From Candidatus Latescibacterota bacterium (GTDB taxonomy: Bacteria; Latescibacterota; UBA2968), in NCBI GenBank assembly GCA_965222605.1, contig OZ244960.1, positions 6,274,377-6,338,376 on the forward strand: a stretch of 64,000 nucleotides of DNA. The letters are read 5' to 3'. Shown here in pieces: positions 1 through 64,000 of the stretch. The notes beneath the pieces were generated by a model. That model did no database searches, was not told where the DNA came from, and was given only the letters and a program-made list of their open reading frames with translations. How positions within the stretch are numbered: position 1 is the first letter of the stretch; the number at the start of each line of letters is the position of its first letter. Both the position numbers and the translations under genes were made by a program.

Positions 1-166
1 TATACCCTTTGAAGATAAATTCTCCCATGTAGAACCTACGGGCGCCGGTCTGGCCAGATTAGATTTCTCCGCGTCTCCTACTTTGTGTAAATGGTTTTTC
101 CCGTTGCTGATGTTTGCTACATTTGGGGATACAGTAGAAGACCCCTCCGAGGCGTTTACCTTATGA
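1..166 (+). CDS. 3' end of an unknown gene running in from the window edge
   Basis: Frame 2 is open from base 2 (IPFEDKFSHVEPTG...DPSEAFTL) to TGA 164-166, which overlaps the next ATG at 163 (ATGA coupling). Confidence 0.6.
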   Translation, partial: IPFEDKFSHVEPTGAGLARLDFSASPTLCKWFFPLLMFATFGDTVEDPSEAFTL

Positions 167-1152
167 TTGACTATATTATTATTCCAGGTGTTGATGTTTC
201 TACGCTAAAGATCGTTCCACAACACGGGCGTTGGCTCAGAGATTGGTTATTGGACATTGAAACAGAAATCTCTAATGATTCTGTTTCTTCGGCATGGTGT
301 CTTCAAGGAATTTTGGTTGAGCTTGCTCTTTTCGGATGCGTCCAGACGGATTGGGAAGGGATCATCAGGGAATTATTAAAAGATGAAGAGGGAAAACCGC
401 TTGCGTACTCAGCAAGGTATGAAAAAAAATTACACAATTTCTCTCGTCAATGGAAACAAACGCCTATCCACGCTATCTATACGCATTGGTGGATTGATAG
501 ATACAATGGTTCTGACGCCAACAATATCAATGCCTATAGGGACTTGATCAAACGCTGTATTCAGCCAAGTGGTTGGATCTATAATCCCGATGTCAGTCCG
601 ACAGATCCCCGAACAAGAATGAAAGCTGAATTGATGCTCTCTCTTTCTATGGGCGTAGAAATACTGTCCGCTCAGGGCTTAGATCAGACCCAAAAGTCTC
701 TGTTTGAGGCCATCCTGAGTTCGACAAATGTAACTGGCTATTTGAGTGCAGAGTGTTTTAGAATGCGTACTCTCCAGATGCTGTCGGCTACCTATTTGGC
801 ACCTTATGGCCTGGGAGAAATTATTGATCCCTGTGAAGCAGAAGAAGGCTATTGCGATTTCTCAGTAGAATCAAAAGTCGATGATTATATGGGAACGGCC
901 AAAAGGACATCGCGCGACAAGCCCATACACTCAGCCATCTCTGCTTTGCATGCTCGTCAAATCGCAAAATATTGCGATTTAGAAACCCAACAAGCAGTCC
1001 AATCGAGACTCTCAAATTTTGCTGGCTATCTCTCAGCGTATCCACTGGATATTCCGGCGTTTCGGATGAGAGATATCGATGTTCCCTTTGGAACAGACCT
1101 CTCCCCTTTAGAGATATTTGCCGCCTCTCACATCATTTCTACCACCGGGTAA
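163..1152 (+). CDS. Hypothetical protein (~329 aa), possibly an alpha/alpha-toroid (prenyltransferase/terpene cyclase-like) fold
   Basis: Long ORF. ATG 163 follows GAGG and overlaps the upstream stop. Helical composition with CIQPSGW and CEAEEGY turns resembling QxxDGGW repeats; the fold is a guess. Confidence 0.75.
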   Translation: MIDYIIIPGVDVSTLKIVPQHGRWLRDWLLDIETEISNDSVSSAWCLQGILVELALFGCVQTDWEGIIRELLKDEEGKPLAYSARYEKKLHNFSRQWKQTPIHAIYTHWWIDRYNGSDANNINAYRDLIKRCIQPSGWIYNPDVSPTDPRTRMKAELMLSLSMGVEILSAQGLDQTQKSLFEAILSSTNVTGYLSAECFRMRTLQMLSATYLAPYGLGEIIDPCEAEEGYCDFSVESKVDDYMGTAKRTSRDKPIHSAISALHARQIAKYCDLETQQAVQSRLSNFAGYLSAYPLDIPAFRMRDIDVPFGTDLSPLEIFAASHIISTTG

Positions 1153-1153
1153 T

Positions 1154-3913
1154 ATGAACACATCCGAACAGAGTATCTTGCACTTTAAGGAGTTTGATGA
1201 TGCGGAACAGGTGCATCTCAAACTCAAGCCTTATATTCAGCCATTCGAGCAGCTTCTCGCTCAAGGCGAGTTGTACGGTCTTATAGGCGACAGTTACGCG
1301 AAGTATCCGTTCTCTAAGCCAGCAGATCAACAGGTTACACTCGCCCAAAAGAATCTCAAACAAGATCTGTTTAGAAGACTTGCTTATTGGGAACAAATCG
1401 GAAATTTGGCACTGGAGCCAACATTTCAGATTCTGCTCGAGTCAGAAAAACACTTAACCGACTTAAGTGGTCAAAGCAACTTCAAATTTCACAAATCTCG
1501 AAAGTTGCGATACGGGCCGCATGGCATACACGAGTATCGGGGCAAATTCTTTCCTCAGTTGGTCAAAGCCCTGATCAATTTTGCAGGCTTACAACCGGGG
1601 GAGGTCGTTATTGACCCCATGTGTGGAAGTGGCACGACGAATATTGAAGCCCGATCAATGGGTATGCAAACAATCGGTGCAGATCTCAATCCGCTGTCAG
1701 TGAAAATATCTCGTGTAAAGACTTCTGTTTTTGATCTTGATCTCGCGTCTATTAATACGCACTTGACACGATTTTTGACTGCGATCAAAGAGACTGATAT
1801 TCGCAAATCGGTCGCCGAATATCCCTGGAATAAAGACGACACCACCTATCTAAACAGATGGTTTGCCCCAGAGGCCCTCAAAGAGTTGGCGTTTATCCTT
1901 ACCAAAATTGCAGACACAACGGATAAAAAGACGCGGAGGTTTTTGCAGGTTTGCCTGAGCAATATTATCAGATCCATATCCTGGCAAAGAGAATCTGACT
2001 TGCGCGTCCGAAAGGAGATTACCAACTATACGCCGGGCATGGCAATACAACTCTTGTCCCAAGAAATCAAGAAGAGCATCGCAAAAATCACAGCTTATTT
2101 ATCTTGTTTTAACGGAATCAAGACATTCCCTCAGTTTACAATTCAAGAAGGTGATGCACGCAATATCCACACTGTTTTTCCGACGTGGGTAGGCAAATGT
2201 GATGTTCTTATTACATCGCCCCCTTATGCAATGGCCCTCCCATATATTGATACCGACCGCTTGAGTTTATCAACGTTAGGACTACTCCCTCGAGGTAGCC
2301 ACAGGGCGCGTGAGTATGAGATGATTGGAAATCGGGAGATCACAAATGCTCAACGGCAGGCATTATGGGAAAATTATCTGGCAAGAAGAAATGGGCTTCC
2401 CAAAAACGTAAGGGAGGTTGTCGAAACAGTTGACGAAGCAAATAAACGCGAGACGGTCGGGTTCCGCAGAAAGAACCTGTCTGCGCTTCTTGGGCGGTAT
2501 TTCCTGGATATGTCAGATGCCATGCAGAATGCACTCAAAATGATGCGTCCAGGCCATTTCGGTTTTTACGTCGTTGGAAACAACAGTACCACAATTGATG
2601 GCAAACGATTTGAAATTGAGACCGATAAACTGGTGTGGGAGATTGGAAAAAAGGTTGGCTGGAAGCAAAGGAAGATGCTCAATATGGAGTTGCTACCCTC
2701 GAGAGATATTTTTCGGAATAACAAGGGATCATCAGAATCGATCCTCTGGTTTCAAGCTTCAGGAGAGAAGCTCCAGAGAAAAGCCATCTACGGAGCGACG
2801 AGTAAGCAGATTGAGAATTTATCCAATGGAGATTGGGATTTTCACAAAGAGAATACGCAACAGCATTTACATGCAATCCATTCCTATCCTGCGCGATTCA
2901 TTCCGCAAATTCCTAATAAAGCCATAAGAACTTGGACCAATCCTGGGGAAGTTGTCCTCGATCCATTCTGCGGATGTGGAACGACACTTTTGGAAAGCGT
3001 TATTTTAGGACGGGAGGCCATAGGTATCGATAATAACGCTGTGGCTTGCTTGATCAGTCGGGCAAAGGTTGCTGATTATACAGATGAAGACATCAAAATC
3101 TTGACAGATTTCTTAAGCAAGATAGATGAGAAACTTTCGACGCTTTCCAAGCCGCTTGAACTCCCCGAATACCATAATGTATCATATTGGTTCAGTGATG
3201 ATGCCCTAAAAGACTTGGGTAAAATCAAGGCTATCATCAATCAATTACCAGAAAAACCAGGTGCCTTTGCGATGGCGATATTTTCGGCCATTATCGTTCG
3301 GGTTTCAAACCAAGATAGCGATACCCGTTATGCGCGAATAAAAAAATCCTATGACCAAGGCAATGCAATCGAATGGTTTAAAAGCCGCCTCGTAGATGCT
3401 CTCAAACGTCTCAAAGCAATCGCCACCTTATCCAAGGCTCAAGCAGTTGTTCACTGTATTGATGGTCGAGACCTGAGCGTTATACCTGATGGCAGCGTCA
3501 ATTTGATCGTGACTTCGCCACCTTATATCAACGCCTATGACTATCATAAATATCACCGTCACAGGTTGCACTGGATTGATGGAAGTGTTGAACTCGCGAG
3601 AGATACAGAAATCGGAAAGCATGACACGTTCACCCGCCCCAAAGCCACGCCAGATCGTTATTTTGAAGACATGCAAAAATGCTTTGCAGAGTGGCAACGG
3701 GTCTTAACTCCTGATGGAAAGGCTTTTGTTGTTATCGGCGATGGTATTGTAAATAAAACACCTGTTCCTGTAGGAGATAAGTTCGTTGAGATCATGGAAC
3801 AGTTAGGACTTAAGACCGCGGATCGATGGATACGAACGCTCCAAAAATCTAAGAAATCCTTTAACCAACATGGTCGAATTGACAAAGAGCATGTCCTCTT
3901 ATTTGAGAAATGA
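1154..3913 (+). CDS. Fused double DNA methyltransferase (two amino-MTase domains, SPPY type, likely m4C)
   Basis: Two copies of motif I (DPMCGSGTT, DPFCGCGTT), each followed by motif IV TSPPY, and preceded by HGIHEYRGKFFPQ / HAIHSYPARFIPQ. ATG 1154 lies 1 nt after the upstream stop. Confidence 0.9.
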   Translation: MNTSEQSILHFKEFDDAEQVHLKLKPYIQPFEQLLAQGELYGLIGDSYAKYPFSKPADQQVTLAQKNLKQDLFRRLAYWEQIGNLALEPTFQILLESEKHLTDLSGQSNFKFHKSRKLRYGPHGIHEYRGKFFPQLVKALINFAGLQPGEVVIDPMCGSGTTNIEARSMGMQTIGADLNPLSVKISRVKTSVFDLDLASINTHLTRFLTAIKETDIRKSVAEYPWNKDDTTYLNRWFAPEALKELAFILTKIADTTDKKTRRFLQVCLSNIIRSISWQRESDLRVRKEITNYTPGMAIQLLSQEIKKSIAKITAYLSCFNGIKTFPQFTIQEGDARNIHTVFPTWVGKCDVLITSPPYAMALPYIDTDRLSLSTLGLLPRGSHRAREYEMIGNREITNAQRQALWENYLARRNGLPKNVREVVETVDEANKRETVGFRRKNLSALLGRYFLDMSDAMQNALKMMRPGHFGFYVVGNNSTTIDGKRFEIETDKLVWEIGKKVGWKQRKMLNMELLPSRDIFRNNKGSSESILWFQASGEKLQRKAIYGATSKQIENLSNGDWDFHKENTQQHLHAIHSYPARFIPQIPNKAIRTWTNPGEVVLDPFCGCGTTLLESVILGREAIGIDNNAVACLISRAKVADYTDEDIKILTDFLSKIDEKLSTLSKPLELPEYHNVSYWFSDDALKDLGKIKAIINQLPEKPGAFAMAIFSAIIVRVSNQDSDTRYARIKKSYDQGNAIEWFKSRLVDALKRLKAIATLSKAQAVVHCIDGRDLSVIPDGSVNLIVTSPPYINAYDYHKYHRHRLHWIDGSVELARDTEIGKHDTFTRPKATPDRYFEDMQKCFAEWQRVLTPDGKAFVVIGDGIVNKTPVPVGDKFVEIMEQLGLKTADRWIRTLQKSKKSFNQHGRIDKEHVLLFEK

Positions 3914-3971
3914 GTGAATCGGAACACGATTCTCAACCTTGTGATCTATCTTGACATAAGGAATCGAAAGC

Positions 3972-5024
3972 ATGAACCAAGAATCACGCTGTCCAATCTG
4001 GAATACACCAGCTTCCGGAGAATCTCTTTTTAATAAAGGGATAGATTCGCCTCGTGCGGGCGGAAGGTACCTCATTACTCTGGAAGCTATTACACTCTTG
4101 CCGCAAATTGATGACCGCGTTAAGGCGCGCTTGACCTCGTGGTTGGTCGATCAGCGACGATTGGGCGTCGAATGTCCGGAAATATTCCAGGAAACGATCA
4201 AGATGGTGGAAAAGCAAGAAGATTTGTCCGTCCACGAGCGTGCAGATCGACTTCTCCAGTATATTGGAGATCAAACTGAAGAGATTGGTCACCGTGTTTC
4301 GTTCACAGTTCCCGATATGTCCAACACAGCGATAGCAGCGTGGTCGGAATCTGTCGAACGGCAGGAGGTAGAAGTTCTATTAAATTATTTGGGTGAGCAG
4401 GGTTGGATAAAAAGCAGTACAGAGTATAAACATAATACCCTAACAGTCGAGGGATACGCTCGACTTGAAGAACTTGAGACAACGAATGCCGAATCATCAA
4501 AAGGCTTTGTAGCCATCTCAGATGATTTGACGACTCTACCGACGGAGCCTGGGAAGAAGGTATTAGACGCGGAATCGAAGATGCGGGATGTTTTCATAAT
4601 TCATGGACACGATGATGGCACAAAAGAAACTGTCGCTCGATTTATCGAGCGACTCGGGCTAAAGCCTATTATCCTTCATGAACAACCCAACCAGGGACAA
4701 ACGATTATTGAGAAATTTGAGCGATATGCTGAGGTTGCATTCGCCATTGCTCTCCTGACTCCGGACGATACTGGTGGCCTATCGAAAGACGAACAGTCTC
4801 TCAAACCACGCGCACGACAAAATGTCATATTTGAGTTTGGATATTTTATGGGCAAGTTAGGCCGCCAGCGAGTTTGTGCATTAAAAAAAGAGAATGTCGA
4901 GACACCCTCCGACTATGACGGTGTGCTATATATTGCCTTTGATGAATCTGGCGCATGGAAGATGGAACTTGTGAAAGAATTGAAGAACGCGGGATTTGAT
5001 GTTGATGCGAATCTGGCAATCTGA
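3972..5024 (+). CDS. TIR-like domain protein (CAP12/Pycsar-type nucleotide-binding TIR) with N-terminal winged-helix-like region
   Basis: C-terminal VFIIHGHD...LGLKPIILHEQPNQGQTIIEKFE...LLTPDD...RARQNVIFEFGYFMGKLGR...PSD signature. Confidence 0.9.
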   Translation: MNQESRCPIWNTPASGESLFNKGIDSPRAGGRYLITLEAITLLPQIDDRVKARLTSWLVDQRRLGVECPEIFQETIKMVEKQEDLSVHERADRLLQYIGDQTEEIGHRVSFTVPDMSNTAIAAWSESVERQEVEVLLNYLGEQGWIKSSTEYKHNTLTVEGYARLEELETTNAESSKGFVAISDDLTTLPTEPGKKVLDAESKMRDVFIIHGHDDGTKETVARFIERLGLKPIILHEQPNQGQTIIEKFERYAEVAFAIALLTPDDTGGLSKDEQSLKPRARQNVIFEFGYFMGKLGRQRVCALKKENVETPSDYDGVLYIAFDESGAWKMELVKELKNAGFDVDANLAI

Positions 5025-5056
5025 ACGTCGTGGAACAGGTCTTGGGACTTTTCCAG

Positions 5057-5099
5057 GTGTTTGTCCACCAATCATTTAGCCTCACAAAATTAATTGATC
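5057..5099 (+). repeat. Junction repeat, copy 1 (partial copy of 9449-9498)
   Basis: GTGTTTGTCCACCA is an exact 14-bp match to 9449-9462, followed by TTAGCCTCACAAAATTAATTGAT (half hairpin). Confidence 0.75.
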
Positions 5100-5159
5100 A
5101 TGCTAAAGGTCTGGCCGAGAGGAAGTTATGTATTCGAGTTGCTTTCCCGATGTCCTATG

Positions 5160-5486
5160 CTATAGCTTGATACAATCTAACCTCAGCCGAAACCCCAGAG
5201 CGGAAATAATAGCCATCAGATTGTCGAGTTTCGGTTTGCTGCAACTTGAAAGCACACGATAGAGATGTTCGCGGTTCAGTCCGGCGCGTTTTGCCAATGC
5301 ACCGACCCCACCTTGTGCCTTGGCGACGTCCCGCAAGGCCAATAACAGCCCATCAGTCTCACCACTTGCTTCACACTCATCCAGTGAGACTTCCAGATAA
5401 ACCCGAGCTTCTTCGGGGTCTTTGAGAGATTTTATCAGTCCTTCTTCGTAACTGACCGTGTGTTTCAAAACCTGTTTTTTAGTCAT
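5160..5486 (-). CDS. Putative addiction-module antidote protein (HI1420-type HTH antitoxin)
   Basis: LKDPEEARVYL...LLLALRDVAKAQGGVGALAKRAGLNREHLYRVLS...PKLDNL pattern. Confidence 0.85.
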   Translation of the reverse strand: MTKKQVLKHTVSYEEGLIKSLKDPEEARVYLEVSLDECEASGETDGLLLALRDVAKAQGGVGALAKRAGLNREHLYRVLSSCSKPKLDNLMAIISALGFRLRLDCIKL

Positions 5487-5535
5487 GGCTGCGGCTCCTC
5501 AAGTCCTGCCAATATGCTTTGGCGCGTTCAATTTC
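5479..5535 (-). pseudogene. C-terminal remnant of addiction-module killer (HI1419/RelE-like) toxin
   Basis: Translates EIERAKAYWQDLRSRSHD*, overlapping the antidote ATG. The rest of the gene, including the GGDK motif, is absent. Confidence 0.65.
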
Positions 5536-5595
5536 AAAATGTAGCGTACACGCGACAAAAAGTAAACAATAAGACGATACTGCTTCAGAATCTAC

Positions 5596-5632
5596 CCCCA
5601 CAAGATCAATTGATGATTTTGTGGGGTTTTTC
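5596..5632 (+). terminator. Hairpin / junction repeat, copy 2
   Basis: CCCCACAA-gatcaattgatgatt-TTGTGGGG followed by TTTTT; related to 9472-9505. Confidence 0.65.
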
Positions 5633-5761
5633 ATATCATCAATTTGTAGGTGCATGATTCGATCAGAGATGCGACCAATAGTACATATTTTGGCATACTA
5701 TATGTTGATAAATACGACATCACATCGTATGTTTATTTTTACACACAAAAGGAGAACCATC

Positions 5762-6013
5762 ATGGCAAAAAACAAGCGTGTTGTTTTTAAGTTTGATGCG
5801 CCCAGCTTAAGAGCTTTGGAAGTTATGACCAAAGAAGGTTGCTATAACTCGATGGGCGATACGATTTGTGAATCCTTAAAAATTAGTCGCGCGCTCCAAA
5901 CTCAGGCGAGACAAGGCTTTTCTGAAATTACATTACTTAACCCTGACACAGGTGAAAAACGCGTTGTTGTCATCCCTCACTTGCAATCATTGGCACAAGA
6001 AATAGCCTCTTAA
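5762..6013 (+). CDS. Small protein, ribbon-helix-helix (CopG-like) candidate
   Basis: AAGGAG RBS before ATG 5762. Beta-strand KRVVFKF followed by two helices. Confidence 0.6.
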   Translation: MAKNKRVVFKFDAPSLRALEVMTKEGCYNSMGDTICESLKISRALQTQARQGFSEITLLNPDTGEKRVVVIPHLQSLAQEIAS

Positions 6014-6205
6014 TTTTATTATCATCGAGCATCTTTATATCGCGACAATTATCATTTGATAAGAGAGACGAGAATATGAACAAGTCTTACGTTAAGCGGT
6101 ACCGAGATGACACAGACCAGACAAGACCCCCCCAACAAAAGACTAACCTATCAGAAATTCCCCCTATTGCACAACGCCATGTTGTTGACTTTACCGAGGT
6201 GACCT

Positions 6206-7423
6206 ATGGCTGAACCCATTCTACGCCAGTTGATATTGCATCGTTTCCGTAGCCTTCGGTTGGAACAAGTAGAATTCGACAACCCGACCTTTCTCGTCGG
6301 TCAAAATGGCTCTGGCAAGAGTAACTTCGCCGATGCCTTCGCATTCCTCGCAGAGGCAATGGCCTCCCCACTGCAAGCAGTTCTCGATCATCGTGGGGGA
6401 TTTGCCGCAGTTGCCCATCGAAGCTCTGCAAGGGGCCGTCCATCAAACTTGGGCTTGTCAGTGGTGTTGGAGAATCTGGATGGCGATACACCCCAGGCGC
6501 GATATGCATTCGAGTTACGCGCCCGGAGAAGCTACGGCTTTGAGGTTGTGCGCGAGCAATGCATCGTGCAGAAGTCAGATGGATCGAGTACCTGGTTTGA
6601 TCGCGCCATGTCCCCCAAAGGTTCTTTCATAGGTTGGAAAAGCCGCAGGTATTCTCCTAAACCGCTCATGGAACCGAGCGCCCTTGCCCTACCTCTGATC
6701 GGAGGCGACGTGCGCTTTCAGGCGATTTCGCGATTCCTGTCGGAAATGCGCGTGTATCGGATTGACCCGGCTGCTCTGCGAACAATGCGAGATGCGGATG
6801 GGGGTGTGCGCTTACATTCTGATGGCAGCAATGCAGCCAGCGTGCTACGCGAGATCCAACGCGAATCTCCGTATGCCTGGAGGCAGATTCTTGAAATTCT
6901 CGAAAGTATTGTCCCCGGTACCATCGGCGTCCAGCCCAAAAAGCAAGGTAACAAGCTCACCCTGGAGTTCACCCAGGATTGGGCACAGACGAAGCCCGTG
7001 AAGTTCGAGGCCCTCAACATTTCCGACGGCACGTTGCGAGCACTGGGACTGCTCGCAGCGGTTTTTCAGCGTCCAGCACCCTCGTTGCTCGTCATTGAAG
7101 AACCGGAAGCCACAATCCATCCAGGAGCTCTTGGCTCTATTCTGGATATACTACGACATGCTGGGCGTTTTATGCAGGTCGTAGTGACGACACATAGTCC
7201 GGATGTTCTCGATGCCAAATGGATTGAAGATCGCCACTTGAGGATTGTGAACTGTGATAAAGGAGCGACGCGGATTAGCCGAGTCTCGCCAGCGACACGG
7301 GAGGCCCTGAGCGAGCACCTGATGGGCGCAGGCGAGTTGCTCCGCTCGAACGCTCTGACGCCCGCCGATTTGTTCGACCATAATCCACGCCAACTCAGGT
7401 TGTTCGAGGATGACCTCTCATGA
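6206..7423 (+). CDS. ABC/AAA ATPase (AAA_21, COG4637-like)
   Basis: Walker A GQNGSGKS, signature ISDGT, Walker B LLVIEEPE, H-loop TTHS. Confidence 0.9.
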   Translation: MAEPILRQLILHRFRSLRLEQVEFDNPTFLVGQNGSGKSNFADAFAFLAEAMASPLQAVLDHRGGFAAVAHRSSARGRPSNLGLSVVLENLDGDTPQARYAFELRARRSYGFEVVREQCIVQKSDGSSTWFDRAMSPKGSFIGWKSRRYSPKPLMEPSALALPLIGGDVRFQAISRFLSEMRVYRIDPAALRTMRDADGGVRLHSDGSNAASVLREIQRESPYAWRQILEILESIVPGTIGVQPKKQGNKLTLEFTQDWAQTKPVKFEALNISDGTLRALGLLAAVFQRPAPSLLVIEEPEATIHPGALGSILDILRHAGRFMQVVVTTHSPDVLDAKWIEDRHLRIVNCDKGATRISRVSPATREALSEHLMGAGELLRSNALTPADLFDHNPRQLRLFEDDLS

Positions 7424-7554
7424 TAATCCAGCCAATCGTGGAAGGCTACGGAGAGGTGAAGGCGTTCCCTGTACTGTTGCGCCGTCTCGTTGAGGAGGCG
7501 CAAGCCTGGACCGTCAACATCGGGCGATCAATCCGAAGATCGCGCTCTCAGTAG
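7420..7554 (+). pseudogene. Truncated DUF4276-like (TOPRIM-like) partner of the ATPase
   Basis: ATGA overlap with the ATPase stop. MIIQPIVEGYGEVKAFPVLLRRL... stops after 44 codons. Confidence 0.7.
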
Positions 7555-7563
7555 GAAAACAGC

Positions 7564-8104
7564 ATGCATATTTATATCGTATTTGCTCATCCGAGTAGGC
7601 GATCTTTTACGGGTGATGTGCTGGCGGAATTTTGTCGTGGATTGCGGGACGGGGACACTCTTACGAGATAGGTGATTTGTACGAAATGGATTTCAGGACT
7701 GATCTGATGTACAGGCTGAACACGCCAAGATCGAGAAGGCTGATGGCCTGGTATTCGTATTTCCAGTTTGGTGGTGTGATGGTCCAGCAAAATTAAAGGG
7801 ATGGTTTGATCGGGTCTGTGTCTGTGGATATACGTATGTGTATGAGAACGAGGAATACCCGATGTCTCGACTCGCGATTGATAAGGCGTTGGTCTTGTGT
7901 ACTGCGGGTCACACACTCGAGCATCTCGAAGAAACCGGTATTTTAGAGAGTATGCGGTGTATCTATCTCAGTGATCGCCTTCGTCCTGGAATAGGCGTGG
8001 CACGGGCGGATATGGTTGTATTGGGAGATACGGCAGAAGGCGGAGAGGGCGTAAGGCAGAAGAATTTCGCACAGGCTTATCAATTGGGGAAAGAGTTTTG
8101 TTGA
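7564..8104 (+). pseudogene. NAD(P)H-dependent oxidoreductase (flavodoxin-like, quinone reductase type), frameshifted
   Basis: Split across frames: MHIYIVFAHPSRRSFT..., DLYEMDF, ADGLVFVFPVWWCDGPAKLKGWFDRV, KALVLCTAG. Confidence 0.8.
8002..8104 (+). repeat. Direct repeat D1 (3' end of the flavodoxin-like gene)
   Basis: Colinear, diverged match to 9331-9433 ending in the same ...QAYQLGKEFC* codons. Confidence 0.85.
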
Positions 8105-8210
8105 CGTAATCTCAAACTGTTGTGGTTTGATCATGGTGTAGATTTTTTTATATTTTAAAAATCAAAGGTAAATTGAAGGCAGGCACACATCCAAAATAGG
8201 AGATGGGACG

Positions 8211-9329
8211 ATGGGCCTCAAGATTCAAAACCTTACACTAAAACATTTTCGCGCATTCCGAGAATTGCGTATTAATGGCTTGGGCCGCGTGAACCTCATC
8301 ACTGGAAAAAACAACACCGGAAAGTCGTCGGTGCTCGAGGCATTACATATTTTCGCTCATGGCGCAGCACTTGACGTAATTAGCCACGTACTTGAACGGC
8401 GCGAAGGAAACATTAGAGTAGAAGGGGAAGGGCGTACTGCTGATAGGGAGCGCCTAATTCAAATTTCCACTCTGTTCTATGGGTTCCCCGAACCTTCAGA
8501 TTTCACAGAGCCGATCGTCATTTCCACCAAAGACAATTCATGCCCTATGCGGTTGACGATGCAGGTAGGCTGGTTTTCGGAGGAACGTGGCACCGACGGC
8601 AACTTGCGGTTGGTTCCTTTGCAAGCAGACTCCTTTGACGAGCCAGATGACGTCGCAGCATTGGTAGTTGAGACACAAAATAAAAAAAAGCGAATCCTTG
8701 CACTGGAAAGGCTTGAGCGATACTCTTACCTGAGCAGAATTTCCGCACCTGGTTCTGAAACCCAAATACCCTGCATCTTTGTCAGCCCTTATGATGAACG
8801 GACAGCGATATTGGCTCCCTTATGGGACAGGATTTCGCTAACAAAATTCGAGAATCATGTCGTTGAGGCTTTGCAAATCATCGAACCACGGATATCTGCT
8901 GTCAATATGATATATGATGAAAACAGTAACATAGGACGCAAGGCGATTGTCCGGATTGAGAATATTGATCGACCTGTACCGCTACGGTTGTTGGGCGACG
9001 GCGTGAATCGCCTTCTCGACATAGCCCTCTCGCTCATCAACGCTCGCGGGGGGCTCTTGTTAATAGATGAATTTGAAAACGGCTTGCATCACACAGTCCA
9101 GTTCGATGCCTGGAAGACTATATTCCTCTTGGCCAGGGAACTCGACATACAGGTCTTCGCCACTTCGCACAGTTGGGACGCGGTGGAGGCATTTCAGCAG
9201 GCTTCGGCAGAAATACCTGAAGAAGGAGCTCTCGTGCGTCTGACCCGAAGAGGTGAAGAGATCATTCCCACTGTATTCTCAGAAGATGAACTGGCTATTG
9301 TGACTCGTAACAGAGTCGAGGTACGCTGA
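8211..9329 (+). CDS. ABC/AAA ATPase (AAA_15/AAA_21 family)
   Basis: Walker A GKNNTGKS, signature LGDG, Walker B LLLIDEFENGLH, ATSHS, C-terminal EVR. Confidence 0.9.
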   Translation: MGLKIQNLTLKHFRAFRELRINGLGRVNLITGKNNTGKSSVLEALHIFAHGAALDVISHVLERREGNIRVEGEGRTADRERLIQISTLFYGFPEPSDFTEPIVISTKDNSCPMRLTMQVGWFSEERGTDGNLRLVPLQADSFDEPDDVAALVVETQNKKKRILALERLERYSYLSRISAPGSETQIPCIFVSPYDERTAILAPLWDRISLTKFENHVVEALQIIEPRISAVNMIYDENSNIGRKAIVRIENIDRPVPLRLLGDGVNRLLDIALSLINARGGLLLIDEFENGLHHTVQFDAWKTIFLLARELDIQVFATSHSWDAVEAFQQASAEIPEEGALVRLTRRGEEIIPTVFSEDELAIVTRNRVEVR

Positions 9330-9330
9330 T

Positions 9331-9433
9331 ACGGACGGATATGGCTGTGTTGGGAGACATGGCAGAAGGCGGAGAAAGTGTGAGGCAGAAGAATCTCACA
9401 CAGGCTTATCAGTTGGGTAAGGAGTTTTGCTGA
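9331..9433 (+). repeat. Direct repeat D2 (second copy of the flavodoxin-like gene 3' end)
   Basis: ACGGACGGATATGGCTGTGTTGGGAGAC...GGAGTTTTGCTGA is colinear with 8002-8104. Confidence 0.85.
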
Positions 9434-9448
9434 AAGTATTCCATATAT

Positions 9449-9505
9449 GTGTTTGTCCACCAGTTAGTTAGCCCCACAACTTCAATTAATTTTGTGGGTT
9501 TTTTT
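9449..9505 (+). terminator. Junction repeat, copy 3, with intrinsic terminator
   Basis: GTGTTTGTCCACCA, then CCCACAA...TTGTGGG stem and a T-run. Confidence 0.7.
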
Positions 9506-9589
9506 ATTTTTGCTAAACTATTTTATTTGAAAAACATTTGATGTGTTTGACTGAGCGTCGTATTATTGGGAAAATAAAGGAGGTGACCC

Positions 9590-9742
9590 GTGCCAAATAT
9601 AGAGACAATCAAGTCGGCAAATAAAAAAGATTGGGACAAATGGGATAAACAGATTGAGGAGGACTCAAAATCGGGAAAATTGGATTTTTTAATTGCTGAT
9701 GCTATGAAAGAGAAAGAGAAGGGAACGCTTGTCGAATCCTGA
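9590..9742 (+). CDS. Small (50 aa) antitoxin-like protein, probably internally deleted
   Basis: AAGGAGGTGA RBS and GTG start. WDKWDKQIEEDSKSGKLDFLI resembles small antitoxins that normally precede RelE-like toxins. Confidence 0.55.
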   Translation: MPNIETIKSANKKDWDKWDKQIEEDSKSGKLDFLIADAMKEKEKGTLVES

Positions 9743-9759
9743 CCTTTGAAAGGTATAAC

Positions 9760-11175
9760 ATGCGCAGAGCAAAAATTGTGAGTACACTTGGTCCTGCGAG
9801 TTCTTCAGATCGCGTGATAGAGCAACTGATTGGGGCGGGGGTAGATGTTTTTCGGCTCAATTTTTCACACGGGACGCGGGACGAACACGCAGAAAATGTT
9901 GGGCGCATTCGGCAGATTGCGGATAACATGCAGCGCAGTGTCGCCATTTTGCAGGATTTGCAAGGGCCAAAAATGCGGGTGGGGAAACTCGCACAGGACC
10001 CGATTGAATTGAGAGAAGGCAACAAGCTGACAGTGACGACCCGCGAAGTTCCGGGCGATGCCGAGTGTGTATCGACAACTTATGCGGGATTGCCCCGAGA
10101 TGTGAGGCCAGCGGATCGCATTTTGCTCGATGACGGGCATATTGAGTTGATGGTGCGCGAGGTCTATCGCTCAGATGTCGTGTGTGAAATCGTGGTGGGC
10201 GGGCTGTTAAAATCCAATAAGGGTATCAATTTGCCCGGGGTGCGGGTCAGCGCGCCTTCTCTGACGACAAAAGATCGAGAGGACCTGGATCTGGGCATCG
10301 AATTGGGTGTGGATTATATAGCTTTGTCTTTTGTGCGGGAACCCGACGATGTGCGAGAGGTTCAACATATTATTGAACGGACAGAGAAGGAGATCCCCGT
10401 TATTGCAAAGCTGGAACGCGCCGAAGCCGTTGATCATCTCGAAGATATTCTCGATGTTGCCGATGGTGTGATGGTTGCGCGAGGAGACCTGGGCGTAGAA
10501 TTATCACCCGAAGACGTGCCAGTGATCCAGAAGCGCGTGATTTCGGCGGCTAACCGCGCGGGGGTATTCGTGATTACGGCTACGCAGATGCTGGAGTCAA
10601 TGACCGATCATCCTCGGCCCACGCGCGCCGAGGCGTCAGATGTCGCCAATGCGATTTTCGACGGTACAGATGCGGTGATGCTGTCCGGCGAGACTGCGAT
10701 TGGCAAATATCCCGTTCAAACCGTGCAGATGATGGCGCGGATTATTGAGAAGGCCGAAGCGAGTGTGGAACTGGCTCCGCCAATTTTGAATCTGGATTCA
10801 TCGCTCTCTTTCCCGGATGCGATTGGACAAGCCGCCGCTGCGGTATCGACGGCGGTATCTCCCAAAGCCATTGTCGCATTTACCCAATCGGGATCTACTG
10901 CGCGTCTAATTTCAAAACGCAGACCGCGCACGCCGATTATTGCGTTTACGCCCAGCGCGCGGATATGTCGTCGGTTGTGCTTGTGCTGGGGCGTTGAACC
11001 CCGTCAAATTACGCTGATCGACGACACGGATCGCATGGTTGCCGAAGTTGAAGCGCGTTTGCTCTCTGAGGGCAATGTGCGTTTTGGAGATACGCTGGTA
11101 ATTCTGGCCGGTGCGCCCATCACGGCGCGTGCCGAGACCAATTTGCTGAAATTGCATCGGATTGGAGAAACTTAG
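9760..11175 (+). CDS. pyk: Pyruvate kinase
   Basis: RRAKIVSTLGPAS, RLNFSHG, DLQGPK, MVARGDLGVE, ATQMLESM, PTRAEASDVANA, DGTDAVMLSGETA. Confidence 0.97.
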   Translation: MRRAKIVSTLGPASSSDRVIEQLIGAGVDVFRLNFSHGTRDEHAENVGRIRQIADNMQRSVAILQDLQGPKMRVGKLAQDPIELREGNKLTVTTREVPGDAECVSTTYAGLPRDVRPADRILLDDGHIELMVREVYRSDVVCEIVVGGLLKSNKGINLPGVRVSAPSLTTKDREDLDLGIELGVDYIALSFVREPDDVREVQHIIERTEKEIPVIAKLERAEAVDHLEDILDVADGVMVARGDLGVELSPEDVPVIQKRVISAANRAGVFVITATQMLESMTDHPRPTRAEASDVANAIFDGTDAVMLSGETAIGKYPVQTVQMMARIIEKAEASVELAPPILNLDSSLSFPDAIGQAAAAVSTAVSPKAIVAFTQSGSTARLISKRRPRTPIIAFTPSARICRRLCLCWGVEPRQITLIDDTDRMVAEVEARLLSEGNVRFGDTLVILAGAPITARAETNLLKLHRIGET

Positions 11176-11248
11176 ATCTCATGGATGAAAAACAGGTAGA
11201 AAATGCCGCGATCTCATGGCCCCTATCTCCTCCAACTCCTGATTTCTT

Positions 11249-13042
11249 ATGAATCATTGTGACAGAATGGATTACATCGATCTCTTAAAGGTCCTCTTCG
11301 TCAGATTGAGGACCTGTTTTATACTGGTCGCTCTGATGGCTGTTGCGCCGGCCTATGGGCAAAATTCATCCGATGACCCCATTGTGAGAAGGCTCCACAT
11401 TTCGGGCGATCGGGTGATCTGGGGAAGTGAATTGAAAGCTTTGATGATTACGCGCGCTTCGCCGTGGTACGATTTTTTGCCTTGGATCCACGCACGCAGA
11501 TACGATCCTTTGATCTTTGCATCTGATCTGGAAAGATTGCGGGCGTATTATCGCGGTCGCGGCTATTTGGCAGTCGCGGTGCATTCGACTGTTGAACACC
11601 TTGACACTGATGAAATAGGGCTGGAAATACGCATCACAGAAGGGCCTTTGACGCGGATTTCCAGGGCGTCGGTAATCGGCGGTGAAGACATGGAGAACGC
11701 TTTTGAACAGCTCGAGGGCAAGCCGCTATCGAGCGATCTCGTAAACAAGGGTGTATCGCAGGTGGTAAGCGGGTTGCGGAACAAGGGCTATGCATTTGTG
11801 CGTGCTGAGGTTGAAACGACCACCGTGGCACAAGAAGTCGCACTCGTTCTAAAACTTGCACCTGGCCCTGTATGCAGCGTGGGCGTTGTGCAAATATCGG
11901 GGTACAAAGCCATGGCGGAAAATACCATCTTGCGCGGTCTCACATTTAAGCCGGGCGATCAATTTAGCGAAGAGGCATTGCAAAACAGCCAGTACCTGCT
12001 CTACCGTGCGGGAGTGTTTCGGTCTGTGGCTTTGGGATTGGCAGATAGCGTGGCGCACGGCAATCGGGTGGATGTAGCTTTGCGCGTGTCCGAACGCCCC
12101 TTTCGCACGTTGCGCGTGGGCGCGGGGTACGACACGGATGAAGACTTGTGGGCCTCGGGCGCGTGGACGCATCGCAATTTTGGAGGGGATTTCCGTCAGT
12201 TCAAGCTGTCTGGGCGCGTTTCCGGAAAGAACAGGGAAGCGGTTATCGGCCTGCGGCAGGCGCATTTTAAGAGCAGTCGCAATTGGTTGAATATCGGTGG
12301 GTTTGTGCAGCGCGAACGGCAGGCGGCATTTGTGCAAGAAGAGGTGGGGGGCAATATATCTCTCGAGAGAAATCTTACGAGGGCTACAGATGTGATCGTG
12401 CAGTTCAGCAGTGGCGTGGTGGATTTTTCAGCCGATAGCGCGTTTGCCGAGACGAAGGTCGGGTTGCTCATGGACACGCGCGACGATATTTTTGACCCGC
12501 AATCGGGTATGCTCGCGCAGTTCACTGTGCGCGAACGCGGGCGTTTTTTCAGGTCCGATGACGAATTTTTGCAGGCAACGGCAGAGGGGCGATGGTTCCG
12601 CCGCATACTATGGCGAAGTGTGCTGGCACTGCGCGTGCAGGGCGGCGTGATTTTTGAACTGGGCAAGGCGGGTGGCGTGCCCAATGTCGAGCGGTTTTTT
12701 GCAGGCGGACTCAATAGTGTGCGGGGATGGGGATTAAATGAATTGGGGCCAAAAGACCAGCAGGGCGAGCCAACAGGTGGTTTGAGCCGTGTGGAGATGA
12801 GCATGGAGATTAGAACGCAGATGTTTTTTTTTCTGGGCACAGCTATTTTTGTAGATGCGGGCAATGTCGATGTGGCACTGGGCGCGTTTAACCCTGGATC
12901 GTTGAAGTACTCTGTGGGAGCGGGACTTCGATATTTGAGTCCGGTTGGTCCCGTAAGATTTGATGTGGGCTACCGTCTGTCAGATGATAGGATGGAGAAG
13001 AAACGCATTCAGTATCACATTAGTTTGGGGCAGGCATTTTGA
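11249..13042 (+). CDS. tamA: BamA/TamA (Omp85) family outer membrane protein
   Basis: POTRA-like repeats, RFFAGGLNSVRGW, YLSPVGPVRFDVGY and terminal ISLGQAF; upstream of TamB. Start uncertain (11249 or 11267). Confidence 0.88.
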   Translation: MNHCDRMDYIDLLKVLFVRLRTCFILVALMAVAPAYGQNSSDDPIVRRLHISGDRVIWGSELKALMITRASPWYDFLPWIHARRYDPLIFASDLERLRAYYRGRGYLAVAVHSTVEHLDTDEIGLEIRITEGPLTRISRASVIGGEDMENAFEQLEGKPLSSDLVNKGVSQVVSGLRNKGYAFVRAEVETTTVAQEVALVLKLAPGPVCSVGVVQISGYKAMAENTILRGLTFKPGDQFSEEALQNSQYLLYRAGVFRSVALGLADSVAHGNRVDVALRVSERPFRTLRVGAGYDTDEDLWASGAWTHRNFGGDFRQFKLSGRVSGKNREAVIGLRQAHFKSSRNWLNIGGFVQRERQAAFVQEEVGGNISLERNLTRATDVIVQFSSGVVDFSADSAFAETKVGLLMDTRDDIFDPQSGMLAQFTVRERGRFFRSDDEFLQATAEGRWFRRILWRSVLALRVQGGVIFELGKAGGVPNVERFFAGGLNSVRGWGLNELGPKDQQGEPTGGLSRVEMSMEIRTQMFFFLGTAIFVDAGNVDVALGAFNPGSLKYSVGAGLRYLSPVGPVRFDVGYRLSDDRMEKKRIQYHISLGQAF

Positions 13043-13090
13043 AAAGTCAAAAGAAGACAGCGAGTAATTTGAGCTGTCTCACGGCACAGA

Positions 13091-13145
13091 CACAGATGAA
13101 CGCAGATAAAGGGTGCAACCGTAGGGGCGTGCCCTGTGCCCGCCC
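13091..13145 (+). repeat. Composite ACAGATGAAC + GTAG-type REP element
   Basis: CACAGATGAACGCAGATAAAGG...GTAGGGGCGTGCCCTGTGCCCGCCC; homologous to 25511-25576. Confidence 0.7.
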
Positions 13146-13161
13146 TTGAGAGCGATTTGAC

Positions 13162-16100
13162 ATGCACAGACGAGCGAAATCAATAATCTGGATCATGGTC
13201 AGCGCGGGCATTGTGCTGGCGGTGGTGGCGATACTGGTCGCGGGTGGCTATGCCAATGGTCTTTTGCGCGGGTTGGCGCAACGCGCCCTGTCCCGGCAAG
13301 GGGATGAGATCTATCTGATTGGTGAGATCCAGGGCAATCCGCTGGGGGATTGTCGCATTGTAGATGTGCAAGTTGGAGATTGGGTGCAGGTAGATACGCT
13401 CGATGTGGCGTACAGTTTTTGGAGCCTGATAAGGGGTAAGGCTTTGGTCCGTCGGCTGCGGTTGTCGGGGATTGAAATGCGGATTGACGCTTCTGGCGAA
13501 GGGACCGAGACGCCGAGGTGGGATGCTCCGCCACCCCTGAATTTAGATATCGAGTCGCTGGAGATTGCGGATGCCAATATTGTAGTTGATGGCACACAGG
13601 TACGCGATCTCGCCCTAAAGGGCGCTATTTTTGCGGGAGAATCGGAGTGCCGTTTGATCCTGGAGCGTTTTCGTTCGGTGCAATTCGATCCGCCGCTGGA
13701 GATAACCAATCTGTCTGGTATTGCCATTCTGCAGGGCGGTCACTTGCAATTGAACGATGTGGCGCTGCATACCCGTGAATCTCGTATTTTGCTGCGTGGG
13801 TCGGTGCGGCAATTGGATAATCCCGAGGTGGATCTCGTAGTGGAAGCCGATTCTTTGTGGCTGGCAGATCTCAGAAATCTGGTCAATCTGCCCACACGTG
13901 CTGCGCAGGTGCGTGGAAACGTGAAAGGTAGCCTGCAATCCCTTGTTACAGAACTGGTTGTGAAATATGAAGAAGCTTCAATTGCGTTTAATGGCGTTAT
14001 GGGAATTGCGCCGTTTGCATTGCGCGGAGATGTGGTCTTTAAGATCGAGACCGATGATCTTATTTCGTTGGGATACACTGGTGGATTTGACACCGATTTA
14101 CCCCGTATCAGCACACGCCTGGACGGGATGATTACTTTTGCAATAGATTCTTCTGGCGTGGAGAGTGCTGTTGCCGAGGGTGTTTTTCGGCGCGTGCAGT
14201 TTGGGGATGCGCGATTCGATTTTGTGCGTCTTGCCGGTAATTTGGCAAATGGCCTGTTGCAGGCACAGGTCACTGCTAACGGACCAAGTGGCAATATAGT
14301 GGGTAGTGGTGAAGTGCGATTGACCTCCAGGGATGGCGAATGGGAAATGCGATTCCGCGATCTGCACACTGGCCATTTTCCCGGCGTGCCCGAAAAAGTC
14401 GGGCGGACGACGGGGCGTATTGAGGGTGCGAGATATGTAGATCAACGACTTTTTATCGATCATTTTGAGACGTCTTTGCAGAATTGGGGAACGCACATCA
14501 ACGGAAATGGGCAATTGCATTTTGAGGGAGAAAAGCTGGCTATTGCAGGGAATATCCAGGCGAAGGTCGCGTTACCCTTTTTGACGGGTACAGTAAAGTG
14601 GGGCACATCACTGACGCTTGAGGGCAATGTGGATGGCATCGCGGGCGGCGAGTTGACCATTGAATTGGCGGGGGATATTGTGGGCAATGCTGCGGCAGAC
14701 AGTTTGCGCGTTTCTGCATTGGTCGATTCTGAGTGGGCATCTGATATTCGCGCTGATCTATCGGGCGCGGGTGGGGTGTTTTCCGCTCAGGGGCGTATTG
14801 ATCGGCATTCTGAGGGCCAATGGCTGATGGATGTGCAGGATTTAGAGGCGATAGGCGAGGTGGTTGATCTGGATTTGTCGGGTACGTTGACCCTATCGGG
14901 TACATGGTCGGGAACATTAGATACGCCCGGTTTTACTGCACAAGGTAGCGCAGATAGTCTCGTTGTGGTGGGCATCCCGCTTCAGAATGTTGGGATTGAG
15001 ACGCGATGGACGCGCCCAGATTCGGGGGCTATCGCCTTGCGAATGGATCGCTTAACCTGGGGGGATCGGTCTTTGCAGGCGGTGTTCTTAGATGCCGTGT
15101 ATGCACGCGGCGAAACATCATTTTTTTTCGGTAGCGACGAGCAGGTGGATAACCGCGTCCTTTTTTTGGGACGCGTAGAGCAAAAAGAAGACCATTTTCA
15201 GGTGGCAATGGATTCACTTTACGTTAAGGCCGATCAAGTGGTGTTGCACAACGAGGGGCCTGTTCGGTTTGCGTATTCGCCATCTCACGGCGTTCACATC
15301 GGGCATTTGGTGCTTTCTGGGCCAGCGGGGCGTCTGATCGCGCGAGATCAACAGGGTTTTCAGGCGACTGTAGAGGTGTTGTTAAAAGATCTGGATTTGC
15401 GCCCCTGGGCGTTTCTGGCGGGCGTTTCAGATGTGGGTGGTGTTCTCAATGGGGAAATAATTTTTGCTGGCACATTGACCGATCCACTCGTTTTGGGTCA
15501 ATTCGCGCTCGCAAATGGTAAAATATCAGGTGTGGGATTCGATAGTGCCGCAGGAGAGGTGTCCCTGGGCAATGACAGGATACACTTTGACGTGAAAGTC
15601 GTACCCGATGGAGATGAGGTCCTGGCACTGTTTGGCTACTTTCCCATTGCAGGTGCAGGTGATATGCATCTGCGCGCTCGGTCTGAGGGGATCGCGCTCA
15701 AGACACGCCAGAACTTAACGGAGAAAAAAACGGAATTGGCCGGGATAAAACGATTCGAGGGATTGACATTTGGCACAGTGCCAAACGCGTTTTTCGGTGC
15801 CGCTGAGGGGATTTCAGGGATGTTCTCGTTCGATCTGGAAGCGCGTGGTCGTTTTGAGCAACCGGACATTCGAGGGGTGCTCGAAATTCGAGATGGGGCG
15901 TTCCACCTGCCCGATCTGCATCGGTCTTACACACCTGTTTTTGGACGGGTCGTGGTTGGAGATGGAAAAATTCAGATTGACAGCCTTGCGATTGGGGCTT
16001 CGGCAAATATTTCCGGCGATATAATGCTCGAGGGTTTTTTGCCGAGCAAATGGAATTTATCTGCACAATTCCGCGATTTTGAACCGGTTGCCCGGCCCGA

Positions 16101-17046
16101 ACTACAACTCGTAATAGATGGACAATTGCAGTTCACCAGCACGCCGCAGGGCAACAATGTTAAGGGCAAACTGGCGATGAAACAGGCAGAGATTCGCCTG
16201 GCGGAATTGCTCGGGGTCCCGAGCTTGGCGACGAAACAGGCAGAGATTCGCTTGACGGAATTGTTCGAAGGACCGGGTACGGAAATGCCGCCGTTTCTGA
16301 GGGATCCTGAAATACACCTGCAAGTGTCTGCCGACAGACAGGTGTGGTTGCGCGACCCGACCTTTGAGGTGGAAATCGGGGGCGATTTGGATGTGATAAA
16401 AAATCGCGAAGATTCGCGTATTTACGGCACGATGTCGAGCCGCCGGGGCAATTACATCTGGCAAAACCACCACTTGCGTATTACACGAGGTGAAATTCAA
16501 TTTCAAGGCAGACCCGACTGGAACCCCGATCTGGATATTCGCGCCGAGACGCGCGTGCGAGCTGTGATTACAGAGGGCGAGCCGCCAAAGCCTGTTGATA
16601 TTATTGTCACAGTGGGGGGGACATTGACGTATCCGCAGATTTCGTTTGATAGCGATTCGTCATTGGGAGGGGATGCGGGGAATATCGCATCTCTGCTGTT
16701 GACTGGCAGACCGGCTGATCAATTTCAGTTTTCCGGCGGGCACACGCTGGACCTGGTTTTGGGAGTTGCTGCAAATCGCCTGGGGCGACACATTGGACAA
16801 AAACTGCGTCTGGATCTGGTGGAAATCGATATTGGCGAGGGCAATATCTCCAGGATTCGATTGGGCAAGTATATTGGCAACAGGTTGTTTATGAGTTATG
16901 CAAAGGATATTTCGAGCACGGCTTATGAAGCGGCGATGGAGTTTGAGATCTGGCCAGAAGTGATATTGGAAGCGAGTCAGATAGAAGAGGAAGATACGCG
17001 ACGCAGGCGAGGATCGGTAGGGTTATTCTGGAAGAAAGAGTGGTGA
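13162..17046 (+). CDS. tamB: Translocation and assembly module TamB (DUF490)
   Basis: N-terminal membrane anchor, long beta-rich body, C-terminal NPDLDIRA...GGTLTYP...GKYIGNRLFMSY. Confidence 0.88.
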   Translation: MHRRAKSIIWIMVSAGIVLAVVAILVAGGYANGLLRGLAQRALSRQGDEIYLIGEIQGNPLGDCRIVDVQVGDWVQVDTLDVAYSFWSLIRGKALVRRLRLSGIEMRIDASGEGTETPRWDAPPPLNLDIESLEIADANIVVDGTQVRDLALKGAIFAGESECRLILERFRSVQFDPPLEITNLSGIAILQGGHLQLNDVALHTRESRILLRGSVRQLDNPEVDLVVEADSLWLADLRNLVNLPTRAAQVRGNVKGSLQSLVTELVVKYEEASIAFNGVMGIAPFALRGDVVFKIETDDLISLGYTGGFDTDLPRISTRLDGMITFAIDSSGVESAVAEGVFRRVQFGDARFDFVRLAGNLANGLLQAQVTANGPSGNIVGSGEVRLTSRDGEWEMRFRDLHTGHFPGVPEKVGRTTGRIEGARYVDQRLFIDHFETSLQNWGTHINGNGQLHFEGEKLAIAGNIQAKVALPFLTGTVKWGTSLTLEGNVDGIAGGELTIELAGDIVGNAAADSLRVSALVDSEWASDIRADLSGAGGVFSAQGRIDRHSEGQWLMDVQDLEAIGEVVDLDLSGTLTLSGTWSGTLDTPGFTAQGSADSLVVVGIPLQNVGIETRWTRPDSGAIALRMDRLTWGDRSLQAVFLDAVYARGETSFFFGSDEQVDNRVLFLGRVEQKEDHFQVAMDSLYVKADQVVLHNEGPVRFAYSPSHGVHIGHLVLSGPAGRLIARDQQGFQATVEVLLKDLDLRPWAFLAGVSDVGGVLNGEIIFAGTLTDPLVLGQFALANGKISGVGFDSAAGEVSLGNDRIHFDVKVVPDGDEVLALFGYFPIAGAGDMHLRARSEGIALKTRQNLTEKKTELAGIKRFEGLTFGTVPNAFFGAAEGISGMFSFDLEARGRFEQPDIRGVLEIRDGAFHLPDLHRSYTPVFGRVVVGDGKIQIDSLAIGASANISGDIMLEGFLPSKWNLSAQFRDFEPVARPELQLVIDGQLQFTSTPQGNNVKGKLAMKQAEIRLAELLGVPSLATKQAEIRLTELFEGPGTEMPPFLRDPEIHLQVSADRQVWLRDPTFEVEIGGDLDVIKNREDSRIYGTMSSRRGNYIWQNHHLRITRGEIQFQGRPDWNPDLDIRAETRVRAVITEGEPPKPVDIIVTVGGTLTYPQISFDSDSSLGGDAGNIASLLLTGRPADQFQFSGGHTLDLVLGVAANRLGRHIGQKLRLDLVEIDIGEGNISRIRLGKYIGNRLFMSYAKDISSTAYEAAMEFEIWPEVILEASQIEEEDTRRRRGSVGLFWKKEW

Positions 17047-17067
17047 GGAAAAATAAAATATAGGGGA

Positions 17068-17106
17068 AAAAACTGCCTCCCGAGATTTTTGGGGTGGCAG
17101 TTTTTC
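17068..17106. terminator. Bidirectional intrinsic terminator between tamB and the asparagine synthase-like gene
   Basis: AAAAACTGCC...GGCAGTTTTT inverted repeat between convergent genes. Confidence 0.75.
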
Positions 17107-17107
17107 A

Positions 17108-18808
17108 TTATGGGGTAATCTTTAGAAGCTCAGCCACTTCTTCTGATGTGCGGTATTTGCCGTCAAAGAGTTGGAGAAGATAGAGTTGGTAGGTGAGGTA
17201 GCGCCCCAGAATGATAGTGTGGTCTTCACCTGCGAGGTGGCGTTGCCAGAGTTTGGAGGTTTCAGATGTGTTGTAGAGAAGATGGTCGCACAAATTTTTA
17301 CCCGGCGATTGGCGCAACCAATTCGCGTAATCGGCAAAGGTATGGGACGGGCGGTTGTGCAATCGGGTGAGACCCCGCAGGATTTTGACGGTCCAGGAAG
17401 AATGGGATAAGGGAAATCCCGTGGCTTGATAGGGAATATTTTTGAAATATTCGGGAAAGGTTTCGAGAAGCATTTGTCGGTAGAGGCGATTGTTGGCTTT
17501 TTGTTGCAGGGGAATAGAATAGAGAAATTCCTGAACCTGATTGTCGAGGAATGGCAAGCGGTATTCGAGGCCGTGCAAAAGTCCCAGCCGGGGACCGTGC
17601 AGGGTGAACCCACGCATGCGCCAGTCTATGTAAAAAGCATGTGCTGATCCCGCCTTGTTAAATGCGGTTTCCAAATGTTGGATCACGTCGCTATTTGCCC
17701 GGATGTGTAGCTTATTTTTCAGGTAGGCTGAGAGTTGGTTGGGGCGAAACAGATGGCCTGCACCTGCTAACCCGTCGCCTCCTGCGCCGTTGAGGCAGAT
17801 ATCACAGGCTTCTTTCTGTTGCTTGAGGTGTTCAATACCGTGCATATGGAGCAGGTCGAGTGCGCCATCGGCATACCACACGCCGGAGATTCTCGGCAAG
17901 AGCCAATTTTTATTGTGGAGGGGGAGGACGGTATGTGGCGCGTTTTTTACAGATGCTGCTTGAGCTGCAATGCGAACATCGGCACTGTCGGGATGGCCAA
18001 ATGTGAAGGTTTTAGGTACTCGGGACATGGCGGCGAGAATCGCACGCGAATCGAGGCCTCCGCTGAGAGCGAGACCGGTTTGCGACGTGGTTCTCTGTTC
18101 TACGGCAGTGCGAAAGCGCGCGCCCAATTCATGTGCCAATTCGCGTTGGCTGTGATGCCGAGCAAGGGGGACAATTTCATCCCACGACCAGTAGCGTCGC
18201 TGTGTAAGACTGCCGTCCGAGATGCGAAACGTCATTTTCGTTGCAGCAGGCACGGGCGCGACGCCTTTGAGCCAGGTGCGATCAGAAGGCAATTGTCCTG
18301 TGGCAAAAAATATGTCGCGGGAAATGGGGTCAATCGCAGGCGAAAACCCGGGCAGCGCAAGAAAAGCTTTGGTCTGAGAGGCCCATGCAATGCGATTGCC
18401 CAGGCGCGTCCAGTAGAGCGGGCGCAAGCCATAGCGATCAGTGACAATGTGCAGTTCATTTTTGTGCGTATCGAAAACCACCCCGGCAAAAAGGCCATCG
18501 ATACGGTTCAGTAGTTCGCGCTCGTCCGTGATGGCATGAACCAAAAATTCGGGGTCAGAAGTAGCAGATCGAGCCAGCGTGGCGCGATCAAAAAATTCAC
18601 CGTCGAGCCAGGCAATATGTCCCGTTTGCGTCTGGCAAACAGGGGGGGTGGCACGCCAATCTGGCGCGAACGCGACGCCCGCAATGTGCGGGGCAACGAC
18701 GAAGGGATGCGCTTTTTGGTGTACGACAAGGCTATCTGCCATGCGCGTGAGTTCGCGGGTGAGTTCGCGGAAGTCAAGAGGCGATTGGGATGTGAATCCT
18801 GCGAGCAT
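17108..18808 (-). CDS. Asparagine synthase-related protein (degenerate Ntn domain plus PP-loop synthetase domain)
   Basis: DRYGLRPLY, LSGGLDSR, GAGGD, EYRLPFLD. No N-terminal catalytic Cys. Confidence 0.85.
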   Translation of the reverse strand: MLAGFTSQSPLDFRELTRELTRMADSLVVHQKAHPFVVAPHIAGVAFAPDWRATPPVCQTQTGHIAWLDGEFFDRATLARSATSDPEFLVHAITDERELLNRIDGLFAGVVFDTHKNELHIVTDRYGLRPLYWTRLGNRIAWASQTKAFLALPGFSPAIDPISRDIFFATGQLPSDRTWLKGVAPVPAATKMTFRISDGSLTQRRYWSWDEIVPLARHHSQRELAHELGARFRTAVEQRTTSQTGLALSGGLDSRAILAAMSRVPKTFTFGHPDSADVRIAAQAASVKNAPHTVLPLHNKNWLLPRISGVWYADGALDLLHMHGIEHLKQQKEACDICLNGAGGDGLAGAGHLFRPNQLSAYLKNKLHIRANSDVIQHLETAFNKAGSAHAFYIDWRMRGFTLHGPRLGLLHGLEYRLPFLDNQVQEFLYSIPLQQKANNRLYRQMLLETFPEYFKNIPYQATGFPLSHSSWTVKILRGLTRLHNRPSHTFADYANWLRQSPGKNLCDHLLYNTSETSKLWQRHLAGEDHTIILGRYLTYQLYLLQLFDGKYRTSEEVAELLKITP

Positions 18809-18960
18809 AAAAAAATACCTATTTAAATACCCACTGACGTTCGTCCGAGATTACATGTATCCAATATAAGGAAAACTTTATGATTTCACTTTTCATTTTT
18901 CGCTTTTATAGGTACAATAGGACAGTTCTAATATCGTCGCATTTAACCACAGAGGTCGAA

Positions 18961-20193
18961 ATGGCGGAGAAGAATTACAAGGTTCGCGCAGCGCATTGCA
19001 ATTGGCGGGCATCGGAGGAAGAAATATACCGGACGTTGCGCCGAATTACAGACCCATTGCACCGGTCGTGGGAAAAGTTGGAGAAAGCCAATCGGATTGT
19101 GATCAAGTTCAATATGATGAAGCTACACAATCGCATTATTTACTACATGGGACGGCGGCGCGAGTTGGTCGATGACATGGTCGCCCGCGCTGTTTTGCGT
19201 TTGTTGCGAGAACGAACCCGTGCGGAAATTGTTGCGACGGATACCAATCCCTATACGCGCGAACATCTGATGGGTGAGGATTTTAATTACGCGCATATTT
19301 TGAAAGAATACGATGTGGGGTTTGTCGATTCAAACGCGCCGCCCTTCAAACAGTATGATGTGCCGGGGGGCGGATGTATGTTTGACCGCTATACACTCAG
19401 CGCGTGCTTTGAAGGAGCCGAGGTGGTTTCTGTGGCTAAGATGAAGAATCATCTGTTTATGGGTGTTACGCTATGTATGAAAAACCTGTTTGGTTTGCCT
19501 CCGATCACGCTGCCATACGGCCGCGTCCGATCCTATTATCACCACTTTATCCGCCTGTCTTATGTGTTGCCCGATTTGGGATTGATTACCCAACCCTGTT
19601 TGAATATCGTAGATGCACTAACCGGGCAATGGGGTAGAGAGTGGGGCGGACAGGGGCGTATCTGCAATGCGTTATTAGCGGGCGACCATGTAACCGCTAC
19701 CGATGCTTGTGGAACCTATTTGATGGGTCACGACCCCGCGTCTGATTGGCCTAACCCGCCGTTTCGACGCGACCGCAATCATTTGTTGATCGCGGCTAAG
19801 CGCGGTTTTGGTACGGTTGATTTGCGGGAGATCGATTTTGAAAGCGAGGTATCTGCCCCTTTGGCCGAGTTTGATTCGGAGCGCACAGATAGCGAGAAAA
19901 TAGTGGAAAGCTGGCGCCGCACCACCTGTGAGCAGGCTCTGATTTACCGAGACCGGCGGCGGGGTATCGTTGACCGATATCGGAATGAATTTATCTTTTT
20001 GCAAGATGGCGACGTGGTCTGGCACGGTGCGGACCCCGCCAATTTGGGCAGCCGCAGACAGTTGAGCGGACAGAAAAAGGACCAGGGGATGTGGCTTAAG
20101 TTAGTCGATCCCGAAGAAACCGAAGGCGAACGCTTTGAGACTTATGAGGCGTGTTTATCCGCAGATGGCGCAGAAAAAACGCGAATAGTTTGA
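18961..20193 (+). CDS. DUF362 domain-containing protein
   Basis: IVIKFN, VSVAKMKNH, GVTLCMKNLFG, LNIVDA, GDHVTATD. Confidence 0.8.
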   Translation: MAEKNYKVRAAHCNWRASEEEIYRTLRRITDPLHRSWEKLEKANRIVIKFNMMKLHNRIIYYMGRRRELVDDMVARAVLRLLRERTRAEIVATDTNPYTREHLMGEDFNYAHILKEYDVGFVDSNAPPFKQYDVPGGGCMFDRYTLSACFEGAEVVSVAKMKNHLFMGVTLCMKNLFGLPPITLPYGRVRSYYHHFIRLSYVLPDLGLITQPCLNIVDALTGQWGREWGGQGRICNALLAGDHVTATDACGTYLMGHDPASDWPNPPFRRDRNHLLIAAKRGFGTVDLREIDFESEVSAPLAEFDSERTDSEKIVESWRRTTCEQALIYRDRRRGIVDRYRNEFIFLQDGDVVWHGADPANLGSRRQLSGQKKDQGMWLKLVDPEETEGERFETYEACLSADGAEKTRIV

Positions 20194-20206
20194 GCGTTTT
20201 ACGCAG

Positions 20207-20962
20207 ATGAAAGGCGAAAAGGATAGGTTGCGAACTGAGTTACTCATGTTAGAAGGAAATACTGCCCATGTCTGGGCAGTGGATTTAGAGCGCGAGACAC
20301 ACCTGTTGGCCGAGGTGCTATCGGCAGATGAGTGGGCGCGTGCCGATAGGTTTCTCTTTGAAAAGCACCGAGCGCATTTTGTTGCTGCACGCGGATGTCT
20401 GCGTGCGATTCTCGCAAAATACATGGAGTGCAAGCCAGGTGAACTGGCTTTTTTTTATGGCGAACACGGCAAACCCGCTCTGGCATCTCCTTGGGATAAA
20501 TCCCAATTGCGATTCAATCTGAGCCATTCGGCAGGACTGGCCCTTATCGCGGTTTCTCGGTGCTGCGAGATTGGGGTTGATGTTGAGCATCTCAGTCGCA
20601 AGGTCAATCAGATGAAAAATATTGCGAGACGCTTTTTCGCGCCTGGCGAATACAAGCGGTTGTGTGCGTTGCCGCGAGAAGAACAGCGTCGGGCTTTTTT
20701 TAATTGCTGGACGCGCAAAGAGGCATATCTGAAAGCTGTGGGTACCGGTTTTGCTCAGTCATTAAAAAATTTTGAAGTCAGTTTGGGGCACAAGGCAAAA
20801 TTGTTGCAAATAAAAGAAGGCAATACAGAAAATTGGACGCTGCGGCACCTCGCCCCTGCGAAGGGTTATGTCGGCTCGGTCGCGATTGCGGGGAAAGATG
20901 TTGAGGTGAAGATGGTGAAACACTTGTCGCGTGATCTTTGTCTCAATAAGGGTGTGAATTAA
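20207..20962 (+). CDS. 4'-phosphopantetheinyl transferase (Sfp/HetI type)
   Basis: GEHGKP, FNLSHS, IGVDVE, WTRKEAYLKAVGTG. Start may lie slightly downstream. Confidence 0.92.
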   Translation: MKGEKDRLRTELLMLEGNTAHVWAVDLERETHLLAEVLSADEWARADRFLFEKHRAHFVAARGCLRAILAKYMECKPGELAFFYGEHGKPALASPWDKSQLRFNLSHSAGLALIAVSRCCEIGVDVEHLSRKVNQMKNIARRFFAPGEYKRLCALPREEQRRAFFNCWTRKEAYLKAVGTGFAQSLKNFEVSLGHKAKLLQIKEGNTENWTLRHLAPAKGYVGSVAIAGKDVEVKMVKHLSRDLCLNKGVN

Positions 20963-20979
20963 AACGCAAGGGTGACTTG

Positions 20980-23199
20980 ATGGATCGTTTACTGGATAAT
21001 GGACATAGTTTGAATTGGTTGAGACACGCCTTGCCCGATGGGGAAGACGAACTTATCCGGGTGCAGACAGATCTGGATGAAAAAGGCGACTTCGGAAACC
21101 AGTGGGTGGTTGTGACGCGCAAGCGCGTGCTGGTGCGGCAAAATGGTGCTATTGCAGATATTCCTATTTCCGAAATTGAACTGGCGCGAACTGAGGCTTT
21201 GGTGGGCGGTGCGCGTCTGGAAATTCATCGAAAAGATAAGCCGACCGTTCACGTTCCGTATTCCCTGACGCAGGCACAAAAATTTTCGGAGACCACGCGA
21301 GGAATTGAGCAACTGCGCAAGGAGCAGGAATTTTTTATTAATGCGAACCTCGATCGCACAATCTGCGAATCGTGTGGCCGACTGTTGCCCGAAAAAAATG
21401 GAATATGTCCAGCGTGTTTGAACAAATTTGCAACGCTGGGGCGCCTTGCATCGTATTTGAAGCCCTACAAAAAACGTGCGATTGTGCTGGCTCTGGCGTC
21501 TATTGTGACGACGGTTGCCGAGTTGATTCCGCCTTATGTAACCAAGCTCATTGTCGATGACGTGTTGGTGCTGCCCGAGGGCGCAGAGGCACTGTACGAC
21601 GAACGGCTCAGTTTGCTCGGCTGGCTCGTGATGGTTCTGGTGGGGATCCGGCTGCTAACCTGGGGGGCAGAATGGGCGCACGGCTGGACAGTTACATGGC
21701 TTTCCGCGCGGGTGACGGCGGATATCCGCAGCCAGCTTTACAGGCGTTTGGAGTTGCTCTCCCTGCAATTTTACGACAAACGACAAGTTGGCGCAGTGAT
21801 GTCTCGCGTGACGACAGATAGTAGCCGCTTACAGCTTTTTTTGGTCGATGGATTGCCCTATCTGGTAATCGAGGCAATGATGTTGCTGGGGATTCTCGCT
21901 GCGTTGTTTATGATGAGTTGGTCACTGGCTATTCTGGTGCTGATTCCCGTTCCGTTAATCATGATCTGGGGATATGCGTTTTATCGGCGGATGCGGAAAC
22001 TTTTTACCCGCTGGATGCAGTCGTGGTCTGAAACCATGGCGCGAGTCAATGAAGCGCTCACGGGTATTCGCGTGGTAAAGGCGTTTGCACAGGAAAAGCA
22101 GGAAATCCGGGTATTCAAAAGGCGCAATGACAAATTGACGCGCATCGGCATTACCACAGAGGTCAACCGGGGCATTTTTTACAAAACGATGACCTTATTG
22201 ACGGCGGCTGGCGTGATTATTGTGTGGTATTACGGGGGGCTGGAGGTGATCGATGGGGAGTTGACGCTCGGCACTTTGATGGCTTTTTACAGTTATATGA
22301 TGTTGCTCTACGGGCCGCTGGAATGGTTTGGGATGGTCAATTCGTGGATGACGCGCGCCATGGCCGGAGCAGAGCGCATTTTTGAAATTATCGACACGCC
22401 ATCCGAAGCGTATCAGGACCCCAATGCCGTGCCGATGCCCCATATTGAAGGGCGCGTGAAGTTCAATGACGTCACATTTGGATACGACAAGAGCAAGCCC
22501 GTGCTTCACGAGATCAACCTCGATGTCAAACCGGGGGAGATGATCGGGTTGGTGGGAAAGTCCGGCGTGGGCAAGACGACAACGGCAAATCTGATTTGTC
22601 GGTTCTACGATGTTGACCGCGGAAGCATTGAGGTGGATGGGGTGGATTTGCGCGATATACGGCTGGAGGATTTGCGGTCTCAAATTGGCATTGTGTTGCA
22701 AGAGCCATTCCTGTTTTCGGGCAGCATTGCAGAAAATATCGGCTATGGCAAGCCGGGCGCAACATTCGATGAGATTGTGGCAGCGGCCAGGGCTGCCCAT
22801 GCACACGACTTTATTGTGACGAAGTCCGATGGCTATGATACGCTTATCGGCGAGCGTGGAGAATCGCTTTCGGGGGGTGAACGGCAACGCGTGTCCATTG
22901 CACGGGCTATTTTACACGATCCCAAAATTTTGATCTTAGACGAGGCCACATCGTCTGTTGATGTGCAAACGGAAAAACGCATTCAAGATGCGGTTGTGCG
23001 ATTGGTCAAAGGACGAACGACTTTTGCAATAGCCCACCGTTTATCTACCCTTCGCAATGCCGATCGGTTGCTGGTGATGGATGCCGGACGCATTGTGGAA
23101 ATGGGAACTCACCGCGAATTGCTGAAAAGAAAAGGTGCGTTTTACAAATTGGTGCAGATGCAAGAAGAGATTTCACAAATTATAGCGATTAAGGAATAG
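20980..23199 (+). CDS. ABC exporter (TMD+NBD) with N-terminal extension and CxxC-x10-CxxC Zn ribbon
   Basis: CESCGRLLPEKNGICPAC, transmembrane region, GKSGVGKT, LSGGERQR, ILILDEATS, AHRLST. Confidence 0.92.
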   Translation: MDRLLDNGHSLNWLRHALPDGEDELIRVQTDLDEKGDFGNQWVVVTRKRVLVRQNGAIADIPISEIELARTEALVGGARLEIHRKDKPTVHVPYSLTQAQKFSETTRGIEQLRKEQEFFINANLDRTICESCGRLLPEKNGICPACLNKFATLGRLASYLKPYKKRAIVLALASIVTTVAELIPPYVTKLIVDDVLVLPEGAEALYDERLSLLGWLVMVLVGIRLLTWGAEWAHGWTVTWLSARVTADIRSQLYRRLELLSLQFYDKRQVGAVMSRVTTDSSRLQLFLVDGLPYLVIEAMMLLGILAALFMMSWSLAILVLIPVPLIMIWGYAFYRRMRKLFTRWMQSWSETMARVNEALTGIRVVKAFAQEKQEIRVFKRRNDKLTRIGITTEVNRGIFYKTMTLLTAAGVIIVWYYGGLEVIDGELTLGTLMAFYSYMMLLYGPLEWFGMVNSWMTRAMAGAERIFEIIDTPSEAYQDPNAVPMPHIEGRVKFNDVTFGYDKSKPVLHEINLDVKPGEMIGLVGKSGVGKTTTANLICRFYDVDRGSIEVDGVDLRDIRLEDLRSQIGIVLQEPFLFSGSIAENIGYGKPGATFDEIVAAARAAHAHDFIVTKSDGYDTLIGERGESLSGGERQRVSIARAILHDPKILILDEATSSVDVQTEKRIQDAVVRLVKGRTTFAIAHRLSTLRNADRLLVMDAGRIVEMGTHRELLKRKGAFYKLVQMQEEISQIIAIKE

Positions 23200-23215
23200 T
23201 TTGTCAGAGGTTTAC

Positions 23216-25495
23216 ATGAATCACTTATCAGGAAAACCATTGATCGAAAAACTCCCGTCATCCGTGGCAAAAAAGCTGCGTGCGGCGAAGCCCAATGGCG
23301 AGACCGTGCTGATGCAGGTAGCGACGGATCTGGACGAGTCCCTGAATTATAACCCGCAGTGGGTGGTGGTGACCGATCAACAGGTGCTGGTAATTCCCGA
23401 ATCGGGTGTGGATGGCACGCAGTCGATGGCGATTGGCGATGTGGAAGACGTGAAAGTGGAGGAGCGCGTTGGGTTGGGTGCCCTGGCGTTGACGCACAAA
23501 GCAGGACCAGAAATACAGGTACCGTATTCGCCATCTCTTACTGCCGTGTTTGCCGAAGTAGCCGATGGGATTCGGCAGTTGACGGATAATGAGCCGCTAA
23601 CATTGCCCACAGAATTGGAGCAGACGCACTGCGAGCATTGTGGTCATCGGTTGCCCGAAAAAAATGGGGTGTGTGCTGCGTGTTTGAAAAAGTGGCAGAC
23701 ATTTCGGCGCATTGTGGGTTATATGGTCGCTTATCCCGCGCGCCTGGTTACAACCATAGTGCTGACGTTTGTCAGTGCTTTATTGACGCTGTTGCCGCCC
23801 AAAATTACAGAGTACGTGATTGACGGTGTTTTGATAGCGGGCTGGGACGCGGTTGCGATTCCGTTTATTGCATCAACGGATCGCCTGAATCGATTGGGGC
23901 TGTTGATTTTAGGGCTTATTATTATACGGCTTTTAATCTGGGTCGCCGATGTGGTTATGGCGGCTCTGAGTCGGTCATTGGGGTTGCGAGCTATCGGCGA
24001 TTTGCGGGAAGATCTCTACCGCGCGTTTCAGATGGTACCCATTCGTTTTTACGATCGGCGAAAAGTCGGTGCGCTGACATCCCGTATGAATAATGATACA
24101 GACCGCCTGGAAGGAATCATGACGTATGAGTTTTATTATGTGTTTTCCAACAGTTTGTTATTTGTCGGTATTCTGGGATTTCTGGCGTGGATGAACTGGC
24201 AACTCACACTATTTGTGGTAGCACCTATTCCGTTGATTGTGTTCGCCGGCACGAGGATCTGGTACCGCATTATGACATTCTGGACGCAGTGGTCGGGAAA
24301 GTGGGGCAGGCTATCGGCGCAGTTGAATGAGTCCATTCACGGTATTCGCGTGGTGAAAGCATTTGCACAGGAAGCAAAAGAGAGCGAGCGTTTTGACCAA
24401 TACAACGAAGATCTGCGCGATGTGGACACCCGGGGCGAACGAGCCTGGTTTGTGTTTTTTACGGTGACAAATCTGTTGATGAACACTGGCGTGTTTTTTG
24501 TATGGTATTTTGGCGGAAGACAGATTCTGGATGGTGAATTGACGCTGGGTGGGTTGATCGCATTTATGAGTTATCTCTGGATGTTGTACCAACCGCTGCG
24601 CTGGTTTGGCGATTTTTACAGTTATATTTTGCGGGCATTTGCCGGCGCACAGCGCGTGTTCGAGGTGATCGATTTTGAACCCGAACCATACCAAAAACCC
24701 GATGCCGTGCGGCTGCCCAAAATTGGGGGTGGTTTGAAGTTCGAGTCCGTGTTCTTTGGTTATGATCCCGGCAAACCCGTGCTCAAGGGAGTTGATCTGG
24801 AAGTGAAGGCGGGCGAAATGATTGGGCTTGTGGGCAAGTCCGGTGCTGGCAAGTCAACGCTGATCAATCTGGTGTGTCGGTTCTACGACCCCGATCGCGG
24901 GCGCTTGCTGGTGGATGGCGTGCCGATGACCGATGTGAATTTGCGCGATTTGCGATCCCAAATCGGCATGGTGCATCAGCAGCCCTTTTTATTTGATGGC
25001 ACGATTGCCGAAAATATCGCCTATGGCAAACCCGACGCGACCTTTGACGAGGTGATGCGCGCCGCAATCGCAGCCGAAGCACACGAGTTCATCGTCAAAA
25101 AATCCGATGGTTATGACATGCGGGTGGGGGAAGGCGGCGGGCGTCTGTCGGGCGGGGAAAAACAGCGGGTGTCTATCGCGCGAGCGATTTTGCACAATCC
25201 GCGGATTCTCATTCTCGATGAAGCCACGTCTTCGCTGGATACGCCAACCGAGAAGAAGATTCAAACGGCGATTGCGCGTCTGGTAGAAGGGCGCACGACA
25301 TTTGCCATTGCACACCGTTTGTCAACCCTTCGCAGCGCGGATCGGCTCGTGGTTATGGATGAAGGCAATATCGCCGAAGTCGGTACACATCAAGAGTTGA
25401 TGGACCGGGAGGGCATTTTTTACCGTCTGGTCAAGACACAGCAAGAGACGACGTTGGATATGTTTATGACTGCGGTGGGGATAGAGTTGGAGTAA
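23216..25495 (+). CDS. Second ABC exporter paralog with the same extension and Zn ribbon
   Basis: CEHCGHRLPEKNGVCAAC, GKSGAGKS, LSGGEKQR, LDEATS. Confidence 0.92.
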   Translation: MNHLSGKPLIEKLPSSVAKKLRAAKPNGETVLMQVATDLDESLNYNPQWVVVTDQQVLVIPESGVDGTQSMAIGDVEDVKVEERVGLGALALTHKAGPEIQVPYSPSLTAVFAEVADGIRQLTDNEPLTLPTELEQTHCEHCGHRLPEKNGVCAACLKKWQTFRRIVGYMVAYPARLVTTIVLTFVSALLTLLPPKITEYVIDGVLIAGWDAVAIPFIASTDRLNRLGLLILGLIIIRLLIWVADVVMAALSRSLGLRAIGDLREDLYRAFQMVPIRFYDRRKVGALTSRMNNDTDRLEGIMTYEFYYVFSNSLLFVGILGFLAWMNWQLTLFVVAPIPLIVFAGTRIWYRIMTFWTQWSGKWGRLSAQLNESIHGIRVVKAFAQEAKESERFDQYNEDLRDVDTRGERAWFVFFTVTNLLMNTGVFFVWYFGGRQILDGELTLGGLIAFMSYLWMLYQPLRWFGDFYSYILRAFAGAQRVFEVIDFEPEPYQKPDAVRLPKIGGGLKFESVFFGYDPGKPVLKGVDLEVKAGEMIGLVGKSGAGKSTLINLVCRFYDPDRGRLLVDGVPMTDVNLRDLRSQIGMVHQQPFLFDGTIAENIAYGKPDATFDEVMRAAIAAEAHEFIVKKSDGYDMRVGEGGGRLSGGEKQRVSIARAILHNPRILILDEATSSLDTPTEKKIQTAIARLVEGRTTFAIAHRLSTLRSADRLVVMDEGNIAEVGTHQELMDREGIFYRLVKTQQETTLDMFMTAVGIELE

Positions 25496-25510
25496 ATGGC
25501 AAAAGCAACT

Positions 25511-25576
25511 ACAGATGAACACGGATGAACACAGATGAAAGGCGTGTGCGTAGGGGCAGTGCCCCTGTGCCTGCCC
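25511..25576 (+). repeat. Composite (ACAGATGAAC)x3 + GTAG-type REP element
   Basis: ACAGATGAAC ACGGATGAAC ACAGATGAAA GGCG..GTAGGGGCAGTGCCCCTGTGCCTGCCC. Confidence 0.75.
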
Positions 25577-25606
25577 GTTTAAGAGTAATTCTGATTGGAG
25601 ATTTTG

Positions 25607-26176
25607 ATGGCTACGGATATGCTGGAGATGGAAGTGGAAGAGATTGAAGAAAATACAGAGGAATGGAAGCCGATACCAATTGAGATGGTGCATCCCGAAT
25701 CGGTCGATCCGGGTAAGATCCGCTTGTTTAAGGAGCCGCAGTGGATTTTGCGGATGACGATTGAAGGGGATAGGTCCTATACTCGCGTGAAAGTAGTGCG
25801 GGCCGCGCCTTTGACAGAGCCAGATCGCTATTTTTGTATTCTGGATATAAAGGATGAAGCGATCTGTATGATCAAAAATCTTTCTGATTTGCCACAAGAG
25901 AGCCAGGCTCTGGTGTATGAGGAACTGGACAATCGATATTTGACGGCGGAGATCCAGAAGATCGTGGCGTTGCAAAATGAATATGGCGTGACGTACTGGA
26001 CTGTCGATACCGACCGGGGCAGACGCGATTTTGTAGCCAAGTCCGTGGCTGAAAACGCACAGTGGTTGGGAGACACGCGGTTGATGATTTTTGATGTGGA
26101 TAACAATCGCTTTGAGGTACCCGATATACGGGCGCTGGACCGCCGCAGCCAGGGGCTGTTGGAATCGGTTGTGTAA
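25607..26176 (+). CDS. DUF1854 domain-containing protein
   Basis: VRAAPLTEPDRY...EELDNRY...YWTVDTDRG...DVDNNRFEVPDIRALDRRS; follows the ABC pair. Confidence 0.8.
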   Translation: MATDMLEMEVEEIEENTEEWKPIPIEMVHPESVDPGKIRLFKEPQWILRMTIEGDRSYTRVKVVRAAPLTEPDRYFCILDIKDEAICMIKNLSDLPQESQALVYEELDNRYLTAEIQKIVALQNEYGVTYWTVDTDRGRRDFVAKSVAENAQWLGDTRLMIFDVDNNRFEVPDIRALDRRSQGLLESVV

Positions 26177-26202
26177 AAAAGATTTTAAGGGCAGTTTTTG
26201 TG

Positions 26203-26230
26203 TTGACAATGCGTGTTAATGTAATATTCT
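26203..26230 (+). promoter_or_regulatory. Sigma70-like promoter
   Basis: TTGACA-N16-TATTCT. Confidence 0.55.
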
Positions 26231-26391
26231 ATTAGGGTACTCTAAGACCCAATTAAGGCAGGAAGAAGCTGGAATTATTATTCTGTGCAACTTCCCGTTG
26301 GATCTCAAGTGTGCAACCTGTGGCATTTGACTGGCATATTATGTGAAACAACCGAGTGCCATAGGTATTCTGGCACTCGGTTGTTTTTTTT
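26231..26391 (+). ncRNA. Candidate small RNA or attenuator leader
   Basis: Lies between a promoter and a strong terminator, has several hairpins and no convincing ORF. No family recognised. Confidence 0.35.
26346..26391 (+). terminator. Intrinsic terminator
   Basis: Perfect 16-bp stem AAACAACCGAGTGCCA / TGGCACTCGGTTGTTT followed by a T-run. Confidence 0.85.
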
Positions 26392-26538
26392 GCGAAATGA
26401 GACAAACGTTTGTGTCACCTAAAGAAAAAAAGGAAAAAATACCCACAGGCATATGTTATGCCTGCAGGAACGGCGGAGGGCCTATATTGGGTTGGCAGAC
26501 CTGTGGCGATCAGAACACAGATCGGGGAGGGAGATTGA

Positions 26539-28122
26539 ATGGCAAAACGCACAGAATCACCCACCCGTTTATGCCTTATACTCATTATCGCCAGTCTGCT
26601 GAGCCTACTGTTCTTGCTTTCCCCGTTTTCTCTTTCCTCACAAATGAGTAGCTTTTCCCTTTCTCTGGACCTGAATGGTTCTGAAGGCGATCAGGCTGTC
26701 CAGTCTCTTGATGTATTTCCCAATCAAGTTATTTTCATTCAGATCTTTGGTAAAGATATTCAGAATGCGAACAGTTTTTCTCTTCGCTTTGAATACCATG
26801 CAATCCAGGTTGTTTACGAGGGGTTTGATACGGGCGATGTATGGCCCAATACCTCAGCACTCTTAGAGCAAGATTCGGGTTCTGTCGAGATCAATATTGC
26901 GTCTTCTGATGGATCTGCAATGGTCAACAGCGGTCTGATCGGCACACTGCGTTTTCGCACCACAGATGCGTTTTCGGGCACACAGATACGGTTGGTACGT
27001 GCCGTGCTTGGTCGGGGGGAACAACCCGAGGCCGTAACCTTATCCGTCAGCGTTGCCCTACAGGTGGCTGCTCCCTCTTCCCTGGACATTGACGGGAATG
27101 GGTTTGTGGATTTTTCCGACTTTTTGGCGTTGGCGGGCACCTTTGGGTCAAATCGAGGCGATGCACGGTATGAAGGTCGGCTGGATCTGGATAGCAACGG
27201 ATCTATTGAATTTTCAGATTTTCTCGAATTTGTTGGCGTATTCGGCAAAAAAGTATCACGTCCATTCTTGCCGGTCTGCGACCGCACCGCGCAAGTGCGC
27301 GACGCGATTGTGGCGGCAGTATCTGTAAGCACCTGTGGCGATGTGACAGAGGTGCATCTCGCTGCGATAGATTCTCTCCGTGTGGTTGGAACAAGCCTCT
27401 CAGAACTGCAAGCCGACGATTTTTCTGGTCTAACCGCTCTGACATGGCTCAACCTGAGGGGCAACCAACTGACCAGCCTGCCGGATCGCATCTTTGACAG
27501 CCTGACCGCCCTGACATGGCTCAACCTGGGTAACAACCACCTCAGCACAATCCCACCCGAATTGGGCAACCTGTCCAATCTCACTTACCTGCATCTCGGC
27601 CGCAATCAATTGAGTGGTGAAATTCCTGTGACATTGGGCAACCTGAACAGTCTCACGTACCTGTCTCTTGGCGGTAATCAATTGCTTGGGGAGATTCCCG
27701 CGGCATTAGGTGGCCTGAACAGTCTCACGTACCTGTCTCTTAGTGATAATGAGTTAAGTGGAGAGATTCCATCCGAATTGGGCAATTTGTCCAGGATCAC
27801 GAGTCTGTATCTTAGTGGCAATCAGTTGCGTGGGGAGATTCCCGCGGCATTGGGCAACCTGTCCAATCTTGAGCGGCTAGGTCTTAACAACAATCAGTTG
27901 CGTGGAGAGATTCCATCCGAATTGAGCAGGCTGACCAATCTCACTGGCCTGTGGCTTAGCGACAATCCGTTGCGTGGTGCCCTTCCTCAGAGCTTGACAG
28001 AGCTGACAAAACTAAAGGAACTTCACTTTGGGGGCGGGGGGCTATGTGCGCCGCTTGATGCTGCCTTTCAAGCATGGCTTCAGGGCATTGCAAATACCAA
28101 TGGCTCGAATTGCTCTGGATAG
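26539..28122 (+). CDS. Secreted cohesin-like + paired EF-hand (dockerin-like) + leucine-rich repeat protein
   Basis: Signal peptide, beta-sandwich region, DIDGNGFVDFSDF / DLDSNGSIEFSDF, VCDRTAQVRDAIV cap, 24-aa LxLxxNxLxGEIPxxLGNL repeats. Confidence 0.88.
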   Translation: MAKRTESPTRLCLILIIASLLSLLFLLSPFSLSSQMSSFSLSLDLNGSEGDQAVQSLDVFPNQVIFIQIFGKDIQNANSFSLRFEYHAIQVVYEGFDTGDVWPNTSALLEQDSGSVEINIASSDGSAMVNSGLIGTLRFRTTDAFSGTQIRLVRAVLGRGEQPEAVTLSVSVALQVAAPSSLDIDGNGFVDFSDFLALAGTFGSNRGDARYEGRLDLDSNGSIEFSDFLEFVGVFGKKVSRPFLPVCDRTAQVRDAIVAAVSVSTCGDVTEVHLAAIDSLRVVGTSLSELQADDFSGLTALTWLNLRGNQLTSLPDRIFDSLTALTWLNLGNNHLSTIPPELGNLSNLTYLHLGRNQLSGEIPVTLGNLNSLTYLSLGGNQLLGEIPAALGGLNSLTYLSLSDNELSGEIPSELGNLSRITSLYLSGNQLRGEIPAALGNLSNLERLGLNNNQLRGEIPSELSRLTNLTGLWLSDNPLRGALPQSLTELTKLKELHFGGGGLCAPLDAAFQAWLQGIANTNGSNCSG

Positions 28123-28128
28123 GCGTCA

Positions 28129-28216
28129 CTCGGGCGGATAAGGCGGATGTGTTGGTGGCATAGTGGGTCTCCTTTCTAACTGCTGATAAGGTACCCACCG
28201 AAACGGGTCAAGTCCA
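28129..28216 (-). mobile_element. IS3-family left-end remnant
   Basis: TGGACTTGACCCGTTTCGGTGGGTACC terminal-IR-like end, AAAGGAG RBS and MPPTHPPYPPE (IS3 OrfA-like start), truncated after 11 codons. Confidence 0.65.
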
Positions 28217-28248
28217 CGAATTAAACCATTAGTTTTTCATATCATTTG

Positions 28249-28294
28249 AAAAAGCCCGACTTGAACAGAAAAGCCGGGCTTTTTCTTTTTTTTT
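28249..28294. terminator. Intrinsic terminator
   Basis: AAAAAGCCCG...CGGGCTTTTT followed by a T-rich tail. Confidence 0.7.
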
Positions 28295-28344
28295 ATGCTA
28301 TTTAATTTGAGAAATAGCTGTTTTCCTCTTGTTGGGCAATCGCG

Positions 28345-28532
28345 TCACTCTGTTGAATATAGCCTGCGTCTAAATTCATCGAGATTGGACACCTGTATCG
28401 CCGCGCGGAGCAACTGCTTGAGGCGTTGCAAGTCATCGATGGCGGCAATGCGAGCAGATAGAGGGTCTGTCTCGCGGAGATCAATCGAATCTCCAATACT
28501 TCCCGGATACTTTCCTGAATACCTTGTTCAAT
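28345..28532 (-). pseudogene. Orphan 3' end of a second Rpn-family allele
   Basis: IEQGIQESIREVLEIR(frameshift)DLRETDPLSARIAAIDDLQRLKQLLRAAIQVSNLDEFRRRLYSTE*, colinear with 30680-30832. Confidence 0.85.
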
Positions 28533-28563
28533 GAGGCGTTAAGCGGTTTTGACCAGTTCTTTC

Positions 28564-28593
28564 TTGACAAGTACTCGCTTAATGCCATATCCT
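28564..28593 (+). promoter_or_regulatory. Sigma70-like promoter for the ATPase cassette
   Basis: TTGACA-N18-TATCCT. Confidence 0.45.
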
Positions 28594-28670
28594 GATCACG
28601 GCATGGGCATCATGACGGTTTGCAATGCCAATCAGGTCGCTTGGGAAGCTTTTTATATGGTGAGGATACT

Positions 28671-29684
28671 ATGAGCCTGACAAAATTGAAGCTAAAACAA
28701 TTTACCGCGTTTTCAGAGTTAGACCTGACACTTTCCCCCGGCATTAATGTTTTTATGGGTGGAAACAGCACGGGCAAGACCCATCTTATGAAGGTTTGTT
28801 ATGCGGCGTGTGACGTCGCTAAAACGGGTGATCCATTCGCAGAGAAGTTGATTCGGGTATTTCTTCCATCGGGCCGCGCTTTGGGGCGCCTGGTCAAACG
28901 CCAAAGGGGGCGGAACAGAGGCGTTGTAGAAGTATGTCGCGGCAATCGGAAACTGCGAGCTTCGTTTTCTACCTACAGCAAGGTAGCGGATTCCGCCACG
29001 ATAACAGGTGCCAACCGCTGGACAGATTCATCATTGGAGAGCGTCTATATTCCGGTTAAGGAAATGCTTGCCAATGCACCCGGGTTCTCTTCGCTTTATG
29101 CGAGACGCGAAATCCACTTTGAAGAAGTCTATGCGGATATTCTGGATCGTGCCTATCTTCCGGTACGGCGTGGTCCTATGGACAGGCTTCGCAAGCGTCT
29201 GCTCGTCATTCTGCAAAAGGCCATGGACGGGAAGGTCGCAGTTAATAATGACGAATTTTTCCTGCGTAATAGACGGGGAAATCTCGAGTTTTCTCTGCTC
29301 GCAGAGGGAATGCGTAAACTGGGTCTATTGTGGATTTTGATACAGAACCAGGTCTTGCAGAAAGACTCAGTGCTGTTTTGGGATGAGCCTGAGACCAACC
29401 TGAACCCAAAGTTGTTTGGCACATTGATGAACGTCCTGCTGGAATTACAGCGCGCTGGCGTTCAAATATTCTTCGCTACTCATGATTACGTCATCCTCAA
29501 AGAGCTTGACCTACGAAAAAAAGATGATGATGCAGTGGCTTTCCATTCGCTATATCGAGATGAGGCAGGTGAAGTAGCTTGCCACACGACAAATAACTAT
29601 CCCGATATCCATCCCAATGCGATTGCAGAAGCATTCACCGACCTTTACGACCGGGAGATTGAGCGCAGTTTGGGGGGGGACTGA
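28671..29684 (+). CDS. ABC/AAA ATPase (AAA_21 family)
   Basis: GAGGA RBS, GGNSTGKT, LAEGMRK, LFWDEPETNL, ATHD. Confidence 0.9.
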   Translation: MSLTKLKLKQFTAFSELDLTLSPGINVFMGGNSTGKTHLMKVCYAACDVAKTGDPFAEKLIRVFLPSGRALGRLVKRQRGRNRGVVEVCRGNRKLRASFSTYSKVADSATITGANRWTDSSLESVYIPVKEMLANAPGFSSLYARREIHFEEVYADILDRAYLPVRRGPMDRLRKRLLVILQKAMDGKVAVNNDEFFLRNRRGNLEFSLLAEGMRKLGLLWILIQNQVLQKDSVLFWDEPETNLNPKLFGTLMNVLLELQRAGVQIFFATHDYVILKELDLRKKDDDAVAFHSLYRDEAGEVACHTTNNYPDIHPNAIAEAFTDLYDREIERSLGGD

Positions 29685-30190
29685 TGACGGCGGTACTCAC
29701 GGAAGGCAATTTGCAAATCACAATAAGTGACGCAGTAAGTCAACGAAAATTTGACGATGCCAGCCACGGACTGAGCCATTGTATGAAGGCAGTGGATTTC
29801 GTGGTTGAGCTCTCTGACCGCTATCTGTTTATCGAAATCAAGGACCCTCAAGCTCCTCGGACTATGTCAGCAACTGCTAATAATTACTTTCAAGAATTTC
29901 AAAACGGCCAGATTGACGAAGACCTGAAGTACAAATATAGGGACTCCTTTCTCTACGAATGGGCGGCCGGACGAGCCAACAAACCCGTTTATTACCTGGT
30001 GCTGATTGCCCTGGATACTTTGAGCGAACCCAGTTTGCTCGCCAGAACAGATGCGTTGAAGCAGAAGTTGCCTTTGCAGGGGCCAAGTTCCAATCCGTGG
30101 CCTCGACCGATTGTCAACGGCTGTAGTGTGTTCAACATAGCTTCGTGGAACAGACGCTTCCCAAAATATCCCGTCGAGCGATTGCCGTGA
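29684..30190 (+). CDS. Hypothetical protein, PD-(D/E)xK-like nuclease candidate, coupled to the ATPase
   Basis: TGATG overlap; KAVDFVVE...LFIEIKD motif. Confidence 0.7.
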   Translation: MTAVLTEGNLQITISDAVSQRKFDDASHGLSHCMKAVDFVVELSDRYLFIEIKDPQAPRTMSATANNYFQEFQNGQIDEDLKYKYRDSFLYEWAAGRANKPVYYLVLIALDTLSEPSLLARTDALKQKLPLQGPSSNPWPRPIVNGCSVFNIASWNRRFPKYPVERLP

Positions 30191-30200
30191 AAGCCTCAAA

Positions 30201-30351
30201 CTGAATGGTGCGTTGCCTCAAAGCCTGACAAGATTGACAAAGCTGGAGAGATTTAACTTTGGGGGTGAAGGAGGGCGCGCCGCTTGATGCAGCCTTTCAA
30301 ACATGGATTCAGGGTATTAAAGATGCCAATGGCCCGAATTGCTCGGGGTAG
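30201..30351 (+). pseudogene. Orphan 3' end of a second LRR-gene allele
   Basis: LNGALPQSLTRLTKLERFNFGGEG(frameshift)APLDAAFQTWIQGIKDANGPNCSG*, colinear with 27970-28122. Confidence 0.85.
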
Positions 30352-30379
30352 GCGTTATTGGGCGCGTTGACGCCACCCT

Positions 30380-30595
30380 CTTATTCTCCCCCTCTGTTGC
30401 CTGACAAGTGTGACGACTTCCTGCGTAGAGATATCTGCCTCGATTGGAGGAACATCCAGAGGTGATACGGGGGGCGTTCTGGCACAAGGGCATAAGTCCT
30501 GCCGTCTTTTCTGCGTATAAGGACCTTGTTGACTCGGCTTTGTCGAGCACGCTGGAGAGTTTTTGTCTGGCTTCCGAGTATGTATATACTTCCAT
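30380..30595 (-). pseudogene. Phd/YefM-family antitoxin, frameshifted
   Basis: MEVYTYSEARQKLSSVLDKAES..., continuing in other frames to SPLDVPPIEADISTQEVV. Confidence 0.7.
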
Positions 30596-30625
30596 CTTAC
30601 CCCTCTAAATCCCGGTCCATAAAGC

Positions 30626-30665
30626 ACGCCCCGGCACAATGATGCGGCTGGGGCGTGTTCTTTTT
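30626..30665. terminator. Hairpin repeat, copy 1 (also at 32902-32936)
   Basis: ACGCCCCGGCACAATGATGCGGCTGGGGCGTGTTCTTT. Confidence 0.7.
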
Positions 30666-30679
30666 GTTGGGCAATCGCG

Positions 30680-30943
30680 TCACTCTGTTGAATATAGCCT
30701 GCGTCTAAATTCATCGAGACTGGACACCTGGACCGCCGCACGATGCAACTGTTTGAGGCGTTGCAAATCGTCGATGGCGGCAATGCGAGCAGATAGGGGG
30801 TCTGTCTCGCGGAGATCAAATCGAATCTCCAACACGTCAAGGAGATCTTCAATAGCGCGTTCTCTACCCCCTTGCTCTCTGGCTTCCTCTCTGCTTTGTT
30901 GGGTAAGGTGTTGAAAAAGAGATGATTCGCGGATGAGATCCAT
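30680..30943 (-). CDS. Predicted intragenic small protein (RpnS-type antitoxin, 87 aa)
   Basis: In-frame AAGGAGG-GTATC-ATG inside rpn (codons K-E-G-I-M). Confidence 0.6.
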   Translation of the reverse strand: MDLIRESSLFQHLTQQSREEAREQGGRERAIEDLLDVLEIRFDLRETDPLSARIAAIDDLQRLKQLHRAAVQVSSLDEFRRRLYSTE

Positions 30944-31582
30944 GATACCCTCCTTCAAAATAATATCAGAAATGGTTTCAGACTCATATACCAACTCACT
31001 CAATGCCACCATGCCAGCGAGATAATCCGCCCTATATGACCGAGCGATAGGGCGCGTCCGAGCCGTGTGAATACACTGATGCAACCACGCTTCCGAGGCC
31101 ATCCCTTCAGGTGGCTTCATCAGAGGTGTGAAAGGGATCAGCCCCGATTGCCCCGCATTGAGGACGCGCTGACCTTCGATCTCAATTAGCCTGATCACCT
31201 TGTACTGAATTGCGATTTGGTATCCGGGACGCTCCTGGACATAGTACCCGGGATCGCGCCGTCCAGCATCGGGACGCAGGTAGATCACGTTGGAATATAT
31301 CGGCAGGCCGTGATGCTCAATGATACGTCCGATATAGCCAGCCATTCGGCGAGGCATGGGTGGATTAGTACTGTCAGTCGTTTGAAACTCGTTGTGGACC
31401 AATGCCTCCTCGCCATCAATGCTCACGCGAATCAGGCTATCCGTCTGGTGTGCTTCAATAGTGAGTTGCTCTGTGTCAACGACCGCAAGAACCTCAACGT
31501 CCTCACGCCCGAAGGTGAAGTTAGCGAAGTCGTCGGGATAGTGTTGAATCAGGTGTTTGGATATCGTATCAAATTCTGCCAT
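30680..31582 (-). CDS. Rpn family (recombination-promoting nuclease / YhgA-like PD-(D/E)xK) protein
   Basis: FDTISKHL...TDSLIRV...LVHNEFQT...MPRRMAGY...VIYL; C-terminal ESS...EQG...LEIRF...LKQL. Confidence 0.85.
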   Translation of the reverse strand: MAEFDTISKHLIQHYPDDFANFTFGREDVEVLAVVDTEQLTIEAHQTDSLIRVSIDGEEALVHNEFQTTDSTNPPMPRRMAGYIGRIIEHHGLPIYSNVIYLRPDAGRRDPGYYVQERPGYQIAIQYKVIRLIEIEGQRVLNAGQSGLIPFTPLMKPPEGMASEAWLHQCIHTARTRPIARSYRADYLAGMVALSELVYESETISDIILKEGIMDLIRESSLFQHLTQQSREEAREQGGRERAIEDLLDVLEIRFDLRETDPLSARIAAIDDLQRLKQLHRAAVQVSSLDEFRRRLYSTE

Positions 31583-32111
31583 GTGAGATGCCTCAGGTCT
31601 GAGAGTTGGTCGTATTTTGGACAAACGCAACAGTCAGACCTCAAGCAAATATCAAGCCAAAAAATGCAATTATCACAGAATTGAGCGATAAAAGGAGGCT
31701 CGACAGAAACTCAGGCACCTCATTATGCCTTCAATATGCTGTATTGCGGTCTTGTTCACAACTTGAATTTAAGGATCACTTGTAGAAGCGGAGATGGAGG
31801 AGCACAAGCGTTGGCGGCAAAAGTGTATATTTTGAGCGATGGATGAGCGGTATGGTGAAAGATATGTACTTCTCACCCAACGGTAGCATTACCATAAGTG
31901 GCTGCTTTTTTATTGAATGGTCTGACAAAATTTACAGCCGCTATATTGCCCCATGTACTCAATTTCCTTATATTGATTTGGTTCAGGCAAGTTATTTCCC
32001 GGTCCCACTGATTGGGTGATGAATAAAGGTGACTGGATACATGGCCTCATCGACTCTGACAAGGTGTCCGGTATCAAATGGATTCGGGAGTTCTGGAAAA
32101 GGATAGAATCT

Positions 32112-32393
32112 ATGAAGACAAGCAACGACAAAGCGATGGATGACACCAAAACTATCGAGGCATCGGAGTTCAAGATCAAGTGTCTGAAGCTCATGGACGA
32201 GGTTGCTGAAACCGGCGAAGATATTGTCATTACCAGGAACGGCCGCCCGGTTTCGAGGCTCGCACCGTATTGGAAAAAGCCGAAGACACTTTGGGGCATT
32301 GACCGCGAAAGATTCGAGATACTTGGTGATATCATCGAGCCAATTGACGTGGAATGGGAGGCCGAAACCGGTAATATACGAGAACGAAGATAG
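32112..32393 (+). CDS. Phd/YefM-family antitoxin (orphan)
   Basis: IEASEFKIKCLKLMDEVAETGEDIVITRNGRPVSRLAP...GDIIEPIDVEWEA. No PIN toxin follows. Confidence 0.85.
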   Translation: MKTSNDKAMDDTKTIEASEFKIKCLKLMDEVAETGEDIVITRNGRPVSRLAPYWKKPKTLWGIDRERFEILGDIIEPIDVEWEAETGNIRERR

Positions 32394-32403
32394 GAAATTT
32401 GGG

Positions 32404-32859
32404 ATGGATGAGTATCAGTATCAGTTGTTGAGTAAATGGAGCCTGAATTACCATGCACGAGACGCCGCGCTTCGGGAGACGCCTTTCATAGCTAATGAGA
32501 TGGGCTTTCGGTGGGTCAAAGACCTCACCGCCTTTGATCTGTGGGGGCTGATTGACAATGCCGACACGTCGGGCATTCCAACAAACGAGTTGAGAAGCTT
32601 CCGGCGCGCCGATCTGATTATAGAGGCCACCGACCAGGACGATAATCCCTGCTACATTGCCGTGGAAATCTCTTTTACTGCCAATGGGCGGGACACCAGC
32701 CGCGCCCTCCGAAATGCCGGATTCCTGACCAGGTTTACCGGTAAATACGCATATCCTGCTGTTGTCGGCTTGCGCCGAGATGACCGGATCCAGGATCTCA
32801 TCGACTCTGGCGAGGTGTTCTGGTATCAACTGGATGCGGAAGTTCTGGAAGCGGAATAA
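32404..32859 (+). pseudogene. Probable C-terminal fragment of a PD-(D/E)xK-like hypothetical protein
   Basis: ADLIIEA...YIAVEISFT...DTSRA pattern; no clear start or RBS. Confidence 0.5.
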
Positions 32860-32901
32860 TCACCTGGTACAATTGACCACGACAATCGAACGACAAAAAG
32901 T

Positions 32902-32936
32902 ACGCCCCGGCACAACGATGCTGGGGCGTGTTCTTT
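32902..32936. repeat. Hairpin repeat, copy 2
   Basis: ACGCCCCGGCACAACGATGCTGGGGCGTGTTCTTT matches 30626-30663. Confidence 0.7.
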
Positions 32937-33136
32937 GGGGGTGGGGTATCCTGATCATCCTTGCATCACTGGATAGAACCACTCCAGTGCTGGCTCTGCT
33001 TATCCTGATCCTTTTTTTTCTTGTATGGTCAGTCTTGAATCACTAACTTGTCGAAACTCGGTGAGACATTTGTGCGTCTCATTTCGATCTCAGCAATATC
33101 AGCAAGTCATTTTAATCCGGTTATCTGGAGGTTTTT

Positions 33137-34900
33137 ATGCGCAGACGAATTGGTCGCATTTTTGCATGGATTGGTGCAATTACAGTCGGGCTAGTCGTCG
33201 TCGTGACCGTCTTGTTAGTTGTCGTGGCATTGAAATCTGGTGAAGATCCCGTGCCAGATCGGGTAATTTTGGAGATCAACCTGGAGCAGGGAGTTGCAGA
33301 GTATGTGCCCGAAGATCCGTTTGCAAAATTGATTGCAGACGAGACGCGCTCGTTGCGCGATGTGGTCGGTGCTTTAGACGCGGCGGCTTCGGATAACCGC
33401 GTTGTGGGATTGCTGGCTCGAGGAGGAGGCGCGCCGATGGGTTTTGCACAGGCGCAAGAAATAAGAGACGCTGTTCTTGCTTTTGGAAAAAGCGGAAAAC
33501 CCACCGCGATTTTTGCCGAGACATTTGGCGAATTTGGGCCTGGCAATGTCGGATATTATCTGGCGACAGCATTTGAGCACATCTATCTCCAACCTTCGGG
33601 CGATGTGGGTTTGATCGGACTGGCGATGGAGCATCCCTTTGTCAGGGGAACCCTGGATTCGCTTGGGATTGGGGTGCAGATGGATCACCGATATGAGTAT
33701 AAAAATGCGATGAATCTATTTACCGAAACCAAATTTACGGACGCACACCGCGAGGCGAGTGAGGTACTTTTGAAGTCGATGGTCAATCAGATGGTCCTGG
33801 GTATTTCACGGGCGCGGGGCACAACGCCCGAAGCCGTGCGCGATCTCATCAATCGCGGGCCTTTTTTAGCATTGTCTGCCCATGCCGAAGGCCTGGTAGA
33901 TAGCCTGGCGTATTGGGATGAGGTGCGCGATCTCATGAAGCGCGAGCACGGTAAAGATGCCAAATGGCTGGATATAAAGAATTATCTCAAGCGCATGGAT
34001 GAAAAGCCATATAGTGAAGGAACAAAGGTGGCGTTGATCTACGGCGTGGGACCAGTGCATCGCGGCAAGAGCGATTACGATCCCTTCTCTGCGTCTGGCA
34101 CAATGGGCGCGAGTACGCTGACTAAAGCCTTTCGCTCGGCTGTGAAGGATAAGGATGTGCGTGCAATTTTGTTTCGAATAGACTCTCCCGGTGGGTCTTA
34201 CGTTGCCTCAGATGCGATCTGGCGCGAGGTTGCCAATGCAAAGAACGCGGATAAACCAGTAGTTGTATCAATGGGCAATGTGGCTGGTTCTGGGGGATAT
34301 TTTGTGGCGATGAATGCCGATAAAATTGTAGCGCAACCCGGCAGCATCACGGGATCCATAGGGGTGTTAGCAGGAAAATTTGTGACAACTGAATTTTGGG
34401 AACGTCTGGGTATGACATGGGATACGGCGCAAGTGGGCGAAAATGCGCTGATATGGGGCTCGGGTACAGAATTTACCCCCGAACAATGGGCGAAATTTCA
34501 GATGTGGTTAGACCGCATTTACGAAGATTTTACGGCAAAGGTGGGCAAAGGACGCAATATGTCACAGGCAGATGTTCACGCTGTGGCAAAGGGGCGGATC
34601 TGGACTGGGGAGGATGCCAAGAAGCACGGCCTGATCGATGAATTGGGCGGCATGAAGACCGCGATGCATCTGATTCGGGAGGCATTGGAATTGGAAGCTG
34701 ATAAATCTCTTAATCTCGTAGTATTTCCCAAAGAAAAGACACTGATAGAACAGGTGCTGGAAAAAGGACTGATCCGCACGCTGAGTAATGGCGATGCGTT
34801 GATGAAACTCGCCACAGATTTGCAACCCGTTTTTCACTTTGTGCATACAGTGGGGCAGCCGAGACAGGTTCTGGAGATGGCCCCCCTGGATATTCGATAG
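33137..34900 (+). CDS. sppA: Signal peptide peptidase SppA (67K type)
   Basis: Two S49 domains; RIDSPGGS, VVSMGNVAGSGGY, TGSIGV, GRIWTGEDA...GLIDELGG. Confidence 0.93.
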   Translation: MRRRIGRIFAWIGAITVGLVVVVTVLLVVVALKSGEDPVPDRVILEINLEQGVAEYVPEDPFAKLIADETRSLRDVVGALDAAASDNRVVGLLARGGGAPMGFAQAQEIRDAVLAFGKSGKPTAIFAETFGEFGPGNVGYYLATAFEHIYLQPSGDVGLIGLAMEHPFVRGTLDSLGIGVQMDHRYEYKNAMNLFTETKFTDAHREASEVLLKSMVNQMVLGISRARGTTPEAVRDLINRGPFLALSAHAEGLVDSLAYWDEVRDLMKREHGKDAKWLDIKNYLKRMDEKPYSEGTKVALIYGVGPVHRGKSDYDPFSASGTMGASTLTKAFRSAVKDKDVRAILFRIDSPGGSYVASDAIWREVANAKNADKPVVVSMGNVAGSGGYFVAMNADKIVAQPGSITGSIGVLAGKFVTTEFWERLGMTWDTAQVGENALIWGSGTEFTPEQWAKFQMWLDRIYEDFTAKVGKGRNMSQADVHAVAKGRIWTGEDAKKHGLIDELGGMKTAMHLIREALELEADKSLNLVVFPKEKTLIEQVLEKGLIRTLSNGDALMKLATDLQPVFHFVHTVGQPRQVLEMAPLDIR

Positions 34901-34914
34901 CAAAGGAGGACAAG

Positions 34915-35682
34915 ATGATTACCGCAGATTTTGAAGCGTATTTGACCGATGATTGGTACGGACAGCAGATCACGGTTGATGCATTGCTGGAATGTGAGGC
35001 CGAAGCGGGGTTTAAGATGGCGGTGGTAATGCCGCAGACCAAACCCGTCCCGGACAATGATGGGTTGCTCGATAAGACAGCGGGATACCCTCAACTTTTG
35101 CCCTGCCCGCTTATGGATCCGCATCGAGGTGAAGAAGGTGTTGCTGCGCTAAAGGCGTATGTGGATCGCGGTGCTCAGGGCGTGAAGCTGATGGGTGCTA
35201 TTCACAAATACAATGTGGATGATCCCATGGTCATTCCATTTGTCGAGGCGGCGCGAGACCTGGGGATTGTGGTATCGATTCATTCTGGACGCGACAACTG
35301 CAGTGCCGAGCGTATTGGCAATGTGGCGCGCCAAGTGCCCGGTGTGCCGATTATCATGGATCACATGGGCTTTCCGGATGGGTTTGACACAGCCCTTGAG
35401 GTGTGTCGGGAATGCCCCGATGTATATCTGGGTACAACGATTCTGCGATTTCACAAATTGTGGGCAATTAATCCCGAAGAGACCGTGCCACATGAGGTCA
35501 AACAGGCCGTTGAAGAATTAGGACCCGAACGGATCGTTTTTGGGTCCAATTTGCCGGAATATCGCCCGATTCAGGTCAAGCGGGCGATTCAACGGTTGAA
35601 ATTGGGCGCCGAGTCGGAAGCACTGATTTTCGGGGGTAATTTGGGGCGGATTTATGGGATTGAAGACGTACAGTATCGCTAA
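34915..35682 (+). CDS. Amidohydrolase_2 family protein
   Basis: GVKL, VSIHSG, IIMDHMG, ERIVFGSNLP, IFGGN. Confidence 0.85.
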   Translation: MITADFEAYLTDDWYGQQITVDALLECEAEAGFKMAVVMPQTKPVPDNDGLLDKTAGYPQLLPCPLMDPHRGEEGVAALKAYVDRGAQGVKLMGAIHKYNVDDPMVIPFVEAARDLGIVVSIHSGRDNCSAERIGNVARQVPGVPIIMDHMGFPDGFDTALEVCRECPDVYLGTTILRFHKLWAINPEETVPHEVKQAVEELGPERIVFGSNLPEYRPIQVKRAIQRLKLGAESEALIFGGNLGRIYGIEDVQYR

Positions 35683-35718
35683 CGGCTACAGCTTAACTCA
35701 CAGGAGGTTATTTACAGA

Positions 35719-36663
35719 ATGATTCGAGTTGAGAATTTGGAGAAGTACTACGGCGACATTCATGCACTTAAGGGCATTGATTTTGAAATTGGCGACGGAG
35801 AAATCGTCGGGTTCTTAGGTGCAAATGGCGCGGGTAAATCCACGGCATTGAAAATTATGACGGGGTTTTTAGCACCCAGTGCCGGCAATGTATTTATAGA
35901 CGACCTGAATATCCAGGACCATTCGCTGGATATTCGCGAGCAAATCGGCTATTTGCCCGAAATGAACCCCCTGTACGGAGAAATGAGAGTATATGACTAT
36001 CTCGAGTTTATATCTCAAATTCGCGGCATGGAAGCCACAGAGTTCAAAACGGCTTTGGATCGCGTAGTCGAACAGTGTGGTTTGCGCGCTGTGATTCATC
36101 TGCCCATTTCTTCTTGCTCAAAGGGATATAAACAGCGCGTCGGGCTGTCTGCCACGATTTTACACGATCCCGAGGTTTTGATCTTTGATGAGCCGGTCTC
36201 GGGGCTGGATCCCAACCAGATTGTGGAGATTCGGAACCTGATTCGGGAGTTAGGACAGCAGAAGATGGTGATTATATCCAGCCATATTTTGCAAGAGATT
36301 GAAGCCACAGTGGATCGTATTGTGATTATTGATCACGGCGAAATTGTGGCCAATGGGACGAATCGTGAGTTGATGGCGGGATTTATGGGGCGCACACAAC
36401 TGACGCTCGATGTAAAATACGCCAATGAAGATAGCCTCGCCGCGCTGACTAACAGTGTTGATGAGATCGAAGTTACCGATATACAGGCGGTGGATGGACG
36501 CAGTGTTTTGTCGATAGAATACGCCCGTGAGGTGGATCCTCGCGAGGCGATTTTTGATTATGCCAAAAACAGTGGCTGGGCCATTTTGGAGATGATGCAG
36601 AATCAGGTTCACCTCGAAGATGTGTTCCGCGGGTTAACAGGGGAAGGAGGGAGAGATGAATAA
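35719..36663 (+). CDS. ABC transporter ATP-binding protein (GldA-like)
   Basis: GANGAGKS, SKGYKQRVGL, DEPVSGLDPNQI. Confidence 0.9.
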   Translation: MIRVENLEKYYGDIHALKGIDFEIGDGEIVGFLGANGAGKSTALKIMTGFLAPSAGNVFIDDLNIQDHSLDIREQIGYLPEMNPLYGEMRVYDYLEFISQIRGMEATEFKTALDRVVEQCGLRAVIHLPISSCSKGYKQRVGLSATILHDPEVLIFDEPVSGLDPNQIVEIRNLIRELGQQKMVIISSHILQEIEATVDRIVIIDHGEIVANGTNRELMAGFMGRTQLTLDVKYANEDSLAALTNSVDEIEVTDIQAVDGRSVLSIEYAREVDPREAIFDYAKNSGWAILEMMQNQVHLEDVFRGLTGEGGRDE

Positions 36664-37369
36664 TATAATGGCGATTTACCGCAAAGAAGTCGGCGCGTAT
36701 TTTAAGAGTCCCATGGCGTATATTTTCCTGGTATTTTTCGCCTTGTTTAACGGGTATTTCTTTAGCAATACGTTCTTTTTGTTCAATCAGTCCGATATGC
36801 GGGCACTATTTAATATTACGCCGATGATTTATCTAATTTTTGTACCCGCGGTCACTATGGGAGTAATTGCACGTGAGAAAAGCGCGGGCACACACGAATT
36901 GATGGCGACACTGCCAATTAAAAATTTTGAACTTGTGATTGGGAAGTATTTGTCGGCATTTACTCTGGTGTTGGCCGGGTTGGGTTTTACGCTGATACAT
37001 TTTTTTACGCTTTTGGTTGTCGGGACCAATATCGACTACGGCGGAGTGATCTGCGGATATTTAGGACTGGCTCTGGTGGGGGCATTTTACGCAGCTATTG
37101 GCACGTTTACGAGTAGTTTGACGGATAATCAGGTCGTTGCATTTATTCTCGCTGCGGTATTTGTTTTGGGATTTTATCTTCTCGATAAGTTGCTGATTTT
37201 TGTGCCTGCGGCTCTTGCCGGACCCATTCAGTTTATGGCGGTTGATTACCATCTGTCCAATATGTCACGCGGGGTTGTCGATTCGCGTAATCTGGTGTAT
37301 TTCGGCTCGCTGATCTGGTTGTTTTTGGCACTTACAGTGCGCGGCATTGACATGCGGAAGTGGAGGTGA
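36656..37369 (+). CDS. ABC-2 permease (GldF-like)
   Basis: FKSPMAY...PAVTM...EKSAGTHEL...GKY...SSLTDNQVVA...RGVVDSR. Confidence 0.9.
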   Translation: MNNIMAIYRKEVGAYFKSPMAYIFLVFFALFNGYFFSNTFFLFNQSDMRALFNITPMIYLIFVPAVTMGVIAREKSAGTHELMATLPIKNFELVIGKYLSAFTLVLAGLGFTLIHFFTLLVVGTNIDYGGVICGYLGLALVGAFYAAIGTFTSSLTDNQVVAFILAAVFVLGFYLLDKLLIFVPAALAGPIQFMAVDYHLSNMSRGVVDSRNLVYFGSLIWLFLALTVRGIDMRKWR

Positions 37370-37371
37370 TC

Positions 37372-38874
37372 ATGCCTGTTATTGATTCCAAAAAGAGCTT
37401 TGTGATTTTTATTGTGGTAGCTATTGCGCTCGTGTCACTCGGCAATCTGGTTTCCCGCAATTTTTTCTTTCGGCTGGACTTGACGGAGAATCAGATTTAT
37501 TCGCTGTCGCCATCGAGCAAGGTGATACTTGAGAAGATTGACGATTTTTTGACTGCTAAAGTCTATTTTTCTGAAAATTTGCCCGGGCAATACGGCAACA
37601 CGCGGCGGTATTTGCAGGATATTTTGGAAGAATATGCCGCGTATTCAGATGGCAATTTCAGATTTGAGTTTTACAGACCCGACGACGATGAAAAATTGGC
37701 ACTTGAAGCGCAAAAATCGGGCATTCAACCCGTGCAATTGCAGGTGCTCGAGAACGATAAGTTTGAGGTGAAGCGCATTTATATGGGAATGGCATTGCTC
37801 TACGGCGACAAGCGAGAAGTGTTGCCGGTTATTCAAACGACCACGGGTCTGGAATACGAGATTACAACGCGGATTAAGAAATTAGTTGACGATAACCGCT
37901 CTGTGGTCGGCGTGGCGAATACCGGGGCTTCAGCACCGGCAATGGAGCGGGTGAGTGCGCGACTTCGAGAAGCCTATGACGTGCGCTCGGTTTTTTTGAG
38001 TGCTGGCGTGCCCAATGATATTGAGATGTTGCTCATCAATGGCGTTGTCGATACCCTATCGGAGGATGCTCTCGGCGCGTTGAGGAACTATATCAACTCG
38101 GGGGGTAATCTGTTCCTGGCACAAAGCAAGATCAATGGCGATCTGCAGGCGCAACGCGGGACGCCCATTCAGTCCAATATTTTTGACATACTCGAACCTT
38201 TTGGCGTAAGCCTGGCTGACAATCTGGTGATGGACAGGATTTGCGGCACGGTTACGGTTTCACAGCAGCGTGGGTTTTTGCGTTTTAATTCGGCTGTAGA
38301 GTATCCTTTCTTTCCCGTGTTGCAATCTTTTCCCGATCATGAAATTGTCAACAGCTTGGAGCAAGTTCAGATGCTGTTTTCCAGCGAGATAGTTTACGAT
38401 ACGGCGGATTCAACGCGCCTTGTGAAGCCGTTGCTGGTCACGTCAGATCATTCGGGTGCAGCGGCCGGGTTTATCAATCTCAACCCGATTCAGAATCAGG
38501 CGTTTCAATCGCTCAATGAACCGGGCAAGGTGGTGGGGGTTTATGCTACTTCAGACAGTTTGGAAAATGTGATGAGCCAATTGGTGCTGGTATCTACATC
38601 CGATTTTCTGCTCGACAATGGTGGAGGTCAGGTGCCGTCCAATGGGATTTTTGTGATGAATGCGGTGGATGTGCTCATCGGCGACCGCGACCTCGTAGCT
38701 TTGAGATCGCGCGAGATTACAACGCGACCACTGCAAACGGTGGATGATGCGACCCGAACCACAGTGAAAACCTTCAATATTGTGCTGCCCGTGCTGCTGG
38801 TCATTCTTTACGGTCTGATCCAGTGGCGGCTTGTGGTGGCGCGTGCAAAGCGATTGGAGACACTCTATGAGTAA
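37372..38874 (+). CDS. GldG family ABC auxiliary protein
   Basis: RLDLTENQIYSLS...LEYEIT...C-terminal TM after LRSR. Confidence 0.88.
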   Translation: MPVIDSKKSFVIFIVVAIALVSLGNLVSRNFFFRLDLTENQIYSLSPSSKVILEKIDDFLTAKVYFSENLPGQYGNTRRYLQDILEEYAAYSDGNFRFEFYRPDDDEKLALEAQKSGIQPVQLQVLENDKFEVKRIYMGMALLYGDKREVLPVIQTTTGLEYEITTRIKKLVDDNRSVVGVANTGASAPAMERVSARLREAYDVRSVFLSAGVPNDIEMLLINGVVDTLSEDALGALRNYINSGGNLFLAQSKINGDLQAQRGTPIQSNIFDILEPFGVSLADNLVMDRICGTVTVSQQRGFLRFNSAVEYPFFPVLQSFPDHEIVNSLEQVQMLFSSEIVYDTADSTRLVKPLLVTSDHSGAAAGFINLNPIQNQAFQSLNEPGKVVGVYATSDSLENVMSQLVLVSTSDFLLDNGGGQVPSNGIFVMNAVDVLIGDRDLVALRSREITTRPLQTVDDATRTTVKTFNIVLPVLLVILYGLIQWRLVVARAKRLETLYE

Positions 38875-39466
38875 TCTAAAATGGCTTCTTATCGGGATTG
38901 CAGTACTGCTGGTGCTTTACGCGCTTTTGCAGATGCGAGAAAGCGGATATACGACTCCCACAGGTCAGATCTTTCCCGAGCATACGGATGATATTTACAG
39001 GGTTGAAATGATGGCAAAAGGCGATAGCCTGACACTGCAAAAGGAAGAGATCGAGTGGACGATTGTGGGACATGATACTCTGAAAGTTCGGGACCATCGG
39101 ATCACGGCACTATTTGAGCAGGTGCTAAAGGTGAGTCGCGAGACTCTGATGACGAACAAGGCCGACAATTGGTCCAAGTATGCCGTAGATGATGCGACGG
39201 GAACGCATGTCAAGGTATATAATGCGGAAGGGGAGTTGCTCACGCACGCGGTATTTGGCAGGTCGAGTACCGATTGGGCGCGCAATTACGTGCGAATTGG
39301 CGATGGGCCAGAGGTGTATTTGACAGATCGAAGCATTGTCTATCAGGTGAATACCGATGCGACATTCTGGGGTGAGAAACCCCCAGAACCCGCGCCTGCA
39401 GCGGTGGATTCTGCAGATGTAGCACCTGCAGTGGTGGATTCTACCAGATCGGAGGATGGGAAATAG
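38867..39466 (+). CDS. DUF4340 domain-containing protein
   Basis: N-terminal TM; typical last position in a GldAFG-like operon; YVR...EVY. Confidence 0.75.
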   Translation: MSNLKWLLIGIAVLLVLYALLQMRESGYTTPTGQIFPEHTDDIYRVEMMAKGDSLTLQKEEIEWTIVGHDTLKVRDHRITALFEQVLKVSRETLMTNKADNWSKYAVDDATGTHVKVYNAEGELLTHAVFGRSSTDWARNYVRIGDGPEVYLTDRSIVYQVNTDATFWGEKPPEPAPAAVDSADVAPAVVDSTRSEDGK

Positions 39467-39498
39467 ACGTATAGGAAACGGGGCATAGTAAAAATTAA

Positions 39499-39533
39499 AA
39501 AAGGGTCACGGTGATTTAAACCGTGACCCTTTC
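39499..39533. terminator. Intrinsic terminator
   Basis: AAAGGGTCACGG...CCGTGACCCTTT inverted repeat. Confidence 0.8.
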
Positions 39534-39563
39534 TCATTCATAATGTTTGCGTAAAACTGAACA

Positions 39564-39935
39564 TCAAGCGGCTTGTAACTCATAAGGCTGAACCAAAATA
39601 TCCGCCGAAATTCCAAGACCCTTATGCAACTTGCGAATCATGTTCAGTGACAGTGAGCATTTTCGATTCAAAACCTCCGACACACTGGTGCCTGAACCCA
39701 GATAGGGTTCAAGATCACGATGAGATAAACCTTGACTCTCCATGTGGTGAAGGATTGCCTCAATTGGATCCGGTGGCAGGATAGGGTAGTGCTTCTGTTC
39801 ATAAGCTTCAACGAGCGTGACTAAAACATCGAGTCTATCACCCTCTGGCGAACCATAAGTGGCTCCCCAAAGCCGTTGGATCTCTCTCAAAGCGGCTTCA
39901 TGGTCTGATTCGGTTTTGATGGGTTTAATATCCAT
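39564..39935 (-). CDS. higA: HigA-family HTH antitoxin
   Basis: MDIKPIKTESDHEAAL...GSPEGDRLDVLVTLVEAYE...PDPIEAI...SEVLNRK. Confidence 0.9.
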   Translation of the reverse strand: MDIKPIKTESDHEAALREIQRLWGATYGSPEGDRLDVLVTLVEAYEQKHYPILPPDPIEAILHHMESQGLSHRDLEPYLGSGTSVSEVLNRKCSLSLNMIRKLHKGLGISADILVQPYELQAA

Positions 39936-39945
39936 GGTTATCACC

Positions 39946-40239
39946 TCAAATCGTCGCTGTGTTGATTTTATTATATATCTGGTGTGTACCAACAAATCGA
40001 ATGTAAACGATACCGTGTTGATAATCAATTGCCGCGACCAAACGGTAGGCATTACCCTTGATGTTGAATATCACCCGATTGTTTTCGACAAAACTGGCAT
40101 TTCGATATGTGGCTTTTACATCGGATGGCGTTTTCCAATCTGCCCGTTTCACATTGGCATACCAAGCTTTAAGCGGCTGTTCGGAATCTGCATGCGTTCT
40201 CCAAAATTCTCTCAAAGCCCTGCGTGAAATAATTCTCAT
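39946..40239 (-). CDS. higB: HigB-family (RelE-like) toxin
   Basis: MRIISRRAL...VIFNIKGNAYRLV...YIRFVGTH. Confidence 0.9.
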   Translation of the reverse strand: MRIISRRALREFWRTHADSEQPLKAWYANVKRADWKTPSDVKATYRNASFVENNRVIFNIKGNAYRLVAAIDYQHGIVYIRFVGTHQIYNKINTATI

Positions 40240-40333
40240 ATGCGTATTATACCATAATTGGGCATTTCGTCATAAAAAAATTCGGTTTGGAAGCTCATCA
40301 CGCCGGCAATGGCATCAGTTCAAGGACTACCTC

Positions 40334-40904
40334 TTAATCAATGAAGTCTCGGATGAACGCCCTCTCTGCCGGACTGACCAACTCTCTCAGTTCAATGTCC
40401 GTAAGGGTACTGACGATATCTCGCCATGCCAAAATTACGGCCTGTCGGTCCACCTTGATCTGGCACCCTAAACTCGCCTTGCTCGGCCTCAACTGCCACG
40501 GTTCGACCTCAGAACCGCGTTTGCTCTCAATGGTGAGGGTCAAACTCTCCTGCTGATGCTGCGTTCTCTGGTGCGATAAAGGTCACTACGCCGTCGTATC
40601 TCGCTCCTCTATCCTCCGATTGGACATCGTCATCGACATCCTTTCCCTCAGCGGTGATTCCAATAGCCACAAGGCGTCCTTCCTGTGCGACCAGCGTCCC
40701 AACCTGAGTCTGAACGACACACTTCCGTTCCCTTAAAGTCGTCAATGCAGGTATCGGTTGCTCCTGCTTGTCCCGGACGAGATCCAGAAATGCCGCACGG
40801 ATGATCGGAGACATGCGTATCAGGTTCATCAGAGCCCAGGTAAGACGGTCTTCAGTACCTGGCTTCAAGCTCAAGTAGCCATCAAAAATATTCAGCTTAT
40901 CCAC
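40334..40904 (-). pseudogene. PD-(D/E)xK nuclease-like gene, frameshifted and truncated
   Basis: GGAGGAG RBS; EDRLT...RYDGVV (frameshift near 40550) ...TIESK...WQL. Confidence 0.6.
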
Positions 40905-40961
40905 TTATTCTCCTCCTACTTATTGGAAAGAAATTTACTATTTCACAATAACTTACGATAT

Positions 40962-41060
40962 CTATTCCTGATTTGAAAGACGCCGGTTAAGGTCAATGGC
41001 AACTTGCTGAGCACTGATGAAAATGTTAGAGTCGTCCCAGTAGATAAAAACTTTGTCCAT
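40962..41060 (-). pseudogene. NYN-domain (PIN-fold) protein 5' remnant
   Basis: GGGAGA RBS followed by MDKVFIYWDDSNIFISAQ..., stopping after 32 codons. Confidence 0.6.
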
Positions 41061-41196
41061 CTTGTCTCCCAGATTTTGCTTATCCCAGTTACAGCCAAAT
41101 TTCTTTTTTCAGATATGTCTAAAAATAGCCTATTTGCCATGACCAGTCAACAGGAAGGCTGGCGACAGGTCTCCATCTGAATCCAGCGGTAGATAC

Positions 41197-44100
41197 TTAC
41201 CCTTTGCCCCGTCTCCTGCGTCTCACCCCGTATAGGACAAAGGAAAGGGGGGCGAATCCAACGACTATAATGCGCCAGAAGATTTTTTGGTCAGGGGGCA
41301 AATAGGGAAAGCCAGGTGCGATTTTTCGACGGGCTTGAAGGTCGGCAAATTGCGGGCCATGTGTGAGATAGGCAACGGCATTGAGCAAGAATTGTTCGTG
41401 TTGAAAACCCGGTGCATAAAGATACTCATTTTTGAACATTTCAGAACTGCCGATCAGCAGTAGTTCGCCTTTCGGGTTGGGCTTTGGATGCGCGAGTGCA
41501 AAATCTGGAGCTTTGAACTCGGCGAGGGGAAATGTGCCTGTCACGAGTAGTGCAAGGGGTTGATGGCCCAAAAGAAGTGAATCTGGGGAAAATGCGGTTT
41601 TGGGCAACCATCCGCCCGACCAATGGTATGCCCAGGCGCGGTTTGATGTGCTGATCAGAGGGGTTGCCGTCAGATTGTGCATTCGCAAGCGATTCGGGTC
41701 TGGCACAAAGCGATTACCCCAGATAAAGAGCTGATCGCCGAGTTGTCGTGCAATAGGCAGTGCGGTGTTAAAATTTGGCGGAACAGCGCGTATGAGAAAA
41801 GGCAACGCCACTTCTTGTGCGTCGTGTTCGTGGACTGCGCGCCGATAAATTTGGGTTTCGAGGACGAGGCGGGAGCGAGTTTGGTCCATGAGCACTTCGC
41901 GCGCCTGTGCAATGCCCAGGGGTTCCAGATAGCGGTTGAGATCCTGGTATTGGGGCTGAGGCCAGTACACGGTTTCAAAATCCCCTCCCGAGTACTGGCG
42001 CTGTTGGATATTGTAGTGTTGCAGTGCTACAATGGCGTGACCACCCCGAGCGAGGTGCTGGCTCAAAAGGGCGGTCATGGGACTGGCATCTCGTCGCGGT
42101 TGGATCCAGATTACGAGGTCGGTTTTCGGCGGGAGATGGGGTGTGCGCGGGTTGACATAGCTTACGCGGTATCCATAAGTACGCAAAAGCGTTTTTAGTT
42201 CGCTGAATACATCGGCGCCTTTGGGGGGTGACAGGTGTTTCTGGCGATACTCATGCGCCTCGGCAGGGGAGAGACGCGGGGATTCAGCGACAAGGGCAAT
42301 ATGGGGTGTTTTGCCTGTGGATAGACGACGGGCGGCCGTTGCGAGCAGAAATTCGAGGTGATCAGTTGTTCGGTCGTCTAAACGCGGGATGATTGTCGCA
42401 TTGCCGGGGCGGTGCAGCAAAAGTCCGCTGATAACGGACTGAGAGATTTCCGCATCATCCCGCACAGTTTTCACCTGATATGGGCGCAGGCCAAGTCGGC
42501 TCAGGTAAGCTGCTGATAGATTTTTGGGGCGTCGGAGGGTGTAGCTTATGCCGAGGTTGTTGAGCCGCGCAACGGTCTCAGTTTCTACTTTTTTTAATGC
42601 GGGTGGAAGGTGTGCGCGAGTGGGGATGATCAGGTCGGCTTTGGGGATTTGATTTTGGATTTGCTCCCGAGAAAATGGCAGAGGAGTATGTATTTTTTCG
42701 GCTGTGAGGTCGTGGAGTTGCCCTCCCTGGTAAGACCAGAGGCGAGAAGCGACAATCAGCACCACTATCGCAATGCCAGCACGCAGGGAGATGTGTCTGA
42801 AAGATACGTGTATCTGCCTGCTGTAGTACAAACACGCGCTCAAGATCAGAAGGATCAGTGGGACGATGAATACCGCACAAGCCCGCCAGATCACACGCGA
42901 AGTCGCGCTTAGTTGTGGTATCGGCGGCGGTGATGGCTTTTCAACGCGACCACGCACAATGCGGTCGTGATCGGTGAATGTACGCATGATGGTCTGAAGA
43001 AAGATGCGGTGCGCGTAATTGGGTTGATTAAAGATGCCATCGCGGAATGGACTGGACGTTGCGAGCACCAGAATTTCTCCTTTCCACGGATCCCGGTGCC
43101 TGAGACGCAGCATCACATTTTGTTTACCTATTGCGAGTGTTTCCTCCAAATGATCGTTTGTAAATGGCTCTGCTGGAATGGGTTGTATGTACGTGTTATC
43201 CGTGGTTGTCCCCAGAATGTCGAGGTAATAGCCCGCTTTGGATACCGCGCGTGGATCGACTGTTAGAGCACCTGCCGATACAAAATTTAGCGCGCCTCTG
43301 GCAGGTGAGAGAAAACCTTTGAGGTCATAAAAACCCGGCATAACGCGCAGGTGAAAGGGGGCGTTGATCTGGTGGATTTTGTCTTTTTGATCGCGGAACA
43401 AGATCGGGCCCTGGCTTTGATCCATCAAAAAGTCGGCCTGTGGGCGTATTCCCAACGGTGTCAGGAGTTTTCCCCAGGCCGCGTTGAAATATGCGCGGTA
43501 TGTTACTCCTCCAGTATCATTGACCGCGTAGTCGATAAAATACGGGCTGCCAGCCAGCACGACCGTGCGGCCTTTATCAATCGCATTTTGGAGGGCGCGA
43601 GGATTAGGGGTTGTGGGATCAATCCAAAAGATCACATCGGCATCTGGTGGCATCGCGTTGGGATCGGCGGGGGCAATATCGCCCCATTGACCGAGAAATT
43701 TTGTGAAAAGAGTAAAGTTTTGTGGCGTGGAAACCACAATGACAGGGCGTGGGGGATGGGCGAGTGCTTTGAGATGGGCGAGCAGTAGATGTTCGAGATA
43801 AGGTATATCTGTGGGCGTTATTTTGGGAATCAAAATTTCGGGATGATCGCCATAAGCAATGACGAGAGAAGACCAGACCGCTTGTTCGCTGTGTTCATCG
43901 CGTTGAATATCGCGCACATGAAAGGGTGCTGCCTTTTTTTCAATGGCGTAAGTGCGTCCAGGTTCAGAGATAGGATCCACAATGCGGTAATCTATGCGGC
44001 CAGGAGCCAGTGCCTTGAGGCGTGCGAAAAGGGTTCGCACGGGTGTTTTTACTCCCTTCAGGTGCTTTGCGATATATGTCAGAGAAAGGGGTGCTTCGAG

Positions 44101-44244
44101 TTTGGTATAAAAGATTTGTGAATCTGCCGAAAGCGTTGCTGTCAGATGCAGACGTCCTGTGCCCAGGTTCTCCAAAAGACGACCTGTGTAAAATACAAGG
44201 GCGAGAAGAAAAAAAAAGACCAGGGGGAATTTTATCCGCATCAT
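41197..44244 (-). CDS. Double-length GldG-like ABC auxiliary protein
   Basis: Two tandem GldG-like modules separated by TM helices (DLTAEKIHT; LLLIGSSEMF; C-terminal TM). Confidence 0.75.
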   Translation of the reverse strand: MMRIKFPLVFFFLLALVFYTGRLLENLGTGRLHLTATLSADSQIFYTKLEAPLSLTYIAKHLKGVKTPVRTLFARLKALAPGRIDYRIVDPISEPGRTYAIEKKAAPFHVRDIQRDEHSEQAVWSSLVIAYGDHPEILIPKITPTDIPYLEHLLLAHLKALAHPPRPVIVVSTPQNFTLFTKFLGQWGDIAPADPNAMPPDADVIFWIDPTTPNPRALQNAIDKGRTVVLAGSPYFIDYAVNDTGGVTYRAYFNAAWGKLLTPLGIRPQADFLMDQSQGPILFRDQKDKIHQINAPFHLRVMPGFYDLKGFLSPARGALNFVSAGALTVDPRAVSKAGYYLDILGTTTDNTYIQPIPAEPFTNDHLEETLAIGKQNVMLRLRHRDPWKGEILVLATSSPFRDGIFNQPNYAHRIFLQTIMRTFTDHDRIVRGRVEKPSPPPIPQLSATSRVIWRACAVFIVPLILLILSACLYYSRQIHVSFRHISLRAGIAIVVLIVASRLWSYQGGQLHDLTAEKIHTPLPFSREQIQNQIPKADLIIPTRAHLPPALKKVETETVARLNNLGISYTLRRPKNLSAAYLSRLGLRPYQVKTVRDDAEISQSVISGLLLHRPGNATIIPRLDDRTTDHLEFLLATAARRLSTGKTPHIALVAESPRLSPAEAHEYRQKHLSPPKGADVFSELKTLLRTYGYRVSYVNPRTPHLPPKTDLVIWIQPRRDASPMTALLSQHLARGGHAIVALQHYNIQQRQYSGGDFETVYWPQPQYQDLNRYLEPLGIAQAREVLMDQTRSRLVLETQIYRRAVHEHDAQEVALPFLIRAVPPNFNTALPIARQLGDQLFIWGNRFVPDPNRLRMHNLTATPLISTSNRAWAYHWSGGWLPKTAFSPDSLLLGHQPLALLVTGTFPLAEFKAPDFALAHPKPNPKGELLLIGSSEMFKNEYLYAPGFQHEQFLLNAVAYLTHGPQFADLQARRKIAPGFPYLPPDQKIFWRIIVVGFAPLSFVLYGVRRRRRGKG

Positions 44245-45002
44245 CCGCGATCTCGTTTGAGAGATATATCATTCATCCAGAGAAAAAAGGCACTCAGTAA
44301 GGTGAAATAGAGCACTGCGGGCAGAGCGATGATGCCGCGGGTAAAAGCACTGTAGTGCGGGGCAATGGAAAGCGATTCATACAGCAGGTCGCCGATATGA
44401 TATGCCGGGGCCAATCCGTCGAGAATTTCAACCACTTTTTCGTGCCCGCTCAACACGAATACAAAACCCAATAGCACTGCGACGACATAAGCGACAATTT
44501 GATCGCGTGTAAGACCCGATACAAATAGGCCAAAAGAAAGAAAAAATGCACCCAGAAAGAGCGCGCCCAAATAGGAAGAAAAGATTAGACCGAGATCTGG
44601 AGTCCCCAAAAAGAGCAACATGAGAACGATAGGTAAGGTGCCCGAAAGGACAATCAGGTAAAAAACAAGGGCAGATAAATATTTGCCAAGTACAATTTGG
44701 ATGGATTGCAGGGGCATGGTCATCAATAATTCAATGGTGTGTTGGGAGCGTTCTTCAGCCCATGAACGCATGGTTATGGCAGGGATAAATGGTATGAGAA
44801 AAAAGGGAAGCAGATCAAAATAAGGTGCCATTTCGAGCACGCCATTGAGAAAAAAAGCGTTCATAAATGTCGAACAGGACAAGAGGAGGAAAACCGAGGC
44901 ATAGACATAGGCGATTGGCGCGTCAAAATAGGCATTGATTTCGCGGACAAAGATCACGCCAATGCCCCGTGCGAAGTCCTTTGGACGCAATCGATCGGGC
45001 AT
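44241..45002 (-). CDS. ABC-2 permease (GldF-like)
   Basis: YFDAPIAY...PAITMRSWAEERSQHTIELL...GKY...SGLTRDQIVA. Confidence 0.9.
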   Translation of the reverse strand: MPDRLRPKDFARGIGVIFVREINAYFDAPIAYVYASVFLLLSCSTFMNAFFLNGVLEMAPYFDLLPFFLIPFIPAITMRSWAEERSQHTIELLMTMPLQSIQIVLGKYLSALVFYLIVLSGTLPIVLMLLFLGTPDLGLIFSSYLGALFLGAFFLSFGLFVSGLTRDQIVAYVVAVLLGFVFVLSGHEKVVEILDGLAPAYHIGDLLYESLSIAPHYSAFTRGIIALPAVLYFTLLSAFFLWMNDISLKRDRG

Positions 45003-45015
45003 GCGCGGTTTCTCC

Positions 45016-45738
45016 TTAGTTTTGCAGATGTACAAGATGGGTAAAAATGGCCTCGAGATCTTTGGGCTGTCCCGTTTGTCGCGCCAGATCATCTATGCAG
45101 CCATCGGCTAATAGATTGCCCTGATGTATGATGAGCACGCGATCAGATAGGGCAGAGACTTCCTGTATAATATGGCTACTGAATAAGATAATCCGATTTT
45201 CGCTGAGGGATTGGATCAGGTCTCGGAATGCCAGAACTTGCAGGGGGTCAAAACCGTGCGTGGGTTCATCGAGCAGGAGAATAGGTGGGTCGTGGATGAG
45301 GGCAGCCCCGACACCGATGCGCTGGCGAAATCCCGTGGAGCATTGGTCAATGCGTTTGTACAGATGGGGGGAGAGGCCGCATATATCGACAACCCAGGCG
45401 AGTTTTTTTTCGAGTATATCGCCAGAAAGTCCACGCGCTTTGCCGCAGAATCTCAAAAATTTATCCACGCGCATAGTCTGATAGAGCGGCGTGTCGCCAG
45501 AGAGGTAGCCAATTTTGCGGCGTATGGATAACGGATGCGTCACCACATCGAGGCCATCAATTGCGATTTTGCCCGAGGTGGGCAAAAGATAGGTCGCCAG
45601 CATTTTGAGCACCGTACTTTTGCCAGCGCCATTGGGACCGACAAACCCAACGATTTCGCCAGGTACGAGCGAAAAGCTGATGTTTTCAACGGCCCTGATT
45701 GTGCCGTACCATTTTGTGACATCTGTAACTTGAATCAT
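45016..45738 (-). CDS. ABC transporter ATP-binding protein (GldA-like)
   Basis: GPNGAGKS, STGFRQR, LDEPTHGFDP. Confidence 0.9.
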   Translation of the reverse strand: MIQVTDVTKWYGTIRAVENISFSLVPGEIVGFVGPNGAGKSTVLKMLATYLLPTSGKIAIDGLDVVTHPLSIRRKIGYLSGDTPLYQTMRVDKFLRFCGKARGLSGDILEKKLAWVVDICGLSPHLYKRIDQCSTGFRQRIGVGAALIHDPPILLLDEPTHGFDPLQVLAFRDLIQSLSENRIILFSSHIIQEVSALSDRVLIIHQGNLLADGCIDDLARQTGQPKDLEAIFTHLVHLQN

Positions 45739-45787
45739 AGGAGGGTAGGGGAAATCAATATTAACATGGGCAGAGAGTTGATTCTCC

Positions 45788-46036
45788 TCAAGTATATGCT
45801 TTGGTAGGCATTTCAATATACCGATCGGGTTCTTCTTCTTTTTTTTGAATAGCAAAAAAGTGCCGCTCAATCTCCTTGAGTACTGCGGCATCGTAATATA
45901 CCATGCCGCATTGAAGACAGACTTCTACCGGCGTGTTGGGCACTAACAGATATTGGTCCTGGTGGCTGTAGAGATAGTCGATTCGCCGCTCTTCGTAGTG
46001 TTCGCTTTCGCAGAAGTTACACTTAGCTTTCTTCAT
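45788..46036 (-). CDS. YgiT-type zinc finger protein (MqsA-like antitoxin)
   Basis: CNFC...VPNTPVEVCLQCGMVYY. Confidence 0.85.
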   Translation of the reverse strand: MKKAKCNFCESEHYEERRIDYLYSHQDQYLLVPNTPVEVCLQCGMVYYDAAVLKEIERHFFAIQKKEEEPDRYIEMPTKAYT

Positions 46037-46343
46037 GGCTTTGCGTTCCTCGTGTCCATGGGTCAATAAACTTTGGTGGACGGGGAATGTAAACGGTGAT
46101 CAGAACCACCCTTTCTTCGCGCCAACCACAGACAATATGGATGGGCAATTCTCCTACATACCCTACGATCAAGCAACTTTCACCCCGCCCTGTATCGGAA
46201 TAGTGCTCGATAATCGTCCCGTTTAATAAAGCTTGTTCAATCTGTGCAAAGGTCAAGTCATCCTCTCTGCGTTCAATCTCAGCGTGAGACGTATAGACGT
46301 ATTGGGAACGGAGAACTTTGGCCTTGATTTCTTCAATATTCAT
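46023..46343 (-). CDS. DUF4258 domain protein (RelE-like toxin candidate)
   Basis: HAEIERRED...IIEHY...SCLIVG...PIHIVC...ITVYIP; directly upstream of YgiT. Confidence 0.85.
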   Translation of the reverse strand: MNIEEIKAKVLRSQYVYTSHAEIERREDDLTFAQIEQALLNGTIIEHYSDTGRGESCLIVGYVGELPIHIVCGWREERVVLITVYIPRPPKFIDPWTRGTQSHEES

Positions 46344-46485
46344 ATCTTAACGAGTAATAGCAAGCGCAATATCTGGATTTGGGGTTGGAAAGGGTCAATA
46401 CAGGGTATATATTGGGCACAACTTGATCATATCTGTAAAGCGGGTGAATGCAGAAGTTCGCCTCTATCACTAACCACTGAAATCT

Positions 46486-47445
46486 ATGGATAAACAAACG
46501 AGAAAAAAAGGCTTTTGTGCCTATTATCTGGGCGGTCTGTTTGTCAGGATGAATGACAACAACATCTTCTTGCTCTGTGCTGGGTTGGCTTTTGCTACTC
46601 TTTTGTGTCTCGTCCCCCTGGTCTTTCTCATCTTCTTCGCACTTGAGGCCATTCTGGACGTGAGGGCGATAGCTCATCTGGTCAATCAGACGGTGGATGT
46701 GCTCATCCCATATCCAGAAGAGGCCGAGTATCTGAAGGAGGTTTTATCCGCGCGCGTCTCAGGCGTCCTGACCTTCAAAAAGGCTTATGGAGCCTCGGGC
46801 CTGTTAATTTTGATATTGAGCGCCAGCAGTCTATTCAGCAGCATGAGAACCTTGCTCAACGCGGTCTTTAAGGTCGAGCACAGTTTTGGACCGAAAGAGG
46901 GTGAGACAGAGCCTGTCGCGGTGGAACAGTTAAAAAATATGGGAACCCCAGGACGCTGGATAAAATTTTTGTACAGGGTTTTGCCAATAGCAGTAGGCAA
47001 ATTGAAAGATCTCACTATGGTACTCCTGATACTGTCTATTTTTCTGCTATCAGTCCTCTCGCTGCCCATTCTATCTGCTGTCATCGACATCGCCCCGTCT
47101 CTGCTGCACGAATATGTGACCTACTTCTATGGTCTTACCTCCCTCGCCCTAATTTTTGCCGTGTTTCTGGGGCTATACTGGCTGCTTCCATACCAACATA
47201 TCCAGATAAAGGTGCTGGTTATAGGTGCTTTCTGGGCCGCTTTGCTGTGGAAACTCACCGAATGGATCTTTGGCTATTACCTGAGTCACTTCGGCTCTAT
47301 ATCTTATCTGTACGGGGCTTATGTTCTGTTGGTGGTCGTGGCCTTGTGGATATACCTCTCCGCGATTATTTTTATTTTAGGTGCTCAGATCGCCCAACTC
47401 TGCCGCGAAAGGCCGGCTGCAGATCCTCAAAGTTCTTTGTTTTAA
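46486..47445 (+). CDS. YihY/BrkB family membrane protein
   Basis: AGLAFATLL..P, multiple TMs, YGAY...LWIY...ILGA. Confidence 0.85.
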   Translation: MDKQTRKKGFCAYYLGGLFVRMNDNNIFLLCAGLAFATLLCLVPLVFLIFFALEAILDVRAIAHLVNQTVDVLIPYPEEAEYLKEVLSARVSGVLTFKKAYGASGLLILILSASSLFSSMRTLLNAVFKVEHSFGPKEGETEPVAVEQLKNMGTPGRWIKFLYRVLPIAVGKLKDLTMVLLILSIFLLSVLSLPILSAVIDIAPSLLHEYVTYFYGLTSLALIFAVFLGLYWLLPYQHIQIKVLVIGAFWAALLWKLTEWIFGYYLSHFGSISYLYGAYVLLVVVALWIYLSAIIFILGAQIAQLCRERPAADPQSSLF

Positions 47446-47475
47446 AAAAAAGCCGAGTTTTTTAAACTCGGCTTC
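47444..47475. terminator. Bidirectional terminator
   Basis: AAGCCGAGTTT...AAACTCGGCTT between convergent genes. Confidence 0.75.
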
Positions 47476-47509
47476 TACAATCAGGCATTTGTCAATCCGC
47501 CCGCAAAAC

Positions 47510-50179
47510 TTAAAAGGTGAAATTGTAATTGGCTTTTGCGTACAGGAATGTGCCGCCAAAGCCATAAGGGCTATACTCGCCAAATGGCCTGCCAACTATG
47601 GGGCCTGGATTGACGCCCTCTTCGATATTATCAGGCTCGACATTGAGAATATTCTGAATTCCGGCGATTATTGTCGTTCCATCGCCAATTGAGAGACTGG
47701 ACTCGAGATCAATCAAAAACGCGTTCCCAAAGACTTGATGACCAACACTCCACTCATCCCAGGAACCGTAATAATTGACGCGGCCCAATGCACTCCAATA
47801 CTCGGTCAGAGGTCTTGTCAGAGTCAAATTTCCTCGATGTCTGGGAAGGCCCTTCTCCAATAGGGTAATGCGCTGTTCATTGAGAACTTGAGAGTCGTAT
47901 TTGGTGATCTCGGTGGAGGTATAGTTATACGCGAGGCTCAGTGTGCCCGTACACCTCACTGGCGCTGTGAGAACGAGGTCAATACCCTGGGTTTTTGTCT
48001 CAAAGTTATTGGTAAAGAACCGAAATTCTTGCAGGTTTCTCGCGTTTATGCCTGTGGCTTCCAACTGATCAATCTGTTGGGGCGTAAGTGCTTTATCGCT
48101 GGAGGTCGCCATGCGGTCTTTTAGTGAAATATTGAAGTAATCGAGCGTTATATTTACCGGGGGAATACCGGTACCTGCGGGATAAATGGGAATTGTTAAA
48201 ATAAGGCCCGTCGAGATATTGACCGACTTTTCTGGTTTAAGTCCTTCGCCTCCTACGAGTGCGGCTGCTGGGTGGGTAGAGGGAATCGTGCCTCTATTGA
48301 CCAGGATGAAATTGCCGTCGTCATCTTCACCGAATTCGGTCGTGACGTTAAAGGCATTTTGTTGGCCGGGCGACGGCGCTCTGAAGCCGGTGCTAAAGCT
48401 GCCGCGCACTTTCACATTCTCGTTCACCCCGTAGTTAGTCGCCACCTTGAAGTTGGTCGTGGCGCCAAAATCCTCGAAGTTTTCAAAGCGCAGTGCTACA
48501 CCGAGCAACCAGTTTTCCTGTGGGTTAAATTCGGCATCCCCATAAACAGCCCAATTGGAGCGGCTCCAGCTTCCCGCGGCAATATCGCCGAAACCGGGGA
48601 AACCGTTGGAGCCCGAGCTAAATCCCTGACTCGCCAGTGGACCTATTTCAAAAGACTCGCGCTGTCCAGCCACAACTTCAAAATTTTCAACACGATATTC
48701 AAGACCAGCGGCGAAGAAAAACTGTTCGCTGAAGGGATATGTCACGTCAAAGTTTAAATTGGTATCTGTCTGGATATAGTCTCCGGGATTAAATTCCGTC
48801 GGCGTATTGGGGCCGAGGGAAGCGTTCACAGTATTAAAAATAAAGAAATCGGAATAGTGGCGACCATAAGATGCACTGAGGTCCCATGTCAGAAGCGATC
48901 GCGTTCCCTTGATACCCGCCAGAAAGGCACGGTCTTCTGTATTCCCGCCAAATCGGGGGGTAAAACCACCGGGAAAGAGTTCCCGGAATGTGAACAAATT
49001 GGGGTCGTCGAAAACCTGTTTTAAGGCTGCTGCATCCGGCTCTGAACAGGTTATGGGTACCACGGGAACATCGCCACCACTCATATTGCCAACGAGCAAT
49101 GTCGCTGTCAGCGTTCCGTTCACCCCCTGGACAATACCCAGTTTCTCCGCTTCGGCCTGAGTATAGTAGTCGGTGCCGTCCCACATCAATACGGGTCCTT
49201 GATATACGGCACCTCGCGTATTGGGATTTCGGAAGTAGAACCCACCTTCAACTTCCTTGCTCGCATAGTTACCGTGTCCGTAGAACTCGATATTCTCGTT
49301 GATGGTAGCGCCGTAGTTGGCAAAAATTTTCAGATCGTCTCTAACAAAGGGTTGACCCCAGGGTTGGGCGGGATTGGCTACATGGGTATTGCCCCTGCCA
49401 ATCAAACTCGCGGCATCGTCGCGCTGGACAGAGCGATCGGTTTCATCCGTATTCCCATATTCCACGCTGAGGTTGATCCATGTATCTGGTGTGCCGAGAC
49501 CGATGTTGCCAGCCAGGGCGTAAGTGCCTCCGTCCCCATGCCGAAAAATACCGGGTTTGACTTCAATAGAGCCGCTTTCGTAATTATCTTTGAGTTCAAA
49601 ATTCAACACGCCGGCGATGGCATCAGAACCGTATTGCGCGGATGCGCCATCGCGCAGTACTTCCACGCGTTTGAGGGCAATACTCGGAATGGCAGATATA
49701 TCTGGCCCCTGCGCGGCATCGGACAGGCCATTGCCCAGCCAGTAAATCACAGATGCGCGATGGCGTCGCTTGCCGTTGATGAGTACCAGCGCGTGGTCGG
49801 GTGCCAGCCCTCGCAGATTCGGGGGACGGACGATGGTTGCTGCATCGCTGATCGGCTGGAGGTTGACATTGTAAGAGGGTACGACATTTCTCAGAAGATC
49901 CTGCACATCGCTACCGCCTTGTTTGACGAAATCTTCGCCGGTAACAACATCAATGGGCACGGCAGATTCGGTAACAGAACGCGGTTGCGCGCGAGTACCG
50001 ATAACCACTAATTCTTCGAGTACGACCACTTCTTCGAGTATATCTGTGAGTGGGGGTAAGGCAGACGTTGTATCCGCGCCTTCGGTACGCGGCGTTTCCT
50101 GTGATATGGCGGAGCCACTCATCGCGAGCAAGGCAGCGATGCCAATGGCAAGAGACCTGAAATGAGATTTATTTTGCAT
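47510..50179 (-). CDS. TonB-dependent receptor (paralog 1)
   Basis: Signal peptide, TonB box EELVVIG, plug LRGLAPDHALVLINGKRRH...RVEVLRDGASAQYGSDAIAGV, terminal F. Confidence 0.93.
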   Translation of the reverse strand: MQNKSHFRSLAIGIAALLAMSGSAISQETPRTEGADTTSALPPLTDILEEVVVLEELVVIGTRAQPRSVTESAVPIDVVTGEDFVKQGGSDVQDLLRNVVPSYNVNLQPISDAATIVRPPNLRGLAPDHALVLINGKRRHRASVIYWLGNGLSDAAQGPDISAIPSIALKRVEVLRDGASAQYGSDAIAGVLNFELKDNYESGSIEVKPGIFRHGDGGTYALAGNIGLGTPDTWINLSVEYGNTDETDRSVQRDDAASLIGRGNTHVANPAQPWGQPFVRDDLKIFANYGATINENIEFYGHGNYASKEVEGGFYFRNPNTRGAVYQGPVLMWDGTDYYTQAEAEKLGIVQGVNGTLTATLLVGNMSGGDVPVVPITCSEPDAAALKQVFDDPNLFTFRELFPGGFTPRFGGNTEDRAFLAGIKGTRSLLTWDLSASYGRHYSDFFIFNTVNASLGPNTPTEFNPGDYIQTDTNLNFDVTYPFSEQFFFAAGLEYRVENFEVVAGQRESFEIGPLASQGFSSGSNGFPGFGDIAAGSWSRSNWAVYGDAEFNPQENWLLGVALRFENFEDFGATTNFKVATNYGVNENVKVRGSFSTGFRAPSPGQQNAFNVTTEFGEDDDGNFILVNRGTIPSTHPAAALVGGEGLKPEKSVNISTGLILTIPIYPAGTGIPPVNITLDYFNISLKDRMATSSDKALTPQQIDQLEATGINARNLQEFRFFTNNFETKTQGIDLVLTAPVRCTGTLSLAYNYTSTEITKYDSQVLNEQRITLLEKGLPRHRGNLTLTRPLTEYWSALGRVNYYGSWDEWSVGHQVFGNAFLIDLESSLSIGDGTTIIAGIQNILNVEPDNIEEGVNPGPIVGRPFGEYSPYGFGGTFLYAKANYNFTF

Positions 50180-50280
50180 AAAAAAACTCCTTTGTGTTAT
50201 GGGCATAGGGACGAGACATAGACACAGGGACGAGACATAGTTCTGGATAAAATAAATCAACACCTATTTAAGTGCTAATA

Positions 50281-50319
50281 AAAAAAGAAGGCGAGTCTGA
50301 AAAAACTCGCCTTCTTTTT
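50281..50319 (-). terminator. Intrinsic terminator between the TBDR genes
   Basis: AAAAAGAAGGCGAGT...ACTCGCCTTCTTTTT. Confidence 0.8.
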
Positions 50320-50351
50320 GATTGGGTGAGAAAAATACTTTGAGCTACGAC

Positions 50352-53003
50352 CTAAAAGCTGAAGTTGTATTTTCCATACCAGAATGCGCCGCTAAAACCA
50401 AATGGGCTGAACTGGCTGTATAAATGGCCCGAACCGCTCCTTGCATGTGGATTGATGTCGGGATAGATACCGAGGATGTTCTGACCGCCAACAGTTACCG
50501 TTGAGTGCTCCGCAACGGTATAACTAACTTCGGCGTCCATTATCCATTCGTCGCCATAAACGAAGTCATCTTCTTGATCGTACCACGAACTGTAATACCG
50601 GACGCGACCCAGTATTTCCAGCATATCGTTTATGGGTTGTACCACAGTCAAATTCCCACGGTGCCTGGGAAGAGACTCTTGTAATTCTCGGATACTTTGA
50701 GCGCCCAGGGTTTCCAGATTGTGTTTGACCACTTCGGTATTCGTAAAGTTATAGGCCAGACTCAGCCGACCATCACACCACACCGGAGCGGTGAGAACGA
50801 TGTCAATACCCTGGGTTTTGGTGTCAAAATCATTGACGAAAAATTTGAAATTTGTGATAAAGTTGGCAGCGGTGATACCTGCCTGGAGCAGATCATCGAC
50901 CTCTGATTGGGTAAGGGAGAAATTCTGCGAGAGCGTCAAGCGTCCCTTCACCAAAATGTGGAAATAGTCGAGCGTGATATTGACAGGAGAAATACCGGTA
51001 TCCACGGGAAAAACGGGAATTGTAAAAACAACGCCAGCCGAGATATTGGTCGATTTTTCGGGATCGAGCGCCCCACCACCCTTGGATTCTGCTACGGGAT
51101 TGGTTGAGGGGATGGTGCCATCATTTGTCAAATCACCTATTGAGGGATCGAAGATCGTGGATACGTTAAAGGCATTTTGCTGCCCCGGCGTGGGTGCTCT
51201 AAAGCCAGTGCTAAAACTCCCGCGCACTTTTGTATTCTCGCTAATCCCGTAGTTAGTCGCCACTTTGAAGTTGGTTGTGGATCCAAAATCATCGAAGTTT
51301 TCAAAGCGCAACGCAGCGCCGACCAACCAGTTTTCCTGCGGATTAAATTCAGCGTCTCCATAAATCGCCCAGTTGGAGCGGCTCCAGGTCCCTGCGGCAA
51401 TGTCACCAAATCCCGAAAACCCATTGGACGCGACAGTAAATCCATACTCAGCCAGCGGGCCTTTTTGATAAGACTCGACCTGGCCTTTCACTATTTCAAA
51501 ATTTTCTGTGCGGTATTCAAGACCGGCAGCAAAGAAAAACTGCTCGCTGAACGGATAGGTTATATCAAAGTTGAGATTGGTATCTGTCTGGATATAGGTT
51601 CCGGGATCAAAGCTCGTCGGCGTATTGGGGCCGAGGGAGGCGTTCACGGTATTGAAGATGAAATAATCGGCTTTGTTGCGCCCATAAGACGCGCTGAGAT
51701 CCCATGTCAACAACTCTTGCGATCCCTTGATACCTGCCAAAAAGGCGCGGTCATCCGCGTTCGCACCAAATCGGGGCGTGAAGCCACCGGGAAACATTTC
51801 CTGGAATGTGAACCAATCGGGGTCGTCGAAAACTCGTTTTAAGGCTACCGGATCCACCACATCGCAGGAGATGGGCACGACGGGAACATCGAGACCGGTC
51901 TGATTCACATGGCCAACGAGCAATGTCGCTGTCAGCGTACCATTTACGCCATCGACAATACCCAGAGCTTCGGCTTCAGATGGCGTGTAATAGTTGGTGC
52001 CGTCAAACATCAATACGGGTCCCTTGAATACGCCACCTCGCGTATTGGGATTGCGGAAGTAGAACCCGCCTTCAACTTCTTTGCTCGCATAGTTGCCATG
52101 TCCGTATAATTTGATATTCTCATTGATGGTAACACCGTAGTTGACAAAGAATTTCAGGTCGTCTCTAATGAAAGGCTGTCCCCAAATTTGCGCGGGGTCG
52201 GCCACCTGGGTATTGCCCGTGCGTATCAAACGCGCGGCATCGTCGCGTTGTACCGAACGGTCAGTTTCATCCTCGTTGCCATACTCCGCGCTGAAGTTGA
52301 CCCAGGCATCTGGCGTGCCCAGACCGATATTGCCGGCAAAAGCATAAGAGAAACCATCGCCTTGTTGAAAAATGCCGGGTTTGACCTCAAAAGAACCGCC
52401 TTTGTAATTGTCTTTAAGCTCGAAATTCAACACACCGGCAATGGCGTCAGAACCGTATTGCGCGGACGCGCCATCGCGCAGGACTTCTACGCGCTTGAGG
52501 GCGATAGCGGGGATGGGGGCTATGTCGGGACCCTGCGCGCCGTCGGCGACACCATTGGTTATCCAGTGAATGACAGCAGCGCGGTGGCGTCGCTTGCCAT
52601 TGATGAGGACCAGCGTGTGGTCGGGTGCCAACCCTCGCATACTGGGCGGCCGCACGACGGTTGAGGCATCGCTGATCGGGTTTGTGTTCACGTTGTAAGA
52701 AGGCACCATATCTCGCAGAAGATTTTGTACATCCGTATCGCCTTGCTTGACGAAATCTTCGCCAGTAACGACATCGATGGGCACCGCTGACTCGGCGACA
52801 GAACGCGGCTGAGCACGGGAACCAATGACCACCAATTCTTCGAGTATGACCACTTCTTCGAGTATATCTGTGAGCGGGGGTAAGGTAGCCGTTGTATCCG
52901 CCTCTTCGGTACGCGGCTTTTCCTGCGATACGGCAATGCCACTCATCGCAAGCAGAGCGGCGATGCCAAGGGAGAGAGACTTAAAATGATACTTGTGCTT
53001 CAT
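50352..53003 (-). CDS. TonB-dependent receptor (paralog 2)
   Basis: Same motifs as paralog 1; AAAGGAG RBS; terminal YNFSF. Confidence 0.93.
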   Translation of the reverse strand: MKHKYHFKSLSLGIAALLAMSGIAVSQEKPRTEEADTTATLPPLTDILEEVVILEELVVIGSRAQPRSVAESAVPIDVVTGEDFVKQGDTDVQNLLRDMVPSYNVNTNPISDASTVVRPPSMRGLAPDHTLVLINGKRRHRAAVIHWITNGVADGAQGPDIAPIPAIALKRVEVLRDGASAQYGSDAIAGVLNFELKDNYKGGSFEVKPGIFQQGDGFSYAFAGNIGLGTPDAWVNFSAEYGNEDETDRSVQRDDAARLIRTGNTQVADPAQIWGQPFIRDDLKFFVNYGVTINENIKLYGHGNYASKEVEGGFYFRNPNTRGGVFKGPVLMFDGTNYYTPSEAEALGIVDGVNGTLTATLLVGHVNQTGLDVPVVPISCDVVDPVALKRVFDDPDWFTFQEMFPGGFTPRFGANADDRAFLAGIKGSQELLTWDLSASYGRNKADYFIFNTVNASLGPNTPTSFDPGTYIQTDTNLNFDITYPFSEQFFFAAGLEYRTENFEIVKGQVESYQKGPLAEYGFTVASNGFSGFGDIAAGTWSRSNWAIYGDAEFNPQENWLVGAALRFENFDDFGSTTNFKVATNYGISENTKVRGSFSTGFRAPTPGQQNAFNVSTIFDPSIGDLTNDGTIPSTNPVAESKGGGALDPEKSTNISAGVVFTIPVFPVDTGISPVNITLDYFHILVKGRLTLSQNFSLTQSEVDDLLQAGITAANFITNFKFFVNDFDTKTQGIDIVLTAPVWCDGRLSLAYNFTNTEVVKHNLETLGAQSIRELQESLPRHRGNLTVVQPINDMLEILGRVRYYSSWYDQEDDFVYGDEWIMDAEVSYTVAEHSTVTVGGQNILGIYPDINPHARSGSGHLYSQFSPFGFSGAFWYGKYNFSF

Positions 53004-53073
53004 AGCAAGCTCCTTTGTATTGAAAACGAGGGAGAGTTGCGGTTTTGGATTGTACGCACTCCTAAACCTGCAA

Positions 53074-53102
53074 AAAGTAGCTCTATAAACGCTGTGCGTC
53101 AA
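53074..53102 (-). promoter_or_regulatory. Sigma70-like promoter of TBDR paralog 2
   Basis: TTGACG-N17-TACTTT on the minus strand. Confidence 0.55.
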
Positions 53103-53211
53103 TACCTAATTGCTTGACGAATGTAAACTAATGTAGTATGCGAACGTATGTATATGCCAATTTGCAATTAAGGGCCTATTTATATATATTTTCTAATTTG
53201 ATATGTGAGAC

Positions 53212-53237
53212 GGGCGAACACGCGGGATTGTTCCTAC
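53212..53237 (-). repeat. Degenerate GTAG-type REP
   Basis: Minus strand GTAGGAACAATCCCGCGTGTTCGCCC. Confidence 0.5.
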
Positions 53238-53327
53238 AACTAACAACTACCCAAAGTCACATATCGTATTTTTAAGGGATTCGCGATGAGAAAAATTCAT
53301 CAGGTTTAAACCAAAGGGGGTTGCGTT

Positions 53328-53489
53328 TTGAAGTCCAGTTACGTAAATAAAGACCTCGAAGAAACCAGACGGCTACTTACGCTGGTGCGGCAGGGTGGGA
53401 AGTGTGGCAAAAAGGCGCGTAAGAAACTGGAAGCCAAAGGCATCAGATATTACACATCTGAAGAAGCCGAGAGTCTCGGAATTGAGTAA
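53328..53489 (+). CDS. Small basic protein (53 aa), not in the ORF track
   Basis: AAGGGGG RBS and TTG start: MKSSYVNKDLEETRRLLTLVRQGGKCGKKARKKLEAKGIRYYTSEEAESLGIE*; a hairpin and T-run follow. Confidence 0.55.
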   Translation: MKSSYVNKDLEETRRLLTLVRQGGKCGKKARKKLEAKGIRYYTSEEAESLGIE

Positions 53490-53524
53490 AAAAAGAAAGG
53501 CGTGCGAAAGCGGCCTTTTTTTCT

Positions 53525-54124
53525 ATGAATGATTCTGGAATCATCCTTATAGGCGGCGAAAGCAGGCGAATGGGCAAACCCAAGTACAGCTTGCCTTTTG
53601 GCGGTGAAACCCTGCTTCAGCGAAGTGTCAGAAATCTGAGGGGAGCGGTTTGTCCAATTGCGATTGTGGGCGCGCCCGACCAGGATTTGCCCGCCATACC
53701 CCATGTGTTATCTATATGTGATCCCGTTGCCGGGCAAGGTCCGTTAATGGGACTGATGGCAGGGTTAAAACATGTCGAAGGTGTTTCTGAATGGGCGATA
53801 GGGACGAGTTGCGACATGCCATTTATCAGCACTGAATTGATCCAATGCCTCAAATCGCAGAGAACAACAGAGGCAGAAATCGTCCTTCCGCGCATAGATG
53901 GGCAGTTTTATCCCTTGTGCGCGTTTTATCGAACGGCTCTCTGGCGAAAGGCCAAATTGCTACTCGAAAAAGGGGAACGGCGGCTTTTGGCATTGGTCGA
54001 TGTGTGCCGCGTTCAGATTGTTGAACGAGACGCACTCGTACAGGTTGATCCCGACCTTAGGTTTTTGATGAATATCAATACGCCTCAATGTTATCAGCGT
54101 GCCCTTGAGTTTTTGCAGCGATGA
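53525..54124 (+). CDS. mobA: Molybdenum cofactor guanylyltransferase
   Basis: ILIGGESRRMGKPK, GQGPLMGL, SCDMPF, PLCAFY, NINTP. Confidence 0.9.
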   Translation: MNDSGIILIGGESRRMGKPKYSLPFGGETLLQRSVRNLRGAVCPIAIVGAPDQDLPAIPHVLSICDPVAGQGPLMGLMAGLKHVEGVSEWAIGTSCDMPFISTELIQCLKSQRTTEAEIVLPRIDGQFYPLCAFYRTALWRKAKLLLEKGERRLLALVDVCRVQIVERDALVQVDPDLRFLMNINTPQCYQRALEFLQR

Positions 54125-54219
54125 GGTTGGGCGGACGGACAGCTATACACTGTTGACGATATTCTTTTTTCGCATATATTGCCACGTATCCATTTACTTA
54201 TCACCAAGGAGTTATCACG

Positions 54220-54522
54220 ATGAATATTGAAGACAAAACCCTGCTGACTGAAGATGAGATTCGCGCAGAGGTTGCCGATCTCGAGGGATGGGAATATCTG
54301 GAAGACTCAAAAGAATTGCAGCGCGTTTGGCATTTTGAGAAATTTGTGCCAACCATGGCTTTTGTACGCAGGCTGACAGAGATTATGGATGAAAATAATC
54401 ACCATTCGGATATCAGCCTCAACAGCCGAACAAAAACCCTCACGGTCACGGTGACGACCCATAGTGAAAATGCTGTTACCCGCGCAGATCTCGATTTTGC
54501 CGGGTCGGTAAATCAGGGGTAG
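54220..54522 (+). CDS. Pterin-4-alpha-carbinolamine dehydratase
   Basis: GW...NHHSDI...TTHS...VTRADLDFA. Upstream TTGACG-N16-TATATT and AAGGAG. Confidence 0.85.
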   Translation: MNIEDKTLLTEDEIRAEVADLEGWEYLEDSKELQRVWHFEKFVPTMAFVRRLTEIMDENNHHSDISLNSRTKTLTVTVTTHSENAVTRADLDFAGSVNQG

Positions 54523-54540
54523 AAAATTATTGGAGGCGGA

Positions 54541-55893
54541 ATGAAGGTGAATGTCAATATTCAGCCTGGCGACTTAAAAGTCAGGCTGAATCGTTTTTTT
54601 GAACTGGCTGCACAGAAAATTCGCAATATTGATTCGACGTGGGATCCAGGCCGGGGAACACCGGTATTTACAGAAGGTGGTAAATACACCACGCGCGGAT
54701 GGACCGAGTGGACGCAGGGATTTCAATTTGGATGCGCCATTTTGGGATATGAAATTACGCAAGAGGAAGACCTGTTGCAGATTGGACGCAAGGGTACGCT
54801 CGATCGCATGGCGTCTCATGTGACGCATATTGGCGTACACGATCACGGGTTTAACAATGTATCGACTTATGGCAATTTGCGCCGGTTGATGCGAGAGGGT
54901 ATGATTCCAAAAAATGAGTGGGAGCAGCACTTTTACGAACTGGCGCTCAAGGCATCTGGCGCTGTTCAGGCTGCTCGCTGGACAACTATCGGCGATGGCA
55001 AAGGGTATATTCATTCGTTTAATGGGCCGCATTCCCTGTTTTCAGATACCATCAGGTCTTGCCGCGCATTGGCTGTCGCGCACGATCTTGGCCACGTTTT
55101 GATGGGGGAGAATGACCGCGCAATTTCGCTGCTCGAGTGCCTAATTCACCACGCAGAAACGACCGCGCAGTTCAATGTGTATTACGGTGAGGGGCGCGAC
55201 CAGTACGATGTGCGGGGACGGGTTGTACACGAGTCCATTTTTAATGTCAACGACGGCAATTACCGCTGCCCGAGTACACAGCAGGGTTATTCGCCATTTT
55301 CGACATGGACCCGGGGGTTGGCCTGGATTGTGACTGGCTATGCAGAATTGCTCGAATATATAGCAACCCTGTCAGATGACGCACTTGATCTCTATGGCGG
55401 CAAAGATGCGATCACTGGCTGGATGCTCAAGGCCGCTCGTGCAACGGCCGATTATTATATCGACTGTATCACGACAGCGGATGGCATTCCATTTTGGGAT
55501 GCGGGTGCGCCGGGCTTGATAGAGGGCTATGGGGATAAAATGTCGGATCCTTACAATGCGTGCGAACCCGTAGATAGTTCTGCTGCTGCTATTGCAGCGC
55601 AAGGGCTTTACCGTTTGGGCAAATATCTGGGCGACGCGCGTTACTCGCAGGCCGCATTAACCGTGGCCCATACGCTATTTGATGCACCCTATTTGTCCGA
55701 GGATGAGGAACACCAGGGGTTTATTCTCCATTCTATTTATCACAATCCCAATGGGTGGGATTATGTGCCCAGGGGGCAAAAAGTAGCATGCGGCGAGTCT
55801 TCGATGTGGGGAGATTATCACGCGATGGAATTGGCGGTTTTGCTCCAAAGGGAGATAGATAACGCGCCATATCTGACGTTTTTTGATCAGTAA
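54541..55893 (+). CDS. Glycoside hydrolase family 88-like protein
   Basis: WTEWTQGF, HDHGF, TQQGYSPFSTWTRGLAW, DSSAAAIAA, WGDY. Confidence 0.85.
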   Translation: MKVNVNIQPGDLKVRLNRFFELAAQKIRNIDSTWDPGRGTPVFTEGGKYTTRGWTEWTQGFQFGCAILGYEITQEEDLLQIGRKGTLDRMASHVTHIGVHDHGFNNVSTYGNLRRLMREGMIPKNEWEQHFYELALKASGAVQAARWTTIGDGKGYIHSFNGPHSLFSDTIRSCRALAVAHDLGHVLMGENDRAISLLECLIHHAETTAQFNVYYGEGRDQYDVRGRVVHESIFNVNDGNYRCPSTQQGYSPFSTWTRGLAWIVTGYAELLEYIATLSDDALDLYGGKDAITGWMLKAARATADYYIDCITTADGIPFWDAGAPGLIEGYGDKMSDPYNACEPVDSSAAAIAAQGLYRLGKYLGDARYSQAALTVAHTLFDAPYLSEDEEHQGFILHSIYHNPNGWDYVPRGQKVACGESSMWGDYHAMELAVLLQREIDNAPYLTFFDQ

Positions 55894-55915
55894 AATGGGG
55901 TGGAGAATGTGGCGG

Positions 55916-56707
55916 ATGCAAAATAAAAGCACTCCAGCATATGCATGGCTAATCGGCCTTCTTTTCGTTGGATTCGCGTCTCAAAGTGAAGCCGATTCCT
56001 TCGATTATGCACCGTTCAACCGCGCGCTCGGGCGGGTTGTGAATACACAGGGGTGTGTGGATTACGAGGCCGCAAAAACAGATGCGGATTTGCAAGCTTT
56101 TGTGGATCAACTCGCGCGGATCAGCCCCGATACGCATCCAGCACTTTTTTCCAGTCCTGCGGACAGCCTTGCCTTTTGGATCAATGCGTACAACGCCTGT
56201 GTACTTTCGGGGGTATCAAAAGCCTATCCCGTTTCTTCCGTGACCGAAATCGCACCGCTTTTTGGCTTCTTTAAAATATATCGGTTTGTTGTTGGCGGGC
56301 ACAGGATCACATTGGATCAAATCGAGCACGAGATTATTCGCAAGCAGTTTGCCGATCCGCGCATTCACGCGGCTATCAATTGTGCGGCAGTGAGTTGCCC
56401 GCGTCTGCTAAACGAAGCATTTACACCTGACAAACTGGATGATCAACTCAATTCGGTTATGCGAGATATGATTCGCAACCCAATGCACGTCGAGATCAAT
56501 CGGGAGACGAAGGTTGTGAGTCTATCAGCGATTTTCGATTGGTTTTCCTCTGATTTCACGTCTTATGTGCAAGCGCGTGAGGCCGGTGAGACCGTGTTGG
56601 ATTATGTCTCTCTTTTTTTATCGAAAGACGATATCCTGTATTTGCAAAATCACCCCGATCTTCAAATTGTGTTTTTAGATTACGATTGGTCTCTTAATAG
56701 CCAGTAA
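55916..56707 (+). CDS. DUF547 domain-containing exported protein
   Basis: LAFWINAYNA, TLDQIEHEIIR, DPRIHAAINCAAVSCP, IFDWF, YDWSLN. Confidence 0.9.
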   Translation: MQNKSTPAYAWLIGLLFVGFASQSEADSFDYAPFNRALGRVVNTQGCVDYEAAKTDADLQAFVDQLARISPDTHPALFSSPADSLAFWINAYNACVLSGVSKAYPVSSVTEIAPLFGFFKIYRFVVGGHRITLDQIEHEIIRKQFADPRIHAAINCAAVSCPRLLNEAFTPDKLDDQLNSVMRDMIRNPMHVEINRETKVVSLSAIFDWFSSDFTSYVQAREAGETVLDYVSLFLSKDDILYLQNHPDLQIVFLDYDWSLNSQ

Positions 56708-56709
56708 AA

Positions 56710-58410
56710 ATGAACAATATGTTCAATATCTCAGATATGCAAGTGTCTTTGGGCGGGTTCCAATCCACTGTTGACCGCGCTTTGCAAACATGGTCAGAAA
56801 ATGGCAATACAGCTCGGCTGTGGCGCGGTGATGCCACACTCTGGTCGGGGGCTGATGAGGCCAACTGGCTGGGATGGCTCGATATCGCGCCTCAAATACG
56901 CGATCGTGCAGGTGACCTGCGCGCTTTTGCACAGCAGGTGCGCGATAGGGGGATAACGGATATTCTACTTTTGGGAATGGGTGGCAGCAGTTTGTGTCCC
57001 GAAGTGCTGGCGATGACTTTTGGCTGTCGGGAGGGTTGGCCCAGGTTGCATGTGTTGGATTCTACTATTCCCGCGCAGGTACAGCGGTTTGCCGATGCCG
57101 TAAATTTGGAGACGACACTTTGTATTGTCGCCAGCAAATCTGGAACGACAACCGAACCACACGCATTTTGCGAGTTCTTCTGGGCAAAAATGCAGGGAAC
57201 TATTGGCGATGCGGCGGGTCAGCACTTTATCGCCATTACAGATCCTGGTTCTGATCTGGAGACGCTTGCCAAAAAACGGGACTTTTTATCTATTTTTCAC
57301 GGTTTGCCAGAAATTGGCGGCAGATTTTCCGCGCTCTCAAATTTTGGGATGGTGCCCGCGGCGTTGATCGGTATTGATGTGCGAGAATTTTTAGAACGCG
57401 CAGTGACGATGGGAAAGCGGTGCAAAATATCGGACAACCAGAATCCCGGTCTTTTATTGGGCCTTGTGCTGGGTGAGTTGGCAAAAGCTGGGCGAGATAA
57501 AGTGACGCTTGTAACCTCTCCCAAATTGTGGGATTTGGGGGCGTGGTTAGAGCAACTTTTAGCCGAAAGCACGGGGAAAAATGGTCGGGGTCTCATACCT
57601 GTTGATTTAGAGGAGATTGCCGCGCCCGATGTGTATGGCGAAGATCGGGCATTTGTCTATATTCGTCTGAGTAGCGATGCAGACGCTGAACAGGATGCAG
57701 GCATAGAAAACCTGCGTGCGGCTAATTTCCCAGTTATTCAACTCGATGTGGCAGAACCATTAGAACTGGGAGCAGAGTTTTTTCGTTGGGAATATGCAAC
57801 TGCAGTGGCTGGCGCAGTTTTGAATATCAATCCCTTTGATCAGCCCAATGTGCAGGAGAGCAAAGATTTTACGGCGCAATTGACACAGGCTTATGAAAAA
57901 GAGGGAACATTACCGGGACAAACGCCGTTTTTTATTCATGATGACGTTGTGGTTTACGCCGATGCTGCTAACTCAGGAAATGTCGAAGATCTCGACGGTT
58001 GTATTGCTGGATTGCTCAATCTAATTCGGACGGACGACTATGTCGCACTGTGCGCTTATCTCGACATGAATGAAGACATTGTCGCTGTTTTACAGGCTCT
58101 GAGGCATCGGATAAGAAATGTATATCGGGTGGCTACCACATTGGGATTTGGTCCTCGATTCTTGCATTCTACAGGGCAATTGCACAAAGGGGGACCAAAC
58201 AATGTGGTGGTTGTGCAGTTGACCAGCGATGATGAGACGGATATGGATATTCCGGGACGGGCGTTCTCTTTTGGCGTGCTCAAACAAGCACAAGCTCTGG
58301 GCGATGCCCGCGCACTTTCAAGCAGAGAAAGACGGGCGATTCGCATTCATTTTAAGACAGATGTAGTTGCTGGCATCCATCAGGTGAAGCGAGGGGTAAG
58401 ACCAAAATAG
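56710..58410 (+). CDS. pgi: Glucose-6-phosphate isomerase (Tal/Pgi-type Pgi domain, standalone)
   Basis: LGMGGSSL, SKSGTTTE, IGGRFSALS, EQLLAESTGK, NPFDQPNVQESK, GPRFLHSTGQLHKGG. Confidence 0.9.
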   Translation: MNNMFNISDMQVSLGGFQSTVDRALQTWSENGNTARLWRGDATLWSGADEANWLGWLDIAPQIRDRAGDLRAFAQQVRDRGITDILLLGMGGSSLCPEVLAMTFGCREGWPRLHVLDSTIPAQVQRFADAVNLETTLCIVASKSGTTTEPHAFCEFFWAKMQGTIGDAAGQHFIAITDPGSDLETLAKKRDFLSIFHGLPEIGGRFSALSNFGMVPAALIGIDVREFLERAVTMGKRCKISDNQNPGLLLGLVLGELAKAGRDKVTLVTSPKLWDLGAWLEQLLAESTGKNGRGLIPVDLEEIAAPDVYGEDRAFVYIRLSSDADAEQDAGIENLRAANFPVIQLDVAEPLELGAEFFRWEYATAVAGAVLNINPFDQPNVQESKDFTAQLTQAYEKEGTLPGQTPFFIHDDVVVYADAANSGNVEDLDGCIAGLLNLIRTDDYVALCAYLDMNEDIVAVLQALRHRIRNVYRVATTLGFGPRFLHSTGQLHKGGPNNVVVVQLTSDDETDMDIPGRAFSFGVLKQAQALGDARALSSRERRAIRIHFKTDVVAGIHQVKRGVRPK

Positions 58411-58422
58411 AGAGGATTGAAT

Positions 58423-59421
58423 ATGGCACTGGCAGCAATGGATTTGATGCAAATTGCGAGCGACGATCACAAGACTGATTTTGCGAGCAAACTCCGCGAT
58501 GAGCAATTGGAACTCACGCGCAACCGATTGGATATTTTGCAGGTCAATGTCGGCAAGTTGTGCAATCAAGCGTGTCGTCACTGTCATGTAGATGCCAGCC
58601 CGATCCGCACAGAGATCATGACCCGAGAGACCATTGACCATATTCTATCATTTCTCGGAACATCCGATATTCAGACGGTTGACATCACCGGCGGCGCACC
58701 TGAGTTGATTCCAGATTTTTGCTATTTTGTCGAGCAAATACGCGAGCAAGGTCGTCGCGTGATGGTGCGCTGCAATTTAACCGTGATCTTTGAACTCGGA
58801 CAAGAAGACTTGCCTGAATTTTATCGCAAGCACGAAGTTGAATTGGTGTGTTCGCTGCCGTGTTATCTCGAAGAAAATGTGGATGAACAACGCGGGCGCG
58901 GTGTTTTTACCAAAAGCATACGGGCATTGCAGATTCTCAATGAAATTGGATATGGTCGTCCTGGCACGGGATTGGAACTCGATCTGGTCTATAATCCGGT
59001 CGGTGCGTCTTTACCCCCTCCACAGGCCGAACTCGAAGCCGATTACAAGGAAGAACTAAAAACCCGTTACAACATCGACTTTAATAAGCTCTACACCATT
59101 ACCAATATGCCCATCAGCCGATTTGAGGAATTTCTCAAACGCCGGGGCATTTACGACAGCTATATGCAGACTTTACAGGATAATTTTAACCCGCATACGG
59201 TCGATAATTTGATGTGTCGTTCGCTGATTAGCGTGGGCTGGCAGGGCGAGGTTTACGATTGTGACTTTAATCAAATGCTCGATATGTATTCTTGTGGGCG
59301 CGAAGTCAAACTATGGGAACTGACCGTTGAGGATCTGATTGGATGCGACGTGCGGGTGAGAGACCACTGCTTTGGATGCACTGCGGGCGCGGGAAGCAGT
59401 TGTGGGGGAGAGCTTTTGTAG
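58423..59421 (+). CDS. Radical SAM / Cys-rich domain protein, ArsS (arsenosugar) family
   Basis: LQVNVGKLCNQACRHCH, DITGGAPEL, YDCDFNQML, HCFGCTAGAGSSCGG. Confidence 0.9.
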   Translation: MALAAMDLMQIASDDHKTDFASKLRDEQLELTRNRLDILQVNVGKLCNQACRHCHVDASPIRTEIMTRETIDHILSFLGTSDIQTVDITGGAPELIPDFCYFVEQIREQGRRVMVRCNLTVIFELGQEDLPEFYRKHEVELVCSLPCYLEENVDEQRGRGVFTKSIRALQILNEIGYGRPGTGLELDLVYNPVGASLPPPQAELEADYKEELKTRYNIDFNKLYTITNMPISRFEEFLKRRGIYDSYMQTLQDNFNPHTVDNLMCRSLISVGWQGEVYDCDFNQMLDMYSCGREVKLWELTVEDLIGCDVRVRDHCFGCTAGAGSSCGGELL

Positions 59422-59459
59422 AAAGAAGAATTACTGACTACTAATACTTGATCGCTACG

Positions 59460-59488
59460 AAAAGGCACCCACGCAGGTGCCTTTTTTT
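59460..59488. terminator. Bidirectional terminator
   Basis: AAAAGGCACC-cacgca-GGTGCCTTTT. Confidence 0.8.
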
Positions 59489-61784
59489 ATATATCCAGCA
59501 CTATACGCAGTGTCTGTGGTGACAGGCAGCGCGTGCTGTCGCATGCTTGATATGTAAGCAGCAAAGAGAGGTTTTGCGGTCGGGTTTTGAAAGAGAGGGT
59601 GAGGGGCACGTTGAGGGCGTTGGTATAAACGGCAATGGCGCGCTCGGCAAAGGGAAATTGCAGGTCCTCAGCGGGTGGATAGTCGATTTGGGTGATTTCG
59701 GCACTGTCTGTATCCAGTGTGAGGCGCGTCGGGATGAGGTAATCATCGGTGGGATTGGATGCTTGAATATGCCAGCCGGACGCAATGTTCAGGCGCACAT
59801 TCACTTTGAGGGTGTTTACACTATCAGAAGATAAGACTGTTGCAGATGCAGTGACGAGGCTCTCTCGCGAAAGCATTGCGATGGGTGAGGATGCCATCAT
59901 TGTGCCGTGAATAAAGTGCAGGAGAGCACCCGGCGTATTCTCTGCGAGGGGAGCGAAGCTGTTGGTGAGCGATAGGGCGCGTTGGGCATATAGGGGATTC
60001 TGTGTCAATGTCCGAAGTTCCCATAAAACGTGCAAGGCTACGGCATTGCCAGAGGGCAGGGCACTGTCGTAAAAACTCTTGGTACGCACAATCATCTCAT
60101 TTTGACTCCGCGTGAGAAAATATCCGCCATTTAGCGTATCCCAAAATGCGGTATGCATCTGTTCTGAAAGCGATAGGGCGTCCTGGAGATAGCGGGCAGA
60201 ATGGGTTGCTCGATAGAGGGAAAGGAGGCCATCAATCAAAAAGGCGTAATCTTCCTGATAGGCCTCTCCTTTGTGCTGTCCCTCGCGATAGATGCGATAC
60301 AGGTCGCCATCTGCATTGCGGAGGTTGTTGTGAATAAAATCGGCGGCTTTTTGTGCGGCCACCAGGTACTCGGGTTGGGCGAGGACCTCGTAGGCGCGGG
60401 CATACGCGCCAATCATGAGGCCATTCCACGCTGTGATAATTTTGTCGTCGAGGAGAGGGCGGGGGCGTTGGCTGCGAGCGTTAAGGAGTTTTTCTTTTAG
60501 TGGGGATAGACGCGCGTGCAGGGTTGTGGCGTCGGTTTGATGGTAGGCTGATAGCGCGCTGTCTGTATCGGTTTTATAAATGACGCCTGACGAACCTTCG
60601 GGCATGGGCGCGAGTACATAACACGAGAGGAAGAAGTCGGCATCTTTTTTTAGTATCTGGCGAATGTCTTGCTCTGTCCAGGTATAATACGCGCCTTCTT
60701 CTGCTTCGGTTTCTGCGTCGAGAGCAGAGTAAAATCCGCCTTTGGAGTCTGTCATTTCGCGCGACACAAAGTCCAGAATTTCCTCTGTAGCAATGCGATA
60801 AGCCGTTTTATTGGTGATCTGGTATGCATCGAGAAAGTTGTGGGCGAGGAGGGCCTGATTGTAGAGCATTTTTTCAAAGTGCGGCACGCGCCATTGTGCA
60901 TCTGTTGCATAGCGATGAAAGCCGCCGCCGAGATGATCGCGAATGCCCCCCCGCGCCATGTGATTTAGTGTTTGCTCGACTATTGCGAGATATTTTGCAT
61001 GAGGATTTTGTCGATAAGCCGCCAGCAACAGGTTGATCGCGTGATCGGGCGGAAATTTCGGAGCTGTCCCCAGTCCGCCGTTGATGGGATCAAATCGCTT
61101 TTCTATATGGTCAATCGCTCTGGCAACCAGGTCTCCTTCCACTTTCTCTGAAACGCTACGTGTCGCGTGAATGCGCGCGATAGATTGCGATACCTGATCG
61201 GCATGTTTTTCGAGTTCCTGCCTCTTTTCCTGCCATGCCACATGAAGTGCCTGAATCACGCGCGGAAAGCCCGGGCGCCCCTGTGAATCTTCGGGGGGAA
61301 AGTACGTGCCGGCAAAAAAGGGTTTGAGGTCTGGGGTGAGAAAAACAGAGTTCGGCCATCCGCCGTGCCCGGTCATGAGTTGGGTGGCCGTCATGTAAAT
61401 TTCGTCGATATCCGGGCGTTCTTCGCGGTCAACCTTGATGTTCACAAAAAACTGATTCATCAAGTGGGCAATATCCGGATCCGAGAAAACCAGCCGTTCC
61501 ATGACATGGCACCAATAGCAACTCGAATATCCCACGGACAGAAAGATCGGTTTGTCCTCGCGGCGCGCTTTTGTGAGTGCTTCTTCTCCCCAGGGATACC
61601 AGTCAACGGGATTGTGTGCATGAAGGCGCAAATAAGGGCTGAGTTCTCCGCTGAGGCGATTTTGATGCGTGGGTGAGGGGGTGTGCTCGGAAGGATTTTC
61701 TGACGAATAAATACCCCACCAATAACCCGCAGCAATGGCGAGGATGACGATGGGAATGATCAGAAGGCGTTTGGCGATTGCCAT
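59487..61784 (-). CDS. YyaL/SSP411 (DUF255) thioredoxin-domain protein with C-terminal DsbD-N-like domain
   Basis: [38 protein letters not shown]; C-terminal GWHI...[12 protein letters not shown]; N-terminal TM. Confidence 0.9.
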
Positions 61785-61796
61785 ATCATCAGTTCC

Positions 61797-63029
61797 TCAA
61801 GCAACAAACGCGCGTTTGAGTTTGGCGACGGCTGTTAAAATATTGTCCATGTCTTCCCGATCGCCCAGCAGCATGTTTTGCAAGAACCAGATACTGGAGG
61901 CGCATATTGCTTCCACATGGGGACACGGCAACCGGCGAATCAGGTGTGGATGTCGTTCCATCACGGTTTTGAGGCCCCCCTCATCGGTTAAGGGCCGCTG
62001 ATAGCCCGGCGTGCAGGGAATGCCTTCGGCCTGCAAGGCCGCGATAAATTCATCGCGTGTTTTTCCGCCAAATGCCTCGCTATTGTAGCGCATCATATAC
62101 AGGTGATAGCCATGTTGGGTAACCCAGGGGTGCCATCGCGGCGGTTCTAATCCGCCAATTTCGTCCAGGGCCTTGCTGAGATAAGCCGCATTTTTATTGC
62201 GCAAATCAATTTGTGTTTCGAGTTTGGGCAGTCGTTTTAATAAAATGCCAGCAAGATATTCAGAGGTGCGATAATTCCAACCCAGACGGGGATATTCCCA
62301 TCGCTCGCCCCCGGGCCGCCGCCCCACATCGCGAAATGCCCAGGCACGGTCTCTGAGATCTCGATCATTGGTGAGAAGACAGCCGCCTTCGCCCGAGGTC
62401 AGATTTTTGCTCGACTGAAAGCTAAATGCCCCCACATGGCCCAAAGAACCCACTTTGCGGCCTTTGTGCTCGGCTCCGTGTGCCTGTGCGCAGTCTTCGA
62501 TGACTTTGAGGTTGTGCTTGCTCGCAATATCATTAAGTGCATCCATATCTGCCGGGTGTCCGCCGAGGTGAACGGGCAGGATCGCGACGGTCTGATCTGT
62601 GATAGCGGCTTCGGTTGCTTCGGGCGACATGGTGAAACTCACCGGATCAATATCGACCAGGGCAAGAGAGCACCGCACCGAGAGGGGCGCGCTTGCAGTG
62701 GCAATAAAGGTGTAGTTGGGAATGATGACTTCGCCGCTATCAACGAGGCCATCGAGGTCGAGCGCGGCAGATAATCCAGCCGCAATAGATGTGGTTCCGC
62801 TGGGCATCATCACGCCATAAGCCGCATCGCAATAGGCGGCAAATGCCTGTCCAAAGCGATGTCCCACAGGTGCGGGGAGACCCTCGGTTTGACCGAGATA
62901 GACTTCCTTGAGGATGGGAACGATTTCTTCTTCCCATTCCCGTTCTGTATTGTCTGGCCATGTCGGCCACGGCGACGCTTCTGTATCGCGCACGGGGACA
63001 CCACCATCTATTGCGAGTGTTTCTGACAT
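61797..63029 (-). CDS. DegT/DnrJ/EryC1/StrS family aminotransferase
   Basis: YTFIATA, PVHLGG, IEDCAQAHGA, FSFQSSKNLTSGEGG, GWNYR. Confidence 0.93.
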   Translation of the reverse strand: MSETLAIDGGVPVRDTEASPWPTWPDNTEREWEEEIVPILKEVYLGQTEGLPAPVGHRFGQAFAAYCDAAYGVMMPSGTTSIAAGLSAALDLDGLVDSGEVIIPNYTFIATASAPLSVRCSLALVDIDPVSFTMSPEATEAAITDQTVAILPVHLGGHPADMDALNDIASKHNLKVIEDCAQAHGAEHKGRKVGSLGHVGAFSFQSSKNLTSGEGGCLLTNDRDLRDRAWAFRDVGRRPGGERWEYPRLGWNYRTSEYLAGILLKRLPKLETQIDLRNKNAAYLSKALDEIGGLEPPRWHPWVTQHGYHLYMMRYNSEAFGGKTRDEFIAALQAEGIPCTPGYQRPLTDEGGLKTVMERHPHLIRRLPCPHVEAICASSIWFLQNMLLGDREDMDNILTAVAKLKRAFVA

Positions 63030-63065
63030 GTAAAGCTCCTTGTTGGACATTGAAGACAACGCGCC

Positions 63066-63094
63066 TTGACCCGTAGTCAGGCGGGATGTATATT
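63066..63094 (+). promoter_or_regulatory. Sigma70-like promoter
   Basis: TTGACC-N17-TATATT. Confidence 0.55.
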
Positions 63095-63165
63095 TAATTT
63101 GTCAGGCGATATCAAGGTACGATTTATAGACTGATTGTCAAGTTATCAAGAGAGGATGATTGACG

Positions 63166-64000
63166 ATGAACCTCGCAGGAATGTTGATGCAAAAAATTGA
63201 GGGTGAAGTGCGGTTTGATAAGATGTCGCGCATTCTTTATAGCACAGATGCGAGCATGTATGAAATTGAGCCTGTTGGCGTTGTTTTGCCCAAACACAAG
63301 CAGGATGTTTTGCATGTTATCAACCTCGCCAATGAACACGAGACACCGCTCATTCCCCGAGGTGGTGGCACCGGGCTTGCCGGTGGTGTAGTGGGCAGCG
63401 GTATTGTGATGGATATGTCGAAATATATGAATCGCATTCTCGACTTCAATGCCGATGAAGGTTGGGTCGTGGTCGAGCCTGGCGTGGTGCTCGATGAACT
63501 CAATGCATTTCTCAAACCACACGGATTGCAATTTGCGCCCGATGTGGCGACCAGTAGCCGCGCGACAATCGGGGGCATGGTAGCCAATAATTCTGCGGGT
63601 GCGCATTCGGTTATTTACGGGAAGACTATAGATCACGTTTTAGAACTCGATTTGATCTTGTCCGATGGCACAGAAATAACGGTGGGGGAGTTAGACGAGC
63701 CTGCGGTACAACAAAAATGCGAGCAACAAGACCTCGAAGGCCAGGCGTATCGGGAGGTGATCCGCATAGCGCGGGAGAATGCGGAAGAAATTGAGCGGCA
63801 ATATCCCAAAATTTTGCGACGGGTCGGCGGATATAATCTCGATGAATTTATCAAAAAGCAACCGTTCAATCTCGCGCGCATGGTCATTGGGTCTGAGGGT
63901 ACTCTGGCGACCGTTGTCGAGGCAAAGCTCAAAGTAATTCCACTGCCTCGGGCAAAGGTGCTGGGCATCGTTCAATTTAACGATCTGATTGCGTCTATGA
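63166..64000 (+). CDS. FAD-binding oxidoreductase (YdiJ/GlcD-like), runs off the window
   Basis: LYSTDASMY, PRGGGTGLAG, VEPGVVLDELN, ATIGGMVANNSAG, GYNLD, GSEGTLA. Confidence 0.9.
   Translation, partial: MNLAGMLMQKIEGEVRFDKMSRILYSTDASMYEIEPVGVVLPKHKQDVLHVINLANEHETPLIPRGGGTGLAGGVVGSGIVMDMSKYMNRILDFNADEGWVVVEPGVVLDELNAFLKPHGLQFAPDVATSSRATIGGMVANNSAGAHSVIYGKTIDHVLELDLILSDGTEITVGELDEPAVQQKCEQQDLEGQAYREVIRIARENAEEIERQYPKILRRVGGYNLDEFIKKQPFNLARMVIGSEGTLATVVEAKLKVIPLPRAKVLGIVQFNDLIASM

Follow-up and report, generated by a model that had tools for sequence, protein, structure and literature searches.

A probable mobile Type II-like restriction-modification cassette with a predicted LAGLIDADG-fold nuclease subunit and an alpha/alpha-toroid partner

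Classes of heterodimeric restriction-modification (R-M) systems that carry two methyltransferases (MTases) have been described (PMC3017599, PMC1950550). In the Type IIT/IIA systems, such as BbvCI, Bpu10I and BseYI, and the class III BtsI and BsrDI, two adjacent genes lie on the nuclease side and two MTases serve an asymmetric site; the gene cassette analysed here likewise has two nuclease-side genes and, as we read it, the same use of two MTases. The BtsI and BsrDI subunits carry PD-(D/E)XK catalytic motifs, and the subunits of the BseYI heterodimer are reported to measure 58.3 and 37.1 kDa (PMC3017599). Five folds are recognised among restriction enzymes, with PD-(D/E)XK and HNH among those named (PMC2441816). 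The portions of the literature that were searched for LAGLIDADG together with restriction describe no LAGLIDADG-fold restriction enzyme, and the combination of a LAGLIDADG-fold cutter with a helical toroid partner is described there for no restriction enzyme that we found. The remaining restriction-enzyme folds are GIY-YIG, PLD and half-pipe.

The window, a stretch of 64,000 nucleotides from contig OZ244960.1 of a Candidatus Latescibacterota bacterium (GCA_965222605.1), opens inside a cassette of 5.3 kb that begins 1.4 kb upstream of it. The cassette comprises three genes here and four in relatives where the MTase is split (Table 1). The ORF at the window edge, whose frame is open from base 2 and closes with a TGA at 164-166, is the end of a 515-aa gene at G000:C1:6272995-6274542 (L002 13619-15166) that starts 1381 nt before the window; a preliminary description, made from the window alone, had anticipated such an upstream extension, and its coordinates and gene junctions all hold in the sequence. 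The TGA overlaps the ATG (163-165) of the 329-aa gene as ATGA, by which the two genes are translationally coupled, and the TAA of the 329-aa gene (1150-1152) is separated by one base from the MTase ATG at 1154. The segment from 1.4 kb upstream of the window to base 3913 probably forms a mobile, Type II-like R-M cassette with a two-subunit nuclease, in which the coupled 515-aa and 329-aa proteins would supply the restriction activity. As in a Type II system, the nuclease-fold gene and the MTase genes are adjacent and move as a unit; neither of the two nuclease-side proteins matches a Pfam, PADLOC or NCBIfam model for any of the five recognised restriction-enzyme folds.

Table 1. Features of the cassette and the adjoining gene, in window coordinates.
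Feature	Position	Strand	Remarks
515-aa LAGLIDADG-fold gene, 3' end	1..166	+	last 54 codons and stop
329-aa acidic alpha/alpha-toroid protein (predicted fold)	163..1152	+	ATGA-coupled to 515-aa gene
QPSGW motif, toroid protein aa 134-138	562..576	+	
Loop KVDDYMGTAKR, toroid protein aa 238-248	874..906	+	highly conserved
919-aa double amino-methyltransferase	1154..3913	+	Pfam N6_N4_Mtase; two PADLOC MTase_II models
First MTase half	1613..2227	+	motif I DPMCGSGTT 1613-1639 to SPPY 2216-2227
Second MTase half	2960..3526	+	motif I DPFCGCGTT 2960-2986 to SPPY 3515-3526
TIR-domain protein, 350 aa	3972..5024	+	CAP12-PCTIR_TIR; PADLOC PDC-S35

The structural model of the 515-aa protein predicts a LAGLIDADG fold arranged as a single-chain pseudo-dimer. 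A beta domain is added at the N-terminus, and an insertion of about 200 aa separates the two halves. The helices at residues 69-81 and 344-356 are ended by FFGLYSGDGAKG and SGLYLAEGSTPK, respectively, so that both LAGLIDADG helices have an acidic residue at their C-terminus: D81 in ..GLYSGDG and E356 in ..GLYLAEG. The assignment to the LAGLIDADG superfamily is made at the level of the fold, from the predicted structure and these two helix-ending acidic residues. Y78, G80, D81, G82, K84, G351, Y353, A355, E356 and G357 are invariant in the family, both in 34/34 close relatives and in 22/22 relatives down to 23% identity. Metal is bound by the penultimate acidic residue of each LAGLIDADG motif, a residue missing in the non-catalytic protein WhiA (PMC3384342). 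We propose that D81 and E356 bind the catalytic metals, and, if the enzyme acts like homing endonucleases, both strands would be cut across the minor groove to leave 4-nt 3' overhangs.

WhiA is among the fold matches of the 515-aa model. With Foldseek, the best match of this model had an E-value of 0.15, and homing endonucleases came up among the weak matches only. The Pfam models LAGLIDADG_1, _2, _3 and Hom_end matched none of the 34 family members at E-values up to 5. Searching the PDB with the 515-aa family profile found no LAGLIDADG chain, single-protein and family-profile searches of the PDB with either nuclease-side protein returned nothing relevant, and an NCBIfam search gave a single match, to a Rep helicase, at chance level. 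When the N-terminal and C-terminal halves were aligned profile to profile, the motifs fell in register at a non-significant E-value of 0.27. Among language-model neighbours that carry a family name, those of the 515-aa protein are LAGLIDADG_3 clusters and those of the 329-aa protein are prenyltransferase or squalene-cyclase clusters, with scores of 0.81-0.85 for both proteins that serve as leads only.

The 329-aa protein is predicted to form an (alpha/alpha)6 barrel, that is, an alpha/alpha toroid. This fold had been suspected earlier from a QxxxGW-like turn, which corresponds to QPSGW, in a protein that appeared to hold no nuclease motif; Pfam, PADLOC and NCBIfam concur, and none of their models for nucleases, known restriction enzymes or named system subunits matches the ORF. 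No Pfam family at all matched it at E-values up to 0.01. Within QPSGW, Q134 never varies and G137 and W138 hardly ever do, and the motif is retained in distant homologues; further invariant residues are E53, E156, E197, D252, R152, K238, W24, W64 and Y140. The KVDDYMGTAKR loop lies largely within a segment (aa 239-250) of pLDDT below 50 and is a candidate interface to the partner protein or to DNA. The family is acidic: the median pI is 5.4, and the value lies below 6.5 for 112 of 120 members. We know of no nuclease with an alpha/alpha-toroid fold. The toroid would be an obligatory partner subunit, binding to the 515-aa protein being suggested by gene coupling and co-conservation. We favour a role in activation, specificity or the reading of methylation status over direct DNA binding, and the toroid may act by touching loops of the nuclease that are basic, rich in glycine and conserved. 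Candidates for the interface are conserved disordered loops at residues 227-247 and 417-441 of the 515-aa protein and 238-252 and 300-311 of the 329-aa protein.

A different division of labour would make the LAGLIDADG-fold protein mainly a sequence reader or scaffold, and the toroid would carry out catalysis or contribute to it; each subunit could then nick one strand, as in the heterodimeric Type IIT enzymes, and cut geometries beyond that of the canonical LAGLIDADG centre would be allowed. LAGLIDADG folds have indeed been recruited for non-catalytic functions, WhiA being an example (PMC3384342), and the invariant acidic, basic and aromatic residues of the toroid are typical of an active or ligand-binding pocket. 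The subunits of BseYI are also similar in size to the two proteins, and the 5' overhang derived for that enzyme is alien to a LAGLIDADG centre. We nevertheless judge shared catalysis unlikely: unlike in WhiA, both canonical acidic positions are invariant across the superfamily, nucleases of alpha/alpha-toroid fold are not known, the toroid family is acidic as a whole, and the link to BseYI is one of size only.

The ORF downstream of the toroid gene matches Pfam N6_N4_Mtase (E 4e-35) and two separate PADLOC MTase_II models at full length, one over aa 97-510 (E 1e-78), the other over aa 554-919 (E 2e-76). Each half has motif I in the form DPxCGxGTT (aa 154-162 in the first, 603-611 in the second), with SPPY about 190-200 aa later (aa 355-358 and 788-791). 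From these sequence features the protein is a fusion of two complete amino-methyltransferases, specific for N4-cytosine or N6-adenine, in agreement with the fused double SPPY enzyme of the preliminary description. Because of this two-domain design and the precedent of known two-MTase systems, we propose that each half methylates one strand of an asymmetric site and thereby protects host DNA. The intrinsic asymmetry of the putative nuclease fits the need for two different MTases.

Both nuclease-side families are well conserved, with 191 database hits for the 329-aa protein and 363 for the 515-aa protein. Homologues of the toroid were located in 16 genome loci of Latescibacterota, Poribacteria, Bacillota, Bacteroidota, Chloroflexota, Nitrospirota and Bdellovibrionota, and in 15 of these the gene immediately upstream, in the same orientation, is the 515-aa gene. 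Linkage of the toroid gene to double MTases, put forward before as a point to be checked, holds in 14 of the 16 loci: the MTases adjoin as a fused gene in seven and as two separate genes in seven. The association thus exceeds chance, because both families are well conserved and the gene order is kept across phyla. One of the loci (L016), on a contig of 4.3 kb, has the 515-aa and toroid genes and no MTase within the 1.4 kb available downstream. Such a pair without an MTase, like a toroid fused to MTases in one protein, counts against an R-M cassette.

A distant subfamily, found with a narrower alignment rather than with all subfamilies combined, comprises six loci (three from Poribacteria, three from archaeal phyla) with the same gene pattern: a LAGLIDADG-like gene, a gene of 347-405 aa, and an MTase pair. 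The second gene either is a homologue of the toroid family by hhalign (probability 97%) or passes the Pfam Prenyltrans model, as in L021 (E 3e-8; 33.8 bits, cut-off 26.5). In all five complete distant loci the nuclease-fold gene stands beside MTase genes, and the set of four functions is conserved in this subfamily too. Members of both nuclease-side families are annotated as 'hypothetical protein' only, and Pfam, NCBIfam and PADLOC lack a model for either family; current defence finders therefore show these loci merely as orphan MTases.

The cassette is horizontally mobile. A blastn comparison with the nearest relative aligned L002 13626-18925 only, at 92.9% over 5303 nt, a stretch that runs from the start codon of the 515-aa gene to 12 nt past the MTase stop. 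Just one of 30 relatives retains a trace of the cassette, and G016 has a remnant of both nuclease and MTase. No family recurs among 114 flanking ORFs, the flanks of the cassettes being unrelated, and one copy lies on a mobilizable Priestia plasmid beside McrBC-like genes. Among phages, the cassette was found in none of 50,697 phage records, and IMG/VR holds one full-length locus. In two cases the nuclease gene has decayed while the MTases stay intact, in the manner of R-M systems: the L003 copy of the 515-aa gene is frameshifted near aa 212 and carries a stop at the position of the invariant W407, with the toroid and MTase ORFs intact, and in L015 only aa 281-509 of the 5'-truncated gene are left beside two intact MTases.

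This pattern of decay bears on the idea that the 515-aa and 329-aa proteins are accessories of the MTases, serving target selection, regulation or a further modification step, with no restriction involved. Such a role would suit a 1243-aa database protein in which the toroid is fused to the double MTase and not to the nuclease, and it would suit the toroid fold, which usually belongs to enzymes of small-molecule or sugar metabolism (all 50 of the listed matches); moreover, cleavage by the pair is something that we infer. From the fusion one might suspect that the toroid works with the methylation activity. However, it is known from a single sequence in one 5-kb assembly and is possibly an indel artefact, because the two genes lie 1 nt apart. 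It is the nuclease-fold gene, not the MTase, that is broken in L003 and L015, as expected of a dangerous partner; the metal-ligand positions are invariant; and the distribution is patchy, with the cassette in defence islands and beside McrBC on a plasmid. We therefore consider a purely accessory role quite improbable.

Downstream of the MTase stop, after 58 nt, begins the TIR ORF, which matches CAP12-PCTIR_TIR (E 2e-41) and five PADLOC PDC-S35 models (E 3e-79 to 7e-47), and thus falls within the PDC-S35 family. PADLOC 'S' candidates are known as single-gene systems. The preliminary description had proposed a multi-gene system of upstream gene, helical protein, double MTase and TIR gene, treated here as five genes, with the TIR protein possibly wired to the MTase operon as an abortive-infection backup. 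The upstream extension and the MTase linkage of that proposal stand, whereas the TIR gene drops out of it: no TIR homologue occurs in the 16 close or the six distant loci, the stretch in common with the nearest relative ends 47 nt short of the TIR gene, and the gene has a PDC-S35 family of its own. The same-strand position close to the MTase gene, a gap in which no convincing terminator or promoter was found, and the capacity of island defence genes to cooperate would agree with the five-gene version, which we regard as very improbable. The TIR gene is an adjacent, separate defence gene outside the conserved cassette. An upstream STAND NTPase of 1518 aa was also considered as a system member and rejected, since 16 of 16 close loci lack a homologue and the gene lies outside the shared stretch. 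Besides the cassette, this defence island houses the TIR gene, the STAND NTPase and, downstream, ATPases.

Returning to the R-M cassette with a two-subunit nuclease, a possible, if rather doubtful, identification within it is that the family represents the enzyme type of BseYI (CCCAGC), a commercial heterodimer that has been isolated but is structurally unpublished and of which GsaI is an isoschizomer; the enzyme itself would then already be known to REBASE and NEB. Its subunit sizes fit those of the window proteins (58.0 and 37.2 kDa) and the family medians (58.0 and 37.3 kDa), and the toroid/LAGLIDADG-fold family occurs in Bacillota. The match is one of sizes only, and the Priestia homologues measure 58.3 and 38.75 kDa against 58.3 and 37.1 kDa for BseYI. 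PADLOC restriction-enzyme models match neither protein, and the 5' overhang of BseYI, as derived from the published cut notation, is unexpected for a LAGLIDADG centre. CCCAGC is little avoided in the genome (O/E 0.89, rank 169 of 2080), and values of 0.73-0.94 in other genomes give no clear signal. The searched supplements of PMC2441816 contain no mention of BseYI.

The strongest asymmetric avoidance in the genome concerns CCAAG/CTTGG (O/E 0.56, flank-independent), which was tried as the site of the cassette and rejected. Two cassette-free genomes of the same genus avoid it (0.47 and 0.54), and the genome with the cassette remnant does not (1.06); the avoidance is therefore unrelated to the cassette.

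Taken further, the cassette may add a sixth to the catalytic folds of restriction enzymes: a single-chain double-LAGLIDADG nuclease, still active, that was domesticated into a methylation-sensitive enzyme, acts at a short site and depends on the toroid, perhaps with the architecture of BseYI itself; we hold the chances of this to be close to balanced, with a slight lean against. The aromatic and acidic pocket of the toroid might then sense a flipped base or permit cutting in some other way, and the system would be ancient enough to have formed bacterial and archaeal subfamilies. If true, a restriction enzyme of LAGLIDADG type would connect R-M with homing endonucleases through a fold thought to be exclusive to homing enzymes and their derivatives. 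It would also provide a natural, compact asymmetric cutter of short specificity, with a logic unlike that of meganucleases, and, in its partner, the first case of an alpha/alpha toroid taking part in DNA restriction.

Set against known systems, the cassette shares with the Type IIT/IIA systems a compact and mobile gene set. Unlike BtsI and BsrDI, its nuclease-side proteins have predicted LAGLIDADG and alpha/alpha-toroid folds that match no nuclease model. Compared with I-DmoI, PI-PfuI, PI-SceI and I-SceI, the 515-aa protein has no detectable sequence similarity and is about three times the size of I-DmoI. Homing endonucleases are encoded within introns or inteins, or stand free in phages or organelles, and target the empty allele; the gene of the 515-aa protein lies outside any intron or intein and is found in cassettes of cellular genomes and a plasmid, always with the toroid partner and two MTases. 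Homing-type LAGLIDADG enzymes recognise about 14-40 bp, a readout that fits poorly with a site protected by one methyl group per strand. The fold relatives of the 329-aa protein are prenyltransferase beta subunits, class II terpene cyclases and other (alpha/alpha)6 toroids, from which it differs in having no Pfam match, in its acidic character and in its gene context, where a nuclease-fold protein and DNA MTases take the place of a prenyl or terpene pathway. Finally, the 919-aa protein resembles the fused two-domain Type II MTases, such as M.FokI and M.Mva1269I, in carrying two complete modules on one polypeptide; in relatives of the cassette both modules also occur as separate genes.

The reading frames, overlaps and gaps noted in the preliminary description, together with the double SPPY methyltransferase (MTase) and the TIR gene, are all present in the sequence, and its interpretation proved partly right. 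It had proposed a multi-gene system extending upstream of the window, which makes up the final 64 kb of one 6.34-Mb contig. Reading of the upstream DNA showed the edge ORF to be the 3' end of a 515-codon gene with a GTG start preceded by GAGGGGAGGAGG. The 919-aa protein carries SPPY at aa 355 and aa 788, and the DPxCGxGTT motif I at aa 154 and 603, each about 190–200 aa before an SPPY. It matches Pfam N6_N4_Mtase (E 4e-35) and, on each half, a different full-length PADLOC MTase_II model (E 1e-78 and 2e-76).

Features of the locus (window numbering unless L002, the locus including DNA upstream of the window, is named)
Feature	Location	Strand	Remarks
1518-aa STAND-like NTPase gene	L002 8755-13311 (G000:C1:6268131-6272687)		ends ~300 nt upstream of cassette
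Edge ORF (end of 515-aa gene)	frame open from base 2 to TGA 164-166	+	window starts mid-gene
329-codon ORF	ATG 163-165 to TAA 1150-1152	+	ATG overlaps edge ORF's TGA
919-codon double-MTase ORF	1154-3913	+	starts one base past 329-codon ORF
350-codon TIR ORF	3972-5024	+	58 nt after 919-codon ORF
HigA-like antidote/antitoxin gene (dnstrm_HI1420)	5160-5486	-	downstream of TIR gene
AAA_21/AAA_15 ABC-type ATPase	6206-7423	+	PADLOC HEC-01A, E 4e-106
Second ABC-type ATPase	8211-9329	+	PADLOC PDC-M38A/AbiLi, E 2e-93
Putative DNA-side hairpin loop	515-aa protein, 227-247		RRPFKKGARxPGGSSRSDE
Putative DNA-side hairpin loop	515-aa protein, 423-442		LKNGVPMLRGGxSGDGKLRT

The 515-aa gene, the 329-aa gene and the double MTase recur together as a cassette. 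We searched by HMM the ORFs of 16 genome loci holding a 329-aa relative, from Latescibacterota, Poribacteria, Alicyclobacillus, Lachnospiraceae, Roseburia, Frisingicoccus, other Clostridia, Vicingus, Anaerolineae, Chloroflexia, Nitrospiraceae and Bdellovibrionales. In 15 of them the 515-aa gene directly precedes the 329-aa gene in the same orientation, the exception being a 3.8-kb contig with the last third of the 329-aa gene only. The suspected linkage to double MTases was borne out, as two adjacent MTase modules are found in 14 of the 16 loci (fused in 7, split downstream in 6, upstream in 1); a 4.3-kb contig has no MTase within its 1.4 kb of downstream DNA. Pfam scans of 114 flanking ORFs revealed unrelated housekeeping genes and transposases, and no recurring neighbour.

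The TIR gene had been considered part of the operon, possibly as an abortive backup. Its product has a CAP12/Pycsar-type TIR domain (E 2e-41) and matches the PADLOC candidate PDC-S35 (E 3e-79). However, this coupling is contradicted by the gene neighbourhoods and by the limits of DNA homology. No TIR homologue was detected in any of the 16 close loci, and nucleotide similarity to the nearest relative's locus (L003) is confined to L002 13626-18925 (92.9% over 5303 nt), whose limits are 7 nt into the 515-aa gene and 12 nt past the MTase stop. The TIR gene is thus a neighbour from outside the system. Its product has an N-terminal stretch of 200 residues (aa 1-206, window 3972-4590) that has no Pfam match, is reached by the PDC-S35 models in part only (from aa 110) and may constitute a sensor domain. 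The STAND-like NTPase, preceded by a small DUF433 gene and metH, matches nSTAND_NTPase5 weakly (E 5e-6, under threshold) and PADLOC PDC-M54A over aa 146-561 (E 2e-19), and no homologue adjoins the cassette in the 16 close loci searched. The cassette lies in a defence island.

Database searches gave 363 relatives of the 515-aa protein, with about 55–60% identity across phyla. None of the Pfam, PADLOC and NCBIfam models matches this family at the thresholds applied, nor does any PDB sequence. Many relatives of the 329-aa and 515-aa proteins pair up on equal-sized contigs, two pairs having neighbouring locus tags. The predicted fold of the 515-aa protein is of high confidence (pLDDT 89.9, pTM 0.89), low only at residues 417-441. 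Foldseek gave no significant match with this model, homing endonucleases appearing at E 0.18–1.7. The sequence motifs agree with these fold matches: FFGLYSGDGAKG closes helix 69-81, and SGLYLAEGSTPK closes helix 344-356. According to the Taylor and Stoddard review (PMC3384342), the metal ligand is the acidic residue closing each LAGLIDADG motif, and WhiA, a non-catalytic relative, has another residue there. All 34 close relatives keep D81 and E356 unchanged, and so do all 22 members of an alignment extending down to 23% identity; K84, K234-G235, G434/G437/G439 and an ExTGxG..R motif are likewise invariant. Language-model neighbours likewise point to LAGLIDADG, as leads only. None of 34 family members matches the Pfam LAGLIDADG models, even at E 5, and the two halves of the protein align in register without reaching significance. 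It is thus by fold and active-site motif, not by sequence family, that the protein is assigned to LAGLIDADG.

The 329-aa protein, in which the preliminary description saw no nuclease motif and suspected an alpha/alpha toroid, has 191 relatives in the database with E no higher than 1e-3; among the 120 listed, lengths range over 308–354 residues, and those named are all "hypothetical". This family, too, is without a match among Pfam, PADLOC and NCBIfam models at the thresholds applied and among PDB sequences. The toroid assignment is supported by the predicted model (pLDDT 85.1, pTM 0.86, from a 32-sequence alignment), because its best Foldseek matches are the RabGGTase and GGTase-III beta subunits (E 0.01, TM 0.57). 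Two strongly conserved loops, KVDDYMGTAKRxxRD (238-252) and FRxRDxxxPFGT (300-311), are modelled with low confidence, a combination typical of segments that gain order only when bound to a partner.

The pairing of the 515-aa and toroid families extends beyond the close loci. When 1.84 billion representative proteins were searched with a profile, 105 relatives emerged, 48 at E up to 1e-30, including full-length subfamilies of 466–566 aa. One distant subfamily occupies six genome loci (three Poribacteria, one Micrarchaeota, one Thaumarchaeota and one Nanoarchaeota), where the LAGLIDADG-like gene overlaps or abuts a following gene of 347–405 aa and two MTase genes lie alongside; the sixth locus is a 2-kb fragment with one MTase visible. 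Toroid homology of the second gene is detectable in three loci, the thaumarchaeal one at an hhalign probability of 97%. Another passes the Pfam Prenyltrans threshold (E 3e-8, 33.8 bits vs 26.5), while one Poribacteria version is weak in profile comparison (11%) and keeps the QPSGW-YN and PFG..PLE motifs. A LAGLIDADG-fold protein, an alpha/alpha toroid and a pair of MTases are thus an old combination, shared by bacteria and archaea.

Distribution of the cassette is patchy, with a trace in one of 30 sampled relatives: a same-genus genome (G016) keeps the first 213 codons of the 515-aa gene and 24 MTase codons, 4.5 kb apart (L067, G016:C1:2970001-2984000). Among 72,556 plasmids, one carries it, the mobilizable Priestia aryabhattai plasmid p1 (NZ_CP129634.1), where it adjoins McrBC-like genes (an AAA ATPase and McrC-family pair) and both non-MTase genes are annotated "hypothetical protein"; this copy (L019/L020) spans the origin of the circular record. 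The cassette is missing from all 50,697 phage records, and IMG/VR contains one full-length locus.

We consider the cassette most likely to be a Type II-like restriction–modification (R-M) system. In L003 the 515-aa gene (L003 6458-8004) has decayed to a pseudogene, its frame shifting near codon 212 and a stop replacing the invariant W407, beside full-length toroid and MTase ORFs; in L015, another close locus, codons 281-509 of it are left beside intact MTases. In these two cases the nuclease-side gene was lost first, as expected of an R-M system. Another possibility would be that the 515-aa/329-aa pair works for the MTases and not in restriction. What supports this is a single 1243-aa protein from one 5-kb assembly (P0243), in which a toroid-family domain (38% identity to the window protein) is fused to a double MTase (49%). 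It could be a real fusion or, because the two genes are 1 nt apart here, a one-base indel.

In the R-M reading, the two MTase modules, fused or separate being the usual answer to an asymmetric site, would serve an asymmetric target, and a single-chain LAGLIDADG enzyme, inherently asymmetric, would match this design. By analogy with structural relatives, D81 and E356 would hold the catalytic metals and the enzyme would cut across the minor groove, possibly helped at the DNA by its invariant basic, glycine-rich hairpin loops; the family is neutral to basic (median pI 7.6). The toroid is translationally coupled and always present, yet acidic (median pI 5.4; 112 of 120 listed members below 6.5); its putative role is therefore to activate, restrain or inform the nuclease as a subunit, and not to be the main DNA binder. 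A difficulty is that the fold normally reads 14–40 bp, whereas one methyl group per strand would have to act as brake. Alternatively, the LAGLIDADG fold may be chiefly a reader, with catalysis shared with or supplied by the toroid.

Whole-genome k-mer statistics (O/E) were used to search for the recognition site. The source genome strongly avoids GTMKAC words (GTAGAC 0.07, GTCGAC 0.08, GTATAC 0.10), GTGCAC (0.20) and GRGCYC words (GAGCCC 0.27, GGGCCC 0.32), footprints that other R-M systems have probably left. The asymmetric 5-mer CCAAG/CTTGG is also avoided (0.56, uniform over flanking bases) but was rejected as the cassette's site: two genomes of the genus that lack the cassette show the avoidance just as strongly, and the cassette-remnant genome does not show it, so that it belongs to something else.

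With respect to known enzymes, the pair might be of the same type as heterodimeric BseYI (CCCAGC), whose separately expressible subunits of 58.3 and 37.1 kDa are cited as unpublished work in two NAR papers (PMC3017599, PMC1950550). The window proteins are of 58.0 and 37.2 kDa, and the family medians 58.0 and 37.3 kDa. However, this match concerns sizes only and could be coincidence; the Priestia small subunit is of 38.75 kDa, CCCAGC is not notably avoided in the window's genome, and the 5' overhang derived from the published cut notation is unfit for a LAGLIDADG centre. GsaI, a BseYI neoschizomer with the confirmed site CCCAGC, cuts leaving a 3' overhang. Full-text literature searches revealed no LAGLIDADG-fold restriction enzyme in the titles, abstracts and passages covered. 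Orlowski and Bujnicki 2008 (PMC2441816) count five restriction enzyme folds, with 56 characterised enzymes unassigned. The cassette would represent an R-M system with a hitherto undescribed two-subunit putative nuclease side.
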